DNA of 64,000 bases from Blasia pusilla. Its lineage: Eukaryota. Location of the stretch: positions 6,820,001 to 6,884,000 of the forward strand of contig CM114271.1 of assembly GCA_050084515.1 (NCBI GenBank), given 5' to 3'. How positions within the stretch are numbered: the stretch's first letter is position 1; each line of letters begins with the position of its first letter. The position numbers and the translations under genes are program-made. This document shows, piece by piece, positions 1 to 64,000 of this stretch. The notes under the pieces were generated by a model. It saw only the letters and a list, made by a program, of their open reading frames with translations, was not told the origin of the DNA and ran no database searches.

Positions 1-3000
1 TATTGTGCATTCCGGTTTGGGCATTTGTGAATAAATGATCTGCATGATGCTAAACTCATGTTCTTGAAAATACTTTCCTCATATGCAATGTGGAGGCTTG
101 TTCTAGGCAAGTGCGTGCCCCACGTTCTACAAAGAGAGATATTTTCCATAGTGGACCAAAGAGAAGGAGCTCGTGATTGGTTGCAAAGGTATTGCTACCA
201 ATGGCATAGTCTATTAACGAGATGGATATTTTCACCAGGGGTGAAGAGGCCCCAACTTGTGATCCAAAGTTCTTTGTTGACTTTGGCGAAGACGATCAAG
301 CAAGATCATACAAGCATGCTGCATCTAAGGAACCTCTAGCACCAATTGTCGTGGGAAAGAAGAAGCAAGTAATTTCCTTGTTTCTTCTCAAGTGTTTAAG
401 TGTCTACAATTATGGCCATATATATGTATTTTAAACCCATTGTCTCTAATTGGTGATATGCATTGGAATGGTTGAAAGGGATAGTTAGGGGATAGAGGAA
501 TTGAGCATATTTACCAAATGTAAGGGATATTGCATCTTGGCGTATAGGTGATATTCATAGCCATGGGAAACTTCAAGTGGGTATACAACATCTTGGAAAA
601 GGGCAAGTTGGTATGTCTCAAGGTGGTAGAGATGGCTCACATGCACGAAACCCAATGCCAACTTTGTTCCAAGGTGGTTATTGTTTAATGGGGCAAGGGT
701 GGAATAGTAAGCCCTATCCATTTTATTCTACAATTTCCCTTTACCATTTTTCACATGTAGGTCACGGCAATGTTGCATGATGTGATGTTGCAATAGTCTC
801 ATCATTGTTGTCATGTGTAGACCATGTGCAACATGGATTCTCTAACTAGATTGAGGGCACTTTCCATGCAGTACGAAATAGTCAAGTCCTTTATGGACTC
901 AATAATACTTCCGCAAACATGTATGGACAAAACCAATGGTTCATTGGACAATCATAGGGAGTGAAAATGATAAAGGACACATGTAAAACCGAGTCACATT
1001 TAGTCATATATATCTTTTCTAGATATGTACATATATATGTTTTATTCCTTGGTGTTGTAATGGATATCTTAACTTGCTTCCATGAATTTTGTGGAAGTCT
1101 ACTTATAGGCGGGTAGATTTGCAATGTGAGATCAAATAATTATTGGAGTGTATCATATGTGCACCAAACCATATGACTCCAAGCTTGCGTAGGATAAGTG
1201 TAGGGATATCAAACACACCAAACTTATTGACAGAGAATTTTTGCGTGACAAGGAGGTGAAAGTTTGCAATGTGGCTCTAAATAGTTCAAGTTGGATTATC
1301 ACAACTTCTGAAGGAAAGAACAAGTGGCATGCAAATTTTAGAGCAGAGGTGTTGCGATGGTTTGACATCTTGGTTTTCAAAATTCTAGACCATCACTCTA
1401 GTGATTGGAAGTCAATGTTGAGGGATATTGGTGGATATTGGTGCTAGATATCGGCAACAATGGAAATGGAGTTTTTGTTCCATGTTTGGAGGAATATGCA
1501 AAATGAATACTAAATAATGAAAGGTTAAGATTACATCACACATGGAAAGAAGTTGTAGATGGGAAAAAAGAGTGGCCCTGCCGCCTCACGTAGATCCTAC
1601 CCAATGAGGGAGATTTCTAGCCTATGTCATGAGTGAAAGTGCAAGGACAAAGAGTAAGCAGAGTCAAAGGCGCGGGCATTGATAGCAAATCCTAATCCTA
1701 CAGGAAGGAAGGGAATGCACCAATTTCAAAGTGTTTGATAAGAAAAGTATCAAAGGTCTAATATATATTTTATTACTTTTGTTTTGGCTTTGTCCAATGA
1801 TTGATAAATGGAGCTTTTTTCATTGTTCATATGTTTTAGAGAAAAAAGAAGGGGCAAACCCCTACTTATATAGGCTCAGGTGTACAAGGAGGCAAAGAAC
1901 CAAAAGAGATGTGGTACAACGAAACTCTCCAAGGAGGTATTTGCATTTTCTTGCTATAGAATTGATATCACTCCAAAATTGGTTATTTTTAGTCCATGCA
2001 TGGGGATTTAGACTAAGTTTCCTTCTTGTGATTTAGGCTATTGGATCATCTAAGTTAACAAAGTTCTCTTAATGGTTGAAGTCCATGAAAGAGTTGTTGC
2101 CTGAATCTGTGACTTTCGTAATTGATCGCGTGGATGCATTCTCGAATCACTTGGACATGATGGAAGCAAGCATACATAATTTTATTTTCAGCCAAGATGA
2201 GAACTTCACATAGTTGATGGAATAATTTATGAGCTTGAAAAGGGCCATGAGGATATAGGGGATCGTGGGGAGAGATCTCAAAATCCAAGAGTTTCCTTAT
2301 CTCTTCATCAAATTAGTGAACCATCCCGGCCCTACTCCTATTCATATACCGAATGAGTATACCCTATCCTCACCCAATCCTAAACCATTTAGAATTGCAG
2401 AATGGGAGCGACAAAAGAGGCTATTACCACTATCATTGTAGGTGAACCAAATTGTTCAGATATGTGAGTTGAAGGTATTATTGTGCATGTATTTTTAAGT
2501 GAATGAAGAACCTTGGACTTTCTAAGACTGATTGAAATATGTTTACTTGCGATTGTAGAGAGCACAAACAAGGCCTTGACTATTACAAGGAAACACCAAG
2601 GTAAGATATTTCGGAGATACGTACAATTTGAAGGCGGGAAAATTTCCCATGACAATGCAGGACTAGTGGGGAGTGATGGACCATTGGAGCTAGATAATGT
2701 ACATCTTATGCAAAAGCCAACGATAGTGAGAAAACCTAAACTTAGGAAGAGGACCTTAGAGGTTGCTAAGATAGGGGTAAAATCTGTTGTGCCTCCATTT
2801 CAACAATTGATGTCATGTAAGAATCCCTACGTGATTTTAGGTTATGGTAGATTGCATGATGCATGAATATGTAAATGGATACACTTAATAGCTTTGGATA
2901 TGTGGCAATTAAGCACTTGGATATGACAAGCACTTGTTAGCTTTAGATTTCGATGTGAAAAACACATGTTAGCACTTTTGACATGATTGTGAAAAGTGAT

Positions 3001-3666
3001 CATATGCTATAGCAGGTGTGAGTTGGCATAGCGATAATGTGCATGTAAAATTTCAGATTATATCTTTAGCATTAAGACTTTAGATATAGTACAATGGTTT
3101 CTCCATGCCCTTTTTTGGATGAAAGACAAGTAGTGACAAGAGGGTATGTAGCAGTTGTCAATCATGTAGTCTACTAGCGGTAGGAAGGAGGCATTCATAT
3201 TTGGTGTTAGTCATGGATACATAATAGAACTGTCAATGCTAGTGTAATGTACACCATTTATTCAACAATAAATCAACCTTATCGTATATAAATTACTCAT
3301 TGTAGTTGACCAAATGACTTCAATATGTTATTTATGTTACTTGCATAAGTCTTTCTTCATATTACATGCACGCCACCACAAATAATGTGTCAGACGTGGA
3401 TAAGATTGTAAAATGATTCGTCTGATTCATTCTTTAGTACTCATTCGAGTCATTCCTACTGATTTAGCTAAGTCGTTCTTTATGATTTGGACAAGTTATT
3501 CTTTATGACTTGGCTAAGCCATTCTTTATGAATGATGTAGTCATAAAAAATAACCACAAAGTAATCGTATGTAGTCACTAAGATGAGTAAAACATATGAG
3601 ACTAAAATTTGACTACACTTGGGTTTAAATAACTACTTTTATGACTGAGAGTAGTTTTTAGTATTG
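1..3666 (+). mobile_element. Probable decayed CACTA/EnSpm-like DNA transposon, 3' part
   Basis: Stop-riddled coding-like fragments at 1-2900. These are followed by short direct and inverted subterminal repeats (TTCTTTATGA x3 at ~23-bp period, 3471-3533; AGTCATAAA/TTTATGACT), ending in TTTTTAGTATTG, which resembles a degenerate ...TAGTG CACTA terminus. No diagnostic transposase motif was read. Confidence 0.3.
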
Positions 3667-3759
3667 CAATCTATTGAAGTAATTACAGAGTCTCATAGGC
3701 TCGGTTTGACTAACATGAAGTTTTTTTTTAAGTTAGTTAAAGGGGGTTTTGTACCAGTG

Positions 3760-3970
3760 GTAGCTATGTCCCTTTATAGCCTAAGGCTAGTCTCAAGACA
3801 CGTGTGTCGCTTATCTAGCATTAGTCCCGCACTCTATTCAGCCGCCTTTTCTAGTCTTGTAACTAGCTATTCTAGGTTCCAAATTTTTTGGGTCACATCA
3901 AGGTCTTTCCTCCTTGGACTCGTGATCATGACTCACTTATCGAGTTCCTGCTAGCATGTGCACCGTAGAC
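3760..3970 (+). repeat. Dispersed LTR-like repeat family (block P)
   Basis: Homologous by eye to the inverted copy at 4433-4612, which continues at 8262 after a nested insertion, and to copies at ~47340-47600 and ~51600-51930. Shared motifs include GCTATGCCCCTTTCTCA.CTAAGGCTAG and CAAGGTCTTTCCTCCTTGGAC..GATCATGACTCACTT. Confidence 0.6.
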
Positions 3971-4612
3971 TTGGCTATTTGCTACGATATACCAATGTAC
4001 ATTCCCAATCTTGTGGCATGCATACTGAAAAGAAATTGGAAAAATACATAGATTTGGAATTTATTTCCAATGAGAGATCTTTCTCAAAAGTTAGCCCAGT
4101 TTGATAAATAGACAAGTAAATTTCAAGAATCTTTAGTAGAATCCATTGAATTATCCCCAATACAAGTTCCTCAAACTAAATTCAACGTATCTTCTATAGT
4201 GCTATCTTTTCCTCCTCCTTAAAATGTTGTACCACATGCTTAACGATTCTTGTTAAAAAAATGACACTTATTTCTCTAAAAAAATTTCCATTGTATAAAG
4301 AATCCTACTAAAGCTAAATTCAAGAGTATTCTTGATATAGCTTTTTCTTGAGGTTTATTTTTCAAATTCATGAACAAGTTCATAACTTTAAACAAGCTAA
4401 AGTCTCCTAATGAATATGCCGCCAATAGATAAGTCTATGGCGCTCGTGCTAGTAGGGACCCGAGAAGTGAGTCATGATTGCGGGTCTAAGGAGGAAAGAC
4501 TTTGGTGTGACCCACCAAAGTCTAAACCTAGACTTGCTACCACAACTAGTCATTAGACTAATGCTAGGCGAGATGTGCATGCGCCTTGAGACTAGCATTA
4601 GTTGAGAAAAGG

Positions 4613-7600
4613 TGTCGTGTGCATACACATAGCTACACAACATACATTGCTGGTCACATCCACACCACACAACACCAATCTTCCCCATACACGGGTAGAT
4701 CCACACATGTATAGAAATCAACTCATACATATACATGGAGATCACAAAACCGCCCCCTTCGTTGGCGGTTGGATCCCCCTAACTCCAGATAGAAAATATC
4801 ACATCTCTCTGACATGACCTACTGCCCTATACACATCTCGGACATATCAATCGTCCCGTGGGAACTACATCAATAAGGGGGGTCAAACATGACATATGCC
4901 ACCCTCGAGAACAACCATCAGATACCAACATGGTGGTTGCACCCCTCGCAGATCCGCACAACATACACCTCAAGCCTGCATGTACCACTGCCAAGCTCGG
5001 ATCCAATATCCCGTCCACGCTTGGAAGGTGACATGGCACATAGTTGTGCACATGATCCTTCCAAACCATACCATCCCGTCCCTCTAACATGAGGACTCTG
5101 GTTGGTAATATCTCGCGCACACGTAGGATCGTGGGCCCTGCAGTGACATCTAGCATCATGGGTGTCGCCTCCTGTAAATACACGTAATCTCTAGGATGAA
5201 ACCTCATAATCCTTGGACGATAACCTCCTCCACGAATGTTTGCATACCTCAATATATCCCTATGCTGAGCAATAGCTAAGTTCTCAAAGGCCATGGGCAT
5301 AACTTTATGAAAAATCTCTGCCCTCTGAGAACACGCTTGTATCCACACATTTGGATCATCAAGATCTAACACCTCTGCCATGTTACGTCGAATAGCTGTA
5401 GGTAAATGTGGCTCTCTCCCAAAGAGTAAAAAGTACGGTGAAAATAACGCCAAGGATGCCTCTCAACTAAAGCGATGACCTATAGCCAACCATGCCAACT
5501 GTAGGTCCCACTCCCTCAACTGTCCCCGCTACAAGCCATACTTGCGCAATCCTCTCTTCACAGTCTGTACTACTCTCTTTGCCAACCCATCCGCCTCAGG
5601 ATGATCTCTGGACGTGGTGCGGTGATCTATCAATGCCTGATCAGGCAAGGCGTGAAACTCTCCCCTAAACTCGGTACGCTGGTCAGTCAACACCTCCGCC
5701 GGTGCACCAAAGTGAGTAAGCACACGATCTAGAAACGCATAAGCCGTTCCCTCGTTTTCCTTGTCCGATAGTGCCACCAACTCTATCCACTTGGAGAAAT
5801 GCTCCACCATGACCAACACGTATCTATGATGACGCCCCATCAATGGCAAAGGTCCCGCAAAGTCTAAACTCCACCGATAACCTAAACCCATAATCGGAAA
5901 AGGATATAACTGCGGAGTGGGAGCATTGAAGGATACTCCCCATGTGATAACTCCACAATTCCTGCCTCCAACAAGTCTTGACTCCTGCTCTGAATCAAGG
6001 CTTGCTCTATATTAGAATACCTGTTAGATCGACGAAAGATCGACGTATCACTAGCCAACTCAATACGTATCCCGACACCCTTCAGCGTACCCAAATCTCT
6101 CATACTGAAGGTAAAACAATTGACATGCCTTCTCAAAAACCTATGAACTCGCCGTCGCTCTCCTCCTATCAATTAGAGACCTATCATAGGCTCCCAAGTC
6201 TCCATCGTGACCTCACTCAGAGAGGACACAACTTCCGACTTTGGTTGCTATGTGGCAACCCTATCCACCTCTGCAACAACCTCTCCACTCTGACTTCCTA
6301 CACCATGCTCCAGATCCAAAAAATGAACATGTGTTTGCTCTGGCCGCCTTTGCACTATCCGCTCGAACAACGTCCGTGGAATTCCATGGGTGCCTATCTC
6401 TCCTCGTCCCGCCCCCAGCCAATGCCTGTATAGACCCTGCAGGCAATGCTCTAAGTCGTGGACGTGACGACATGGATAAGACTCACATTCGTCTCTTCTC
6501 AGACATACCTAGGCTCACTAACCATGTGAGACATTTGCGGTCTATCGCTTGCCCCAATACCCGTCTCCGTGATGCCTTAGTCATATCTAGCACTGCCCTA
6601 GTACCCGTAGCGAACCCCATGGCGCGCTAGCGCTCATGTGCCATAGGCTCCTCCAATGCTCGGGTCACCTCATCCCAAACCATGCTTGGCCCTCCCTGAC
6701 AAAAGGCATAGGATGTTGGGAAGCTCACCAATGTAGATAAGGCTGCCCTCAACTCCCCCACCCTATTGGATATCACCAACGATGGTCTATCATCACGGGT
6801 CACCATCTAAGATTGACACCTTGAGCCCAAAATAGCATCCACTATGAGATGTGGTGCTCTCTGAACTCCATTGTATGCTCGACTCAATACCTCTGATAGT
6901 ACCAGGTTCGTCCACCACAGTCATGGAAGGTGGGCGTGTGATCCAACTCTCGTTGCATCTAACAACACAGCAATTCCTAACTAGGACCTCACTTGATGTA
7001 TACTCGTCATCACACGTGCACGAGTGTCTCCCAATAACGACACATTCTCCAAAATGTGCGTCGGATAACATGCATGACTCTCTTGCAAGTGTGATACCCA
7101 CAATTTTTTACTTTTGAAGATTTACATCTTTTTATTTAAAGAAGACTTGTGTATACATTATGATTTTGATATTATGGTTGCGTAGTAGAAAAATGAGTGA
7201 GATTGAAGTGAATCACGAAGCTCCAAGGACAAGGCAAAGAGGTGGAAAAATCAAGGATTTGCCTTAGAGGAGAGGAAAATGCAGTAACGAAGTCTAAAGA
7301 CCCAGCGCGAAGCTTGGAAAAGACAACGAAGCTCTGTTAAGAACTTGTGTATGAAGTGCTTCGCTCTTGAACAAAGCATGATGAAGAAGAAGAGGAAGAA
7401 GCACTTCACTCTTGAACGAAGCACAAAGAACGAAACCCTTGGAACAACAGCGAAGAATGGAGTGCTTCGTCCTCAAAGGAAGAGCTTCCGAGGTTCAGAC
7501 TTCGCAGCGAAGCGAAGCTAAGACTAGAAGTGCTTTCAAGCGGCACACAGTCAGAACAGTTAGACTGGGAAAAGGCGCAACTTTTTGTATCAAATAGGAA

Positions 7601-8261
7601 GTTAGTACAGTTACGCTCCGCGGACTCATAGGGATCCCAGGAAAAGAGAAGAGCACCATAGATCTAGGTAGTTACAAATGTTGAAGAGACACCAGCTTCA
7701 TCAAGAACACTTCGAATCTTTGGAACACTCATACTACAGAGAGTATTTAAGAAGCATGAAAGTAACTATCATCATCATTCTCTTACGAAGTCCTCATGCT
7801 GTAGGAATGGTCCGAGCAATGGAGTAGTACCCTCTCGTGCTTGTATATACTTCTGAAGCTTTCTCATTCTTGATGGAGTAGTAAAGCACTCATTCCTTCA
7901 TTCTAATGTGCGATGCTTATGTCTGAGTATTCTTTTTGGGTCTGCAGAGAAATATGGCTTGGGAAAGCCATATTCCTCCCTTATATAGAGTTGGGAAGAG
8001 CCAAAAGGCTCTTCCCCTAAAAATAGCTATCGTCTTGGTAACTTGCGCCCACACATTACCAAGGGCGGATGACCTGCTCAACAAGTCACCCGGATGTGAA
8101 TGACCTCAGCAGGAATGTTATGAGAAACGATGTTCTTGATACAACGAACCTATCCTCAACCTCATCCGACACCTCGAGACAAAGTTACACTCAAGACAAT
8201 CCGGTGGCTCCTATGCCCTATCCACGATAGATCTCGGCCTATCGGCTACTCAGATGTGACA
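4613..8261 (-). mobile_element. Gypsy-type retroelement with integrase + PHD finger, internally deleted; A-internal-B architecture
   Basis: Element-strand ends are TGTCACATCTGAG (8261) and ...ACGACA (4613), with a 5-bp TSD AAAGG at 4608-4612 and 8262-8266. It contains a pre-RT fragment (5882-6172), an integrase core (5529-5891) and a C-terminal PHD finger (4827-4965). The 5' block A and 3' block B match the repeats of the element at 36270-39216. Confidence 0.85.
4827..5891 (-). pseudogene. Gypsy integrase (DDE core) with C-terminal PHD finger, disrupted
   Basis: ORFs 5529-5891 (WSLDFAGPLP...VLTDQ...HPEADGLAKR) and 4827-5453 (SPYFLLFGREP...CMLC...GWHMSCL...CPRC), separated by stops/frameshift. 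Confidence 0.85.
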
Positions 8262-9666
8262 AAAGGCATAGGTACTCATGAGGATAAGAGCAAGGCAAGC
8301 AAGGTTTGAGACCTTGGAGCCAAGCGCCAAGTTAAGGGCGAGAAGCAAGGAAGATGTGAGTAGTCAGGATGGGCAAAATGCCATATGACTAGTCATGAAA
8401 CATGATAGGTGAAAAAAAAACCAGAAGACGCCAAACGTGGAGTTAGTATGAGTGGTATTCATAAGACACATAAAGTGCGGGTCTAAGATCTGAAATGTGT
8501 GTTGAGAGCGTGGAGTTACATAATCTACAGGAAGCCTCCGCCAAGCCATCTTAATGGATAACTAGCAAAGTTACACAAAAAAAAACTTATCTATCCATAG
8601 GACGTAATTGTTCCAACAAGTCTAGACATGCCATCTCGCATCCGTTCTCGTAACGTGGCTCGCATCCCTATTGTAACCCTTTGCCTTGTCTTCTTCCCTC
8701 CTACACGGGCCCATGCAGCCCGCACCCTACTCGCACAAGCTAGATGTAGCCTGCACAAGGTGCACCCATTTTTTTTAAATAATCTTTTTTCAAAAAATTA
8801 TTTAATAAAGAAAAAGAAAAAGAGATGTAGCAAAGCGCATCTGGATGTGGGCGGTCGGGCCCCCCAGGACATGTCTATCCCTAGGGCGACCATAAGTTCT
8901 TGGACATGAACAAAGCGCGTGCAACTCTAATAGCTATTCCATTGTCAAAGAGGGACAATGGGGTAGGTGGGGTTTCCGTGGAGAACCCTAGAAGTACCTT
9001 TAGGAGAGGGGGGGGCACACTCTTCCTCCCTACCGATTCAAGTCTTTGAACCAAGAACTAATCATGATGCTTATTTTGTCGCATTTCAGGTCAGAATTCA
9101 AGAAAGGTAACATCACATTTGAGCCTTGTAAGACAAATCCTTTCGATCATTTGTTTCATATCATTTACCATCCATATGTCGAGCACAAGTCATATGTGCA
9201 TACTTTCCTTAAATCTAATTGAGTGTAGTCTTGAAAAATATGACTTGTCCTCGAACCCTATTGGAGAAAGTTTGCAAACCCAAAGTGACTAATAATTTAG
9301 TTATAGCACATAAATTATGACCCTACGGAGTCGCTGTTGTGAGTCGTAGAAATGATCATTTCTTGGAGTTGATGTTGCTAATCAATCATCAAAGGTTTAG
9401 GGTGACGATGAGTGGTAGATGACATTTGATAAGAGGCAGAGTATCGTGCATTCCATAAATTGCTTTGCACAACATGAAATCACAAAGAATTCGCTCATCA
9501 AGATGATTTCACTAGGAGATAGCAATACTTCAAAGAGCCTCCGGGTCTAATTCTAATTTGGAATCTCTTTACATTACTATCTGTGGAGCCATCTTGATGT
9601 AGGAGGCCACCTAACACCAGCCCTTCGCATTATGTTGCACGGTAGGTAAGAATAGATATACCAACG

Positions 9667-9856
9667 GTGGGAAGAAACTTAGCTTTGCATACATGTCCTT
9701 CAATCTTTGTGAAGTGGTGATGGGAATGCACCACCTTCACCAAAGACCAGGAAGAACACTGACGTGGGAAAAACTTAGCTTTGCATATATATCCTTTAGT
9801 CTTTGTGAAGTGGTGATAGGAGTGCACAACCCTCATCAAAGACCAGGAAGAACTCT
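9667..9856. repeat. Tandem duplication, ~97-bp unit x2
   Basis: GTGGGAA(G)AAACTTAGCTTTGCATA...CAAAGACCAGGAAGAAC.CT occurs at 9667 and 9764. Confidence 0.8.
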
Positions 9857-11004
9857 ACTACCCACTCTGACGCTCCACTGTCCGGGAGTCAACAGTAGGA
9901 GTCGAACATATTTCCAGACCTGCCCTCAATTCAGGCATTTTGGATGGGAGTTAGCCAAGGGTTAGGTTAACAAAACTAGTCTTACCCATGGAATCAAACA
10001 TGTTTTTAAGCCCACAAATAAAGAGAAGTGCTTGCAAATCAAGAAGGCACTCTCCAAGCTCAAGGATATAAACCTTACGTCTCTCCTTCACATCCTAATT
10101 CACCATCTTGGTGAACCGTGAAATATCTACCCAACTCGTTTAGTACCCCCTTCCTTTACCCTCACGCGCGGGTGAGGTACGTTCCTCCTCGCCTGTCATG
10201 CCAGCATGTCAAAGGAAAGTCCTGGATTCGTATGAATCACAGCCCGATAAACTGCACTCGGGATGGCAGCAGATTACTTGGGTGTGATGGACGAGCTTGC
10301 CTGCACTAAATTCCGTGTGTGTACCGGAAGCATTTACTCAACGGGACTATCCCAAATATATGGTGCGAGTTAATACCCATAAGGAAGCCCAGGGACCTCC
10401 ACTGGCACTCTGATCCGCAATTCAGCACCAAGAATTTTGAGTGGGCAATTCCCGTCCCTTACACATCACCTACAGATGAGCACGCCTCACGCGCAGTGAA
10501 AATGACCGTGAGGTAGATTTTGTAGTGGACGAGAAGGACTTCAGAATGATGCACTTAAACCTTGACACGAGAATCCAATCCGAAAGCGGGGGCAAGTAGT
10601 GAAAACTGTAGAAACCCTGAAAAGATTCATGATCAGAAAACAAGATCAAAATGTGTGGACTTGCTAGTCCCAATTTACCATTAAACTGTCCCAATTTAAC
10701 AGGACGCTACTGAACTTCTCACGGATCTGTAGCGAACACTAGTTTTTTGACTCGATTCCATGACGTGAACTACAGGCCGGCGGCAAATGTTGCAACGCCA
10801 GAATCGAGACCTGGTCGACAGCCGAAAGACCCCTGGTCTAATTGACGGGGAGGTTACTCTTCTCCCCACTGCACTCAGATTATACAGATCTGCCCGCCGA
10901 ACATAGCTTCCTGTCTATCGAGCACAGAAAATCCCGTGCTCTTCGACGAAAAGTTCTGCATCTACGATGCTGCTGCTCAGCCATATTTGTCCGACTTTCA
11001 CTAT

Positions 11005-11301
11005 TTACTCGGAGGCTTCCTCCTCGGCACCGTCAACCCTGTTGTGCTTCTTCGCGTACCTCTGATTCCTCAGAAACTTAGGGTCCATCTGAATAACAAC
11101 CACCAAATGCACAAATGTGAATTCAAGGCTCTGCAAAAGAGTTACTCAGAAGTGAACAACCTGTTGAAAAATCAGGGTAACTGAAACGAAAGAGCTCACC
11201 CCCTTCCTTGAGGAGTACTTGTGCTTCTTGGGCTTCTTGATACCATTCTTGTGGGCCTTGTACGACTGGTTGTGGGCTGTGTGATTCTTAGACTTCGCCA
11301 T
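11005..11301 (-). CDS. RPL29: 60S ribosomal protein L29 (eL29), 61 aa; CDS exons 11200-11301 and 11005-11088
   Basis: Manual translation gives [61 protein letters not shown], with a phase-0 GT-AG intron at 11089-11199. A probable 5'UTR intron lies at 11307-11800 (GAG|GTGAG...TTTTAAGCAG). Confidence 0.97.
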
Positions 11302-11873
11302 TGCACCTGCTTAAAAAAAATAAAATTATAAGGACGAAAACAGACTTTCGGCAAATCCCACTGCTTTTAAAGAAAGGAACACTCAAGTAGTCCAGAGATA
11401 TCTTATGGCGACCGCAGACAAAATCACAAAGTCTCCCGGGGTAACACAACAGAAAAAACAGCAAGTATCCTGTTGGAGAACTTCACAACCAGAATCCTCC
11501 AAAAAACGGCGATTCAAGTCCAACAAGCATTCCAAAGCAGTCGAAAAGGCTGCGAAAACCTAAGGGACTCAAACACACTTAACCAAAGCGCACAAACGAA
11601 ATACAGGGACTACTCACATAAGCTCGCTCAGCTTCTTCCGAGCGAGTAAAGAGGTGAGAAAAAATGCCCGTCAACACTAAGGACTAAGACGCAATCAACA
11701 ACAGCCTGAAAACAGGCGACTGACTCCTCGCCTAGGTTCGACGGCATGCACATTACGAAATTGCGAAGTTTGAGAACGATGATCCGGGCCAGGCTCTCAC
11801 CTCGACGCTAGCAGCAGGTGGATACCCTTCAGAACAACGACGTAGAAAAGAGAAAAGCTGGTGGTGGCGATTG

Positions 11874-11882
11874 AAACCCTAA
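11874..11882 (+). promoter_or_regulatory. Telo-box (AAACCCTAA) near the RPL29 transcription start
   Basis: Exact AAACCCTAA just upstream of the pyrimidine-rich first exon of RPL29. Telo-boxes are an established element of plant ribosomal protein promoters. Confidence 0.7.
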
Positions 11883-11904
11883 TAACTAGTAGGCTGAGTA
11901 TCAA

Positions 11905-12270
11905 AGCGCGTCTCCGACCTAGGTGGATCAACCGTAGTTAGTCAACCGCGAGGTGGACCAACCCTGGTTCGCGTTCTCTAACGTTGGTCGCTAAACCTTA
12001 GGTGATGTTCACTAATCGGAGTGTCTGGTTAGATCAATCGTAGGTAGTGTTTTCCCTAAGGCTTTGCCCACCTACGTGGGAGGACAAACCTTGACAACTA
12101 GAAAGTGCGTCTCTACCTAGGTGGATCAACCTTAGTTAGGGATCTCGAACCTAGGTTGATGAACTTAGGTAGTGTTCACTAATGGGGGTGTATGGACTAC
12201 CGTCTTGCTAACTTAGATTTATAGTGTTTTGTCCACCTATGGGGGATGGATGAACCCTAGTTAGGGTTTC
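11905..12270. repeat. Degenerate ~200-bp tandem repeat upstream of RPL29
   Basis: GCGTCT..ACCTAGGTGGATCAACC.TAGTTAG at ~11909 and ~12107; TTAGGT..TGTTCACTAAT.GG.GTGT.TGG at ~11998 and ~12165. Confidence 0.6.
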
Positions 12271-12519
12271 TTAATTGGAATCCCTAGTTTAGCCGTTGTT
12301 CTTTCTAACTTTGTTTTGTATTTGTAAGAGCATTTGCAACCTTGGCACTCAACCTGGTGAACCACATGATTCACAAACACAATCCACATCCATCTCTCTC
12401 TCTCTCCTCAGTAAGAGCCTCGAACATAAATCTAAATTTGAAGGTGCCTATCGGATGTGATGTCAATATCACACATGTGGAAGGGGTCCCATAAGTCAGA
12501 TAGGCTTCGCGCGGACTAG

Positions 12520-12521
<2 letters not shown>

Positions 12522-12555
<34 letters not shown>
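12522..12555. repeat. (CT)n microsatellite
   Basis: Pure CT run. Confidence 0.95.
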
Positions 12556-12559
<4 letters not shown>

Positions 12560-13435
12560 AAACTTACTCTCATGGTTTGAGGTTTGGGTCAGTGACAATG
12601 AAAGGGATACCGTATCTTCGTTGCCTCATACAAGGAGGTTCAACAAATAAAGAATGAGTTCTCCAAACACTTTCACCCGTAACCTCTACATGTAGATCAC
12701 CTTCTCAACCCTAACTTGTAATAATGTATCAAAGAAATTTTCTATAAATGTAAATTCAATACTTCTCAAAATAGGGAATTTACTTAACATAGCAAGTCCC
12801 TCAAATGAATCCCAAGACAAGAGATTACCCTCCTCCTTAATAGGTCATTCTCGAGCTACCAAGACTAACGTATGCCCTCTACGGATGTGTTGTGGGTAGA
12901 CAAGCCCTTCCGCAACAAATGAAAAGATATGACAACTTCTGAGATATTCTTTTATAATTTATGATAATTTTAACACTTGTTTTGACTCGTGGTATAACAA
13001 CATGTTTGTTATGGCCTTCATCTAGAGGTTGTGATGTTGGACGATGTTTGGGGCATAGGTTGAGGAGGAAAACTTGCCGATTAGATCAGATAGTGAAAGC
13101 GACTCCATATCGCACAATTTAGAGAAGGAGGACTTTTAGGGAAATGCGGACCTCGACTGTGTGTATATATATATTTAAATTTTTTTTTCATCAAACTAAT
13201 GATTCATTATGTGGATGGTGCTCACCCATAGTGCCATGCAATCGTCTACCTAGCCATGCACTTGTAGTAGTTATAGATGGATCCAATACCTCTACTCCAA
13301 TACGTGTTCGAATAGACATAGTGTTGTTGCAACTCGAAAAAGACTTGCAACACATGATCGAATACCAAAATGTCAACATCTAGTGCAGATTAAACCGCAC
13401 AAAGAGGCCTTCTTATTCCATTAATTATCCCTAGA

Positions 13436-13555
13436 GTTCCTATAAAAATTCTTTAGGGCCTCTAAATATGCATGTGCCTCGACATTTACAAAGAGATGTG
13501 AGGAGGATGAATGGCACATGCATATTTAGAGGCCCTAAAGAATTTTTATAGGAAC
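13436..13555. repeat. Perfect 43-bp inverted repeat with 34-nt spacer (foldback)
   Basis: 13436-13478 is the exact reverse complement of 13513-13555. Confidence 0.9.
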
Positions 13556-15049
13556 ACTCGTAGTTTAACCCACTTTCCAAATACAAGAAGTTGCAAAGTA
13601 CTCAGAAAATTGAGAGTTTTGTACACCCAACCTACTTGCAAAGGAGTGGTGAGGACTCCCAAATTACAAGTGCGTAGTGAGTTTTTTTTTTGTTGCTTTG
13701 TGAGTGCTTTGCAAGTCATGTATGAGTTTAAGAAAATGCCCATTTGGAACTGCCAAAGAAACTTTTTGCACCCACACTTTATAAAGTGTGGGTACAAAAA
13801 TCTACTTTGCAAATGGCTTGCAAGTGCTATGCTCACAAAATTGCTAGCGAAACAGTAACAATTTTTTGAGCATGGCAATGGCTAGTGTTTTGCAAATCAA
13901 CAAATGAGTATGGAGTATAGATAGGACCGGCAACATACTCAAAATTTGCTCATCATGTAGGACAAGCAAATGTTCCTCATTTGTAATAGTGCAAGTGAAT
14001 GGAAGTCATTTTGAAATGTGGATTTAAGATTCATCCTATTTATATGCATTTGCTCCACGAATATAATATAGGAGTACTTGTATCCAATGACGTTCTTCTT
14101 CCGCTTACAAACAAAATCCATGAATAAGATTGCAAAGTATGAAATCACATATTTTACTTAAATAATATAATAAAGTATGATTGAGGTCATACTTTTTTTG
14201 TTGCTTTGTGAGTGCTTTGCAAGTCATGATTGAGGTCATAAATTTTTATGGCCCCAAATATATTGAGATTTTTTAAAAGTTTGTAGTTGTGCCACAACAC
14301 CTATTTGATCGCAATGTGCTCTCACATCTTTAGCTTTACAATGGACTCTAAAAATATAAATTCTTAAAATAGTTTTAGCACTTATTGAGAGGAGGTGGGG
14401 AAAAGGGCCACACACTAGTTTAACCTAGATAGATAAGGTATAAAAAAACCTATAAGATGATCCATTTCTCTCACAAGTACAAAGATGGAAAGTTTATTAC
14501 TCCAAGGGTTGACGAAAGGGAACTCAACATGCAAATATCATTGATAGATGAGATCATACCAAGTAATCCTCAACCATTGTATAAGGATGGTTTCCATATT
14601 TCTTTATAAGACATAAATGGTTGAACAAAAAATCTTGGAAATAAAAGATTGATTCCTTGGAAGCTGAATAACCAATTTGATACTACTCAATGACATATGA
14701 TTAGTCTGCATGTAAACTAAACTTAAAGAGTTGAATAGCCAACACACATCATGGAACAAAATATACTTATACGTATATGAGAGAATATGAATGGATTAGC
14801 TTTAATTTATTGATCTTTAGAAGAGATGAAACTTGTAATTTAAATGAAAGGAGATGAATGATAAATCCACTACCTTGTGTAGTCTCATTAATGATATCTA
14901 GCTTTGTTGTAGTTACAAACTTCAGTACCTTGAATGAAGTCTAATGAATACAACATCTCATACCTTTTCTACATATTTATGAAATCTTTTTTTTGCGATT
15001 TCCAAGTTGATCCTTTAAAACAAATGAATGATTTGAGTATATAAGACTA

Positions 15050-16075
15050 TTTGATCACAAGGAAGTATTTGAGTCTACAAGAGATTGTGATCCTTGTCAA
15101 CATATCAATAAGCCTATAGGGAATGAAAAATGGTCATTGGTTCCAATTATATCTTTAGCTGCATTGGAGAAATGGTAAATAGATTTTATGGGACCTATAC
15201 AACTAGTTACTCGACATTGGAGAAATAGGTATATCTTAATAATTATGGATTATCTTACCAAAATGGTGAAAGACCAACCAATGAAGAAGAATTATGCTAA
15301 GATAGTGGCCGAGTTTCTATTTGAGAGAACAATGATCTATTATGGTTGTCCATTGCGATTAGTTAATGATAGGGGCACTCACTTTGTAAATGATCTAATT
15401 GCGCACCCAACCTCATATTTTAAGATGACACACCGGAAAACTTCTTTGTATCATACAAGAACTAAAAGACTCCCAAAAAGAGCCAACCATATATTTTGTA
15501 AGATCTTGAACAAGGTCACTTCAACTCGTGCCACACAGTGGGATAATATGTTACCTTTAGTCCTTTGGACTTATCGTACTATGGAAAAGATAAAGCCAAA
15601 AAGGACTCCCTAGTATTTAACATATGGAGGAGACCTCATCATGCACGTTGAATTAGAGGTTCACACTCAAAGAGGAGCATATACCACAAGGCTAGAAGAA
15701 TAATATAGTATGGAAAGAAGAGCTTAGAGTTTGATTCAATTAGAAGAAAATATAGAAGAGACTCTCCATCAAACAAGGCGAGTTCAATAGGACTATAAGG
15801 AAAAACATGATAGGAAATTGAGAGACCCCAAGGTCCAACCAAGAGATTTGGTGTTGGTGTATGAGAGCCATTGTCTGAAATTTCCCCATGCCACGGAAGC
15901 CACCAGTTAGATGGATATATATGGGACCTTACAAGGTTAATGGAGTATTTCAAAAATATTCTCTCCATGCCAATATCTAAGTCAGAAAATTATGGGAGAC
16001 CAAAATTAATGGAATCAAAGTGAAAAGATATTATGTTGGTAGCAAAGACGACGTGCAATATAAGGGGAGGGCAAC
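15050..16075 (+). pseudogene. Ty3/Gypsy integrase remnant followed by a PPT-like tract
   Basis: CDPCQ zinc-binding remnant, then IDFMGPI...YILIIMDYLTK...VNDRGTHF...WDNMLPLVLWTYRT. Many stops. AAGGGGAGGG at ~16062. Confidence 0.8.
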
Positions 16076-17216
16076 ATCATGAGAGAACTCTCATTTGGGA
16101 GTTAGAAAGAAGTTATAAGTAGATGTAAAGATTTATTTTTTTTGGTGTGAGGGAGGTGGGGAGATTTGAAGAAGATTTTATCAATAATCTTATTCAAATC
16201 CCCCCACTCCCCTCGCACCAAAAAAATCCTCAAAGATGTGCATTATGAAGAAGAGGAAGTGTGAATAGCTTAGGAAGTACCTTAACAACACAACACTATA
16301 TGTGAGAAGTGGATTATGAAGAGTCATGTTGGGGATTAGGTAGGATTTCTGAAAGATGTCACATAGAAGAAGCTACTGATACTTAGAGCAAGGGGTTAGT
16401 ATTCCATAAGGTAGATACAAGATCACAAGATATGAGAGTGTGTCATGGAAAAATTCATAGAAATGCTTCCTTTCATGGGGAAAAAGTACTATCTCCCATC
16501 AAGAAACTAAACCAAAAAATTGCATCTGTAATTTACCCAAGTTAACAAGAGAGATCCATTACCTCAAGGAATCACATTTAGCCTCTAATAAAACCTAGTA
16601 ACACTGCTTCCACTGAGCATCCTCATCGAGACTATAGTGGAGACATATATGCATAAAAATTCTATCATAAGAACAAGATGTGAGATGATCTTTTGATGTT
16701 ACCAAGTAAATCCTAAGACTTAGCTATCAATGAGAGCTCCATACAATTTCGACCCACTCAGAATTTATAGGGACATATTCCATAGTATATCACATTGACA
16801 ATGGTGATCCTCCACATCCATACTATCATAACAATAAACATATGAAAATAATAAAATTTACCCTATGTTCATTGAAGACAAGATTCGTAACATAACACAC
16901 AAGATGGGAAAATGGAGAATGACCATCAAACATTCAATGATAAAAAAAATTTCACAAAAAATAAATTACATACATTTCCATATGTGCTCCAAGTTGTAAT
17001 CAACTCAATTTATGAACAAAACTTGATCGTGCAGTTAGCGATTCATGCGTTTGGCCTTACCTTACATACATGAAATTTGAGGTCAGCGAGTACTCTCTAC
17101 AATTCTTATATGCATATTCCAAGTGATCATATCAATATCCCACTACCCTATTCTACAAAATTTCCTTAAACTTATGCTAGATGTATAAAAGACCCTTCAG
17201 TGACGCATTTAAAAAA

Positions 17217-17418
17217 TCTATATTATTATGGGAGAGTGCCTCTCCGTTTTGCAACCTCCTCTTCTTTTGACACGTGTCATTTTCAGCCAATGAGACCGCT
17301 CATTTTCTTGACCTATAAGATCGCTCAAAATTGATTTAAAAAATACTCAAGAATTTTGAGAGCTAATTAGTATTTTAGGAGTTGATTTGAACCCGGGCAT
17401 GGCACGGACCTATACTAT
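17217..17418 (+). mobile_element. Non-autonomous Helitron (related subfamily)
   Basis: Starts A|TCTATATTATTATGGGAGAGTGCC. Degenerate 3' hairpin CCGGGCATGGCACGG followed by CTAT. Confidence 0.55.
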
Positions 17419-17521
17419 CTTGACACATGTCCTTTCTAACCAATAAGATCATATGATGTTTAAGACAAAAGAATTATTCAAATTCTGTTGTACATTATGA
17501 ATGGTAAATCAAAATTATACA

Positions 17522-17755
17522 TCTATATTATTATTGGAGAGTGCCTTCTTGATTTGCAAACACCTTTGTTTGACACATAGCATCCGAGCAGCAAGAAAAT
17601 GTTTCACATGGTACGGGCAGCAAGAAAATATTTCACATGGTACTGGCAACAAGAATTGTTTTTTGAATTTGTATATAGCATTGTTATCACGGGCACTAGC
17701 AAAAGTTCCTCCATCAATTTTTTATTTCCCGTGTATCGCACGGGCACCTTACTAG
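17522..17755 (+). mobile_element. Non-autonomous Helitron
   Basis: A|TC 5' end, subterminal hairpin CCCGTGTATCGCACGGG, 3' CTAG|T, no TSD. Family copies at 45969, 46167 and ~63320. Confidence 0.85.
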
Positions 17756-19682
17756 TATGAAGTTATGCAAAGACATCATGAGCAATATACTCACTCCTCT
17801 TAATAATCTTCTCAATTTGCCTCAAACTTGCTTGAGAAATCATTGGAATGATTGGAAATGAACTAAGGGCCCTAAATTTTCTGGTGGCTAGACAAGACTC
17901 TCTCCCTTATATATAGTTTTAGAGATCTCCACTCCCTCCCTATCTTTGGGAAAGTCCTCTTGAGTTGTTGCTTGTGGCCCTCAACCTAACTATCATTCTG
18001 ATAGTTTAGGGGTGGTTTCTCAATCTCTATTCATGTGTTTTTCTAGATATTTAGTACATTGGAATTATCTTCTCTTAAGCTTTTCAACGCCACCTTAGTC
18101 ATTCCAAATGCATCTTAGGTCTAGTAGTTATGACCTCAAATGTGGAGAATCCCCAAACGCTTAGTCAAGTTTCAAGTCCCTTGGCGCCCAACTCTTGTGG
18201 GACTTGAGCTCCTCTCAAGTCAAGTTTAGCATTTAGTCTTGTTCTACTAGATCACAACTATCATCACTTGAGACGCCCAATAAGGCTCGCGTCTCACTCA
18301 CAACTCATGTCTCATTATAGAGACTCTAATGCGCTTTCATCCTTTTGTGAGCCCACTAGAGTTCTGATGTTTTGCATTGTCATACGTTTGGCTATGAGGG
18401 TTGCAACTTTCACCCCTCCTTAGAGATTGATGCTTTCGTTAAAGCAAACCTTTTCATGTGAAGTGTTTTGAGAAACCAACCCCTTGATATTGAATTGCCT
18501 TCCGCTAGCTAACCCGCAATTTATGTTTTGGTTGAAGTCTTACATTGTCGTATGCACCACTTAGAAATATTTAGCTTCTCGTCTTAGGTAAACCTATATT
18601 AGCTTCCTCAGACTAATCTAAGTTATCATAATAACCTAACCAGCCAAGTCTGCTACTTAAGATTTCATTTGCTCACAACATGTAAAGATCCCATCTGTTT
18701 ATAAGATCCCCAAGGTGTATTACTTTTGGATCACTATTGAATTTGACTTAGGTGCATTAGTAAGTTTACTCATGACATCACAAGTCATATCATCCCAAGC
18801 CCTAAGACAGATTGATATGCCTCCCTAACGTTGGGGCGAGCCCAAGTGTTAGTTCCCCAACACTTAGTCTTGTTCTAAGAGCTTATCCTAATCCAATCGC
18901 TCTCCTCAAAGGTGTCTTGCATCTCGTCTTGATGTACATTCTAAGCACATGAGAAACTACTCTTTGCCATGAACTACCACAAAAAATTGCAATCTTCCAC
19001 TTATTCATCGAATCTCCAAATCCATACATCACTTTATTGCCAAAACTAGCACATTCTAGTGACAATGACTTTGAGCTATCCAAGCTCAAATAGTCAAAAG
19101 TTATGTCCTTAGTCTCCATATACTAACGCATGTGCTTTCCTTGCATCCCTTTGAAGTCTTTTAACACCTCTTGAGCATGTTCCAAATTGACTTCTGCAAT
19201 CCAAGTTGCCTCCTTCATTTGGTATCCCCTCCACTTGACCAAATACTCACATTTGTTGGCCCGACGTCTCGGACGCAAGATGATCTCACTTCAAACTCCA
19301 ATTCATCCTGGATGATTACCGATTGGGTTCTCATCAAGATTGCACACAAAAAAAATTCAATGTCTATGGACTTATGTCCATTCTTAGGACTAGCATGTTT
19401 GTGTTGGTTCAAGTACCCGCAGCCCGCCCTAATCGTAGCGTAGACTTGAGCTTGGCCAACCCGTACTCAATCTAAGAGCCCATCACCCATTTTTAAGCCC
19501 GTATTGGCTCGCCCTCAGCCCAAATTGGCTTGTTGTGGGCCAATGCGGGCTTAGGACGGGTCGGTGCGGGCTAGGTGCAGGCCAATTTTTTCCGGCCTCC
19601 CGCGATTTTAGCTTGCATCCGTTCTCATGTACCAAACTTGCGCAAGCCATTTGGGTACCAAAAAAACCCAAGCGGGGGATTT

Positions 19683-19973
19683 GTTGGGCATGTTTTTGTG
19701 GGACAGACATGTCTATAACCGTGCAACCATGTTCCCTAGGATGGGCGTAAGTCCAAAAACATGAACATGTCTGCGGACACACACATTGTCCACATGAAAG
19801 ATTGCCAAGGATACATGATGGATTCGTTGGGCATGTTATCCTGGGACGGACATGTCCATATCCGTGCAACCATGTTCCCTAGGATGGGCGTTAGTCCATA
19901 AACATGAATATGTCCGCGGACACACACATTGTCCACATGAAAGCTTGCCAAGGACACATGATGGATTCATTGG
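19683..19973. repeat. Tandem duplication, ~143-bp unit x2, within an LTR-like TE fragment
   Basis: GTTGGGCATGTT...CCGTGCAACCATGTTCCCTAGGATGGGCGT...GATGGATTC repeated at 19683 and 19826. Confidence 0.85.
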
Positions 19974-20849
19974 ATTGAGAGGTTGGCTTCGGGATGTGGA
20001 CACTAAGCCAAGTCCAAAGGGATTAATTATGAATATCAACCTTGGGCCTTGACCCGTGACTTAGATATTGGGTCTCGTTTGAAAGACTCGTTTGAGGTCC
20101 ATTGGGCAGTTTGAACCACCTGGCGTGTTGACGTAACTTTAGATTCCTAGATTGTTAAAGAAGTATATCCCAAGTCTTGAAGGACTTCCTTGTGTCGGGG
20201 AGTGAGGGGTTAGGTCGGTATCTAATCCCGTTGAGATTTGTTGAGCTTGAAGGATAACCCGAGTCTAAGACTTGGGAGAGGTAAGATTGCTAGATCCAAA
20301 TAGTAGCTAATGTGGGTGTGTTTGGATGCAGATCAATAAGGAGAGCATGAACTACTAAGCGTAACCTTACAAAACATGAGACTAACATTCCAAAGGTGTA
20401 AGCGCATGAAAAAAGTGAAACATCTTTCAACTAAAGTTTCCATCAACCTAGAGGAGGAGTACTTGTCCTATTCCTCTCCCAAGGTAGTGTCACCAAGTTC
20501 CCATCTTTGCACCCCCTTGAGTTATGTTATTCCTATTCAAAGGGATGCAAATGTAGAGACTTCCCTCTAAGTTTATATGAAGGTCCTTTTGTTCAAAACT
20601 ACGGTGTCTCTATGAGAGGAACACGTTGAAATCTCAAGCGTTGGCACATATTGAGAACCAATATAGGAAGGCGACCAACATGTAGGGGTAGGACAAATGG
20701 AGAAAGGAGGGTTTGCAAAAATTACTAAACCATGACTAGGGTTTTGGGGCCTTAAAATGTTTGATTAGTATAGGAGAATGTGTGAACACATTAAGTACTT
20801 ATTTTATGCCGATAACTCTTGTGCACTTCAATAATGTCCTATGACCATA

Positions 20850-21480
20850 GTTGTTGCATTAAGAAACATCCCAATAGTTTGGCCCACAACTCAAGGAACA
20901 AATTTTACCCAATAAGAGGTTGATATTCTAACTACGGTAGGATTTAGATTGTCTTATGGTAAAGATGACCAAAATCTCCATGTACATGTGACGCAAAGCT
21001 TTGCTTTTCACATCAAACCAAAGATCGACATTGACATGTATTTTGATAAGGTGGATGCATTACATTCAAAGTATGTGCAAACATCTCGTAGTAGAGTGAA
21101 GAAGAATAGGACTTTAAAGTCCACTATGAAACATGCAAGACAAATTGCATTGGCAAAGGGTTCCAACATGGAGGTTGTGGTATCAAGGGATATATTGAGA
21201 GGCAATGGAATGGACAAATTATAGTGGGTAAGATAGAGTACTTGTAATTCTAGCATAACTCGAACTTATGTTGTTCAAGTATATTTCTTTCTCTCTTTCT
21301 TGTTCATGCAATGACTTCGTCAAGCATGAGACAACCCAAAGCAAATACTTTCCATGCAAGCAAGTGTACTTTGTTATGCTTCGAATTCTCAATGAATCAT
21401 AATAGGGGATAGGAATCTCTATAAGCCAATTATTCCCTTTGGAGAACATAGAAGTATTCTCAACAAGTGAGCAACTCCTT
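20850..21480 (+). pseudogene. Decayed TE ORF with SWIM-type zinc finger
   Basis: SCSCNDFVKHETTQSKYFPCKQVYFVMLRIL at ~21298-21390 (CxC...CxH with H>Q). The upstream peptide (SYGKD...DALHSKY) resembles the minus-strand ORF at 31309-31542 (PYGRD...VALHSKY). Confidence 0.55.
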
Positions 21481-23208
21481 TTTTAAAGGACTGTAACTTG
21501 TAGTGATCTTCAATATTTCATACACTGCACGCTCAATTTCGACATTAGTCTTCTTATTACAAATATCACATGGAAAATAGGATTCATCTTAAGATAGCTT
21601 TGTATCGGGCTACAAAATTTCTCAAAACCCTCTTGATATTTTCCTTTATTTTCACGCCATATTTTTAAAATAAATTGCAATTTACAATGCCCCTCTTGTT
21701 CCATTCTTGATTTAGACTCTTTTCTCTATGATACCAAATTCAAATTTTGTGGTTACATGTATGACAAACCCATCAATATGCCTTAAGATTACTTGTGAAG
21801 ATGGGTTTCACTCTATCTTGACTTGTAAAATATGTAGAGCGGCTCAATTCCATCATGTACCCATCCTTCCATACTAAAAATTTTATGGTTGTGTACTATC
21901 AAAACAACAAGTAGATATGGGACAGGAGCTTGGGTATGAAAATTTATGTAGTGTACTTAATCCAACATAACTCCGAAAGATAGAATTGCCAATACGTGCT
22001 GGATTCTCTTCGGAACTTCACGAATTGCATAATCTATGATATATGCACCACAAATTGTCGCATTGCAAGATAAAGTGTGAAATCATCGTGTGTCAATTCG
22101 GATGTGTCTCACATCAATTCTTACGAGGTTTTCTTTTCTGATCAATTTTCACTTGCTAAAATCATTGCCAGAAGTTTCAGTTTGATGTTTTACTATTAAC
22201 GTTTGTCCTAACAAGGTCATAAAACTTCTTTTAAGTGGAGGGCCTACTCATAACAAGGGTGGTTTATTGACTACCTTGAACACTCGGCAGAAGTGGTCTA
22301 ACAGAATATCTTGAATGGAGCGTCATGCAGAGAAATGAGTACTCACAAATGTGGAATCAACCAAGAGCCGTCCTTTCGTCCGTCGCAGAATGATGATATA
22401 AAATATCATCTCTGTTATCCAATCTTCGAAAGATATGCTGAAATCCAACTATAACAGTTTCATGCAATTTCGAGTCAAGCAAGCGAAGCTGGCTTTTCAC
22501 ATGATCCAAGTTTCTGGTGTAAACCAACCAGTGAAACTCATTCGTCTAGTAAATGCAAAATATCATTTGTGTACTCTGCTGCTCTGCATCGCTTTTGGTT
22601 TATGGGTGTATGGCATACCTCAATGAAACATGTCCAGACCTGAGATGCTGGAGAATCATGGAGACATGACATTAGGTTCGTGGGATGAAGGTAGTTCCAA
22701 GATAATAGTATGAAATTCGAGAGGTAACAAAGGGCTTCAGGGTCAGACATTCCACCTTTAAACGATTGCGTGAGTTAACATTCCAGGTGGTCACACCAAA
22801 CTATGAAGAAGAGCCACCACAACAGGTTTGAGAAATTATTTGGTTTGAAGTGCCTCCAAAGATTAGAGGTTGTATTTACATTGAGACATTGTGTTGCAAA
22901 ATTTTTATTGGTCCCACTTGACCCTAGCATCTCTACTTTCCAAGAACAAGCAAAGGCTTCAAGCTTGTTTCCGGGAAGTTAAAGACACTTCAAGTCTCCT
23001 TTCTTTCCCTAGACAAACTACCTGCAACACAATTCCTGTATAAAACCGCTCCCTGCAAGCTGAAAACTGACATACTTGCTTTAGGGCACATTGAGAGATG
23101 AGAACCTTGGGACAATACAAGGTTAAAAGGCCCAAACAATTCCAAGAGTTCAGCCTCTAATTTGAGTGAATATCTGAGACCACTGTATAAGTTCCTGAAG
23201 CCTCTCAT

Positions 23209-26168
23209 TTATACACTCGGCTTCTTTCCTATGTCTGGGATTGACACCTGCCAAACCCCACTCGATATTTTAGTCAATGAGCAAGGGGACGCCTCATGTA
23301 GTCGAGGCAGCTTCTCCATCGCCGTTTCTCCCTCACTGTGAAGCTAACACAAACAAACATAACCAACATAAACTGTAAGCAGCATTACACACTGAAATGT
23401 CTGCAGCAGATCTGACTTGAAATGAACACTGCCATCAGACCCCCCAGTGGCAGTAAAAAGAGCGATTGCCTGGTTATGTCTTTGGAAGTTGATCTTTTGC
23501 CACACTTCATTTCACAACCTTAAGATTTTTGAGAATACGACAGCAGAAAACATACATACAGGCTTCTGAGCAGAGAGAGAATAGCAAAGCAACCTTGTCA
23601 ACAGCCTCGTAAAAATGAATCGAAGCAGATGCTGACCCCTCTTCATGCGAAGGCATCTGTTTCCAAGCATCCACCACCCCTTGTGAAGCACTGCATGATC
23701 CCTGTCCAGTGATCCCAACTAATCAGTCATGCTGCAATTCAGGATTTCCACTGCACCTCCTCCAAAATTCATACAAAAGCAGCACCAGAGCTCCCAGCAC
23801 AAGCCTAAGATGAATAAATTCATGATTTACTCTCGTGTAGTGCAGGGTAAGTTAGTGTGATGTTGAAGTAATACAGTTGAGATTACCCAGAACCAGTTAC
23901 CTGAGCCACAATGCTGTAAGCTGAAGACTGCAGCACTCCGTAGTCTGCCAATTGCTTCACTGATTCTGTAATCATGAGAATGCAGATTCAATCTCCAGGA
24001 AAATGAAAGCTCCGTATATTGCACCTCTCCACGCAATGATTGGGTTCAAACAAGCAACTCTCTGCAGAACCAACCTACTTGCGAATGAAAATGTTGGATC
24101 TTCCAGAGGGCACCGAAAAAAGTTTATACATACTTAAAAAAGTCGCTCGCAATTGAGGATCAGTTCGACAACCTTCCATGACTTTTTGCATCAAAAAATT
24201 TCGCTGCTCCTCACTGATAACTAAACGTTTTTTTTCCTGCTTCTGCCCATCATTAGCATCTACTTCCTGCATCGTACATTCACAAGTAAGAAATGGCAAC
24301 TAGAGCTCAGAAACACCTACCAGCATCTTTGGATTGAGAGAAATGAAAAAGGGAGAAAGCATCAGGTCTCAAAAGCTAAGCAGCCTCGGTATGAACTTGT
24401 GGGACGACAATCCAGTCAAGGTGACTCACCACCTGAACTTATTAAGAAATTAATTACACCAAAGCAATAAAGGCACCACATGTGTGACCTTCATCCTTCC
24501 AATCAGAGCATATTGCTTCCACTTGCAAGACTGTAAAACTAAAGAAACTATAGAACCTCACAAACATCGCCTCTGCATGGGTTAGTGCAAACATTCTAAT
24601 GGGGATTCTGGACTTGACTCTACATATCTACTCCACGTCCTCCACGGGCCACCAGCGTTGCTGTAAAGATTGCACACACGGGCTTCACTACACCTAATCC
24701 CAACACATTGCCGCACACAGTCATAGGGACTGTTTCCAGTGTTGTCAAGACAAAGCAAGCAAGCAAACAAACAAGTCACAAAAAAGTGAACTAAGCAAAA
24801 GGTGAACAAAACCTGAAGCAGATGTGATTGAAGCCCCCAAGTCTGGATCTTCTTGCTCACTCCATTTTGAAGCATTTTCAGTCTTCTCTTTGTCTGACTC
24901 CGTGATTGCTCTGGACGCACTATTGTTCCACTGTCCTGTCGCGGCACTCCATGCAGCGGCGGTTTGCCCGCAGCCACTCCATTCTCCTGCGTGGGCAGTG
25001 GAATGACGAGTCCGGGTCTTGCGTCAGCTCCATCTTGTGTGCTGTATGGGGGGATAAGCCAGGGCACGGGAGGCCGGCTCGAGGGTGAGGCAGGCGCCGG
25101 AGCAGGGGGAATGTGTTGATTAAACGGGAACTGACGGACGATGAGAGGAGAGGTGCAGTTGGCAGGAGCAGAACCAGAACCCGAAGCTGGAACTGGAACT
25201 GGAACTGGAACTGGAACTGGAGCTGGAGTAGGAGTAGGAGTGCGTTGAATCGGTGTAAACGGTGGTCTGTAGAGAAGCCCATTTGACAGAGCTGGATTAA
25301 TACCAGGGCCACGAGAGAAGCCTCTCAGGGCTTTCCGAGCGAGCGCGCAGGGAGGGAGAGGCGGCTTGCTTCCTGGCGGACGAGGAGGGCGGGGAGGTTT
25401 GGCTGCTGGGTGGAAAGGTCTCTTCACAGTTGGAGCAGAAGTGGCGGAAGGAGGAGTCGAAACTACGGGTTCGCTCCGCTGTACCGCAGGAGAAAGAGAG
25501 TCCTGCTCGACACGCTCTGTGGATGGCAAAGGTTGCGCAACAATGGTGCTTGAAACAGGCACCACTTGAATGGGCGCATCTGAAGCCACTCGTGTAGGCC
25601 ACTGATGAACAACACTACGGACATTGCCAGGGGCGGGAGGACTGTTTGATAGGCTCGTAGGCTGCTCAGGCAGATCGACTGTCCTAGAGGCTGGAGGGAG
25701 AGACACCAGCACGGGAAGCAACTGAGTAGCATCCACCGCAGCGGTAGATGGGCTCAGGGAGGTACTTGGCAGCAGGCGGAAGGGGTGATAGGTTGGGAAC
25801 AAATCTGCTGAAGTTTGAGGTAGTGGCTGCAAGCCATTGGGCGGCGCTTGAGGAATCTGGGCAAAAGGGGGTAAAGAGGGAAGTCGTTGCACGAGAGGCT
25901 TGGGCACCAGAGTGCGAAATTTTACAGGTGGCTGACGGACGCGGAGGGATTTTCTCGGTGCGGATGGCCTCGGCATCCCAGAAGAATTATCGCAGCTGGA
26001 AACACTTACAGCCGGAATTGCAGGCTTGCCCCTAGCTCTTGATTTCCACTTCACCTTGGTCACGAGGCTCCCTGACCCTTCAACGCTCTCGTTCTCAAGT
26101 GCTCGCTCGACAGGAATCCTATCGCCGGTTGAGTCGGCATTAGACGGACAATCGTCTTCTGCGTCCAT
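23209..26168 (-). CDS. Uncharacterised Pro/Ser-rich protein (~556 aa); predicted exons 24813-26168, 24079-24266, 23209-23335
   Basis: 452-codon GC-rich first exon, CAG|GT donor at 24812, in-phase TGCAG|GAA acceptor at 24267, and a phase-2 AA|GTAGGT donor to CACAG|T with a 41-codon open last exon. An alternative stop lies at 24075 if intron 2 is retained. No recognisable domain. Confidence 0.7.
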
Positions 26169-27373
26169 AGCTGAATTCTCGGTCCCTTTGATAGTTTGTC
26201 ACACTATTCCCTATCTTCCCGGTTGTTAAAACTCCTCGGCCAGGGTTCGGCACTCAGTCCTCAACTCCTCGCAGCTCCCCAATTCCAGAAGATGAATGCC
26301 TCGTCTCTGCCTCCGAATACCTCAGCCGCTCTCCTCTTGCGAAAAACTCAATGACTGCAGTAGGCTGTTTGCATCAGAGTCGCTTTCCTCTTCGGTAAAT
26401 TCCATGCCCAGCTTCTCTCTCTTCCCCTCTTGCACAAATAATATTTCCCACTCTCTACATACACAGCAGAAGCACAAACAGCACCCCCACCATCACAGAA
26501 TTTTCTGAGCTCCTACATTCATTCACCCTATGAATGAATGCAATTGCTCCTCACCATCACACCAACCCTAGCTCCACTCCAATCCTCCTCTTCCTACCTC
26601 CTCGTTCAAATCCCGCAGTCTTCCGCCTTCGCCGACATCTGTCACCGCAAGCTGCAATACTACCAACCGCAAAACCATTCAAAGCAAAAATATTCACACG
26701 CCTGATCCGTGGCGCTTCGATTCGCAACTCCTCCGCTATCCCTCACCTCCCAAGCCCCATCTCTGTGTAGTCGCCCCGACCCAACGCTCCTCTCTCCGAA
26801 CCTCGAAACCGCAAATCGCATGTCCGAGCCAAACTCAATCCCAGGTCCGCCGACCGACCTCCCACCCCGTCAAACCACCACCAACCGCTGGTCCTCTCCT
26901 CCTTCCAGTCGAACGCACTTCATCCCATTCAATTCTGCCCTCCATTCCGCGACCTCGACACCCTCACCTCCCCTCATATATCCAACGAACGATCCAGTGC
27001 ACACAATTTTCCTTGACAAATTCGGCATGAGACTCCTACCGCCACACTCCTTCGAAGCACTCGTCCCTCTCCCTCTCTTCCTGGTGGGGATTTCACATCT
27101 GCGGTGCTGGCACGCTTGAGATTGCGTGGCGTGCTCTCCAAAGCGCACCACCTACACGTGGCTGAACTTTCGAGCTGGCTCTCGCCACCTGTCCGTCTCC
27201 GCGGGCCATATGGGCCGCGTGCATACCCAACGATCGCGAATGGAAGTGAAGGTACATTCGTGGCACGCTCATTCACTCCGCCTTCACTCGATCCATCGCA
27301 TCCACACCGCAGGTGGGAAATTCCCGAAAATTGAATTTCTTAGATTTACTTCCATTTCCGAAATAGTCACGTA

Positions 27374-27913
27374 AAAAAAAAAAAAACGAAGATGCACTTC
27401 GATAAAAACGAGTGATGGAAAACCCATCGGAAGTACAAAAGAGGGGGACTCAAAGATTCAAAACCTGAAGGCCACAACAGGACCAGAAAAGGAAGAAGGG
27501 GGCATTCCCCCCCTAACCATTTAAACTCACCAACAAAGCAGAGACTATATCAGCAACAACAAGAGAGCTATGACTACTACTAAGTGGGCCTCTAGCGCCG
27601 GCGTCTCCCACAGCCTGAGCCCGCCGCAAAATCCCATTAGTCTGGGCACGCTGCAACGCTATGGAGACCCGCTGCCTACAATACAGAATCGCAGTAGCTA
27701 AGGACAACCCATTTCTCGAGTGGAGATGATGGGCGCAGTCCGTAAGGAACGAGTCAAACCTCTCCCCCATAGCCCCATACATCAAGGAAGAGGTTGGATG
27801 CAGCACCGGGACTTCCCGGGAGGTCACCCATCCCAGTACTATTCCGGCCCAAGGGCGCTTAACTGCAGAGTTCTGATGGGATCTGGTGTAATAGCCCTGG
27901 TATGACCGCATCA
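27374..27913 (-). mobile_element. 5S rRNA-headed retroposon (SINE3-like or chimeric retrocopy) with CRE-derived 3' body and poly(T) tail
   Basis: 5S head at 27795-27913, RLE-element C-terminal coding remnant at 27513-27780, 3'UTR, then a ~13-14-nt T tail on the element strand. A direct repeat TCACGTA at 27367-27373 and 27911-27917 is a putative TSD. Confidence 0.8.
27795..27913 (-). rRNA. 5S: 5S rRNA-derived sequence, essentially full length (head of the retroposon, not an array unit)
   Basis: The reverse strand reads (T)GATGCGGTCATACCAGGGCTATTACACCAGATCCCATCAGAACTCTGCAGTTAAGCGCCCTTGGGCCGGAATAGTACTGGGATGGGTGACCTCCCGGGAAGTCCCGGTGCTGCATCCA. Box A, IE and box C are intact. There is no T-run terminator directly after it. 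Confidence 0.95.
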
Positions 27914-29819
27914 CGTAGTCAACATGCTCCGCATAGTTTCTTTTACTCATTTAATACTTTTCAACCGGCCACGTAGTCACATACGACTCTTTTCTACCTT
28001 TTAAAATGGTGTACTTTGCACCTTTTACCTTGTATAAAAAAATTATATTTTAGTCCAATGCTCTTAAGGACTGCTTTTTCAATATGTTGTAGTTGGTGTC
28101 GAATTTTACATTGTAAAATAAAATGATCTTATATCAAAAGAGACGTCATTAGAATACGCACACGTGTCAAACCTTCCTCGAAATTACTTTATTAAAAAAG
28201 TAGTGGCAATATCTTCACCTTTGAGACGGGCCTCCGAACCAATTTTAATTTGAGATCTGCCTATTATTTTCCATTTCCTAGACTGTCATGCCTATAGGAT
28301 TGAGGGTATCCACTTCTATGATTTTTTTTCTTAACCGTACATAAAAGGTTAACCAATTTTATTTTTTTATTTTTTTGGGGTCAAAAGCCAGGGAAGACAT
28401 ACACATTGAAGGATAGAGGAGCGGAACAATCGATAGGGAGAGAGGGGACAAAACGCTTCGTCCCTCCCACATTTTTCACTTTCCCTTCTTCTCTCGAGAG
28501 GCTAAGATATTAGGGTTAGAATGGAGTGATCCCTCAATCTACATACACAACCATCATTGTATAACATATCTCATTATCATATACACACATACATATACTA
28601 GTATAAAATATATCATCATCATATAAAGAAATCACATAATCAGATGGGAAACGAATCACTTTTTGAATGAAATTGAGCCAAATCCATTGTCAACGCGAGG
28701 GAATCAAAGTTCAATGCATATCATCCACATCCGTCCCTAGTCTATTCTTGAAGTCCCACTTATGGAAAAATGAGTCTTTCCAAACCTTCCCTTGGGATAT
28801 ACCATCTTTATATGCACATATATCACCTCAACCTACTTAGTAGATTTCTAACAAATTAAGAATTGTGAGAAGATTTTAAGGGTGATCGATGGAGAAAGAT
28901 TGCCAAGGGAGGCTAACATATCACTCCTACCCTCTCCATACCTATCTAGACTCTTAACCTCTCTATCAAGGCATATCATGATACTACAAATATTGTGATA
29001 ATTGTTGTGCACATACATATCATTACACAAAATACTTCATTATCACATACACATAACATACACCAAAAAATTACCACATAACACATGACATGAATATGTA
29101 CATTATCACATAAACAACCGTGGAATCTTCTCCTGGATGGTGGTAGGGTCCTTGCAACCCCAATGGTCAATCGTCATGTAGAAAGTAATATGCATCTTTT
29201 TGGTGCTAAGATCAAGAGAGGAGTGCTCACTTCCCCCATGGTTAGTGACGTATCTTCGATCCATGTCACTCTAACTCAACAATGATCATATAGAATGCAC
29301 TATGTATATTTCGGACATAACCATCATCACTAAAGAATCTCATCCAAGGGTGGCGTCAAATATGCCATTATGCCACCTTCGAGATCAACCATCACAAACA
29401 AATATAGTTGAAGCTCCTTGTTGATCCACACATCATGCACCTCGACCAATTTCAATCATCACCAACATCGGTTCTATTATATAATCCACGTTAGGAAGGT
29501 GACATGACATATAGCTATGTGCATAGTTCTTCCACATCATACCATCATGGCCAAAATCAAGACCCTTTATGGGAAAATCGTTCGCCATCTTTGAAAAGTG
29601 AAACCTGCAACACCCAAAGTCTATGATATTCTCTACTATATGAACAAAAATATTAATGATCAAACCTAAAAATCCCTTAATGATATCTACCTCTTCAAAG
29701 TATTGCATAACTGAACCTATCATGATTTTGAGAAATAGCTAGGTTCTCAAATATTATGGGCATTTCTCACCAAAAAAGCGATGGCTTTGATTCTACAAAC
29801 CAACTTGGTGTGTGTGAGT

Positions 29820-30280
29820 TGTTGTGTGGTGTGTAATGAAGTGTGAGCATTATTCAATAATTTTATACCAGAATTGCATGTGCTATCTATTATCGGGTTG
29901 GGCAAGAGGTATAATCAACTTTTCTTGGTCATGGTGGAGAAAATTTGGTTCTAAATGAAGGGAGCTCTTGGCACTACCAAGAAAATTTGAGTGAAGGAGT
30001 TACATATGCATTTTTGGATCAAGTCATTAGTCATTTTTGTGCCGACGAAGATGCTTATTGACTGCGAGAAAATGTTCTAGGCCTTGGTTGACCACCGTAC
30101 CACATTTTGAGATCATGCATAGACAAATGGATCAGAAGAGGGGATGGGCTAGATGATGAAGAGGATTTTGCACTAGTATTTAGGAGATTGGGACTTACAT
30201 TTGTCATGGTTAGTTTTGGACTCAAATTTCAATTGTCTTATGGATAACATCTATCTTGACCTACCATTTGGCGTGTCTTG
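29820..30280 (+). pseudogene. Highly decayed integrase fragment of the PHD-Gypsy family
   Basis: LVMVE...SEGVTYAFLDQVISHFCA...ALVDHRTT matches NEGTAYAFLDRVLTHFGA...ALIDHRTT of ORF 5529-5891. Confidence 0.65.
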
Positions 30281-30299
30281 ATTTTCCAAGATGTGTTTA

Positions 30300-32800
30300 G
30301 GGATCTGAGAGTTGTATATTCTGCACGGAGCCTCCGCCAAGCCATCTTGATGGATAACTAGTCAAACGTCTGTTTGTGGATCAATAACCACTTTTGAGTT
30401 GAGGGCCAAAATCAAGGGCCCAAGGGGGAGAATGCAAAATGTGGGATTTATCCAAAGAACTCCATAAGTACCTATAGATGAGACACTCTCCCTTCCTATC
30501 CACTCAAATCCTTGAACGAGGAACTAACTGTGTAGCGTGTTTGGTTGGTGTTCTAGGTTTGAGCTAGGGAATGCATCTTAATCTTAAGGAATTAACCAAC
30601 CTGCTTTGGTATAGGCGAGCAACTTTGGGGGGTTTCTTGAGGCTTGAGGAAGAGGCTTCCTAGAGAGATAGTACGAACTTGGGGAGACTCGATTTGATTA
30701 GGGCTTGGAAGCTTCTTGGCTACCTATACAACACGCAATCGGTTGAGTCTTTGGGACTCAACCTAAGCCTTCCTCTTGCAAAGCTCGAGGTTGTGAGTGC
30801 TTTAGGGTGCAACTAGGTATAGTATAGGCGTGACTCTAATATGCCTCCAGAGCCTATTATCCTCCATCGTCATCAATGATTGTGTTGTGTTTAGGGTAGA
30901 TACACAATTCCACCCAAAAAAATGATAGAGAGTGTAATGAACCCTTTATCTTCTGCCTTAGAAGTGGAGCAATGTTTCATCATCAATCATCAATCACCTC
31001 ACATGTGGAATCATGTTGTGACACACATCTCTAAGAGTAGATGAGCTTTGAAAAAAGGTTAAATTATGCATCAAAATGTACAGTAATAGACATAAAAATT
31101 ATGTTGTGTGCATAATAGACTTTTTTATTACAATCCAAAGGATAATTCAACTCTATATATGACTAAGTTCCTAATATACCACACAATCATAGAGTCTTCA
31201 TTTCTCTTTATCTTAGATAAGTTGGTCTAATTCCCTCCATGGGTGTACTTCCTTGGAGATTCCCTCTATCATGAACTCCTATAGGTGTGTAATGCATTGC
31301 TCAAAAAATTAATTCTTGAAGGTTTTCGGCTCTTTGATTTCAGGCATATACTCTATCATTTCCATTGTTTTTCTCGTGTTCCCAAGTTCAAACCTTCCAA
31401 CAAGGTACTTGCTATGAAGGGCAACCCATGCTTTGTATGTAGATAAAGCTTCTGATTTTTTAGGATATACTACAACCGGACTTCCAACTTTATTTACTAT
31501 AGTTGGATGAAAATCTCTCCCATAAGGAACCAATAAAAACATAATCTCTTACAACTTGTTACACTCCCAACTGGCTACACCCCCATCTTGACTATTTGAG
31601 GTACATCTCCCTTGCTAGTGTACATAATGTCACTATACCAAAATGAGGATCCTAGCTCTCTTGGAGACCCTTTAGTTATGAAAAAGTACACTCCATGAAA
31701 CAAGGCTCTATTGCTAGTCCCTTGTGATTCCTTGATCCCTCTTTCAGTCCTCAAAATTTCACTTTGTGAGTCCACATAGCTGCTATTTTATGCACCTCGG
31801 AGGACTCACGATAGTTTAGCACTTGGCGTCTACTCCAACTTGCGTACACAACATGCAACTGGTTAACTACGTCTTTGCGACTCAACTCAAGACTTCCGCA
31901 CACAAACTCAAGATCACGATCTCTTCATGACTTGGAGAGGAGGGGTATCATTTGAACTCTATGACAACACAAGTCATCCTAAATTGCACAATAGATCACC
32001 AACCAAATCAAAAACTTAAAATAAAACCTCCAAGAATGTCTCAAGAAAATTCCCAGAGGATGGCTTGCATGGTTGCACAAAAATGGACTTGTCGAGATAA
32101 GTCCGCAGATGTTTGCTGACAAGCCATCCTGCACGTGTTCTCGCACCATGGCACGCGTCCCTACCATAATCCCCTCTCGCATTCGGCCCCTGCCCAACCC
32201 TATCCCCGCTCACGTGAGGCCTGCGCCCCTCCTTAAGCGGTCCAGACGTGGGTTGGATGCATGCCCGCATACCCCGCATAGGGCCGGTGCGGGTTGCATC
32301 CCACGCCCCTCCCATGCCAGCCCAAAGTAGGCTAGGGTTGCGGGAAGGATGCGTCCCAAGATCAGATGCAAGATGCGAGTGGTCGGGCCACAAGGACATG
32401 TCCGTGCCTAGTACAAACATGGACAAGTCCACAGATATGGACTTTGTCCACATGCAACCCCCGATGGCTTGTGCACATACATCGCCAATGAGAGCCAACA
32501 TGTTGTTGGTAGCCTCTCTACTCCTAATCCTACATACAATACCTCCATCAAGCCATAATTTCTTGTACATGTGCCCCTTGACTTCAACTAGCATGGTAAT
32601 ATGATCTTGAATGGGAATAAAGAGGAGAAGAGACAAGTAGGAAGGTAATACATGTGTGGTTAGCTTAAGGGGAATCAATTGTGCAAGAAAACCTATGAAA
32701 ACAGAGTGTTTAGAAATGGAAATATGGAAATAAATGGAGGAAGGACAACAATCCAATCCAAAGTATGCATATGACATAATTTCTCATCGTATCCCATCCT
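30300..32800. mobile_element. Mosaic of decayed LTR-like/TE fragments
   Basis: GGAGCCTCCGCCAAGCCATCTT.ATGGATAACTAG is shared with ~8530. The promoter-like block at 30450-30570 is shared with 8980-9090 and 47180-47300. GGACATGTCC motifs are shared with 19700-19970, and the ORF remnant at 31309-31542 resembles 20949-21224. Confidence 0.5.
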
Positions 32801-35800
32801 TGGTTGGTTTGGAGACAAAGAGTGGATTCCAATATAAATTTCAATACCTCTTAAAGAGAAAAATATGGAAGACTTATGTGTTATGAGATAAACATGTATG
32901 ATGCCAATCTACATGGTAAATCTTGGAGATTCATAGTGTGATGACTTTGGGACATGGTTGGATATTTCCATCTTTACGGGAATCCTTAAAACTTCCAAGA
33001 GAAGAGCTCCATGAGATTTTGAAACAATCTTTTACAAAATTCTTACATTTTTATTATTATAAGTAGGGACAAGTAAAAGGGCTCTCCACTTGGTGCATAA
33101 CTAAGTATGGATTTCCTCTTTCCACTATTTAATACTATAAATATGTCTCATAGAGTGGGATTCATGCTAATATGAATGATCTCATTCCTACTAGTTGGGG
33201 AAGTGGAAGGAGAGAAGTTTGCAAAATGAAAATGGAGGAGGACTATGGAGGAGGAGATGGAGGGACATTTACAATTTTGCTTGTAACTATTTTCCAATGT
33301 GCTCCAATTTTTTCAATCGAAGGCCCAACGTGTTCATTTTCTCAAGCTTGAACTTTGGGGTCTTCTATTTTCCACTTAAGATGGAATTTTCCAAAGTTCT
33401 TGGGATCTATGGACCTCCTTCTCTCCTAAATATGCTAATAGATTCCTAAATAAAATTTCACACATAGCGCTCTTCTTAAAGTGTGATACCGGATTCCCAT
33501 CACTTTAAGGGATTCCTCTTGCTTTTCTCAATCTTTTGATACAGTGTGGGCACAACATTTCCAACTCATTCCCTCATAGTAGTTATCGGTAGGTAGCTCA
33601 CTTTCTGATCACATCCTTTTTTTTGGTGTTTCTAATTTCTTCATAACTTTCTCATCGAGTATCGACTTTGGGCATGTTTGGTCTTGTTTAGATCGTCTTG
33701 AAGAGCTCATTCTTTTCATACCAATAAGTTTTTTTTTATTCCTTGTTTGTAGGCGTCAATTTTGTATATGGGTTTTCTTTAGATCAATTCCTCTCAAACG
33801 TCTTCCTTGCTCTTTCAACTCTTTACCTTACTATTTTGCTCCTACATACGTTTGCTATCTCCTTAAGGACATTAAAGATTCATATTCTTGAGCCACTTAC
33901 TTCGATACCATATATGTCACTTTACTCTTTCAATTGCTTTTTATGTTTCTTAAAGTAACTTTCAATCATAAACTCATCGTGGCCTAATCTTATTCTCTCC
34001 ATCTAAATATCTTTTGGATGGATTCCACTACTTTTGTTATGGTCGTTACCCTCATGCTTTCTCAAACTCACCTTTCATATGTCTTCTCTTCTCTTTGATG
34101 GCTTTGCCTAACTTTGCTTCTATGGCATCAGAGATGGAGTTGGATTTATATCCATCTACTTGCTTCTTTGGTTTTGCACGCCCTCCTACAATCATAACCT
34201 CTCTCCTTCGTTTCCCTCCTTATCGTAGATCTCACCATTTTCCTCTAGATACTAATACACCCATTACACTCTCTACATTTCTTCAAGATTCTCCTCTTCT
34301 CCCCTCTTCATCTCTTCCTATTGAGCCTAATCTTGATCAATTATTACAAAATCCTACTACTTTGCTATCCTCACATATCTCAACTCTATCCTTGCTTCTA
34401 ACTCCCATCTATTCGACCCTTATCTCCCCTCTTCCTCCTCCTCCTCCGGATCCTTCTCCAACCTACTTACCCCCTCTTCGTTCGTACGAAGAGGGGGATC
34501 AAAGGTTGGAGAAGGTGGTGATGCGTCAACTTTTATGGAAGACTATACAATGGATCTTGACTTGGAGCTTGACTTGGAGGTTTTCACAAGGGCTATTCTT
34601 AATACTCCTCATTTATCTGCAAACAGGCTATCAGGGGATGGTTTTTTAGCACCTCCACCATTGCTTTATCTGGGTAGATTCAGCAAGTGGCTTTGCCTCT
34701 CTATATAACATGTGTGCACATATTACGGCACGTCATCTCCCATTCTCTATCTCAAGGCTCTTAGGGGTTTATCGTGTGTTGGCTATAGATAAGCCTCCTT
34801 CAAGTGTCCTCCCTTTGCTAGTGGAGAGGATTTATACCGCTTGGTTAGTCGATCCCTATGCTTACAATTTTATCCTCATTTTAGTGCCCACTTATTTCTC
34901 ATTAATTTAGAGTGGCAACCCTTGGTGGTTGTGAGGCTATGGTGCATGGGATTCGCTCCACTCTTGATATTCATCCAAAGTGGATGGCAATTCAAGTCGA
35001 TGTGGCTAACGTCTTTAATTATTATCTCGTGCGGCCATCTTTGAGGAGTTATGCTATGCATGAGGATAACTTGTGAGTCTCATTCTATTTGTCTGATCCT
35101 TCTATATATGCCTATAATACGCCCTTTATCTATTCTCATCATGCTACTTCCGGGGAATATAGTATTCTCCAATCAACTTGTGGCCCACGTCAAGGTGACC
35201 CCATGGGTGGCCCACTCTTTACAATTGCATATTTTTGTGCCCTTCAAACATCACTCCAAGAATTTCTATCTTGTCTTTTCCTTTTTATTGTTGATGATAT
35301 TCACATTATAGGTCCTCTTTCTAAAGTGGTTCCCACTTATACCCATTTTGTGGAGCAACTCTCTTTCTTAAACCTTTAACTCCAACCTAGTAAATGTGGG
35401 GTATGGTCTCCTTCATACCTTCCCTCAACATTCACCATGCCTACTTCTGATTTTTTCATCTGCATTGAAAGGGTTAGGGTTCTTGGGGTCCTAATTGGCT
35501 TCATCGACTATGTCTCGGAGTTGTTGGATGAGGCCCTTTTGAAAGATGTAGAATTCAAATAGCTTCATTTGTTACCTCATCTAGGGGATCCCCAAGTGGC
35601 TTATGGGATTCTCTCCAAATGTTTTCTACGACGTCCTTCCTACCTTCTTCGCACTTGTACTCCCACTTCAACGTTCTTACATCAATTGGCCTCTTTTGAT
35701 GCTTTTATCTTGGCAACTTTTGATCAACTTCTTGGCCTAAATACATTTCAGGGAGAGGATGATGTCTTGGCTTTAGGACAAGCTATCTTGCCTATTTCTT

Positions 35801-36269
35801 TTGGAGGGGTAGGGCTTATCTCCACAGTCGCATCTGCTCTAACAGCTTTTTTGGGGAGTTGGGTGTTGGTACCGCCGATTATGGCTTCAAGGTTTCTCCA
35901 AGGAGATACACCTATCTTGATTGATCATTTCGCCCATGTAGAGGAGGGGGACATATTAGTTCAACAAAAATTGAGATTTGCTCGAGTTTTTTTTCCTCTC
36001 GCTATACAAGCAATTTTACCCCCTTTCAGTCAATTGATTACTGAAGGGCTTGATCGACTTCAAGAGCATATCTCAGAGAATTTGCACCAAATCAACTTTT
36101 CCAGGATTCTCTCTAAGGCATCTTGTGATGCTCATTGAGCTCTTATTCATTCATGTGCGCGTACAGGGGCGGGGGCATGGCTTACTGCAAATCCTCTTAT
36201 TCTTCTATTTTTCTTCCTCAAAGTATATTCTCGATAACTTTGTGGTTACGCCTTGAACTTCCTCATCCT

Positions 36270-39216
36270 TGTCACATCTGAGTAACCGATAGGCCGAGAT
36301 CTATCGTGGATAGGGCGTAGGAGCCAGCGGACTATCTTGAGTGTAACTTTGTCCCATGGTGTCAGATGAGGTTGAGGATAGGTCCATTGTGTCAGGAACG
36401 TCCTTTCTGACAACTTTCATGTTGAGGTCTTTCACAGCCGGGTGACTTGTTGACCAGGTCACCCGCCCCTGGTAACCTGTGTGCACAGGTTACCAAGGAG
36501 AGGGCTACTTTTAGGGGAAGACCCTTTTGGTTCTTCCCAACCCTATATAAGAGAGGAAGATGGCTTTCCTAAGCCATCTTTCTCATGTTGGGCCGTTGGA
36601 GCACCTCCCTTGTATGTGTGTGAGATAGGACTAGGGTGCTAGCGTCCGGATTCCTTGATAGCACAGGATGGACGAGGCTCGATATGTCGATGTAGATTGA
36701 GGAGTGGAGTTTTAGGCCGGGTGTGGCGTTTTTACTACTCTTTATTTTTACATGAGAAAGATGTCAGGGGGCTGGTGGGAATTCGTTGTTTTAAGGTAGG
36801 CAAGCGAGTTGCCTTGGTCGGGAGCCCGTGGAGACGTTGGTTGGGGTCGTATTTTTCATTTTTCTGTTCGAAAGGCCGTGGGCGGAAGCGCTGTCCATTT
36901 TTCTCAGATTTTGCTGGTGCGGATCGATGGGAGACAACAGTAGGGTGTAGCGCAGGTTGTGACGGTAGGTATAGCGTCGTCTAATAGCGGGAATGTCGGG
37001 ATTTAGTAGGAAGGAGAGTTAGGGCTTGCAGCCGTCGGGGGCGCTGACGGGGCGTTTAGGTCAGCGCGCACGGACGGGCGGATGGAGGACAGCGGGCGGA
37101 AATGGCGACGGCGCGCCTCCCCCGCGCATTTATTGCTCAGCCCAAAAGTTGGGGAGGCCCATAGGGGTGCGGGCCAGGCTCCCCTCCCCCGCTTCTCACA
37201 TTTACTACTCTTTTTCTTCCCCTTTGGACGTGGTTGCGCATGGGCAACGTGGTAGGATCGAACGTGGTTGGATGGAGACGTCGTTGAGAGTCTGGATGTG
37301 GTCGAGATCAGGTTCACGTGGTCGGATAGGGTATACGTGGTAGATGGGAGCCGACCATGGTGAGTCAAGTTACATGCCGCGTGTGGGGATGGACGGAGAG
37401 GTTTGCGCGACATGATGTTTTTGGGGCGTGACAGGGCGTTGCGAGAGTTGACGATGGAGGAGCAGTGCGCATGATGCCGACAGGTTGTCCGCATCTATTG
37501 ACGGGAGGATCGACGTGTTGGTCGAGGAGAGTGTTGTGTTGCGGAGGTTGTCATATCACGTGGAGGAATGCATGTTGACGGTGCAACAGATTGGAGGGCG
37601 TGATCACGTTACGCATTCGAGTCCCTTTTCCCGCACTTGTCATGTGTGATTGAGAGTGTTGGATATCGGGTAGTAGCTGGTGCTAGGTGGGTGCAGTGAT
37701 GGTGACGAGTGTAGATTCTTTTCATATGTAGCATGTTGGTGGATATATACCGGTTGCCGAGTAGGGGTCGCGTGTATACAGATTCTTTCAGGAGCAGATT
37801 GAGTACTTGGGACACACCATATACCCGAGTGGGTTAGGCGTTCAACAAACGAAGGTAGAGGCTATTGCGTAGATTCCACGCCCTACAGATGTGAGTCGAG
37901 TCCGAGCATTTCTTAGACTTGCGAACTTCTATCGACGGTATGTCAAGGGTTTTAGTGCGATCGCAAAGTCTTTGACCTTGTTGACGAGACTTGATCAGGT
38001 CTGGTTGTGGGGAGATAATCAGGAGCGAGCATTTCAGGAGCTCAAGGACAAGTTGACGTCCTCACCCATTTTACAGAGACCGGTTAGGGGTCGCCCATTC
38101 CAATTACATACGGATTGGAGCATGTTGGGTCTAGGAGCAGTGCTTACTCAGAGGGATGACGTGGAGAGGGAGTTGATGTGGCGCCACATCATCACGCTCG
38201 GACGGTGGATCCGAGCTTGGCAGTGGTACCTGCAGGCTTGAGGTGTATGTTGTGCGGATCTGCAAGGGGTGCAGCCACCATGTTGGTATATGATGGTTGT
38301 TCTCGATGGTGGCATGTGTCATGTCTGACCCCCCCTCTTGATGTGGTTCCCACGGGACGATGGATGTGTCCAAGATGTGTATAGGGTAGTAGGTCATGTT
38401 AGATAGATGTGATATTTTCTATCTGGAGTTGGGGGGATCCAATTGCTAGCTAGGGGGCGGTTGTGTGATCTCCATGTATATGTATGAGTTGATTTTTGTA
38501 CATGTGTGGATCGACCCGTGTGTGGGAAAGATTGGTATTGTGTGGTGTAGATATGGCCAGCGATGTATGTTGTGTAGCGATATGTATGCGCATGACAGCT
38601 GTCACATCTGAGTAGCCGATAGGCCGAGATCTATCGTGGATAGGGCGTAGGAGCCAACGGACTATCTTGAGTGTAACTTTGTCCCACGGTGTGGGATGAG
38701 GTTGAGGATAGGTCCATTGTGTCAGGAATGTCATTTCTGACAACTTTCATGTTGAGGTCTTTCATAGCCGGGTGACTTGTTGACTGAGTCACCCGCCTGG
38801 TAACTTTGTCTGTGCGAGTTATCAAGGAGAGGGCTATTTTTAGGGGAAGAGCCTTTTGGCTCTTCCCAACCCTATATAAGAGAGGAAGATGGCTTTCCTA
38901 AGCCATCTTTCTCATGTTGGGCCGTCGGAGCACATCCCTTGTATGTGTGTGAGATAGGACCATGGTGCTAGCGTCCGGATTCTTTGATAGCACAGGGTGG
39001 ACGAGGCTCGATATGTCGATGTAGATTGAGGAGTGGATTTGTAGGCCGGGTGTGCCATTTTAACTACTCTTTATTTTTGTTGTGTGATCTCCATGTATAT
39101 GTATGAGTTGAGTTTTGTATAGGTGTGGATCGACCCGTGTGTGGGGAAGATCGGTGTTGTGTGGTGTAGATGTGACCAGCGATGTATGTTGTGTAGCGAT
39201 ATGTATGCGCACGACA
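36270..39216 (+). mobile_element. Gypsy-type retroelement (RT/RNase H remnant + PHD finger) with split direct repeats A1-internal-B1-A2-B2
   Basis: A1 36270-36749, B1 38460-38597, GC, A2 38600-39078, B2 39079-39216. Ends are TGTCAC...GACA, with TSD TCCT (36266-36269 and 39217-39220). RT thumb/RNase H at 37891-38175 (FYRRYVKGFSAIA...FQLHTDWS...GLGAVLTQ) and PHD at 38178-38384. Confidence 0.9.
36541..36551 (+). promoter_or_regulatory. TATA box in repeat A of the split-repeat retroelement
   Basis: CCCTATATAAG is conserved in A2 (~38870) and, as CTCTATATAAG on the minus strand, in the copy at ~7980-7990. Confidence 0.55.
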
Positions 39217-40639
39217 TCCTTCTCTGTGTGTTAGATGTGTCTAATTGTGTATGCGGTGATCTTATTGATGAAAAGGGTATCCATATTCTTTGATGTGCAC
39301 ATGGTGGAGAACGAAAGTCCATTCATGATGCCATTAGAGAGGCAATAGCATCGGTGGCTCGTACTGCATGGTACACCGTCGGGCAAGATCAGCTCCATGT
39401 CCTACCTTCAACTACATATTCAACCTCTTGTCGGAGAGTTGACCTTCTTATGTCTCAAGGTGGATTCTTGACACTAGGTGATGCGGTGGTTGCTAATCCA
39501 ACACGTTTTGACTTGGTGTGTTTAACCGCACATACCAAAGGTTCGGCGGCCAAAGCAACAGCAAGAATCAAGGAGTTAGGTCATGTTGTGGGACATATGA
39601 GTGATGGATTTATTCTTTTTACAGGGGAAGTATTCGGTCATTTACATATGTCTTTTGATACTTTCCTGAAAACATGTGCTCACCACTCCCTCGAGAATCA
39701 TCACCTTGCCCCTTCATGTAGTCATTCTCTCTCTGTAGTTACTACTTATTTTTGGTAATGCATCTCAATGTCCTTACAACATGCACAAGCCTTGCCATTG
39801 ATACGTTGTGTGGAATTGATGATAATCGTCTAATCGTCTAACCAACCACTAGTGTTCTTGTCAAATTTGTTTCATGTTATCAGTCGTGTAACTCATTGAG
39901 TTGGTGTTTGTGTTGGCTAGTTGTCATTTTTCTTTTTGCATTCTATTATGCATCTTTTACTTCTCTTTGAGGTTTGTCATTATAATAAAATGGATGGTTT
40001 TACTAGTAAACTTCTTATGCATGCATGATATATAACTATCAATGTAATTTTTTTCATTTTTAGTGAATTATATTTTAAAAAATGAATATCCTATAACTGA
40101 TTTAAAAGTAAAGAGGTACATGGCCTTCTCAAAATAAAAAAAATTCATTCTTGGTAAGAACCCACTTTGAGGAAGTCATGCTTTGATAGTGTAGATGATT
40201 TTTGAATCCCTTCTTGTACTCTTGATAAATTATGAAGAGATGCTCATTTTTTCAAGTTTTGTATTCCTCTCCGATCTTAAAAGAGAAGTAGTTATGATTT
40301 ACTCAACAGATTTTGAGAGTCAGACATCAGGACAAATATCTTTTGGGCAGGTTAGGTGGGGTAACAAACAAAGTTAGGGCGGACAGAAACATCCATCCAT
40401 GATACGCTAGTGTACTACCAAAACAACATGCACATTTAAAAAAATAAAATCTATCTTCTTGGTCGAATTACAAATTTATGCAAATAAATAAAGTATGTAA
40501 GTATTTTCTCTTCTTACCATTAGAATTATTTGATGCCATTCTTACAAAGGGAAGCCTTGGTTTCACTTTTAGTGGTGGAAAATAAGTGGATGTTTAGTGG
40601 TCCATATAACAGGTCCATATCGTGTTCATTGGTCGTGAG

Positions 40640-43600
40640 AAAAGCGGTTGTTGCTATTTGTCCAACGAAAAACGTAATCTCTACAGCCCTGCCCTACCGA
40701 GATTCCCTCATTGACCGGTCCGTCAAACAGCGGGTCGCTGTGATTGGTTGGTGTGTAAGGACCGGTAAGGGCGTGGAAACGAACCGCTGGAATCTACTGC
40801 AGATCATTTTCTTTGCTTTTTCTTTCTTTGTTTCTCCTTGGGTTAAGGATCCTGGTTGGCCTTTTCTCCCCTGGAGAAGACCCGGACGTGCACGCGGTGT
40901 CCTCGAGTTCCGGGATAGACGGGCACCCTTTACGCCGACACCGACGGCGACTGTCTCATTGGCCGAAAAGTTTTAAAGTGTCCTGCCCTGATTCCTGAAG
41001 GCCGCAGGTTCCGGTACGGAGCAGACACTAACGCCACGCGTTGTAGCCAATGCAGCCCTCCCATATGGCTGTCATCCGGTGCGCTTTGCGTTACACAGTG
41101 ATATGCGGGAGGCATTTCATAATATTTCTACCAAATATCGAGAACGAGAAAGAACTGGTCTGGTTGGCTGGCGTTTCGAGCTATCTTAACCCGTAAAGGC
41201 CCGACTCCTTTTCTCAACGAGAAAACACGAAGTATCTTTGAACATCCAATGGGTTTCAGGCGGAGGAGATGAAGGGACATCTAAAAAATTTGCTTGTAAT
41301 TATTTCCATGGTGATTAATTTTTTCAATCTAAGACCGTTGATCTTACCAAGCTTGAACTTTGGGATCTTTTTATTTCCACTTCAGATTGAGTTTTCCAAA
41401 GTTCTTGGGATCTTTGGACTTCCTCCTCTCCTAAATGTGTTCATAAAGTCTTATACGCAATTTCACACATAGCGCTCTCCTTATAAAGTGATACTGGATT
41501 ACCATCACTTCAAGAGATTCCTCTTGCTTTTCTGAATCTTTTGATACGGACTGGATTTAACATTACGAACTCATTTCCTCATAATAGTCATTGGTGGATG
41601 GCTTACTTACTCCTCACATCCTCTTTTTTGGTGTTTCCAATTTCTTTCATAACTTTCTTCTAAAGTGTCGGTTTTTTACGTATTTGGGCTTGTTTCTATC
41701 GTCTTGACGAGCTCGTTCTTTTCATATCAAGTAAGTTTTCTAGTTTTTCTTTCTTCTCCGTAGGCGCCTATTATTGTGTACGGGTTTGTTTTAGGTCAAT
41801 TCCTCCGAAAAGTCTTCCTTGCTCTTTCAACTCTTTACCTTACTGTTTTGCCCCTACATACGTTTGCCATCTCCTTAAGGACAATAGAAATTTATATTCT
41901 TGAGCCACCTCTTCTGATACCATATAGATCACTTTTGCTTTTCAATTGCTTTTTATCATTTTCTTATAGTAATTTTCAATCATAAATTTTGTATTGCCTA
42001 ATCTTCTTCTCTCCATCTAAATTTCTTTTGGACGGATTCCACTACTTTTGTTTTTCTCGTTACCCTCATGCTTTCTCAAAACCACGTTTCATATGTCTTC
42101 CCTTGTCTTCAATGACTTGCCTACCTTTGCTTCTATGTCATCAGAGTTGGAGTTGGATTCTCCATCGACTCGCTTATCTGGTTTTACACGCCCTCCTACA
42201 ACCGTAACCTCTCCCCCTGGTTCACCTCCTCATCGTAGATCTTGCCATTTTCCTCCAAATGCTAATACATCCATTGCACTCGCTACATTTCTTCCGGATT
42301 CTCCTCTTCTCCCCTCTTTGTCTTGTCCTATTGAGCCTAATCTTGATCCAACATTACCGAATCCTGCTACTTTGCCAACTCCACATATCTCATCTATGCC
42401 CTTGCTTCCAACTCCCATCTATTCTACCCTTATCTCCCCTCTTCCTCCTCCTCCTTCCCCAACCTACTTACCCCCTCATCATCGTCCATCATCACATCTT
42501 GCACCTCCCACCTCCTCTCCTTGTAACCCTTCTACTTCTGCATTTGTACCAAAGGTTCGTTGCATACCTTGTGGTTAGGAGTTTGCTCCTAATGGAATCA
42601 AAAGACTTCAGAGGTATTGTCGATCCATGCATGGGCCTTCAATCCCTAACCCGATACCACCTTCTACTACACTCCCCACAACAACTGCTTCGACATGGTT
42701 AAGCCAAATTGATCTCCTTCGCTCTTTCCATCCAAGTCTTCCTCATCCTAGACTCTACACTCGTATTCCTATTGCTCTTCGCCCCATCACCCAACAAGCT
42801 TTTCTTTTCCCATTAAACAGATTAGCGCGTGATCCCATAGATATCAATGCTTGGTATCTCCTATTACTCTTCCCACAATGGGTTTTAGTCCTCCCTCCAA
42901 GGGGTGGTGCGACGGGTCATCGTGAAACCTCCACACGTATTCAACGCTTGATGTCTGGAGATTGGGAGAATCTTCAGAATGAGCATGTACTTCGAGCAGA
43001 GGCCTTAGCTGCGGCTTATCCCACTCAACATGCCAATCATGGGAGGCCTTCAATACAACAACGTCTTGGACGAAGTCTACTTTTGGGGCAGGCTGGTAAG
43101 TTTTCACGTGCAACTCGGTCATTGGGTCCTCTTTCTCCGGCGGTTCGAAGTGCAAAAATAGTGGCTTTCTTAGAAGCTCTTCACCCTCCTTCAAGTGGCG
43201 ATCCTCCACCTTTTGTGGAAGACTATGCAATGGACCTTGACTTGGAGCTTTTCATAAGGGCCTTTCTGCGTACTCCTCGCTTATCAGCAAGTGGGCTATC
43301 AGGGATGGTTTTTTAGCATCTCCGCGATTGCTTTATTGCGGCAGATTCAACAAGTGGCTTTGTCTCTCTATATAAGGTGTGTGCACTTATGGTGGAAAGT
43401 CGTCTCCCATTCTCTATCTCTAGGCTCTTAGGGGCTTGTCATTTTTTGGCTATGGATAAGCCTCCTTCATATATGCGCCCTTTGGCTATTGGAGAGGTTT
43501 TATATCGCTTGGTTAGTCGATACCTATGCTTGTAATTTAGTCCTCACTTATTTCCTCATCAATTTGGAGTGGCAACTCTTGGAGGTTGTGAGGTTGTGGT

Positions 43601-45735
43601 GCATGGGATTCGCTCCACTCTTTATATTCATCCAGATTGAGTAGCAAATCAAGTCGATGTGGTTAACACATTCAATTCAGTTTCTCGTGCGGCCATCTTT
43701 GAGGAGTTACGTCGTGCAGGAGAACAACTTGCAAGCCTCATTCCATTTGTTCGCTCCTTCTATGCCTATGATACGCCCATTATCTATTCTCATCATGCTA
43801 CTTCTGGGGAATATAGTATTCTACAATCGGCTTGTGCCACACGTCAAGGTGATCCCATGGGTGGCCCACTCTTTTCCATTTCTCATTTTTGTGCCCTTTG
43901 AGCATCAGCGCAAGTATTTCCATCTTGTCTTTTCCCTTCTATTATTGATGACACTCACATTATAAGTCCTCCTTCTGAAGTGGTTCCTGCTTATACCCAT
44001 ATTTGTGGAGCAACTCTCTTTCTTAAACCTTTAACTCCAACCTAGTAAATGTGGAGTATGGTCTCCTTCGTCCCTTCCCTCAACATTCACTGCACCTACT
44101 CCTGATTTTCCCATCTACATTGAAGGGGTTAGGGTTCTCGGGGTCCCAATTGACTTCATCGACTATGTCTCAAAGTTCTTGGATGAGGCCCTTTTGAAAG
44201 ACGTGGAATGGCTTCATTTGTTACCTCATCTAGGGGATCCCCAAGTAGCTTATGGGATTCTCTCCCAATATTTTCTACGACTTCCTTCCTACCTTCTTCA
44301 CATTTGTCCTCCCACTTCAAGGTTCTTACATCGGTTGGCCTCTTTTGACGCTTCTATCTTGGCAAGTTTTGGTCAACTTCTTGGCCCAAATACCTTTGAG
44401 GAAGAGGATGGTGTCTTGGCTTCACGACAAGCTATATTGCCTTTGTTTTTAGAGGGGTGGGACTGTCCTCCACAGTCGCATCTGCTCTCGCATCCTTTTT
44501 GGGGAGTTGGGCGTTGGTAGCACCGATTATGGCTTCAAGGCTTCTCCAAGGAGATACACTTATCTTGATGGATCATATTGCCCATGTAGAGGAGGGAGAC
44601 TTGTTATTTCAACAAAAATTGAGATCTACACAAGCTATTCTTCCTCTTGCTACACAAGCAATTCTACCCCCTTTCAGTCAATTGATTACGGAAGGGCTTG
44701 ATCGACTTCAAGAGCATATATCCGAGAATGTGCATCAAATCAACTTTTCCAACATTCTCTCTAAGGCATCCTCTAACGCTCATCGAGCTCGTCAGCGTTC
44801 ATGTGCGCGTACCGGAGCCGGGGCGTGGCTTATTGCAAATCCTCTTATTCTTCCATTTTGTCTTCCTTGAAGTATATTCTCGAAAGCATTGCGGTTACGT
44901 CTTGGACTTCCCCATCCTTCTGTGTTAGGTGTGCCAAATTGTGTATGCGAGGATCCCATTGATTCCAAGGGTATCCATATTCTCCGATGTGCACATGGTA
45001 GAGAACGAACGGCCACATATGATGTCATTAGAGAGGTGGTAGCATCGGTGGCTCGTAATGCAGGATACACCGTCAGGCAAGAGCAACTCCGTGTCCTACC
45101 TTCAACCACACAAGAAACCTCTCGTCGGAGAGTAGATCTTGTTCTGTCTCGAGGTGGATTGCGAACACTAGGTGATGCAGTGGTTGTTGATCCAACACCT
45201 TCTAACTTGGTGTGTCGAGCCGCACATACCAAAGGTTCGGCGGCCAAAGCAACAGCAAGAATCAAAGAGTTAGGTTATGTTGTGGGACATGTGAATGATG
45301 GATTTATTCCTTTTGCAGTGGAAGTATTCGGTCATTTACATGTATCTTTTGATAATTTCCTGAAAATATGTGCATACCACTCCCTCGAGAATCATCACCT
45401 TGCCCCTTCCCGTAGTCCTTCTCTCTCTGTAGTTACTACTTATTTTTGGCAATGCATCTCAATGGCCTTACAACGTGCACAAGCCTTGGCATTGATACGT
45501 CATGCGCATGTGGTGGGGGATCGCTCGCCTTGTCGTCCATTCACGTTTGAACAACCACTCGTGTTCTTGTCAGATTTTTTTCACGCTATCAATCGTGTAG
45601 CTCGTTGAGTCGGTTTTTGTGTTGGCTAGTTGCCATTTTCTTTTTGCATTCTTTTATGCATTTTTTGACTCCTTTTTTGAGATATTATTACCTTTCTTTT
45701 TCCTCTTTTGAGGTTTATTTTATAATAAAGTGGAT
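40640..45735 (+). mobile_element. CRE-like (RLE) non-LTR retrotransposon, copy 2; near full length, multiple stops/frameshifts (5' boundary approximate)
   Basis: One decayed long frame: hydrophobic N-terminus, Pro-rich linker, C2H2-like finger (CIPCG...RYCRSMH, ~42560-42632), RT (RQGDPMGGPLF...IIDDTHII), CCHC knuckle (CVCEDPIDSKGIHILRC) and RLE nuclease (RRRVDLV...GDAVVVDP...FAVEVFG), with a stop at 45608. Confidence 0.88.
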
Positions 45736-45968
45736 ATAACATCCAGCCCTCTCAACAAAATTCCCACCCTCTACTTTTTGGCCAAGAAGTTCAAGTGCTT
45801 ATTTGTGTAAATTTTCTTAGATCCAACTTGTAGTGGAGATTTGGTACCCGTGGAGATTATGGGGGTGTTTTTTGCTTAATTTGGGCCTTATTTGGATGTG
45901 TTCGGATATCATAATGTCCAATCATAATCATCAATTTTCAACCATTTCCAAAAATTCTCGTTGCGCCA

Positions 45969-46157
45969 TCTATATTATTATGGGCGAGTGTCTTCTTGAT
46001 TCGCAAACACCTATCTGTTTGACACGTGGCAACTAGGCATCAAGAAAATGTTTCTCCTTATATGGGCAGCAAGAAAAAAAGTTTGAATCATTGATCCCTT
46101 TCCTTGCTATACGCTACAATTTTTTTATTTCCGTGCATAGCACAAACACCTTACTGG
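45969..46157 (+). mobile_element. Non-autonomous Helitron
   Basis: A|TCTATATTATTATGGGCGAGTG start, decayed hairpin CCGTGCATAGCAC, end CACCTTACTGG|T. Confidence 0.75.
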
Positions 46158-46166
46158 TTTCACATA

Positions 46167-46365
46167 CTAGTGTGAAGCTCGTGCCATGCACGGGAGTAAA
46201 GGACTAATCATGTTGCACACAAGTGTTTTTTCTTACAGCCCGTGGAATAGAAATCATTTTCTTGCTGCCCATATAATAAGAAACATTTTCTTGCTGTTCG
46301 GTTGCCACATGTCAAGCATAGAGGTGTTTGCAAATCATGAAGGCACTCTCCAATAATAATATAGA
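46167..46365 (-). mobile_element. Non-autonomous Helitron
   Basis: The minus strand reads A|TCTATATTATTATTGGAGAGTGCC...CCCGTGCATGGCACGAG...CTAG|T. Confidence 0.8.
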
Positions 46366-49300
46366 TATAGATGTAGTCCCTTACTTTCCTTCCAAATTTG
46401 GAAATGCTTCTTTAAATTTTGAAAAAATTTATTTCACAATAGGTACTAGTGGGTCAAAATAACCCTAAGTTTACAAAGGTGGAGTGACAAGTGTTAGAAT
46501 CCTAACCGGCCATTATTCATCAACTTCCTTTTTGGGGACAAGCTGAATAACCGCAAGCCATGTTATACTCAAGAAAAACCTACTTAGAGTCTTCTCTTGT
46601 GAAACACAATCTATCTGAATCTTGTAGGACTTGAACCCATTGGACTGTCCATTCAATTAGGAGTCACACTAGAGAGGCAACCAAATCCAAACCAAGCTTC
46701 CAAAGGGGATGCAAGATGCTTTTCTATAATTCAAAAACTAAATGAATGCAAGCAAAAAAATCACAATTCACTGGACTCAATGATGTGCACCATAGAAAAA
46801 AAGAATGCGAACAATATAGTGCAAATAAGAACCAGGTGGTTTTACCAAAATTCGTTGTCCTTGAAGTTAAGATCTTATGTCAATATAACATACATTGGCA
46901 AAGATGTTAGAGACGTAGATTTCAACCTCTTCTCCCTCTTGCTTTACCACAAAGCACTCTTGACCTTGTTCCAAGCAGAAGTCTTGGGTTGAATCTCAAA
47001 GACCTAGCCAGGTGCGCATTCCCTACATGGATGAGAAGTCACCAAGCACCAATCAAGCCTGAGTCTCCCGAGTTCAGAAAATCTTCCTAGGAAACCTCTT
47101 TCCCTTGTCTCAACTTATCTCCCCAAGTTTCCTATATTGGAACGCTTCAATTATTTCCTCAAGGTGCATCTTGAATGGTTCCTTAGCTCAAACCTAAATC
47201 ATGGCCAAACATACATCACGATTAGTCCCTTGTTCACGGACTTGAGCGCGTAGGGAGGGAGAGGATGATCCCTATAGGTACTTCTAGAGTTTTCATGAAT
47301 AGACTCATGACCTCTCGCCCTCCTTGATTACACTCCTATTCCTTGCTTTTTGCCTTGACTTTAAGCTCACATCTTGCTTTTTGTGCCCTGATCCCGATGA
47401 TTAGTTATGCCCCTTTCTCACCTAAGTATGGTTTCAAGGCGTATGCCCATTTTGACTAATTTTAGTCTCGCGGCCCATTTTGCAACTATTCCTAGTCTTA
47501 CGACTAGCTTGTCTAGGTTTAGATTTTGGTGTGTCAGACCAAGGTCTCTCCTTCTTGGATCAAAAATCATTAATCACTTCTCAAATATTTACTAACATGA
47601 GTGCCAAATACATAGCATTCACGACGTTCAGGAAAAATGAATCTCCAAGGTGTTTGTGCATGTGAAACTTGCCACATCCAATATCCAAATGTTCCAACCT
47701 AGGCTCTATGGAAAAAACTAACCAAGAACTATGAGATAAAATATAGTTCTGAGCTACTACTGACTTCCTTGCTCCATGCACTTTGTTGGGTTGTGCACCA
47801 CAAGCTAAGTTGAAAATATCTACACAACAGTTAGATTGCGAATGCTCATGATGACTTAGGAAGAAATGACCTCTACATAGATGTCTTCTTCATGTATATT
47901 TGGGACATAAGAAGAAAGTCCTTGCACCATACTTAACACAAAATAGTGTATTATGGAGCCTTAAGCTGAAGTGGAAGGGAGAAATCACCCCTTTGTGCAT
48001 ATGAATTTTCCTCCTTAAAATTCTCTTACCCACCATATATGGTATCCCCACTATCCAACACAAATATGTAGTAGATACCTTAGTTTGTTCCATGAATTTT
48101 GTGATATATAAGTCCATAAGATCTACCCGTCTGTTAGAGAAATACTATACAAAACCAAAAAATGATGGTGCCACCACTTTCATTTCTAGATTGAGTTTGG
48201 GTAGAATTTGCCACGTAGTGGATCCTGGATATCCACACCTCTCATGAAGGCTTGATACTCCAACAACATTGGTAATGTTGGGACAACTATTAACGTCTTA
48301 CTATTTATGTCCCATCACATAACACTAGTACTCAAACCTATAGGTGTCCATGGGACAAATATCGACAATAAGGCAACCAAGTGGTTTTCCATCCAAAGGC
48401 AACCAGAAATGTGACGTTCTACATGGATTTGAAAATGGAATTTTCGTCTCACAACATTGCGTGGTTTGATACAAAGGTTTGGAGGCCAACTTACTCAAAT
48501 TTTCTAAATTTTCCTAGTGTATAATATCCCAACTTCAAATACCTCCATAAAACAACACATAGTACCATAATAGTTATTCATTGTCATGCAGTGGTTTTTT
48601 GTATCATGGCTCAAACCACAACATACTTGCTACAGTAAAACTGATACTAGTGTTGCTATGATTCTCATTCTTCCCACAATATACACCAAGATCATACACT
48701 TGCTTACTTATTTCTAAACAACCCACAAATATCTTTGTATGATGCGTGATTGGCTTGGCAAGATTATACAATGAAATAGGGCACCGAGAATCCTTATGTG
48801 AATCCTATATCAAACAAGAAGACACATGTAATAAATCCTCAAAATTTGGAGTCAAGACTTGGAAAAAGGGCATAATTTTTTTATACCTTATCAAATTTCT
48901 TATTATTTTTGTCCTTGCAAATAGTAGCATTTTTAACTGAGTGAAGGAAACCTAGAATTTGATCCCAACGATTTTTACTAATAAGGGTTGATATGTTTGA
49001 GTTTTGAAATAGCTTATATTGGATTTGCCAATCGGATTTGAACCTGGCTACAAGTACTACATACAAATGTGGCTGCAACAAGCCAAGTTTAGAATTTTGA
49101 GCGCTCTAAGTGCCTCCATCAGACACTGTTAGCGTTCGACCCATGTTTATTTTCCCTCAGTAAATGTGTCTCTTGTGTTTCTCTTCCAAGATCATATCAA
49201 AGATGGATGTCGTATCCCAAACCTTTGTGCCAAACCAACTAGAAATAGTATTAGGATCATCTCCCTTGAATATGGCTTCATGAGGATATGATGGATTATC

Positions 49301-51239
49301 CCCTTACCACCACTCATCTACGATCTTCCATTCCAATGTCCAAGACTCCCAATCTTTAGGGAGTGAAACCACAGTTAGCTCAAACAAGTATGATTCTAGA
49401 ACTTCATACTCATAAGTAAGCCACTGTGAACTTTCCTCAAATTTGATTTTATCTTCTTCTGAATCCCATTTTGATTTTGATTCATCAAGGCAGTAAGCAC
49501 CAAGAAAGGTTCTTATTCTTTGAGGAGGAAGTATATATAATAGAGCATAAGCAAGGTTACATATGGACAAATTCCGTGTTAGTAGACATGTCTATGTCCG
49601 TGGACTTACGTCCGTCATATATGATGATTTCTCCATATGGGCCCCATCTTCCCCTTCTTTCTCACCCCCTTCATTTGCCTTCGTGATCCACACTTTCTCG
49701 TTTCTTCCTCCTCCCACCTCCACTTCCTTCCCCCCTTATTGCCTCGCCCACCCTTGCCTTGCTTTCCACCATAAAATATAAGTGTGGACCCCAATTTTTT
49801 CAATCGATGTCTAGACATGTCCAAACTTGGCTGTCCATGTCTATCATGGGGACATAATTTCTTGTTTTTGTGCAACCATGGGCATAAGTCTACTCTCCTA
49901 ATCTATGATTGATTTCACTCATATCCACATCAAATGAGGCTCGAAATGACTCTACCTCTTTTCCTATATGTGAAAGGAATTCTCTCACCATGGGTACTAA
50001 GGTCAAGCATTATGAAAATTCTTCCAAGAATTCACACTGTATGAACTAAGGACCTACAATGCCAAGTGGTGGGTCATCTAGGTTAAATACCTCTCTTTTG
50101 ATGTAGACCACACAACCAACCTTACATTGTTCTCCTTCATGGGTTGTGGAGAGAGGAAGGGAGGGAGGGGGAGGGGAAGGTTTCTCTTTTATATTCAACC
50201 ACCAAGATGTTTTCAAGAACCTTTACTCATGAAAATCAATAGGATTTTACACTATAATCTTATTTAGATCTAATTGGAACCTATAGGCTTTCCTTTCTTC
50301 CTTTGAGAACTCATCTCTTACTTTGTATTTATGCATGTCTCAAAGAGAAGGATGAGGTTTTTTTTTCTTGTGTGGTTGGATGTCTCAGTCTAGCTAGATC
50401 TACATTGGGATGAGTTGAATCTACAATATGGCGCATGTTTGACAATTGGTTCAATTTCAGGAAGTTTTATTTTACGGCCCATCACTTTGCAATTTTTAAG
50501 ATCAAAATTAAAGTGTAAAAAATTCTCATATGCCTATAGGCATACAATTTATAATGTTGGTCTAATTCAAGGGTAATTTATACAATAGTAAGTACATCCC
50601 TTTTTGGCCTACTTACGATTTAGAATGCATGGTTACTAAGAGGCATGAGCTCGTCAAATGAGGTAGGATATCGTCACAAGATTTCTTTCTTACGTCAAGA
50701 CAAGGGATCAAGTTTGAGTCGGCAAGATCTAGCTCCATTTGTTCCAGGTAATGAAGCTTTTGGTTGGAGATTTGGGATATCATGTAACTTGATGTAAGGC
50801 GTTCTCAAGTGGTACATAAAAGTTACCATTCTTGGATGATTATTGATTTCCCTCAAGGTAATAAGAGGTGGCTCATGGACTTGGTTATCATGTACTAATG
50901 CATCAAATTGAAAGTCTTGGTGATTAGGAGGCATGGCTTGTATTGCTGAAGTGATCCTAACATTTCTAAGAGTAGTAGACTTGGTATAATGTTGTTGAAG
51001 TATGATTGAGGTTTCTTGTAGATGACATGTTTTAGATAAAAAAAAATTCCTTGGGGGTATAGAAGGGGATAGAAGACTTCTGCACTCAAAGGTGGATGCA
51101 ATGGAATTTTGAATGTCCTTCTCTGGCATATTTTCCTCCTAAGACGATTGGCCTTCAATAGTAAGAACCGTAAATACCAAGAGTAGCAGTGGTTGATATC
51201 TCCTTTCTTCCAAATTCAAGTTTTCTAGACTTGGCTTTA

Positions 51240-51485
51240 GATTGATGCACACACACTTTACGTATAGCATCAAGAAATTCCATGATAGCCACTACCTTCC
51301 GATTAGATTGATGGGCACACACGTATATTTTTCAAGATAGTCACTATGTTTGGATCAAATGGATGCATACACTATACGTGTAGTCTCAAGAACATCCTTT
51401 GAAAAAAATCTGAATGGAAATCCAAACTAGTTACAACGCTCGGATTACATTGATGCACACACACTATAAGTGTAGAACCAAGAAT
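51240..51485. repeat. Degenerate minisatellite (~4 units)
   Basis: ATTGATGCACACACACT..ACGT.TAG...CAAGAA-like unit at ~51240, 51307, 51361 and 51449. Confidence 0.6.
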
Positions 51486-52080
51486 ATCCTCCATTGAAAA
51501 ACATATGAGCTGGGATTCACATATTGTGTGTTTCATGGTTGGTGCTCTTCTGTCGTTTGGAGTCTCATAGTTGTCTTGCTGCCCTTATCATTTTGTGACT
51601 TGTCTCATGACGTCTCCCCCTTCTTGACTACGTACTCTAGGCATGTGTTCCATGCTTCTTGCCCTTGACTTCAAGCTTGGCTCAAGTGTTTCACACCTTT
51701 CTTGCTTTTCCCCTATCCTTGCAAGTAGCTATGCCCCTTTCTCATCTAAGGCTAGCCTCACTGAGTATGTCCATCTTACCTAGCGTTAGTCTTGCGGCCA
51801 GTTCCGTTGCCATTCCTAGTCTCAGAACATTCCTAGGTTCCTACTTTAGTGGGTCACACCAAGGACTCCCCTCCTTGGCCCACGATCATGACTTGCTTCT
51901 CAGGTCTTTGCTATTATGAGAGCTTTAGTGATGGTCCTTCATAAGGCAAGAGACACACAGTAGAGAATCATCAAGCCCAAGTAGACATATGGCCTTGGAA
52001 AGGAGGTGGCGTAAAAATAAAATAGATCAAAGAGAGAATAGAGCCATAATATCCATGCTTCTAAGCGTAGATTAGAGAAT

Positions 52081-52082
<2 letters not shown>

Positions 52083-52152
<70 letters not shown>
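52083..52152. repeat. (AT)n microsatellite
   Basis: Pure AT run of 70 bp. Confidence 0.97.
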
Positions 52153-52154
<2 letters not shown>

Positions 52155-54699
52155 TGAGAGATAGATGGGTTTCGGTTCACTAATCTCCATGGATTCCAAT
52201 CGAGCACTACAACAACACCCGAGTGAAACAGTTTCATATGGATGTCATTGCATTGGTTTCACTGAAACCAATCCATGAAATGCCAAGGTGGAATCAAACC
52301 ATTCTCAAGGAGTTCTCAATGATGAGGAAGGTCTATATGCTTGAGTCTGCAATTGTCTACCCCAACGAAGGAAAAATTGTTTGAACAAAAAAATGCAACA
52401 GTTGCGTAAGCGTCTTACACTTGTGACATTTTTCTTTACACTATATCCTCATTTTGGAGGCCAATGATTCCATGGGTAGGTCGATACAATTGGTTGCCAT
52501 ATCTCTTCTACTCTCTAGACTCTAGAAGAAAAATCTCCCCATTCAGTTCATTGAATTTTGATGCCTTCAGTAGAGAATTCAACGGTTCATGTAGTAATTC
52601 TCATCATACACCTACATCAATAACCTTGTCAAACAAATATTGTAGATTTTGAAAGCACCCTCCACTCCATCAATGCATAGAATGTAGCATATGTGATATG
52701 AATGCTTAGATGTGTTCCCTACATTTCCTCCTTTGGGATTTTCTATGATTTCCTAAGGTTTAAGTGCAGATAAAAAATCTCATAGTATGAACAGATGTGG
52801 GCACAAATCTGCTCAGTGCCGCAAAAATTAATATCAAATTTGGAACACCATGTTCATTTGAAAATATATCCACCAACACCATATATTGTATTGTGATCGT
52901 TAGGGGTTAACAATATTTTTTAGGATAAATAAACAAAGAAAAATGCGTTAGTACTAAGTACTCACACCAAGCTTGATCTTAGCTCCGGGATTTCTTTCCA
53001 AGTCTTAGTACTCTCCTGACCATATACAATAATATTATTACATTTCAAATTCTACTCATATATTTCATGAAAAATATAAAGAAATTCTTGGATTTTCAAA
53101 AAAATAAAATTCTTGAAGCAATGGAAATTCTTGGTTTTAATAGGTTATCCATACACATAGTCCTAGATCTCCCTAAACTTTGGCTTAATATTCACTAATA
53201 CTACATTGGTCGTTCATGCATCGTATTGGCTAGATTTGCAAAAAAACACCATTTGACTTTTAGAGAAGCCCATTACGCAAATTTTCTTGTTTTATAGGGC
53301 TTCACTTCTTTTAGTGAGTGTGAACTTAAATTACGTGGAAGAGCCTTACAGTCTTAATATTATAGATGAGAGGCACAAGATGAGCTAATAAAAGATTGCC
53401 CTATACTCTTCAAAAGCAATGCCCACCTACTACTACATAGAAAGATACACCTTCAAATTTTCTAGAGTTCTTTGAGGCTTACTTATTGAAAAGTTATGGG
53501 AGAAATATCCTTTTCAAAATAATTATTTGAAAATTCCTAGATCTATGCCACGAAGGTCAAGGTTCCAATGAGTAATTCCTAACTTCTCTTCAGTTTTAGA
53601 CACCTTAGAAGTATCCATGATATAATGGATAGAAAAGATTACATGAAAAGTGAAATAGGGGATAATGGTATATGGGAATTCTAGTACATGGAATGGGATT
53701 ATGGGTATTTGAAAAAAAATCAGGGTATGTCCCCTTCCATATTGGGGAATAAAGTATGGCGACTCGTCTAAACTAGGTTACTAGTAAAAGAGGAAATGAA
53801 ATAGGAAGAGATGGGATCCATGATGAAACGACTCAAAAACTAGTAGGGAGAGGAAAGAGTTTGCTCTCGATCTTCTCCCTTGACATATCTTCATCCATTT
53901 AGGGGGATGGACGTAGATCCGTCCTCTATTCATTTATCCTTTATGATGGATGGACAAATAAAAGTCTTGGAGAAATAATCTCCGTAATAGAATTAAAAAT
54001 AATTCAAAACATATAAAAAAAAGGTGAATTTTTCAGAACTTCAAAGAGTGAAAACACCAACTTTGTTTTTGCTTATGTTACTCTATAATTTTTCATCATT
54101 CATTTTAAACCATTTAAAAACTTAGAGGAGGAGATACCAAAAATATTTCCTTCGTTAATTTTTTATTTCTTCATTTAAGAACCTCAATGTGGAGATGCAA
54201 GAAAAAAGCAAATAAAAAATTTTCAGTTGATACTGTAATTATTTTCTTCAAATTAAAAATCATGTAAAGATTTTTATTTTTGTCATGTAGTTGTCACATG
54301 AAAATTGATTATCCCAACAACATTTCCATCCATTTCAGATATATTATGGATATTGGGAAAGTAGTTAGAACATGTCCGAACTAAGTAGTTAGAACATATC
54401 CCTAGTGTCTATCCTAGGGACGGACTTGCCCATTTTTGTGCTACCATGATCTTGTACCTCTAACAAACAAGAGGTGAGAAACATGATTTTAACAAAAGAA
54501 AGAGATAGTGTAAAAAATTAGATAGAAGATAATTTTATTCATTTCTTACAAATATTGAAAGAATAAAGAGGAAGAAAACAAAAGGTGTCCAAAATAGAGA
54601 AGAAAAGTCAAGAGTTTTCTCAATGAAGAAAAATGGAGAAGAAATGTGGGAGAGGGTGGATAAAGAACAAGGGATTTTGGGAAAATTTTAAAGTCTTTT

Positions 54700-55095
54700 A
54701 AAACATGATAGTGTGCAACATGTGCTATGCACCACGCCAATCGTCATCATGCCCAATTTTTTTCATTTTGAATTCTTATTGTCCATGATATCAAAAGATT
54801 TTCTTATTGCCATGTGACAATCAAAAAGGTGTTTGCAAATCAAAAACCTATCCTCCCATACTCTACACTATTATGGGATAGTATCCTCTTGATTTTTTAA
54901 CAACTCTCCTTTTGACTCTTGGCATTTTCAATCAATTCAATCGTGACATTGTCTTTAAATCACTTGGGGTCAATTTTGGGGATCACTTAAGTTATTGGGT
55001 TAGTTGTAGGGTTCATTTCAATCAATTAGTGGTAATGATGGGTAATTTAAATTACCTATCATTAATCCGTGCATCGCATGAATATCCATTGATAA
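54700..55095. mobile_element. Two decayed head-to-head Helitron fragments
   Basis: A minus-strand 5' end (AAGGTGTTTGCAAATCAA...CTCCCATA, ~54825-54860) abuts a plus-strand start TCTACACTATTATGGGA (~54862), which ends near the hairpin CCGTGCATCGCATG (~55067). Confidence 0.5.
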
Positions 55096-57806
55096 TATAA
55101 TTGCTTATGGCTACTATTGGTAGAGAAACACCTCACCCCTTACTATCCTTACATTCCTTCGAAAAAAAAAGGGTTTGAATGGATTATTCTCATATCAAAT
55201 GACCTTGTCCAAAACCTTTCTTTGATAAAATAATAAGTATAATTACTCTTGTCATTATCAAGGTGCATTTATATTACTAATTGAAGAATGAGATTAGTCA
55301 AAAGGATGATTTTAAAAGGCTTAAAACTATTCTCTAAGAGAATTGAGTTGTGTTTTTTATTAACAAAATAGGACATATCATGTAACTTCATTTGGAAAGG
55401 AACTAGTAAAGTGATAAATATATTTTATAAACAAGAAGATTTCTTAGAAATGTATTTTCATTTAAATTTCAAATTTTATAAAAATGAAAGGGATAGAAAA
55501 ATTCAAAACTCTATTACTCATGCAACCTTACCAATCATAGTAATGAAAATAAGAAAAAAATTTATCATGATCTTAATGACACATTATTCTTTTTGTATCC
55601 AAGCAAACGACTTGGATTGAGACAACTTTTGTAACCCTCTACATAGAGTTATTTGTCTATGTTGATTTAATCATAGCTCATATGTCCCCATCCTTTCTCC
55701 CCTACTCTTATCTTAAGGGAGGAACAAAGAGAACTCGAGAAAGGTTTATCTCTTCCTCTTCCCCTAGTTATATCCCCTCTCGTAGGTAAATTTTACTTTC
55801 TGTCTCTCTTCCCATCTCCCAATGCTATAAGAAAAAAATTAAAAAAAATTTAAGCCTTTTGATAGGATAGGACTTATTGAAATTGATTGGTTGATTGTCA
55901 ATAAGCCACTCTTGTATGGCCGGAGTGCGGTCCCGGAAGAGAAAAATAGTCAAAAAGTTATGTCTTCCTTTCTCCCGCTCCTATTTGGAGGGGAGGAGAG
56001 ATTAAATCCTTCCCTCCAATCTCCTCAAAATAGTAAACTCTAACAGGTTTTTCCCACCAAGCCCATCTTTTAAAAAAGTTTCCACCAATTTTCTCTTCCC
56101 CTTCCCTATTGATACCCAAGCATCATGTCTCAAGTCGATCCTTACGATTAAAAACAATTCGCAATTAATTTAGAAACCTTCTGTAATTGAAAAATGGATT
56201 CCCTCTCTTCCTATCTAACTGAACATTAAAATTAGAGGGGGGTGAGTCTCTCAATGTACAGGTTAATACCTTCCGGAAAGTTTCTTGAACTGTCCTTTTC
56301 CGTGTAGATGCTATTGTGTTGCTCTACTTCTAAAATCTCAAATTTCTGCTGCTTAACTTTCCCAGCAGCCGTCTGCCAGGATCATAGGAAACAGACACCT
56401 GCAAAACAAACAGGAAACAGCAGGATTTATGGTGGCCACACAAACCACTATAAAGCACAGTTGAATCCAGAAAGGTAGGATCTGTCCCTCTAAAAAACCC
56501 ATGCGAAAAGTACCCACTGGTAACAGTGCGAATAATCCTTTGAGATGTTTGCGAATTGCCCACCTGAGCTCACATTGACTGAAATCTTCTCTAATCCTCA
56601 ACAAACCTCGACTGCTACAAGAAGTTAGAAACTGTTTGAAATACGTTACTCAACTTTCTTCTGAATTCAAGTATGCACATCCAACATGACAGTCTGGCAG
56701 AAGGTAAGTCCTCCAACGATTGGGTACACCAGGTAAAGTGGACAGAGGGACAGAGAGAACCATATTCACTGTAGACTAATTTGGACAAAACTCTCAATGT
56801 TGATATATAATTAACCATGTAAATTAATCATTAACCAATGGTAAGATGTGGGCGTCATGTGGCTAACATAATTTAGAGCTGAAGGACAGACATTGAAGTT
56901 GGACAGTGACAGGAGGAGCCCCTTCTCCCCCATCTTAACTTGTGCCATATGCGTTTAAAACAAGTTCGGTTCGGCAGAAAACCCAAAAATCCAGTCACTG
57001 ACAGCATTTGCCGAGAGTTCCAAGTTTGAAAGCATACGTCAATTCCACTGGAAAACCTCTCACAAACTTGAGAGATGAATGTGGTAATGTCTTCCGGAAA
57101 ATCCACATGCAGAACAAGCCTATTTTAATATTGTAGGCCGGCCTAAACTCCAATTCCACCACACCAATTGTAGGAGTAAAAATTTAAGCTAGTGACATAC
57201 TCCATCTGACTGCGGTGGCAACCTATTTCTTTGGGCTAAAGGAATTTCGAGCATCTTGAACTCCTGAGAACCTCAGCACTACGAGCAAGTAGTGGCAGTT
57301 CCTACCTTTAAGTACAACCCCAGTGTTCAGTTTGAGCCATAGCACTACCAAGAGAATTTCTTTTCCATGGACAACTTGTCTGTTATCATGACAGATGATC
57401 TTCTCCGTCTATTTCAAAAATAGGACTAAGACTTCTGCAATGAATGTAACAAGTCACAACTAGTGTTGTTATGGCCTATTCCTGTTGGCTGCCACACTCA
57501 CGTTACTTTCAATTTATCACCACGCTTGAACTGTCAGAACTTAGTGGTTACCATAGCTAAGTTTGCTTATTGATATTTGCTGCCCCCACATAATCCCTGC
57601 AATTAGGCAGTTACTAAGATATATAGGATTCTAATCTTAGTCTGAGGTAACACAAGGATGGCGCATTCTTCCCAAAGAGAACCTGCTTAGTTCGCAGTGG
57701 CGTCCAGAAAAGCATCCTTTAGAGTCGAACTCTGACATGGACTTTATCAATACTTCTGCACTCCGTGCCACAATCTCCATCAAAGAATTTGAATCACGTG
57801 TAGATT

Positions 57807-60800
57807 TCATTCACAATGTGGATGGGGTGCTTTCCAAGGATGGCGTTTTAAGTACCATTTTGCATGTATTTGTAAACCCAAGCCTACAACAATCTTCAGG
57901 AGAAACAAAGCCACGTATGTCCCAACAGCCAACAGCATCATGCGGGGCCATCTCCACCCCGAGGATCCTTCAGGAATGCAGGAGGAATACACAGGTAGCA
58001 GAATTCGCATCACCTATACAGCACACAACATCTTCACAACTTCAGGTTCAAGGACCTATCACGCTTCACACAAGATGAGGCTTCACTTCTTATTTTCCAA
58101 CATCTCCATGCTTAGTCATACTTGTAGATACAATCTCATTCACTCCACCACATTGTAGTCAGCTAAATCTTCTGATAGGATACACTCGACATAAAAGTTT
58201 GCATCTGTTGCCCATAAATTAAGCCTTACCCTAACAGAACCAAGTAACTGTTGTAGGGGCGTACATACCACACAAGCTGGAGCAAGTGGCACAAAGGCCA
58301 TTGTCTTATGTACTTCATGAGACTGGGTACTCAATGTCTGCGGAACCAAATACAACTTAAGAAAGGGCTTTCATCGAGGGACACTACAAACAACTCTCCT
58401 CGTCTAGATTAAAAAGAAAATTTACATCATGATTGTCGATTGACTACACTCGGAAAGTCCGGCTTTTCTAGTGTATGGATAAGAGACACAACCTGTGTAC
58501 AAAGAGCCTGCAGAAACTCAGAATATTGCGCTGGCTTCACTTCATTGAACTTTGAAAGAAAAGAGTGTTTAATCACATCCACGATCATTTCACAAATAAA
58601 TACCATGCCTGCATTCTGCAACAGAGGTCCTTAGTAGGCACAACTCGTCGTTGTTTACAAAAAGAGAAATAGTGTTATCGCCACCAGCTATGTAGAGAGA
58701 TAACCTTCTTGGCTTGCTTTAAGATTCAAAGGCAAGTTTGTTCAAGGCTGTTTTGAAGATCAAGGAAGTGGACAATGAGGATCACTACAAGGATACTGTA
58801 GTTAAAAACGTGTACATTCACAGTGCTATGAAAAGGGCAGCTCGAACAGCTCCCCTTCAAGATATAGAAGGTTGAGGCAGCCAGAGTCATACATAGAAAA
58901 ACTTGAGCCAGAGTGACTCTTCAGCATTTTCAACATTCTGTGCCCAAACAAACAAAACATGAGTCAAGATGTGAAACCGCTCCACCGTATCTGCATCGGC
59001 ACACGATCCCACATGTTTACCACCTCTGATCAATTCTTCCTTCAAAATCCATAACTGGACCAAACAACTGGACACTGCAAAACTATTAATGACTACCACC
59101 AGATCCACACGATAGTACTCACACATCCAACTGCGCTCTATACAACTCCTAAACCTATCACTAAAACCTCATGCACAGAAAAACTCACTTATACAGAACA
59201 TAATGAGATCAGCATTTTTTTTAAAAGAAAAAAAGATTGCGGGTGGCTTACTTCTGCAGATTCACTTACCCGCATATGCCATTTTGTGAAGCTGGTCTGT
59301 CCCCATGCGCTTGAATACATTGCTCTTTATTTCGGCAAAGTTATTGGATATCAATAGCGTCAATAGAGCATTGTTTTGGGCATTCACCGCTGCAGATAAT
59401 GTCACAGCTTGCGAGATGATAACGAGCGCATGCACAAGTATATATTGTCAAGGTCACATACTTTCCTTGTGAAACAATGGTGAAAATTCTGAAGCTCTCA
59501 ACAGGATAAACAAAAATGCTCGTCTCTGAATTCAAGATGCTGACTAAAACGAAAAGCTGAACATCCATCAATTCAGGATATAGAAAGACCTTAAAAAGGA
59601 TATGATAGATGAAAATAGCAATACACTGATCCAGAGCAAAGCGTGTCAATTCTAGTGACAGATCTTCGTCACGACAACATTCTACATTCACTGCCGAGTT
59701 CAAAAGAACCTGCAACACATCTGCTCCAAATGATTGACAAAGTTTGTCAAAGATCTGCAAATAACCATTCAATATGCACCATCAGAATCAGGGCTACAAT
59801 ATCTACAATCTCTTCAACCTTGGCTACCATTACAGAAACTTCTTGATTTACACGCTTCATCACTTTGTCAAGCAACAAGCATTCGACACACTGTGAAAAA
59901 AATGTTCCAAAAGCTCAGGACAACCTCGACTATAAATGCAAACCCAAGGGAGTTTGAGTTGCAATCTCGAAATGTGCAGATCTTGAGAGGATAAGTTACT
60001 AACCTCCAGAACATTGAATATAACATAAAGCTTTACAATCCCTTGGGATCGGATCCAGTGGTAGATAATACTGATATCTGTAAAACCACAACCAATCCCA
60101 TAGTGTGCATTCAGACTACAGCAACTTCATGACTTACTGCCACATCACAAACCAAACAGGACTCTTCAGCACAAACCCTGTCAAGTAATTGTGAAAGTTC
60201 CAACTGTGTCTCTTCCAAAATAACAGCCCCACATTCCTTGATTCCAGACACATAATTTTCAACCATCAACTAAAATTAAGTCAATTTCCTGATTTGCTGT
60301 CAATTATTCTGACTGCTCAAAAATATTCACCACAGGAAGATTCCATACAGTGTACTCACCAGCTTGCTTCAAAACTGCGACTCCGACAACAAGTACGATC
60401 AGACATCCAAAATCACAGAGTTCCGCTGCCACCAGTCTCTGACACTGCCTGCCCAAACGATTGTTAGACCAAGACTACACTGGCTTCTTTCTATTCTCAA
60501 TGTGGAGAATTCATAAACCACGACCTAGATCTATAACATTGTCAAATGATTATAATTTCAAAGACTTTGCAAAAATTGGAATTGAGATTTTCTTTGCAAG
60601 ATTCCAGCAAAAGGTGCAGAGAAAAGCTTGATGGAGTAGGAAACAAAACATGAAGCAAGCTAATCAATCCAACTAGAAGGACACTATATGAATATAGACA
60701 TCCTTTCAGTATGAATTAATACCTCCCAGCCTTTTCAATGAATCACTAGATTGTGCCCAGCAACAAAACAACATCAACACGAAGTACGAAGCACATGACC

Positions 60801-61881
60801 ATTGCCTACAGATCCGCATAAATGAATACATGGACTGATTCATCATCTCCTGTGACCCACTATGCATCCAGAAGTCGAAAATTACCTCCTTTTAATGAGT
60901 CCAACCATGCGATCCCAAATAGACATTACAATCCTCGCTGGCATCACAGTGAAGACGGAAAGAAAAGCATCCAAGCAAACGAAGAAACCGATGTCTATAA
61001 GCTGCACACAGTCAGACAATCATGATGCACAAGAGTCATACTTCCGCTTCTTAGGCAAACGGATCTGCAATAAACAAACAGGAGTACCAGTTCACGAATG
61101 AAGAATATTAGACTAGCCAAGAAAAGGAAGATGACTACGTTGGAGTGCTACAAATGATTTTACGTAGAACCCTGGCTACCCCAATCGAAACCTTGAGGAA
61201 AATAAGAACTAAATCATGTCTGCCCACAAACGATTCTTACCAGCTCACAGCGCCACGGCACATGAAACATTGTGTTATAAACCCGCTCCCTCTTTTGGTC
61301 AGTCCCCGCAGAAGACGTGCTCCTCAAGGTACTACCACCACAAAACTCCCCACGCAGATACTGCATCGGAGATAATTCCACATGTGGAGGATCTAGTATT
61401 CAATACCAAGACGAGGTATCCGGTCATATATTTAGACCAGAGATTGGCTATGTCTACATGCAGGATTAAATCTTGCATAATTCAACACATTTACCAGTAC
61501 TATCCAGTATGAGATTGGCTAAAATTGGTCTCATATGAAAATGCAAAAAACGAAAGCCTTACAATTGGAGTCGGCAGCCATTAGACGTTCCCAGTCCTTC
61601 ATCTGAGAAGTTGCAGAAGTGCCCAGCCCACTCTTAGCTGTGCTTGGGGCAGAATTATCATCCTCGGATACAGTAGGGTTCGAAGCCAACCGAGATCGCT
61701 TTTTCTTCGAGCTTTCGACTGCATTCTCGGAATTGCAATCATCATCGCGGCCTTCGTGATTTCTGTCGACAAGCCGCTGCCTCAATTCTGTCGGCCGAAA
61801 GACCGCACCAGAAGCGAGCGCAGGCTCTGACGAGCTCCCATCTGCTCCAGAAAAACCTGGAAGGCCTACTTGACTGCCCAT
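57807..61881 (-). CDS. POD1: TAPT1/Emp65/POD1-family ER multi-pass membrane protein (~521 aa); 11 exons: 61563-61881, 61241-61392, 60886-61001, 60360-60448, 60004-60077, 59604-59754, 59270-59437, 58893-58990, 58493-58615, 58269-58337, 57807-58013
   Basis: Manual splicing is phase-consistent and gives family motifs RERVYNTMFHVPWRCELLIDIGFFVCLD, DISIIYHWIRSQGIVKLYVIFNVLEIFDKLCQSFG, NNALLTLLISNNFAEIKSNVFKR, DTVERFH, EMIVDVIKHSFLSKFN and FVPLAPACV. The start codon is less certain. Confidence 0.93.
59438..59603 (-). other. U12-type (minor spliceosome) AT-AC intron in POD1/TAPT1
   Basis: 5' splice site ATATCCTTT, branch site ACCTTGAC (59447-59454), 3' end ...ATATAC. Splicing here keeps the frame (IFIY-L-VHALVI). 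Confidence 0.9.
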
Positions 61882-63319
61882 AGAAGTTCAGAATCCGTTG
61901 GCCGCCTACCGCATCTCTACCCCTTCCCAAAGCCCCCGCTCCCGCACTCGGCGGAGGAAAAGCACACCCAGAACACACAGAGTACTAGAGGCTGCAGCAC
62001 ACGGATCCCGATTATGCTCCTGCAGATCGGGATCGCTGTGCATCCTCGTGCCTTGGCCTCATCGCCGGCTCAACATTACACCCCCCAGTCCCTCGCTCAT
62101 CCAGCCGACGCAGGAAATCAGCAAAAGCCCTTTTCTTTCCCACGCACTACCCTCAGACCGCGCGCAAGAACGCCGCCCTCGAGACGATCGCACCAGCCTC
62201 CCCGCACTTCTAGCAGCATCTGCCTAGCCCCGATTACACCCTGCAGCTTCTGCACACAACCACCCGCTCCATCCTCACCGATCCCGCAACGTTCCCGGCT
62301 CCTTCACCCTGCTTCTGGATCTCTACACCTTCATCCCTCGTGCCCGCACACTCGTGGCCACTGCCTGCGAACGAAATAAAATAAACGAGAGAGCGAGAGA
62401 GAGAAGTGATTGGTGGATCTCTCGTGGAAAGCAGGATCGTTGGCTCGGCTCTCGACTTCAAAAACAAGACCTCCTCGTCAACAGCAAGTGAGTTGCTGCT
62501 GTCACTGAAATTCGCCCAAACTTCTGCTCTCCCGTTCCCTTCCCTCCCAAGAAAATTCTGTTCCATAGCCCGCACACAGGCCCCGCTGCCTCTCTGCACC
62601 ACTGCTGTAGCTTCCCCTCCCCTCCCCTCCCCCTAAGCCCCACCCACTGCACAGTGTCGATCGATCGCCCGCTCGCTCTGTGATGCAAATCGCCCTCCGT
62701 CTGTCTGTCGCGAGCGACAGTGACGATCTCGCGGCATGCAGGAGGATCTGCTGCGAGCCTGCGAGGACCTGCAGTGGCGAGCTCACTCACTCGCTTCGGT
62801 TTAGTCCGGCGGCTCGCCGTAAGCTCACAAGACAGATTCGACCGGATACCTTTCTGGATACATAGCCGTGCCAGACGCCGTAATCTGGACGGGGCGCTCT
62901 GCGCTTCCCCATATGGTGGCTTACGGGCAGCACTTCTCGGTGCGTGACGTGGACGTACAGGGCAGCTGCCATGAGTGCGTGCCTCGTGCGTGTCTCTCTA
63001 TGCCGTGAGTCCGTGTCGTTCTCGGGATCCCGTTGAGGAATACGTGGCACAGACGTTCAGGCACATGCACTTTACTGTGATCCCCAAAGCGAATTTGAGA
63101 CATATTGTTAAAGTAAAATATGCGTCCAATTATGACACGTGTCCCGTTTTCCACATATGAAATGCGGCCTCTAGCCTGTCCATGTATATTGCACTCTAGT
63201 GCTTTTTTTAGCACTTAGTTCAATATTTTTTACAAGTGTCAAAACGGGATGACTTAAGAAATCTTACGTGTCGACATGACAAGAGGGTTCCTTGAATCCC
63301 GTCCTCTTTTAATACTATA

Positions 63320-63539
63320 AATATTATTATGGGAGAGTGCCTTCTTGAGTTGTCAACACCTTTATGTTTGACACATGGTAAGTAGGCAGCGAGAAAATGT
63401 TTCTCCTTAAACGGGCAGCAAGAAAAAAGTTTGAATTTATGTGCATCGTCATTAATCTCTTCCCTTCACAGACTATACACTAACAAAAGCTCTTCAAACA
63501 TTTTCTTATTTCCCATGCATCGCACGGGCACCTTACTAG
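63320..63539 (+). mobile_element. Non-autonomous Helitron upstream of POD1
   Basis: ATATTATTATGGGAGAGTGCCTTCTTG start (TC end decayed), hairpin CCCATGCATCGCACGGG, end CACCTTACTAG|T. Confidence 0.8.
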
Positions 63540-64000
63540 TGTCTTCTTCTGCGCGTGATTTTCTTCTCCTCTCACATTGGTTCCATAGATAATAGGTGTC
63601 TAGTGGCTGGCAAAGGCTATTAGGGGCTCTTACAACGTAGATCTTCTTACTGTAAATCTCATCAGTTTCATTTTCCGTCTTGTGGGTAGTATATTTTTCA
63701 ACACGTTATAGAAGGGCATCTCATATAGTAAACGTAAAATTTTTTATGTCCTTTGAGAGTGTGTGACCATAAAGTACGGACAACCTCCATTTGCATCCAA
63801 AAAAGTTATACGTAATTGTTAGGGCATTAGTACCTTACGTACCCTTACATCATACCCATGTTGGGATCCTTGATAGAGTCCAACTTGCATGTATTGAGCC
63901 TAGATATATTCTCTGTTGGAGAGTAGGCTGTGATTGATTGGATATCACACATTTTTAGAGTTCATTGCAGAATATCTCTTATTGCAACTACGGTGTGTAT

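Follow-up and report, generated by a model that had tools for sequence, protein, structure and literature searches.

A 5S rRNA copy fused to the 3′ end of a LINE in a green plant genome: one of a series of probable independent chimeric retrocopies

An Rfam scan of the window, a 64-kb stretch at C1:6820001-6884000 of a 390-Mb assembly, revealed a single copy of 5S rRNA. This copy forms the head of a chimeric element of 548 nt which consists, in order, of the 5S sequence (27914-27795, minus strand), about 410 nt from the 3′ end of a LINE, a T14 tail and a 7-bp target duplication; the duplication encloses the 5S and LINE parts jointly at 27367-27917 (Table 1). With offsets allowed for, a 7-bp repeat would be expected by chance with a probability of about 0.003. 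The sequence-only reading of this locus had reported a 3′ UTR, a T tail and a 7-bp direct repeat, and all three are present, with the refinement that four of the seven duplicated bases overlap the start of the 5S. The internal T4-T5 runs that it mentioned were located as five T4 runs, starting at 27631, 27490, 27463, 27440 and 27422, and one T5 run at 27408. Folding of the whole element was unremarkable (z -1.0).

Table 1 Parts of the chimeric insertion in the window
Feature	Position	Strand	Basis and remarks
Whole chimeric insertion including target-site duplication	27367..27917	-	Sequence and direct repeats
Target-site duplication, 5′ copy, 7 bp	27911..27917	-	Last 4 bases shared with the start of the 5S, a microhomology at the 5′ junction
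Full-length 5S rRNA copy, 120 nt, without native upstream spacer, internal promoter region unchanged	27795..27914	-	Rfam; 119/120 versus tandem genes of contig C8
Native 5S 3′ trailer, 11 nt, cut within the Pol III terminator, of which two T are kept	27784..27794	-	Comparison with array; blunt join to LINE, 0 shared bases
Last ~89 codons of the LINE ORF, end of predicted endonuclease domain	27513..27783	-	From LINE position 3511 of ~3913; 95.6% versus full-length copy
LINE 3′ UTR with several T4-T5 runs	27387..27512	-	Comparison with LINE copies
T14 tail	27373..27386	-	Plain family copies likewise end T-rich on the sense strand
Target-site duplication, 3′ copy	27367..27373	-	7-bp direct repeat

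The 5S part scored 108.7 bits against the full Rfam 5S_rRNA model (27913-27795, minus strand). It differs from the tandem 5S genes of the genome by a single change, C>T at position 24, and bears out the earlier description of a near-perfect 5S with an intact internal promoter. The tandem genes form a main array on contig C8 with a unit of ~340 bp; the array copies are 83-99% alike in this assembly, which contains many small errors. Comparison with the array found no native 5S spacer on either side of the window copy, and the 11 nt following it proved to be the array's own trailer through the first two T of the terminator. The 5S had been described as lacking a terminator; this holds for a full terminator, but native trailer sequence including its first two T precedes the LINE. 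Past the terminator the array spacer is unrelated to the tail, which rules out that the tail is native 5S spacer and agrees with the RLE-LINE origin proposed for it. By established Pol III termination, a 3′ end of this type is that of an unprocessed transcript, and the window head probably preserves the 3′ end of such a 5S precursor, cut inside the terminator.

The open frame at 27782-27513 (minus strand), which starts 11 nt past the 5S and reads MYGAMGERF...RQRVSIALQRAQ..., accounts for the ~270 nt of open RLE C-terminus seen earlier. It is 33% identical over 88 aa (E 3e-13) to the frame at 44871-45608 of the window, and BLASTN of the partner LINE gave no match to that RLE-like copy, in keeping with the earlier view that the element delimited there at 44889-45608 is of a different family. 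With the whole chimeric element as query, 2948 candidates were obtained in the 390-Mb assembly and the best 40 were scored. The main matches of the 39 besides the locus itself all start at query base 143, where the 5S trailer gives way to the LINE, with 94-97% identity; the 29 that were retrieved have either more LINE or unrelated flank upstream. The full LINE of ~3.9 kb was defined by two copies that are 95% identical over 3.9 kb and have a common 5′ start. An autonomous partner with the same T-rich end, the existence of which had been anticipated, was thereby found. A 17-mer from its 3′ UTR has 1058 exact matches, and the family therefore comprises at least 1058 copies, which are dispersed in unrelated flanks, 5′-truncated, and equipped with T-rich tails and short duplications (best candidates 4-17 bp). 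Rfam scans of 60 plain LINE loci (3 × 20) found no RNA family, and in one RNA run the 3′ end of the LINE was transcribed, mostly in sense across the coding part. A truncation hot spot at LINE 3510-3511, apparent in 3 of the 29 top matches, was dismissed when an unbiased sample gave 0/80.

LINE copies carry frameshifts in this assembly. Pfam found nothing significant in seven LINE fragments or in the neighbouring 538-aa frame, and a PDB sequence search with a LINE homologue returned 0 matches. A 344-aa open piece was predicted to fold with a pLDDT of 94, and in a Foldseek search of this model against the PDB all seven matches with E<=0.001 were R2 proteins. Homologues bearing a reverse transcriptase (RT) align along the LINE, the residues C, C, H, C, H, D, D and K are conserved in its protein, and a C2H2-like motif lies at the N-terminus of the ORF. 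The nearest proteins come from Klebsormidium and Closterium, where they are listed as unnamed products; no named CRE, R2, NeSL or HERO sequence was among the matches of the homologue searches, and we give the element no clade name. On these modelled and aligned features the partner is a young, dispersed RLE-type non-LTR element with a single ORF, in which an RT is followed by a zinc knuckle and a PD-(D/E)xK endonuclease. From its motifs we take it to be CRE-like.

The junction between 5S and LINE, searched as a pattern with up to 30 nt allowed between the parts, had one match in 390 Mb. No second copy of head plus tail was present among the best 40 of the 2948 candidates, and no two loci with a common junction among the best 37 of 1417 candidates for a short-chimera query. 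The sequence-only reading had proposed a 5S-derived SINE family and suggested a junction search as its check; with a single-copy junction, and with the other 5S-headed copies joined elsewhere, that proposal has to be given up. The possibility of a one-off chimera, which it also named, is correct for the junction but not for the process, as 16 cases with 5S and 3 with 7SL were found.

Outside the array, 5S was found at 20 places; the census, built on exact patterns of 17-21 nt and on searches scored for their best 40 candidates in an assembly with many small errors, is a lower bound in which diverged heads are undercounted. Three places (C4:14.19-14.20 Mb, C4:31.07 Mb and C8:28.53 Mb) have native spacer on both sides and were counted as genes, among them two that belong to a second type. 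The other 17 have none, and 16 of these run directly into a sense LINE fragment. Nine join the LINE family of the window at nine different junctions, at LINE positions 4, 2072, 2584, 3511 (the window copy), 3559, 3596, 3756, 3785 and 3846 of ~3913. Four involve older related LINEs, two as heads of tails and two as LINE-5S-LINE sandwiches inside older copies, and three serve as heads of an unrelated LINE, which occurs at (TC)n repeats, gives an RVT_1 match that falls short of the family cut-off, and presumably carries APE-like motifs. The locus C2:53537k, with 5S 1-41, 18 nt and then 61 nt of LINE that has its own apparent duplication, looks sequential and was dropped from the chimera count as ambiguous.

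The 5S heads are in sense in 16/16 chimeras, most of them full length with the genomic trailer. In the nine same-family chimeras the upstream 5S spacer is always absent, and in eight no more than about 15 nt separate the 5S end from the start of the LINE. Six have a duplication of 5-11 bp around both parts, comparable to those of plain copies, and a clear enclosing duplication is missing in three. Six heads with the main trailer end after 0-4 T of the terminator and none continues into spacer beyond it, while in two the mature end is followed by 11-13 A-rich bases and one has 4 extra bases; extra sequence of 4-13 nt is present at three joins. Joins were blunt, with 0 shared bases, in 5/5 tested. 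In one insertion a single 10-bp duplication surrounds three parts: 5S, a full-length LINE and, between them, 168 nt from a locus on C6 that is single-copy. Because the heads begin at the first bases of the gene and stop after 0-4 T within the terminator, with no spacer, they point to RNA rather than genomic DNA as their source.

For six chimeras that share 310 nt of LINE, mean identity was 92.4% among themselves versus 94.3% to plain copies; the nearest rows for each of the six were plain copies, and no chimera-only variants were held in common. Such heads are rare. In a sample taken in genome order (80 copies retrieved, of which 12 ran off the stretch), searched with 5S, U6 and 7SL baits and ARAGORN, and with Rfam on 20, 0/68 LINE copies with a visible 5′ end had a head of 5S, U6, 7SL or tRNA, which places headed copies under about 4%; the nine same-family chimeras stand against at least 1058 copies.

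Two other RNAs, 7SL and U6, were compared with two LINE references, a comparison that would miss fusions to other families. Nine SRP matches comprise six that look like genes and three that do not, and all three of the latter pass from 7SL through its own gene's trailer and a short T run into a fragment of the LINE group of the window; clear duplications were seen in two. U6 gave 34 matches, and 1 of the 30 loci retrieved was fused to a related LINE 3′ UTR. Together with the nearest proteins in Klebsormidium and Closterium, the matches to Plant SRP and U6 indicate that the host is a green plant.

We regard the window element, with high confidence, as an independent chimeric retrocopy; of the options in the earlier reading, the template-switch type of chimera is the one that fits. 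That it arose, in addition, by a template jump of the RT onto the 5S precursor is the explanation we favour, although with less assurance than the class. In this mechanism the LINE protein would nick the target, and target-primed reverse transcription would copy ~410 nt of LINE RNA from its T-rich 3′ end. The RT would then move on, end to end, to the U-tail at the 3′ end of a 5S precursor that had not been processed and copy this precursor to its first base, and the end of the cDNA would join the target through four matching bases, leaving the 7-bp duplication.

The main competitor, which we consider unlikely although well ahead of the others, is ligation before reverse transcription: a cellular RNA ligase would have joined the 3′ end of the 5S precursor to a broken LINE RNA, and this fusion product would have been retrotransposed, as is described for U6/L1. 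A full-length sense head and a blunt join match the U6/L1 chimeras as these are described (PMC13174262, PMC6789731), and heads on two unrelated LINE types would suit a step independent of the element. Ligation by RtcB, as described in PMC6789731, requires a 2′,3′-cyclic phosphate; the precursor ends here are variable, U0-U4 or with A-rich additions, which argues for a jump. U6, the bearer of the cyclic phosphate, was fused at only 1 of 30 loci as compared with 16/17 for 5S and 3/3 for 7SL, which favours a jump likewise, but the abundance of 5S alone could explain its excess over U6. The three-part insertion and the two sandwiches would each need two ligations, and together with the extra bases at three joins they again favour a jump. 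So does the LINE protein, which in the predicted model folds like R2, an element whose RT jumps end to end between templates. Among the reads listed from one RNA run (6% sampled, a weak test) there was no fusion read, and the 113 listed as leaving the stretch at 27783 continue into LINE sequence. On this evidence the join was probably made by the RT rather than by prior ligation of RNA.

A newborn SINE3 master, transcribed by Pol III from its internal promoter and with offspring too few, too polymorphic or too diverged for this assembly, is improbable. The copy has the architecture of a SINE in its 548 nt, with an intact internal promoter, a terminator down to two T and a complete LINE 3′ end, and its partner LINE is young and transcribed, but it is one copy in 390 Mb. 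Upstream motifs have a role in plant 5S transcription, and the two that are common to both native 5S gene types are absent at the window copy. RNA reads carrying bases private to the copy numbered 0/98 at 27546 and 0/157 at 27641, in 6% of one run that came from another individual, possibly without the insertion, and from a library that may miss Pol III RNA. The missing motifs, the T4 at 27631 with five further T4-T5 runs ahead of the tail, and these read counts suggest that the copy is silent and the locus probably inert.

Two sequential insertions at one spot, capture during DNA repair or an assembly error would be a very improbable origin. The small errors of the assembly would allow for it, and C2:53537k does look sequential; in four runs from other samples no empty site was seen and no contig bridges the junction, the three DNA runs among them leaving the right flank uncovered. 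But the chance of a same-strand LINE start within 20 nt of a given site is ~7e-5 (2600 copies assumed), compared with 16/17 observed, and the window copy has one duplication around both parts and a head that ends inside the terminator. Least credible of all is the earlier suggestion of a CRE family targeting the 3′ end of 5S genes, with the window copy as an insertion into such a gene: most RLE clades are described as target-specific (PMC4640811) and the LINE begins close to the 5S end in 8/9 chimeras, but upstream spacer is lacking in 9/9 and downstream spacer in the window copy, one duplication encloses both parts, plain copies are dispersed in unrelated flanks, and the LINE was present in 0/29 array loci checked.

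The chimeras were compared with known systems. SINEBase asks of a SINE of this kind at least 60% identity of the head to 5S across 60 nt, a length below 1 kb, dispersal, and ~100 or more copies of common origin (PMC3531059). The window element lies within the limits for head and length (119/120 identical, 548 nt), and its tail is 95.6% identical to the 3.9-kb partner LINE as expected of a SINE 3′ end, but there are not ~100 copies with common modules: the junction occurs once, and the 9/9 same-family chimeras all differ. By the distinction that Kojima draws in PMC4494074, independent chimeras are recognised by junctions that differ among copies and by headless copies that far outnumber the chimeras; here at least 1058 LINE copies stand against nine chimeras with nine junctions. 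Like SINE3, as characterised in PMC4494074, PMC3531059 and PMC10946416, the element has a 5S head and a LINE-derived tail in <700 bp; unlike SINE3, it has no common junction, no amplification and no sign of transcription of its own. A 2024 review states that 5S-derived SINEs are unknown in plants (PMC10946416), and the present finding leaves that statement unchanged.

Closer parallels are found among chimeric retrocopies. In the U6/LINE-1 chimeras of mammals, as described in PMC13174262 and PMC6789731, a full-length sense Pol III RNA sits on a variably truncated LINE within one duplication in independent copies; the window element likewise has a cellular, RNA-derived head on the 5′ end of a LINE fragment in one duplication. 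Here, in contrast, the LINE is of RLE type, the heads are 5S and 7SL precursors with U0-U4 ends, U6 is rare, and the tail is T-rich and not poly(A). The mammalian U6/L1 chimeras are described as arising by ligation in human cells (PMC6789731). Human 5S rRNA/LINE-1 chimeras, of which PMC13174262 describes 27, also have 5S and LINE within one duplication, but are typically antisense and truncated at 5S position 46 or 90, whereas here 16/16 are in sense and most are full length with the genomic trailer. WEIRD-MGL (MINE) of Magnaporthe grisea, as described in PMC2104539, resembles our series in that an abundant non-coding RNA is joined to truncated LINEs and a three-part insertion lies in one duplication, which was read there as a double template jump; it differs in being fungal, with a 1.1-kb RNA of unknown function as head and no Pol III precursor or internal promoter. 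Cassandra TRIMs share a 5S inside a plant retroelement, and for them an origin in the insertion of a SINE3-like element into an LTR has been proposed (PMC10886601; for the comparison also PMC10946416). The window element has no LTRs but non-LTR ends, a T tail, a variable duplication and a head near-identical to cellular 5S; a Cassandra element was ruled out, the 5S of the window being single and not between two LTRs.

Searches of the open-access literature listed no account of LINE chimeras with 5S or 7SL from plants, nor of any that involve RLE elements. The class itself is known, and what is new is the detail: heads made of 5S and 7SL precursors, in sense and full-length, on a LINE of RLE type in a green plant.

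The starting point proposed for SINE families is the joining of a Pol III RNA to the 3′ end of a LINE, a step that is rarely caught. This genome shows at least 16 instances of it with 5S and 3 with 7SL, with all joins different and no spread seen, and the window copy belongs to this recurring pattern in which LINEs capture 5S and 7SL precursors, a source of raw material for new SINEs. Birth is here separated from amplification, and the barrier between them can be tested through the upstream promoter motifs and the internal T runs; the copies also offer a natural set of cases on which to distinguish template jumping from RNA ligation for an enzyme of RLE type. We tentatively suggest, as a possibility rather than the likelier case, that the RT of an RLE LINE without a fixed target prefers oligo(U)-ended RNAs, as its own T-rich end hints, and captures nascent 5S and 7SL at about one insertion in 100. 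If so, this plant genome would preserve a natural record of how proto-SINE3 and proto-SINE1 elements come into being, what holds such SINEs back would be transcription of the new copy and not its formation, and an amplified 5S- or 7SL-headed lineage may exist in the clade. Copies of this kind are liable to be mis-annotated as SINE3 elements or as dispersed 5S genes.

The LINE group that supplies the 3′ part of the focal 5S chimera was also found to carry 7SL heads. In three chimeras, a full-length 7SL copy with the trailer of its gene is joined to fragments of this same group; these are chimeras resembling proto-SINE1, in a plant genome. Sampling of 80 copies of the young, dispersed RLE-type LINE (L181-L260) revealed 17 with 5′ ends at LINE positions 3776-3793, at a G run, and the join of one 5S chimera, at 3785, falls inside this cluster, which may reflect a break or pause site or, in part, alignment error. 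Several of the sampled copies have 7-300 additional bases separating the duplication from the LINE.

Features found in the 390-Mb assembly (G000; C, contigs; L, fetched loci) and in the window
Feature	Locus	Position	Strand
7SL chimera	L178	C6:28.596 Mb	
7SL chimera	L179	C5:25.523 Mb	
7SL chimera	L180	C7:9.724 Mb	
Three-part insertion	L097	C22:~399.6-403.8 kb	
Source of its middle part	L171	C6:31471410-31471577	
5S within older LINE copy	L096	C5:23061k	
5S within older LINE copy	L136	C8:26246k	
5S head on second LINE	L091	C1:44016k	
5S head on second LINE	L164	C1:25844k	
5S head on second LINE	L090	C1:31464k	
Second 5S gene type	L095, L167, L169	C4:14.19-14.20 Mb, C4:31.07 Mb	
Degenerate U6-like piece in dispersed repeat family	L125-L129, L131-L133		
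145-codon open frame		window 27513-27950	(-)
538-codon proline-rich frame		window 24582-26198	(-)
Two degenerate copies of another RLE-LINE family		window ~33300-45750	(+)

The second 5S gene type forms short tandem units whose spacer and trailer differ from those of the other type; several chimeras carry its trailer, and this type is therefore transcribed. In the three-part insertion, 5S with this trailer is followed by 168 nt from a single-copy locus, then by 11 nt present also in the LINE 3′ UTR, and then by a full-length LINE, all enclosed by a single 10-bp duplication. Two older related LINE copies hold 5S with a short trailer in their 3′ region and continue beyond it with a short overlap, either through a jump out and back or through insertion of a 5S retrocopy into the LINE. 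Copies in the C8 5S array (28.09-28.16 Mb) are 83-99% identical and differ by indels that recur at identical GC-rich positions, a pattern suggestive of systematic sequencing errors in the assembly.

5S heads were also found on a second LINE of ~4.3 kb with APE-like motifs, which ends at (TC)n repeats and accumulates in them; one of these heads has an internal inverted duplication. The dispersed family with the U6-like piece accounts for 8 of 30 U6 loci, its copies sharing flanks on both sides, and is possibly a U6-bearing Cassandra analogue or a SINE.

Within the window, the 145-codon frame runs from the flank in frame through 5S into the LINE C-terminus, probably by chance. The proline-rich frame, without a Pfam match, starts ~1.2 kb past the T tail of the focal copy on the same strand, and the focal insertion site, which contains an ACGTG core, may belong to the upstream region of this frame. 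The two degenerate RLE-LINE copies are 73-90% alike, one being interrupted by LTR-element pieces, and a T-rich end lies in their region at approximately 45630-45720.

Follow-up and report, generated by a model that had tools for sequence, protein, structure and literature searches.

The split and permuted order A, primer-binding site (PBS), internal region, polypurine tract (PPT), B, two nucleotides, A, B is the normal chromosomal form of a bryophyte Ty3/Gypsy retrotransposon family. One copy of this family, el1, lies at 36270–39216 of the window, the whole stretch of 64,000 nt that was analysed. The layout is best explained by a self-primed Gypsy element whose long terminal repeat (LTR) is B-NN-A and whose cDNA, once its ends had been joined, would be opened at a palindrome. 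The probability of this reading is put at roughly 0.55.

The A-internal-B-A-B layout of el1, together with its GC spacer, palindromic B1/A2 junction and target-site duplication, had been noticed in a preliminary description of this DNA and was confirmed by sequence comparison within the window. On the left, el1 is bordered by the target-site duplication TCCT (36266–36269), which was read directly and is preceded by A at 36265. The 5' terminal repeat A1 (36270–36749, plus strand, 480 bp) begins with TGTCAC and contains a TATA box, TATATAA, at 36544–36550 on the plus strand (A position 275). Its identity with the second copy A2 (38600–39078, plus strand, 479 bp) is 92.7%. The 3' terminal repeat is present internally as B1 (38460–38597, plus strand, 138 bp), which ends in ...TGACA and shares 93.5% identity with the terminal copy B2 (39079–39216, plus strand, 138 bp); B2 follows A2 without filler. 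The right-hand TCCT at 39217–39220 was also read directly; counting the last A of B2, the duplication is alternatively ATCCT. Between B1 and A2, the right end, the 2-nt spacer GC (38598–38599) and the left end form the abutted-ends palindrome TGACAGCTGTCA (38593–38604; TGACA-GC-TGTCA), which is the proposed integrase site. This sequence has a single occurrence in the window, with 0.03 expected, and was matched in 3 of 100 shuffles.

The interior of el1 consists of remnants, as first described. The C-terminus of a reverse transcriptase (RT) and the N-terminus of an RNase H, interrupted by an in-frame stop, occupy 37780–38178 on the plus strand (PF17919, RT_RNaseH_2, E 1.6e-15; blastx to residues 265–397 of protein P0007). 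The C-terminal end of an integrase with a PHD finger (approximately 38244–38378) is located at 38184–38381 on the same strand (PF00628, E 1.1e-10; P0007 residues 964–1028). Pfam and blastx to P0007 indicate that everything between RNase H and 38184 has been deleted, leaving el1 without an integrase core of its own. A G+C-rich stretch at 36988–37431 (plus strand) is foreign to the family, with a read depth of 0 in run X1 and of about 0 in X2 and X3, while neighbouring family sequence is deep; it is probably a later insertion or filler. The PPT AGGGGGCG (38452–38459, plus strand), also read directly, adjoins the first base of B1. el1 is a deleted, dead copy of the family.

Two relatives are found on the minus strand of the window. 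The second family copy, el2 (4613–8261), has the order A(1–315)-internal-B with one B only, is flanked by CCTTT (8266–8262 and 4612–4608), and has kept the rve integrase core, the PHD finger, the PPT and B. The rve match of the window in Pfam (E 4.3e-12) stems from el2 and not from el1. Within the window, el2 alone contains a DNA methyltransferase (DNMT) remnant, which is homologous to Marchantia PF00145 proteins and belongs to a region lost from el1. The third relative, el3 (28537–29800, end coordinates approximate), is old and diverged, with integrase-C and PHD remnants and B-like repeats that are just 70–79% identical. Its B-like end ...CAACA (to 29003) is followed by the spacer AT (29002–29001) and TATCAC... 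(from 29000); about 466 bp beyond this, B-like sequence occurs a second time.

The repeat order was tabulated for the window and 80 related metagenome loci. This sample contains 25 B-2nt-A-B ends in 17 different flanks, one of them that of the window, and no canonical copy. The 82 full B copies are distributed over internal-B-A (31), A-B-flank (27) and internal-B-flank (24), with none in A-B-A. B was found upstream of none of the 11 complete A copies that lead into internal sequence, and the isomer A-B-NN-A-int-B was seen 0 times in the loci. The arrangement of right end, 2 nt and left end recurs in related loci; the spacer is constant in length and reads GC, AC, GT, AT or TC. A2 adjoins B2 without filler in these loci as well, and the length of the A/B junction is constant in every subfamily examined. 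All four repeats were present on one contig in two distinct elements only, el1 and the element of locus L037, which is the same as that of L002. RNA reads of related subfamilies span the B-NN-A junction, with loose ends at 38604/5 and 39216. These data support an order A-int-B-2nt-A-B that the whole family shares and that has been kept in lineages which have diverged, and the junction is not unique to el1. The heavy deletion of el1 and its being the only four-repeat copy in the window might suggest that a family with canonical AB-int-AB copies was rearranged just once here, or that el1 reflects a tandem insertion or an artefact of assembly. This is already refuted by the recurrence of the layout with 17 different flanks in assemblies made independently, in lineages with integrases just 44–71% identical, by contigs of other sequencing runs and RNA reads that span the junction, and by the count of 0 canonical copies.

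Within one element, B1 and B2 are 80–98% identical, while B cannot be aligned between lineages. In L078, B1 and B2 share 97.8% identity, compared with 91.7% to the sister copy L077. The likeness of B1 and B2 within elements fits the regeneration of both copies from one template per cycle. Read joints that skip about 620 nt are alignments switching between B1 and B2, and a degenerate junction pattern sought in the loci was too loose to inform. A pattern scan of viral contigs gave 11 matches, none of them a relative, and RNA run X20, of which about 6% was read, yielded no usable transcript starts or ends for el1.

The pol region of the family encodes RT, RNase H, H2C2 and an rve integrase with a C-terminal PHD finger, as assigned by Pfam. 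In the full-length L037, RVT_1 is located at 8039–8677, RNase H at 8620–8982, H2C2 at 9234–9623, and rve with PHD at 9521–10645, the rve match having an E value of 1.4e-12. The best solved relative of P0007 is Ty3 Gag-Pol (7q5b, E 9.7e-92). A C5 DNA-methylase domain, PF00145, was detected in the full-length relatives L031 (6165–7511, E 7.1e-9, 36 bits with a cut-off of 22) and L002 (6273–6881, E 4.1e-5, 23.6 bits), and related polyproteins combine PF00145 with RVT_1, rve and PHD. Named relatives come from Marchantia, Calypogeia and Sphagnum, and many annotated Marchantia polymorpha proteins are among the family. The pol order RT, RNase H, integrase, the rve integrase, the TG...CA termini and a duplication within the range of 4–6 bp are those of Ty3/Gypsy elements. 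The LTR-int-LTR form of the Metaviridae is not found, as the 5' end of the elements is A alone.

The order A1-int-B1-A2-B2 is the textbook mark of DIRS/Ngaro/PAT-type elements (PMC4157794, PMC8969392), and el1 could on this ground be taken for a true element of that type, using a tyrosine recombinase and carrying integrase remnants of other origin. This is very improbable. In dozens of loci, rve and PHD are in frame directly 5' of PPT-B1, while the tyrosine recombinase domain PF00589 (Phage_integrase) is absent from all 18 L037 open reading frames of at least 90 aa on both strands, and from the precomputed domain annotations of 86 related proteins. Target duplications are present here, whereas the account in PMC8969392 describes DIRS elements without them. 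Among the seven elements with both ends, whose termini read TGTCA...TGACA, five show such a duplication (TCCT, CATA, ACTA, TACA and CCTTT) and two do not. The suggestion of a DDE integrase with 4–5 bp duplications and without a tyrosine recombinase is upheld by these results.

The same duplications bear on the extent of the mobile unit. If the canonical LTR were A alone (A1...A2), B2 would be a duplicated piece of the 3' untranslated region or flank outside that unit. The logic of LTR finding does pair A1 with A2, the PBS adjoins A1, and in the L037 lineage A starts with TG and ends with CA. Nevertheless, the duplications bracket A1...B2 and not A1...A2, each of the 17 different contexts has B2 after A2, and the PPT adjoins B1 rather than A2, which makes this reading hardly credible.

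No PBS had been recognised in el1 at first. This holds for the tRNA type, as no TGG-type site follows A1 directly, but a predicted self-priming PBS, ACATGAGAAAGATG, lies exactly there (36750–36763, plus strand; z = -3.66) and adjoins the A1 end. It is the exact 14-nt complement of CATCTTTCTCATGT (36575–36588, plus strand), the predicted RNA 5' end and self-primer, which is located 31 nt past the TATA box and forms the 3' arm of a local hairpin at 36553–36584 (inverted repeat I1). A complementarity of 14 nt was reached by 0 of 2000 shuffles, and one of at least 10 nt by 15 of 2000. In 9 of the 13 elements having A1, a site within A is the exact complement of the first 9 or more nucleotides (9–17) after the A end. 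This site lies about 25–35 nt past the TATA box in eight of the nine; in L002 the longest match is elsewhere (A position 255). The remaining four elements are old copies with an exact complementarity of at most 6 nt. Three lineages have three different primer sequences, of 14 nt in el1, 17 nt in L051 and 12 nt in L066. In the minimum-energy folds of seven out of seven leaders, the predicted RNA 5' end pairs with the PBS zone. The seemingly missing PBS is, on the complementarity found, a Tf1-like self-priming site that would pair with the predicted RNA 5' end. TGG stretches after A1, judged by eye, were considered as tRNA-type sites (TGGTGGGAATTCG in el1, and a conserved CCTTGG... further on). 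They were dropped because these candidates are 25–125 nt away from the A end, whereas the self-priming site adjoins it.

Each of the 21 related loci listed has a G-run directly before B1. The PBS and the PPT directly border LTRs in the permuted frame only, the former at A1 and the latter at B1. Because the PBS adjoins A1 and the PPT adjoins B1, the LTR of reverse transcription would be B-NN-A and not A+B, contrary to the first assignment of A2+B2 as the complete LTR.

These priming sites also bear on the idea that the family now moves as DNA. The integrase would then act as a cut-and-paste transposase on TGTCA...TGACA, similar to Ginger elements, and RT, PBS and PPT would be relics. TGTNR-type termini and short duplications are indeed shared with Ginger elements, which use a Gypsy-like integrase (PMC2836005). 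The idea is nonetheless unlikely, as polyproteins of approximately 1,000–2,200 aa have conserved RT and RNase H, and as the PBS changes from lineage to lineage together with the RNA 5' end. In addition, A1/A2 and B1/B2 are homogenised per copy, an effect that DNA transposition would not have.

In the favoured reading of a self-primed Gypsy element with a B-NN-A LTR, A1 would comprise the 3' part of U3, followed by R and U5, and B1 would be the start of U3. Transcription would begin about 30 nt past the TATA box of A1. The RNA 5' end would then fold back on the site adjoining A1 and prime the minus strand, as in Tf1, while the G-rich tract before B1 would prime the plus strand. The expected linear cDNA is (B-NN-A)-internal-(B-NN-A). 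Its natural ends would not be the integrase ends, which would instead lie back to back inside each LTR (...TGACA-NN-TGTCA...). The cDNA ends may be joined, A end to B start, as at a 2-LTR circle junction, and the A2/B2 junction would represent this joining of the U5 end to the U3 start. The integrase would cut this joined form open at the palindrome lying in the upstream LTR, and would insert it with a 4–5 bp stagger. The chromosomal order A-int-B-NN-A/B would thus be a circular permutation of the cDNA, opened at the abutted-ends palindrome. Single-B copies (A-int-B) could arise from recombination between B1 and B2 or from one-LTR circles. The anatomy of the elements suggests such a circle or joined-ends route, with the integrase cutting at the palindrome.

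Several observations count against this self-primed, joined-ends explanation. A 2-LTR circle contains two identical palindromes, and random opening predicts A-B-NN-A-int-B equally often. The explanation offers no demonstrated reason why this isomer is missing. Furthermore, host repair tends to join ends imprecisely, in contrast to the constant length of the A/B junction. The four elements with little PBS complementarity, the two complete elements that lack a target duplication and the presence of all four repeats on one contig in only two distinct elements also tell against it.

The missing isomer and the constant junction length speak for a DIRS-like mode of replication that yields the same permuted order. 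The RNA would run from A1 to B2, so that the A2/B2 junction is inherited via RNA, and the sole role of the internal B-NN-A would be that of a template or splint from which the two missing termini are rebuilt. The integrase would insert either a circle or a linear cDNA that ends in the ordinary way with TGTCA...TGACA. Templated copying accounts for an invariant A2/B2 junction length more easily than repair does, and the isomer expected of random circle opening is absent. DIRS-1 is reported to amplify via linear single-stranded cDNA (PMC7192593). However, ordinary strand transfers are unable to copy B2, since A1 is bordered by the self-priming site and B1 by the PPT. A primer site downstream of the A2/B2 junction was not found by eye, and B1 and B2 appear homogenised within elements, as in L078. 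DIRS-like replication is therefore a minority possibility, albeit one to be taken seriously. Within the joined-ends reading, the further claim that end-joined cDNA (a 2-LTR-type circle or an equivalent), opened at the inherited internal palindrome, is the obligatory integration substrate is advanced tentatively and may well be wrong.

Parallels to such a junction are known from other systems. At the junctions of retroviral 2-LTR circles and bacterial IS circles, the two ends meet in a palindrome around a short spacer. Cleavage of 2-LTR circle junctions by retroviral integrases has been reported, and transposases of the IS3/IS30 type use circle junctions as their integration substrate. In retroviruses, the circle junction is a by-product and absent from the provirus, whereas in the present family all functional chromosomal copies carry the junction permanently and pass it on.

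Ngaro, PAT and VIPER elements have the same A1-internal-B1-A2-B2 order, and their internal B-A junction likewise represents joined termini, as described in PMC4157794, PMC8969392 and PMC13465315. They differ in using a tyrosine recombinase and in having no target duplication, in contrast to the DDE integrase, TG...CA termini and 4–5 bp duplications found here. Compared by features, Tf1 and Sushi-Tcn1 elements share a PBS that is next to U5 and complementary to the 5' end of their own RNA, which is a prediction in the present case. They have two ordinary LTRs and a chromodomain instead of permuted repeats and a C-terminal PHD finger (PF00628). Elements of the Tcn1 clade in non-seed plants are predicted to self-prime (PMC6317226).

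The closest precedent is KnitGypsy-Dnmt3 of Klebsormidium nitens, which is described as having Gypsy domains with DIRS-like repeats (de Mendoza et al. 2018, Nat Commun 9:1341, PMC5890265, Fig. 4c legend). Judged by this description only, it shares with the present family the Gypsy domain set, the A-coding-B-A-B order and a C5 methylase domain, and differs in its Klebsormidium host, the hosts here being bryophytes. Klebsormidium is not named among the 60 matches of the related-protein search. The main text of PMC5890265 reports neither target duplications nor a junction palindrome, gives no mechanism and no mapping of PBS or PPT, and PHD has 0 occurrences in it. Permuted repeats with Gypsy domains were thus noted once in print, and left unexplained in that text. 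No other description of the architecture was found in the literature searched, which lay outside subscription journals, Repbase reports and supplements. The non-canonical architecture first proposed for el1 consequently holds for the family as a whole, yet is less new than assumed in view of the 2018 precedent.

Split direct repeats are treated as the signature of tyrosine-recombinase retrotransposons in current descriptions, including a 2026 paper (PMC13465315), and LTR-int-LTR as the sole proviral form produced by DDE integrases. The present family breaks that link in model bryophytes. Such elements are probably mis-annotated, as a standard LTR finder would take A1 and A2 for the LTR pair, overlook B2 and return no target-site duplication. 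The family also carries two chromatin modules, the DNMT and the PHD finger. Its four-part anatomy consists of the PBS at A, the PPT at B, a spacer of constantly 2 nt between the abutted ends and an A/B junction without filler, and turns the legend remark of 2018 into a testable claim about the form of DNA that an integrase can use. The architecture points to an unusual integration substrate. If end-joined cDNA is indeed the obligatory substrate, the old circle-junction model of retroviral integration would be the normal pathway of a living lineage, and the family would provide a mechanistic bridge joining LTR retrotransposons, the split-repeat elements of the DIRS/Ngaro type and IS-circle transposition.

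The layout A1–internal–B1–GC–A2–B2 of the element at 36270–39216 (+ strand; el1), its palindromic junction and its target duplication are real, as coordinates and repeat identities confirm. On the + strand, A1 (36270–36749) and A2 (38600–39078) share 92.7% identity, and B1 (38460–38597) and B2 (39079–39216) share 93.5%. B1 and A2 are kept apart by the two bases GC, and A2 is joined directly to B2 with no filler. The B1/A2 junction forms the 12-nt palindrome TGACAGCTGTCA (38593–38604), which occurs once in the window versus 0.03 expected. The element starts with TGTCA, ends with TGACA, and has TCCT on both flanks (36266–36269 and 39217–39220). Its interior retains an RT C-terminus with an RNase H fragment (PF17919, E 1.6e-15; Pfam) and a PHD finger (PF00628, E 1.1e-10; Pfam). 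Since these remnants correspond only to residues 265–397 and 964–1028 of a related 1,033-aa Pol, nearly all coding capacity has been deleted. A G+C-rich stretch of 444 bp (36988–37431) shows zero depth from related contigs and is thus non-family sequence, probably foreign DNA acquired by el1. The element splits long ORFs at 35077–36138 and 39294–39758 (+), for which Pfam gave no match at E ≤ 0.01. By eye, they resemble what we take to be a non-LTR (LINE-type) reverse transcriptase and its C-terminal region.

Two further family copies lie in the window. The second copy, el2 (8261 to 4613, − strand), is flanked by CCTTT. Its A positions 1–315 are followed by some 830 bp of unrelated sequence, a remnant with homology to DNA-methylase-bearing proteins of Marchantia, an RT N-terminus, an rve integrase core (E 4.3e-12), PHD, a G-rich tract and a single B; a second A-B is lacking. 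The stretch of about 830 bp (7946–7116, −) is A+T-rich with short 'gcttcg'-type repeats and stands in place of the A end, the PBS and the 5' coding region; A homology breaks off at position 315, near the predicted transcription start. A 16-nt string occurs twice in el2 (8275–8260 and 6715–6700, −). The first occurrence consists of TGTCA and the 12 nt of 5' flank that precede it, and the second lies within the conserved methylase-like coding region, where a blastx alignment spans it. The 12-nt flank match is unlikely to be due to chance, and the repeated string could mark a homology-guided event. The third copy, el3 (about 29800 to 28537, −), is an old relative that carries B-like stretches, the first of which ends in ...CAACA and is followed by AT and TATCAC..., with the second about 466 bp beyond it. 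This B-AT-A-like junction was the first hint that the junction is not confined to el1.

Thousands of related contigs are present in low-coverage sequencing runs bearing the same organism label. Diverse flanks start at 38600 and follow 38597 and 39216 in these runs, which identifies the start of A and the end of B as true element termini. Diverged contigs span B1 into A2, and RNA reads of other subfamilies pass from the end of B via two bases into TGTCA.... In these RNA reads (run X20; loose ends at 38558, 38604/5 and 39216), the match is confined to the final ~40 nt of B, the spacer and TGTCA. Non-coding conservation in the family is thus highest at the element ends, and transcription includes the junction. 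Searches with the integrase-C/PHD ORF of el2 returned relatives named from Marchantia polymorpha, Calypogeia fissa and Sphagnum fallax, as well as unnamed Pol relatives of about 1,040–1,170 aa with RVT_1, RNase H, H2C2, rve and PHD. An alignment of these proteins brought up 479 relatives in metagenome contigs; 80 loci were retained, and each A and B copy in them and in the window was classified. Some loci represent one site in different assemblies (e.g., L002 and L037; L038, L039 and L040).

A one-off rearrangement, the alternative raised in the preliminary description, is refuted by 25 B-2nt-A-B ends with 17 distinct downstream flanks in the 80 loci and the window. The 82 full B copies away from contig ends comprise 31 internal-B-A, 27 A-B-flank and 24 internal-B-flank arrangements, and none is A-B-A. 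Likewise, B precedes none of the 11 complete A copies that lead into internal sequence. Canonical LTR-int-LTR copies, named in the preliminary description as grounds for a refutation, were seen in neither possible phase across the 80 loci and the window. The spacer is two bases throughout (GC, AC, GT, AT or TC), and the family ends, ...(G/A)A(C/T)A and T(G/A)TCA..., conform to TGTNR, the rule published for the ends of Gypsy elements (PMC2836005). Like el2, about half of the loci carry a single B and take the form A-int-B. At one site found in two assemblies (L026 and L030), about 820 bp of tandem-repetitive sequence lies between A2 and B2, at about +650 to +1460 past the PHD end.

The full-length locus L037 consists of A1 (2174–2510), about 8.3 kb of internal sequence, B1 (10809–10923), the spacer GC, A2 (10926–11263) and B2 (11264–11378). 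Its coding order is RVT_1, RNase H, H2C2, rve and PHD. No tyrosine recombinase was matched among its 18 ORFs of at least 90 aa on both strands, in line with the absence proposed earlier. The DDE integrase proposed alongside it is borne out by rve in el2 and L037, but el1 itself lacks the integrase core. The closest solved protein to the family Pol is Ty3 Gag-Pol. The PHD finger (residues 980–1030 of the related Pol P0007) is closest among solved structures to those of KDM5A/B, UHRF1 and ATXR5. Target duplications of the 4–5 bp first described were seen in five of the seven elements with both ends on one contig: TCCT (el1), CATA (L037), ACTA (L008), TACA (L019) and CCTTT (el2), with none in L007 and L056. 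The length is given as a range because A precedes the upstream copy in all four 4-nt cases, allowing a 5-nt reading too. DIRS elements are described as lacking target duplications (PMC8969392); the duplications here mark insertion by a DDE integrase and not DIRS-type recombination. The PHD of the integrase is suggestive of a histone-H3-tail reader, taking the place of the chromodomain of chromoviruses.

Both priming sites are predicted to adjoin the repeats. A G run stops exactly at the start of B1 in all 21 loci listed; in el1 this is the tract AGGGGGCG (38452–38459), and el2 has the same arrangement. The element had been described as having no PBS, and a tRNA-type site is indeed absent after A1, but a self-priming site is present: the 14 nt adjoining A1 (36750–36763) are the exact reverse complement of 36575–36588, located 31 nt past the TATA box, where transcription is expected to start. 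Among 2000 shuffles of the post-A sequence, none reached 14 nt and 15 reached at least 10 nt. Two further lineages show such complementarity with sequences of their own, reaching 17 nt in L051 of the L037 lineage and 12 nt in the L038/L066 lineage. At least 9 exact complementary nucleotides occur in 9 of 13 elements with A1, and the matching site within A lies about 25–35 nt past the TATA box in 8 of these 9, the longest match of L002 being elsewhere (A position 255). The arrangement would be Tf1-type self-priming with a predicted RNA 5' end, a feature in common with Tf1 and the Tcn1 clade of non-seed plants, for which self-priming has been predicted (PMC6317226). Minimum-energy folds pair the 5' end with the PBS site in all seven predicted leaders (z = −3.66 for el1), which speaks to feasibility only, as the 5' ends were picked from the complementarity itself.

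The left end of a retroelement cDNA is set by the plus-strand primer and the right end by the minus-strand primer. Here those ends fall at the opening base of B and the final base of A, respectively, so the reverse-transcription LTR would be B-NN-A, and the expected cDNA (B-NN-A)-int-(B-NN-A). The chromosomal copy would be a circular permutation of it, starting with the A half of the upstream LTR and ending with B joined filler-free to the end of the downstream LTR. The A|B joint would then correspond to a 2-LTR circle junction, and the termini bearing the target duplication would be the two halves of the internal palindrome. B1 and B2 are 80–98% identical within elements, and B is not alignable between lineages; in L078 they are 97.8% identical versus 91.7% to the sister copy L077. 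As identity within elements exceeds that between copies, both seem to be regenerated from one template per cycle, as LTRs are. The integrase may act on cDNA whose natural ends have been joined, opening it at the abutted-ends site, and single-B copies could arise by B1/B2 recombination or from one-LTR circles. Two observations do not fit. A two-LTR circle holds two identical palindromes, and the alternative opening, A-B-NN-A-int-B, was seen zero times in the 80 loci and the window; the upstream LTR possibly becomes double-stranded first. Furthermore, the A|B junction is equally long in all subfamilies, which is unexpected under host end-joining. Both the missing isomer and the constant length would be accounted for by a DIRS-like route with an RNA that carries the A2|B2 junction, but such a route is hard to square with where the PBS and PPT lie and is considered unlikely.

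A C5 DNA-methylase domain is encoded in full-length loci, downstream of the protease region and upstream of RT (PF00145; L031:6165–7511, E 7.1e-9, above the Pfam cut-off; L002:6273–6881, 4.1e-5; L037:5873–7273, 0.0019). Related polyproteins of about 2,000–2,240 aa, many annotated in Marchantia, combine PF00145, RVT_1, RNase H, rve and PHD. More distant polyproteins have the methylase between RNase H and the integrase, so the domain order varies by lineage. KnitGypsy-Dnmt3, described from Klebsormidium nitens (de Mendoza et al. 2018, PMC5890265), has repeats in a DIRS arrangement and Gypsy domains (Fig. 4c legend). It likewise unites Gypsy domains, split direct repeats and a DNMT, in a charophyte there and in bryophytes here; the main text is silent on target duplications, the junction, priming sites, PHD and mechanism. 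In the literature searched, no other account of such an architecture was found. The Blasia element thus represents, in bryophytes, a branch of a type of which a charophyte had already given a glimpse. Added to it now are a census across the family, the target duplications, an abutted-ends site with a fixed spacer of 2 nt, the predicted self-priming PBS and B-NN-A as the putative true LTR.
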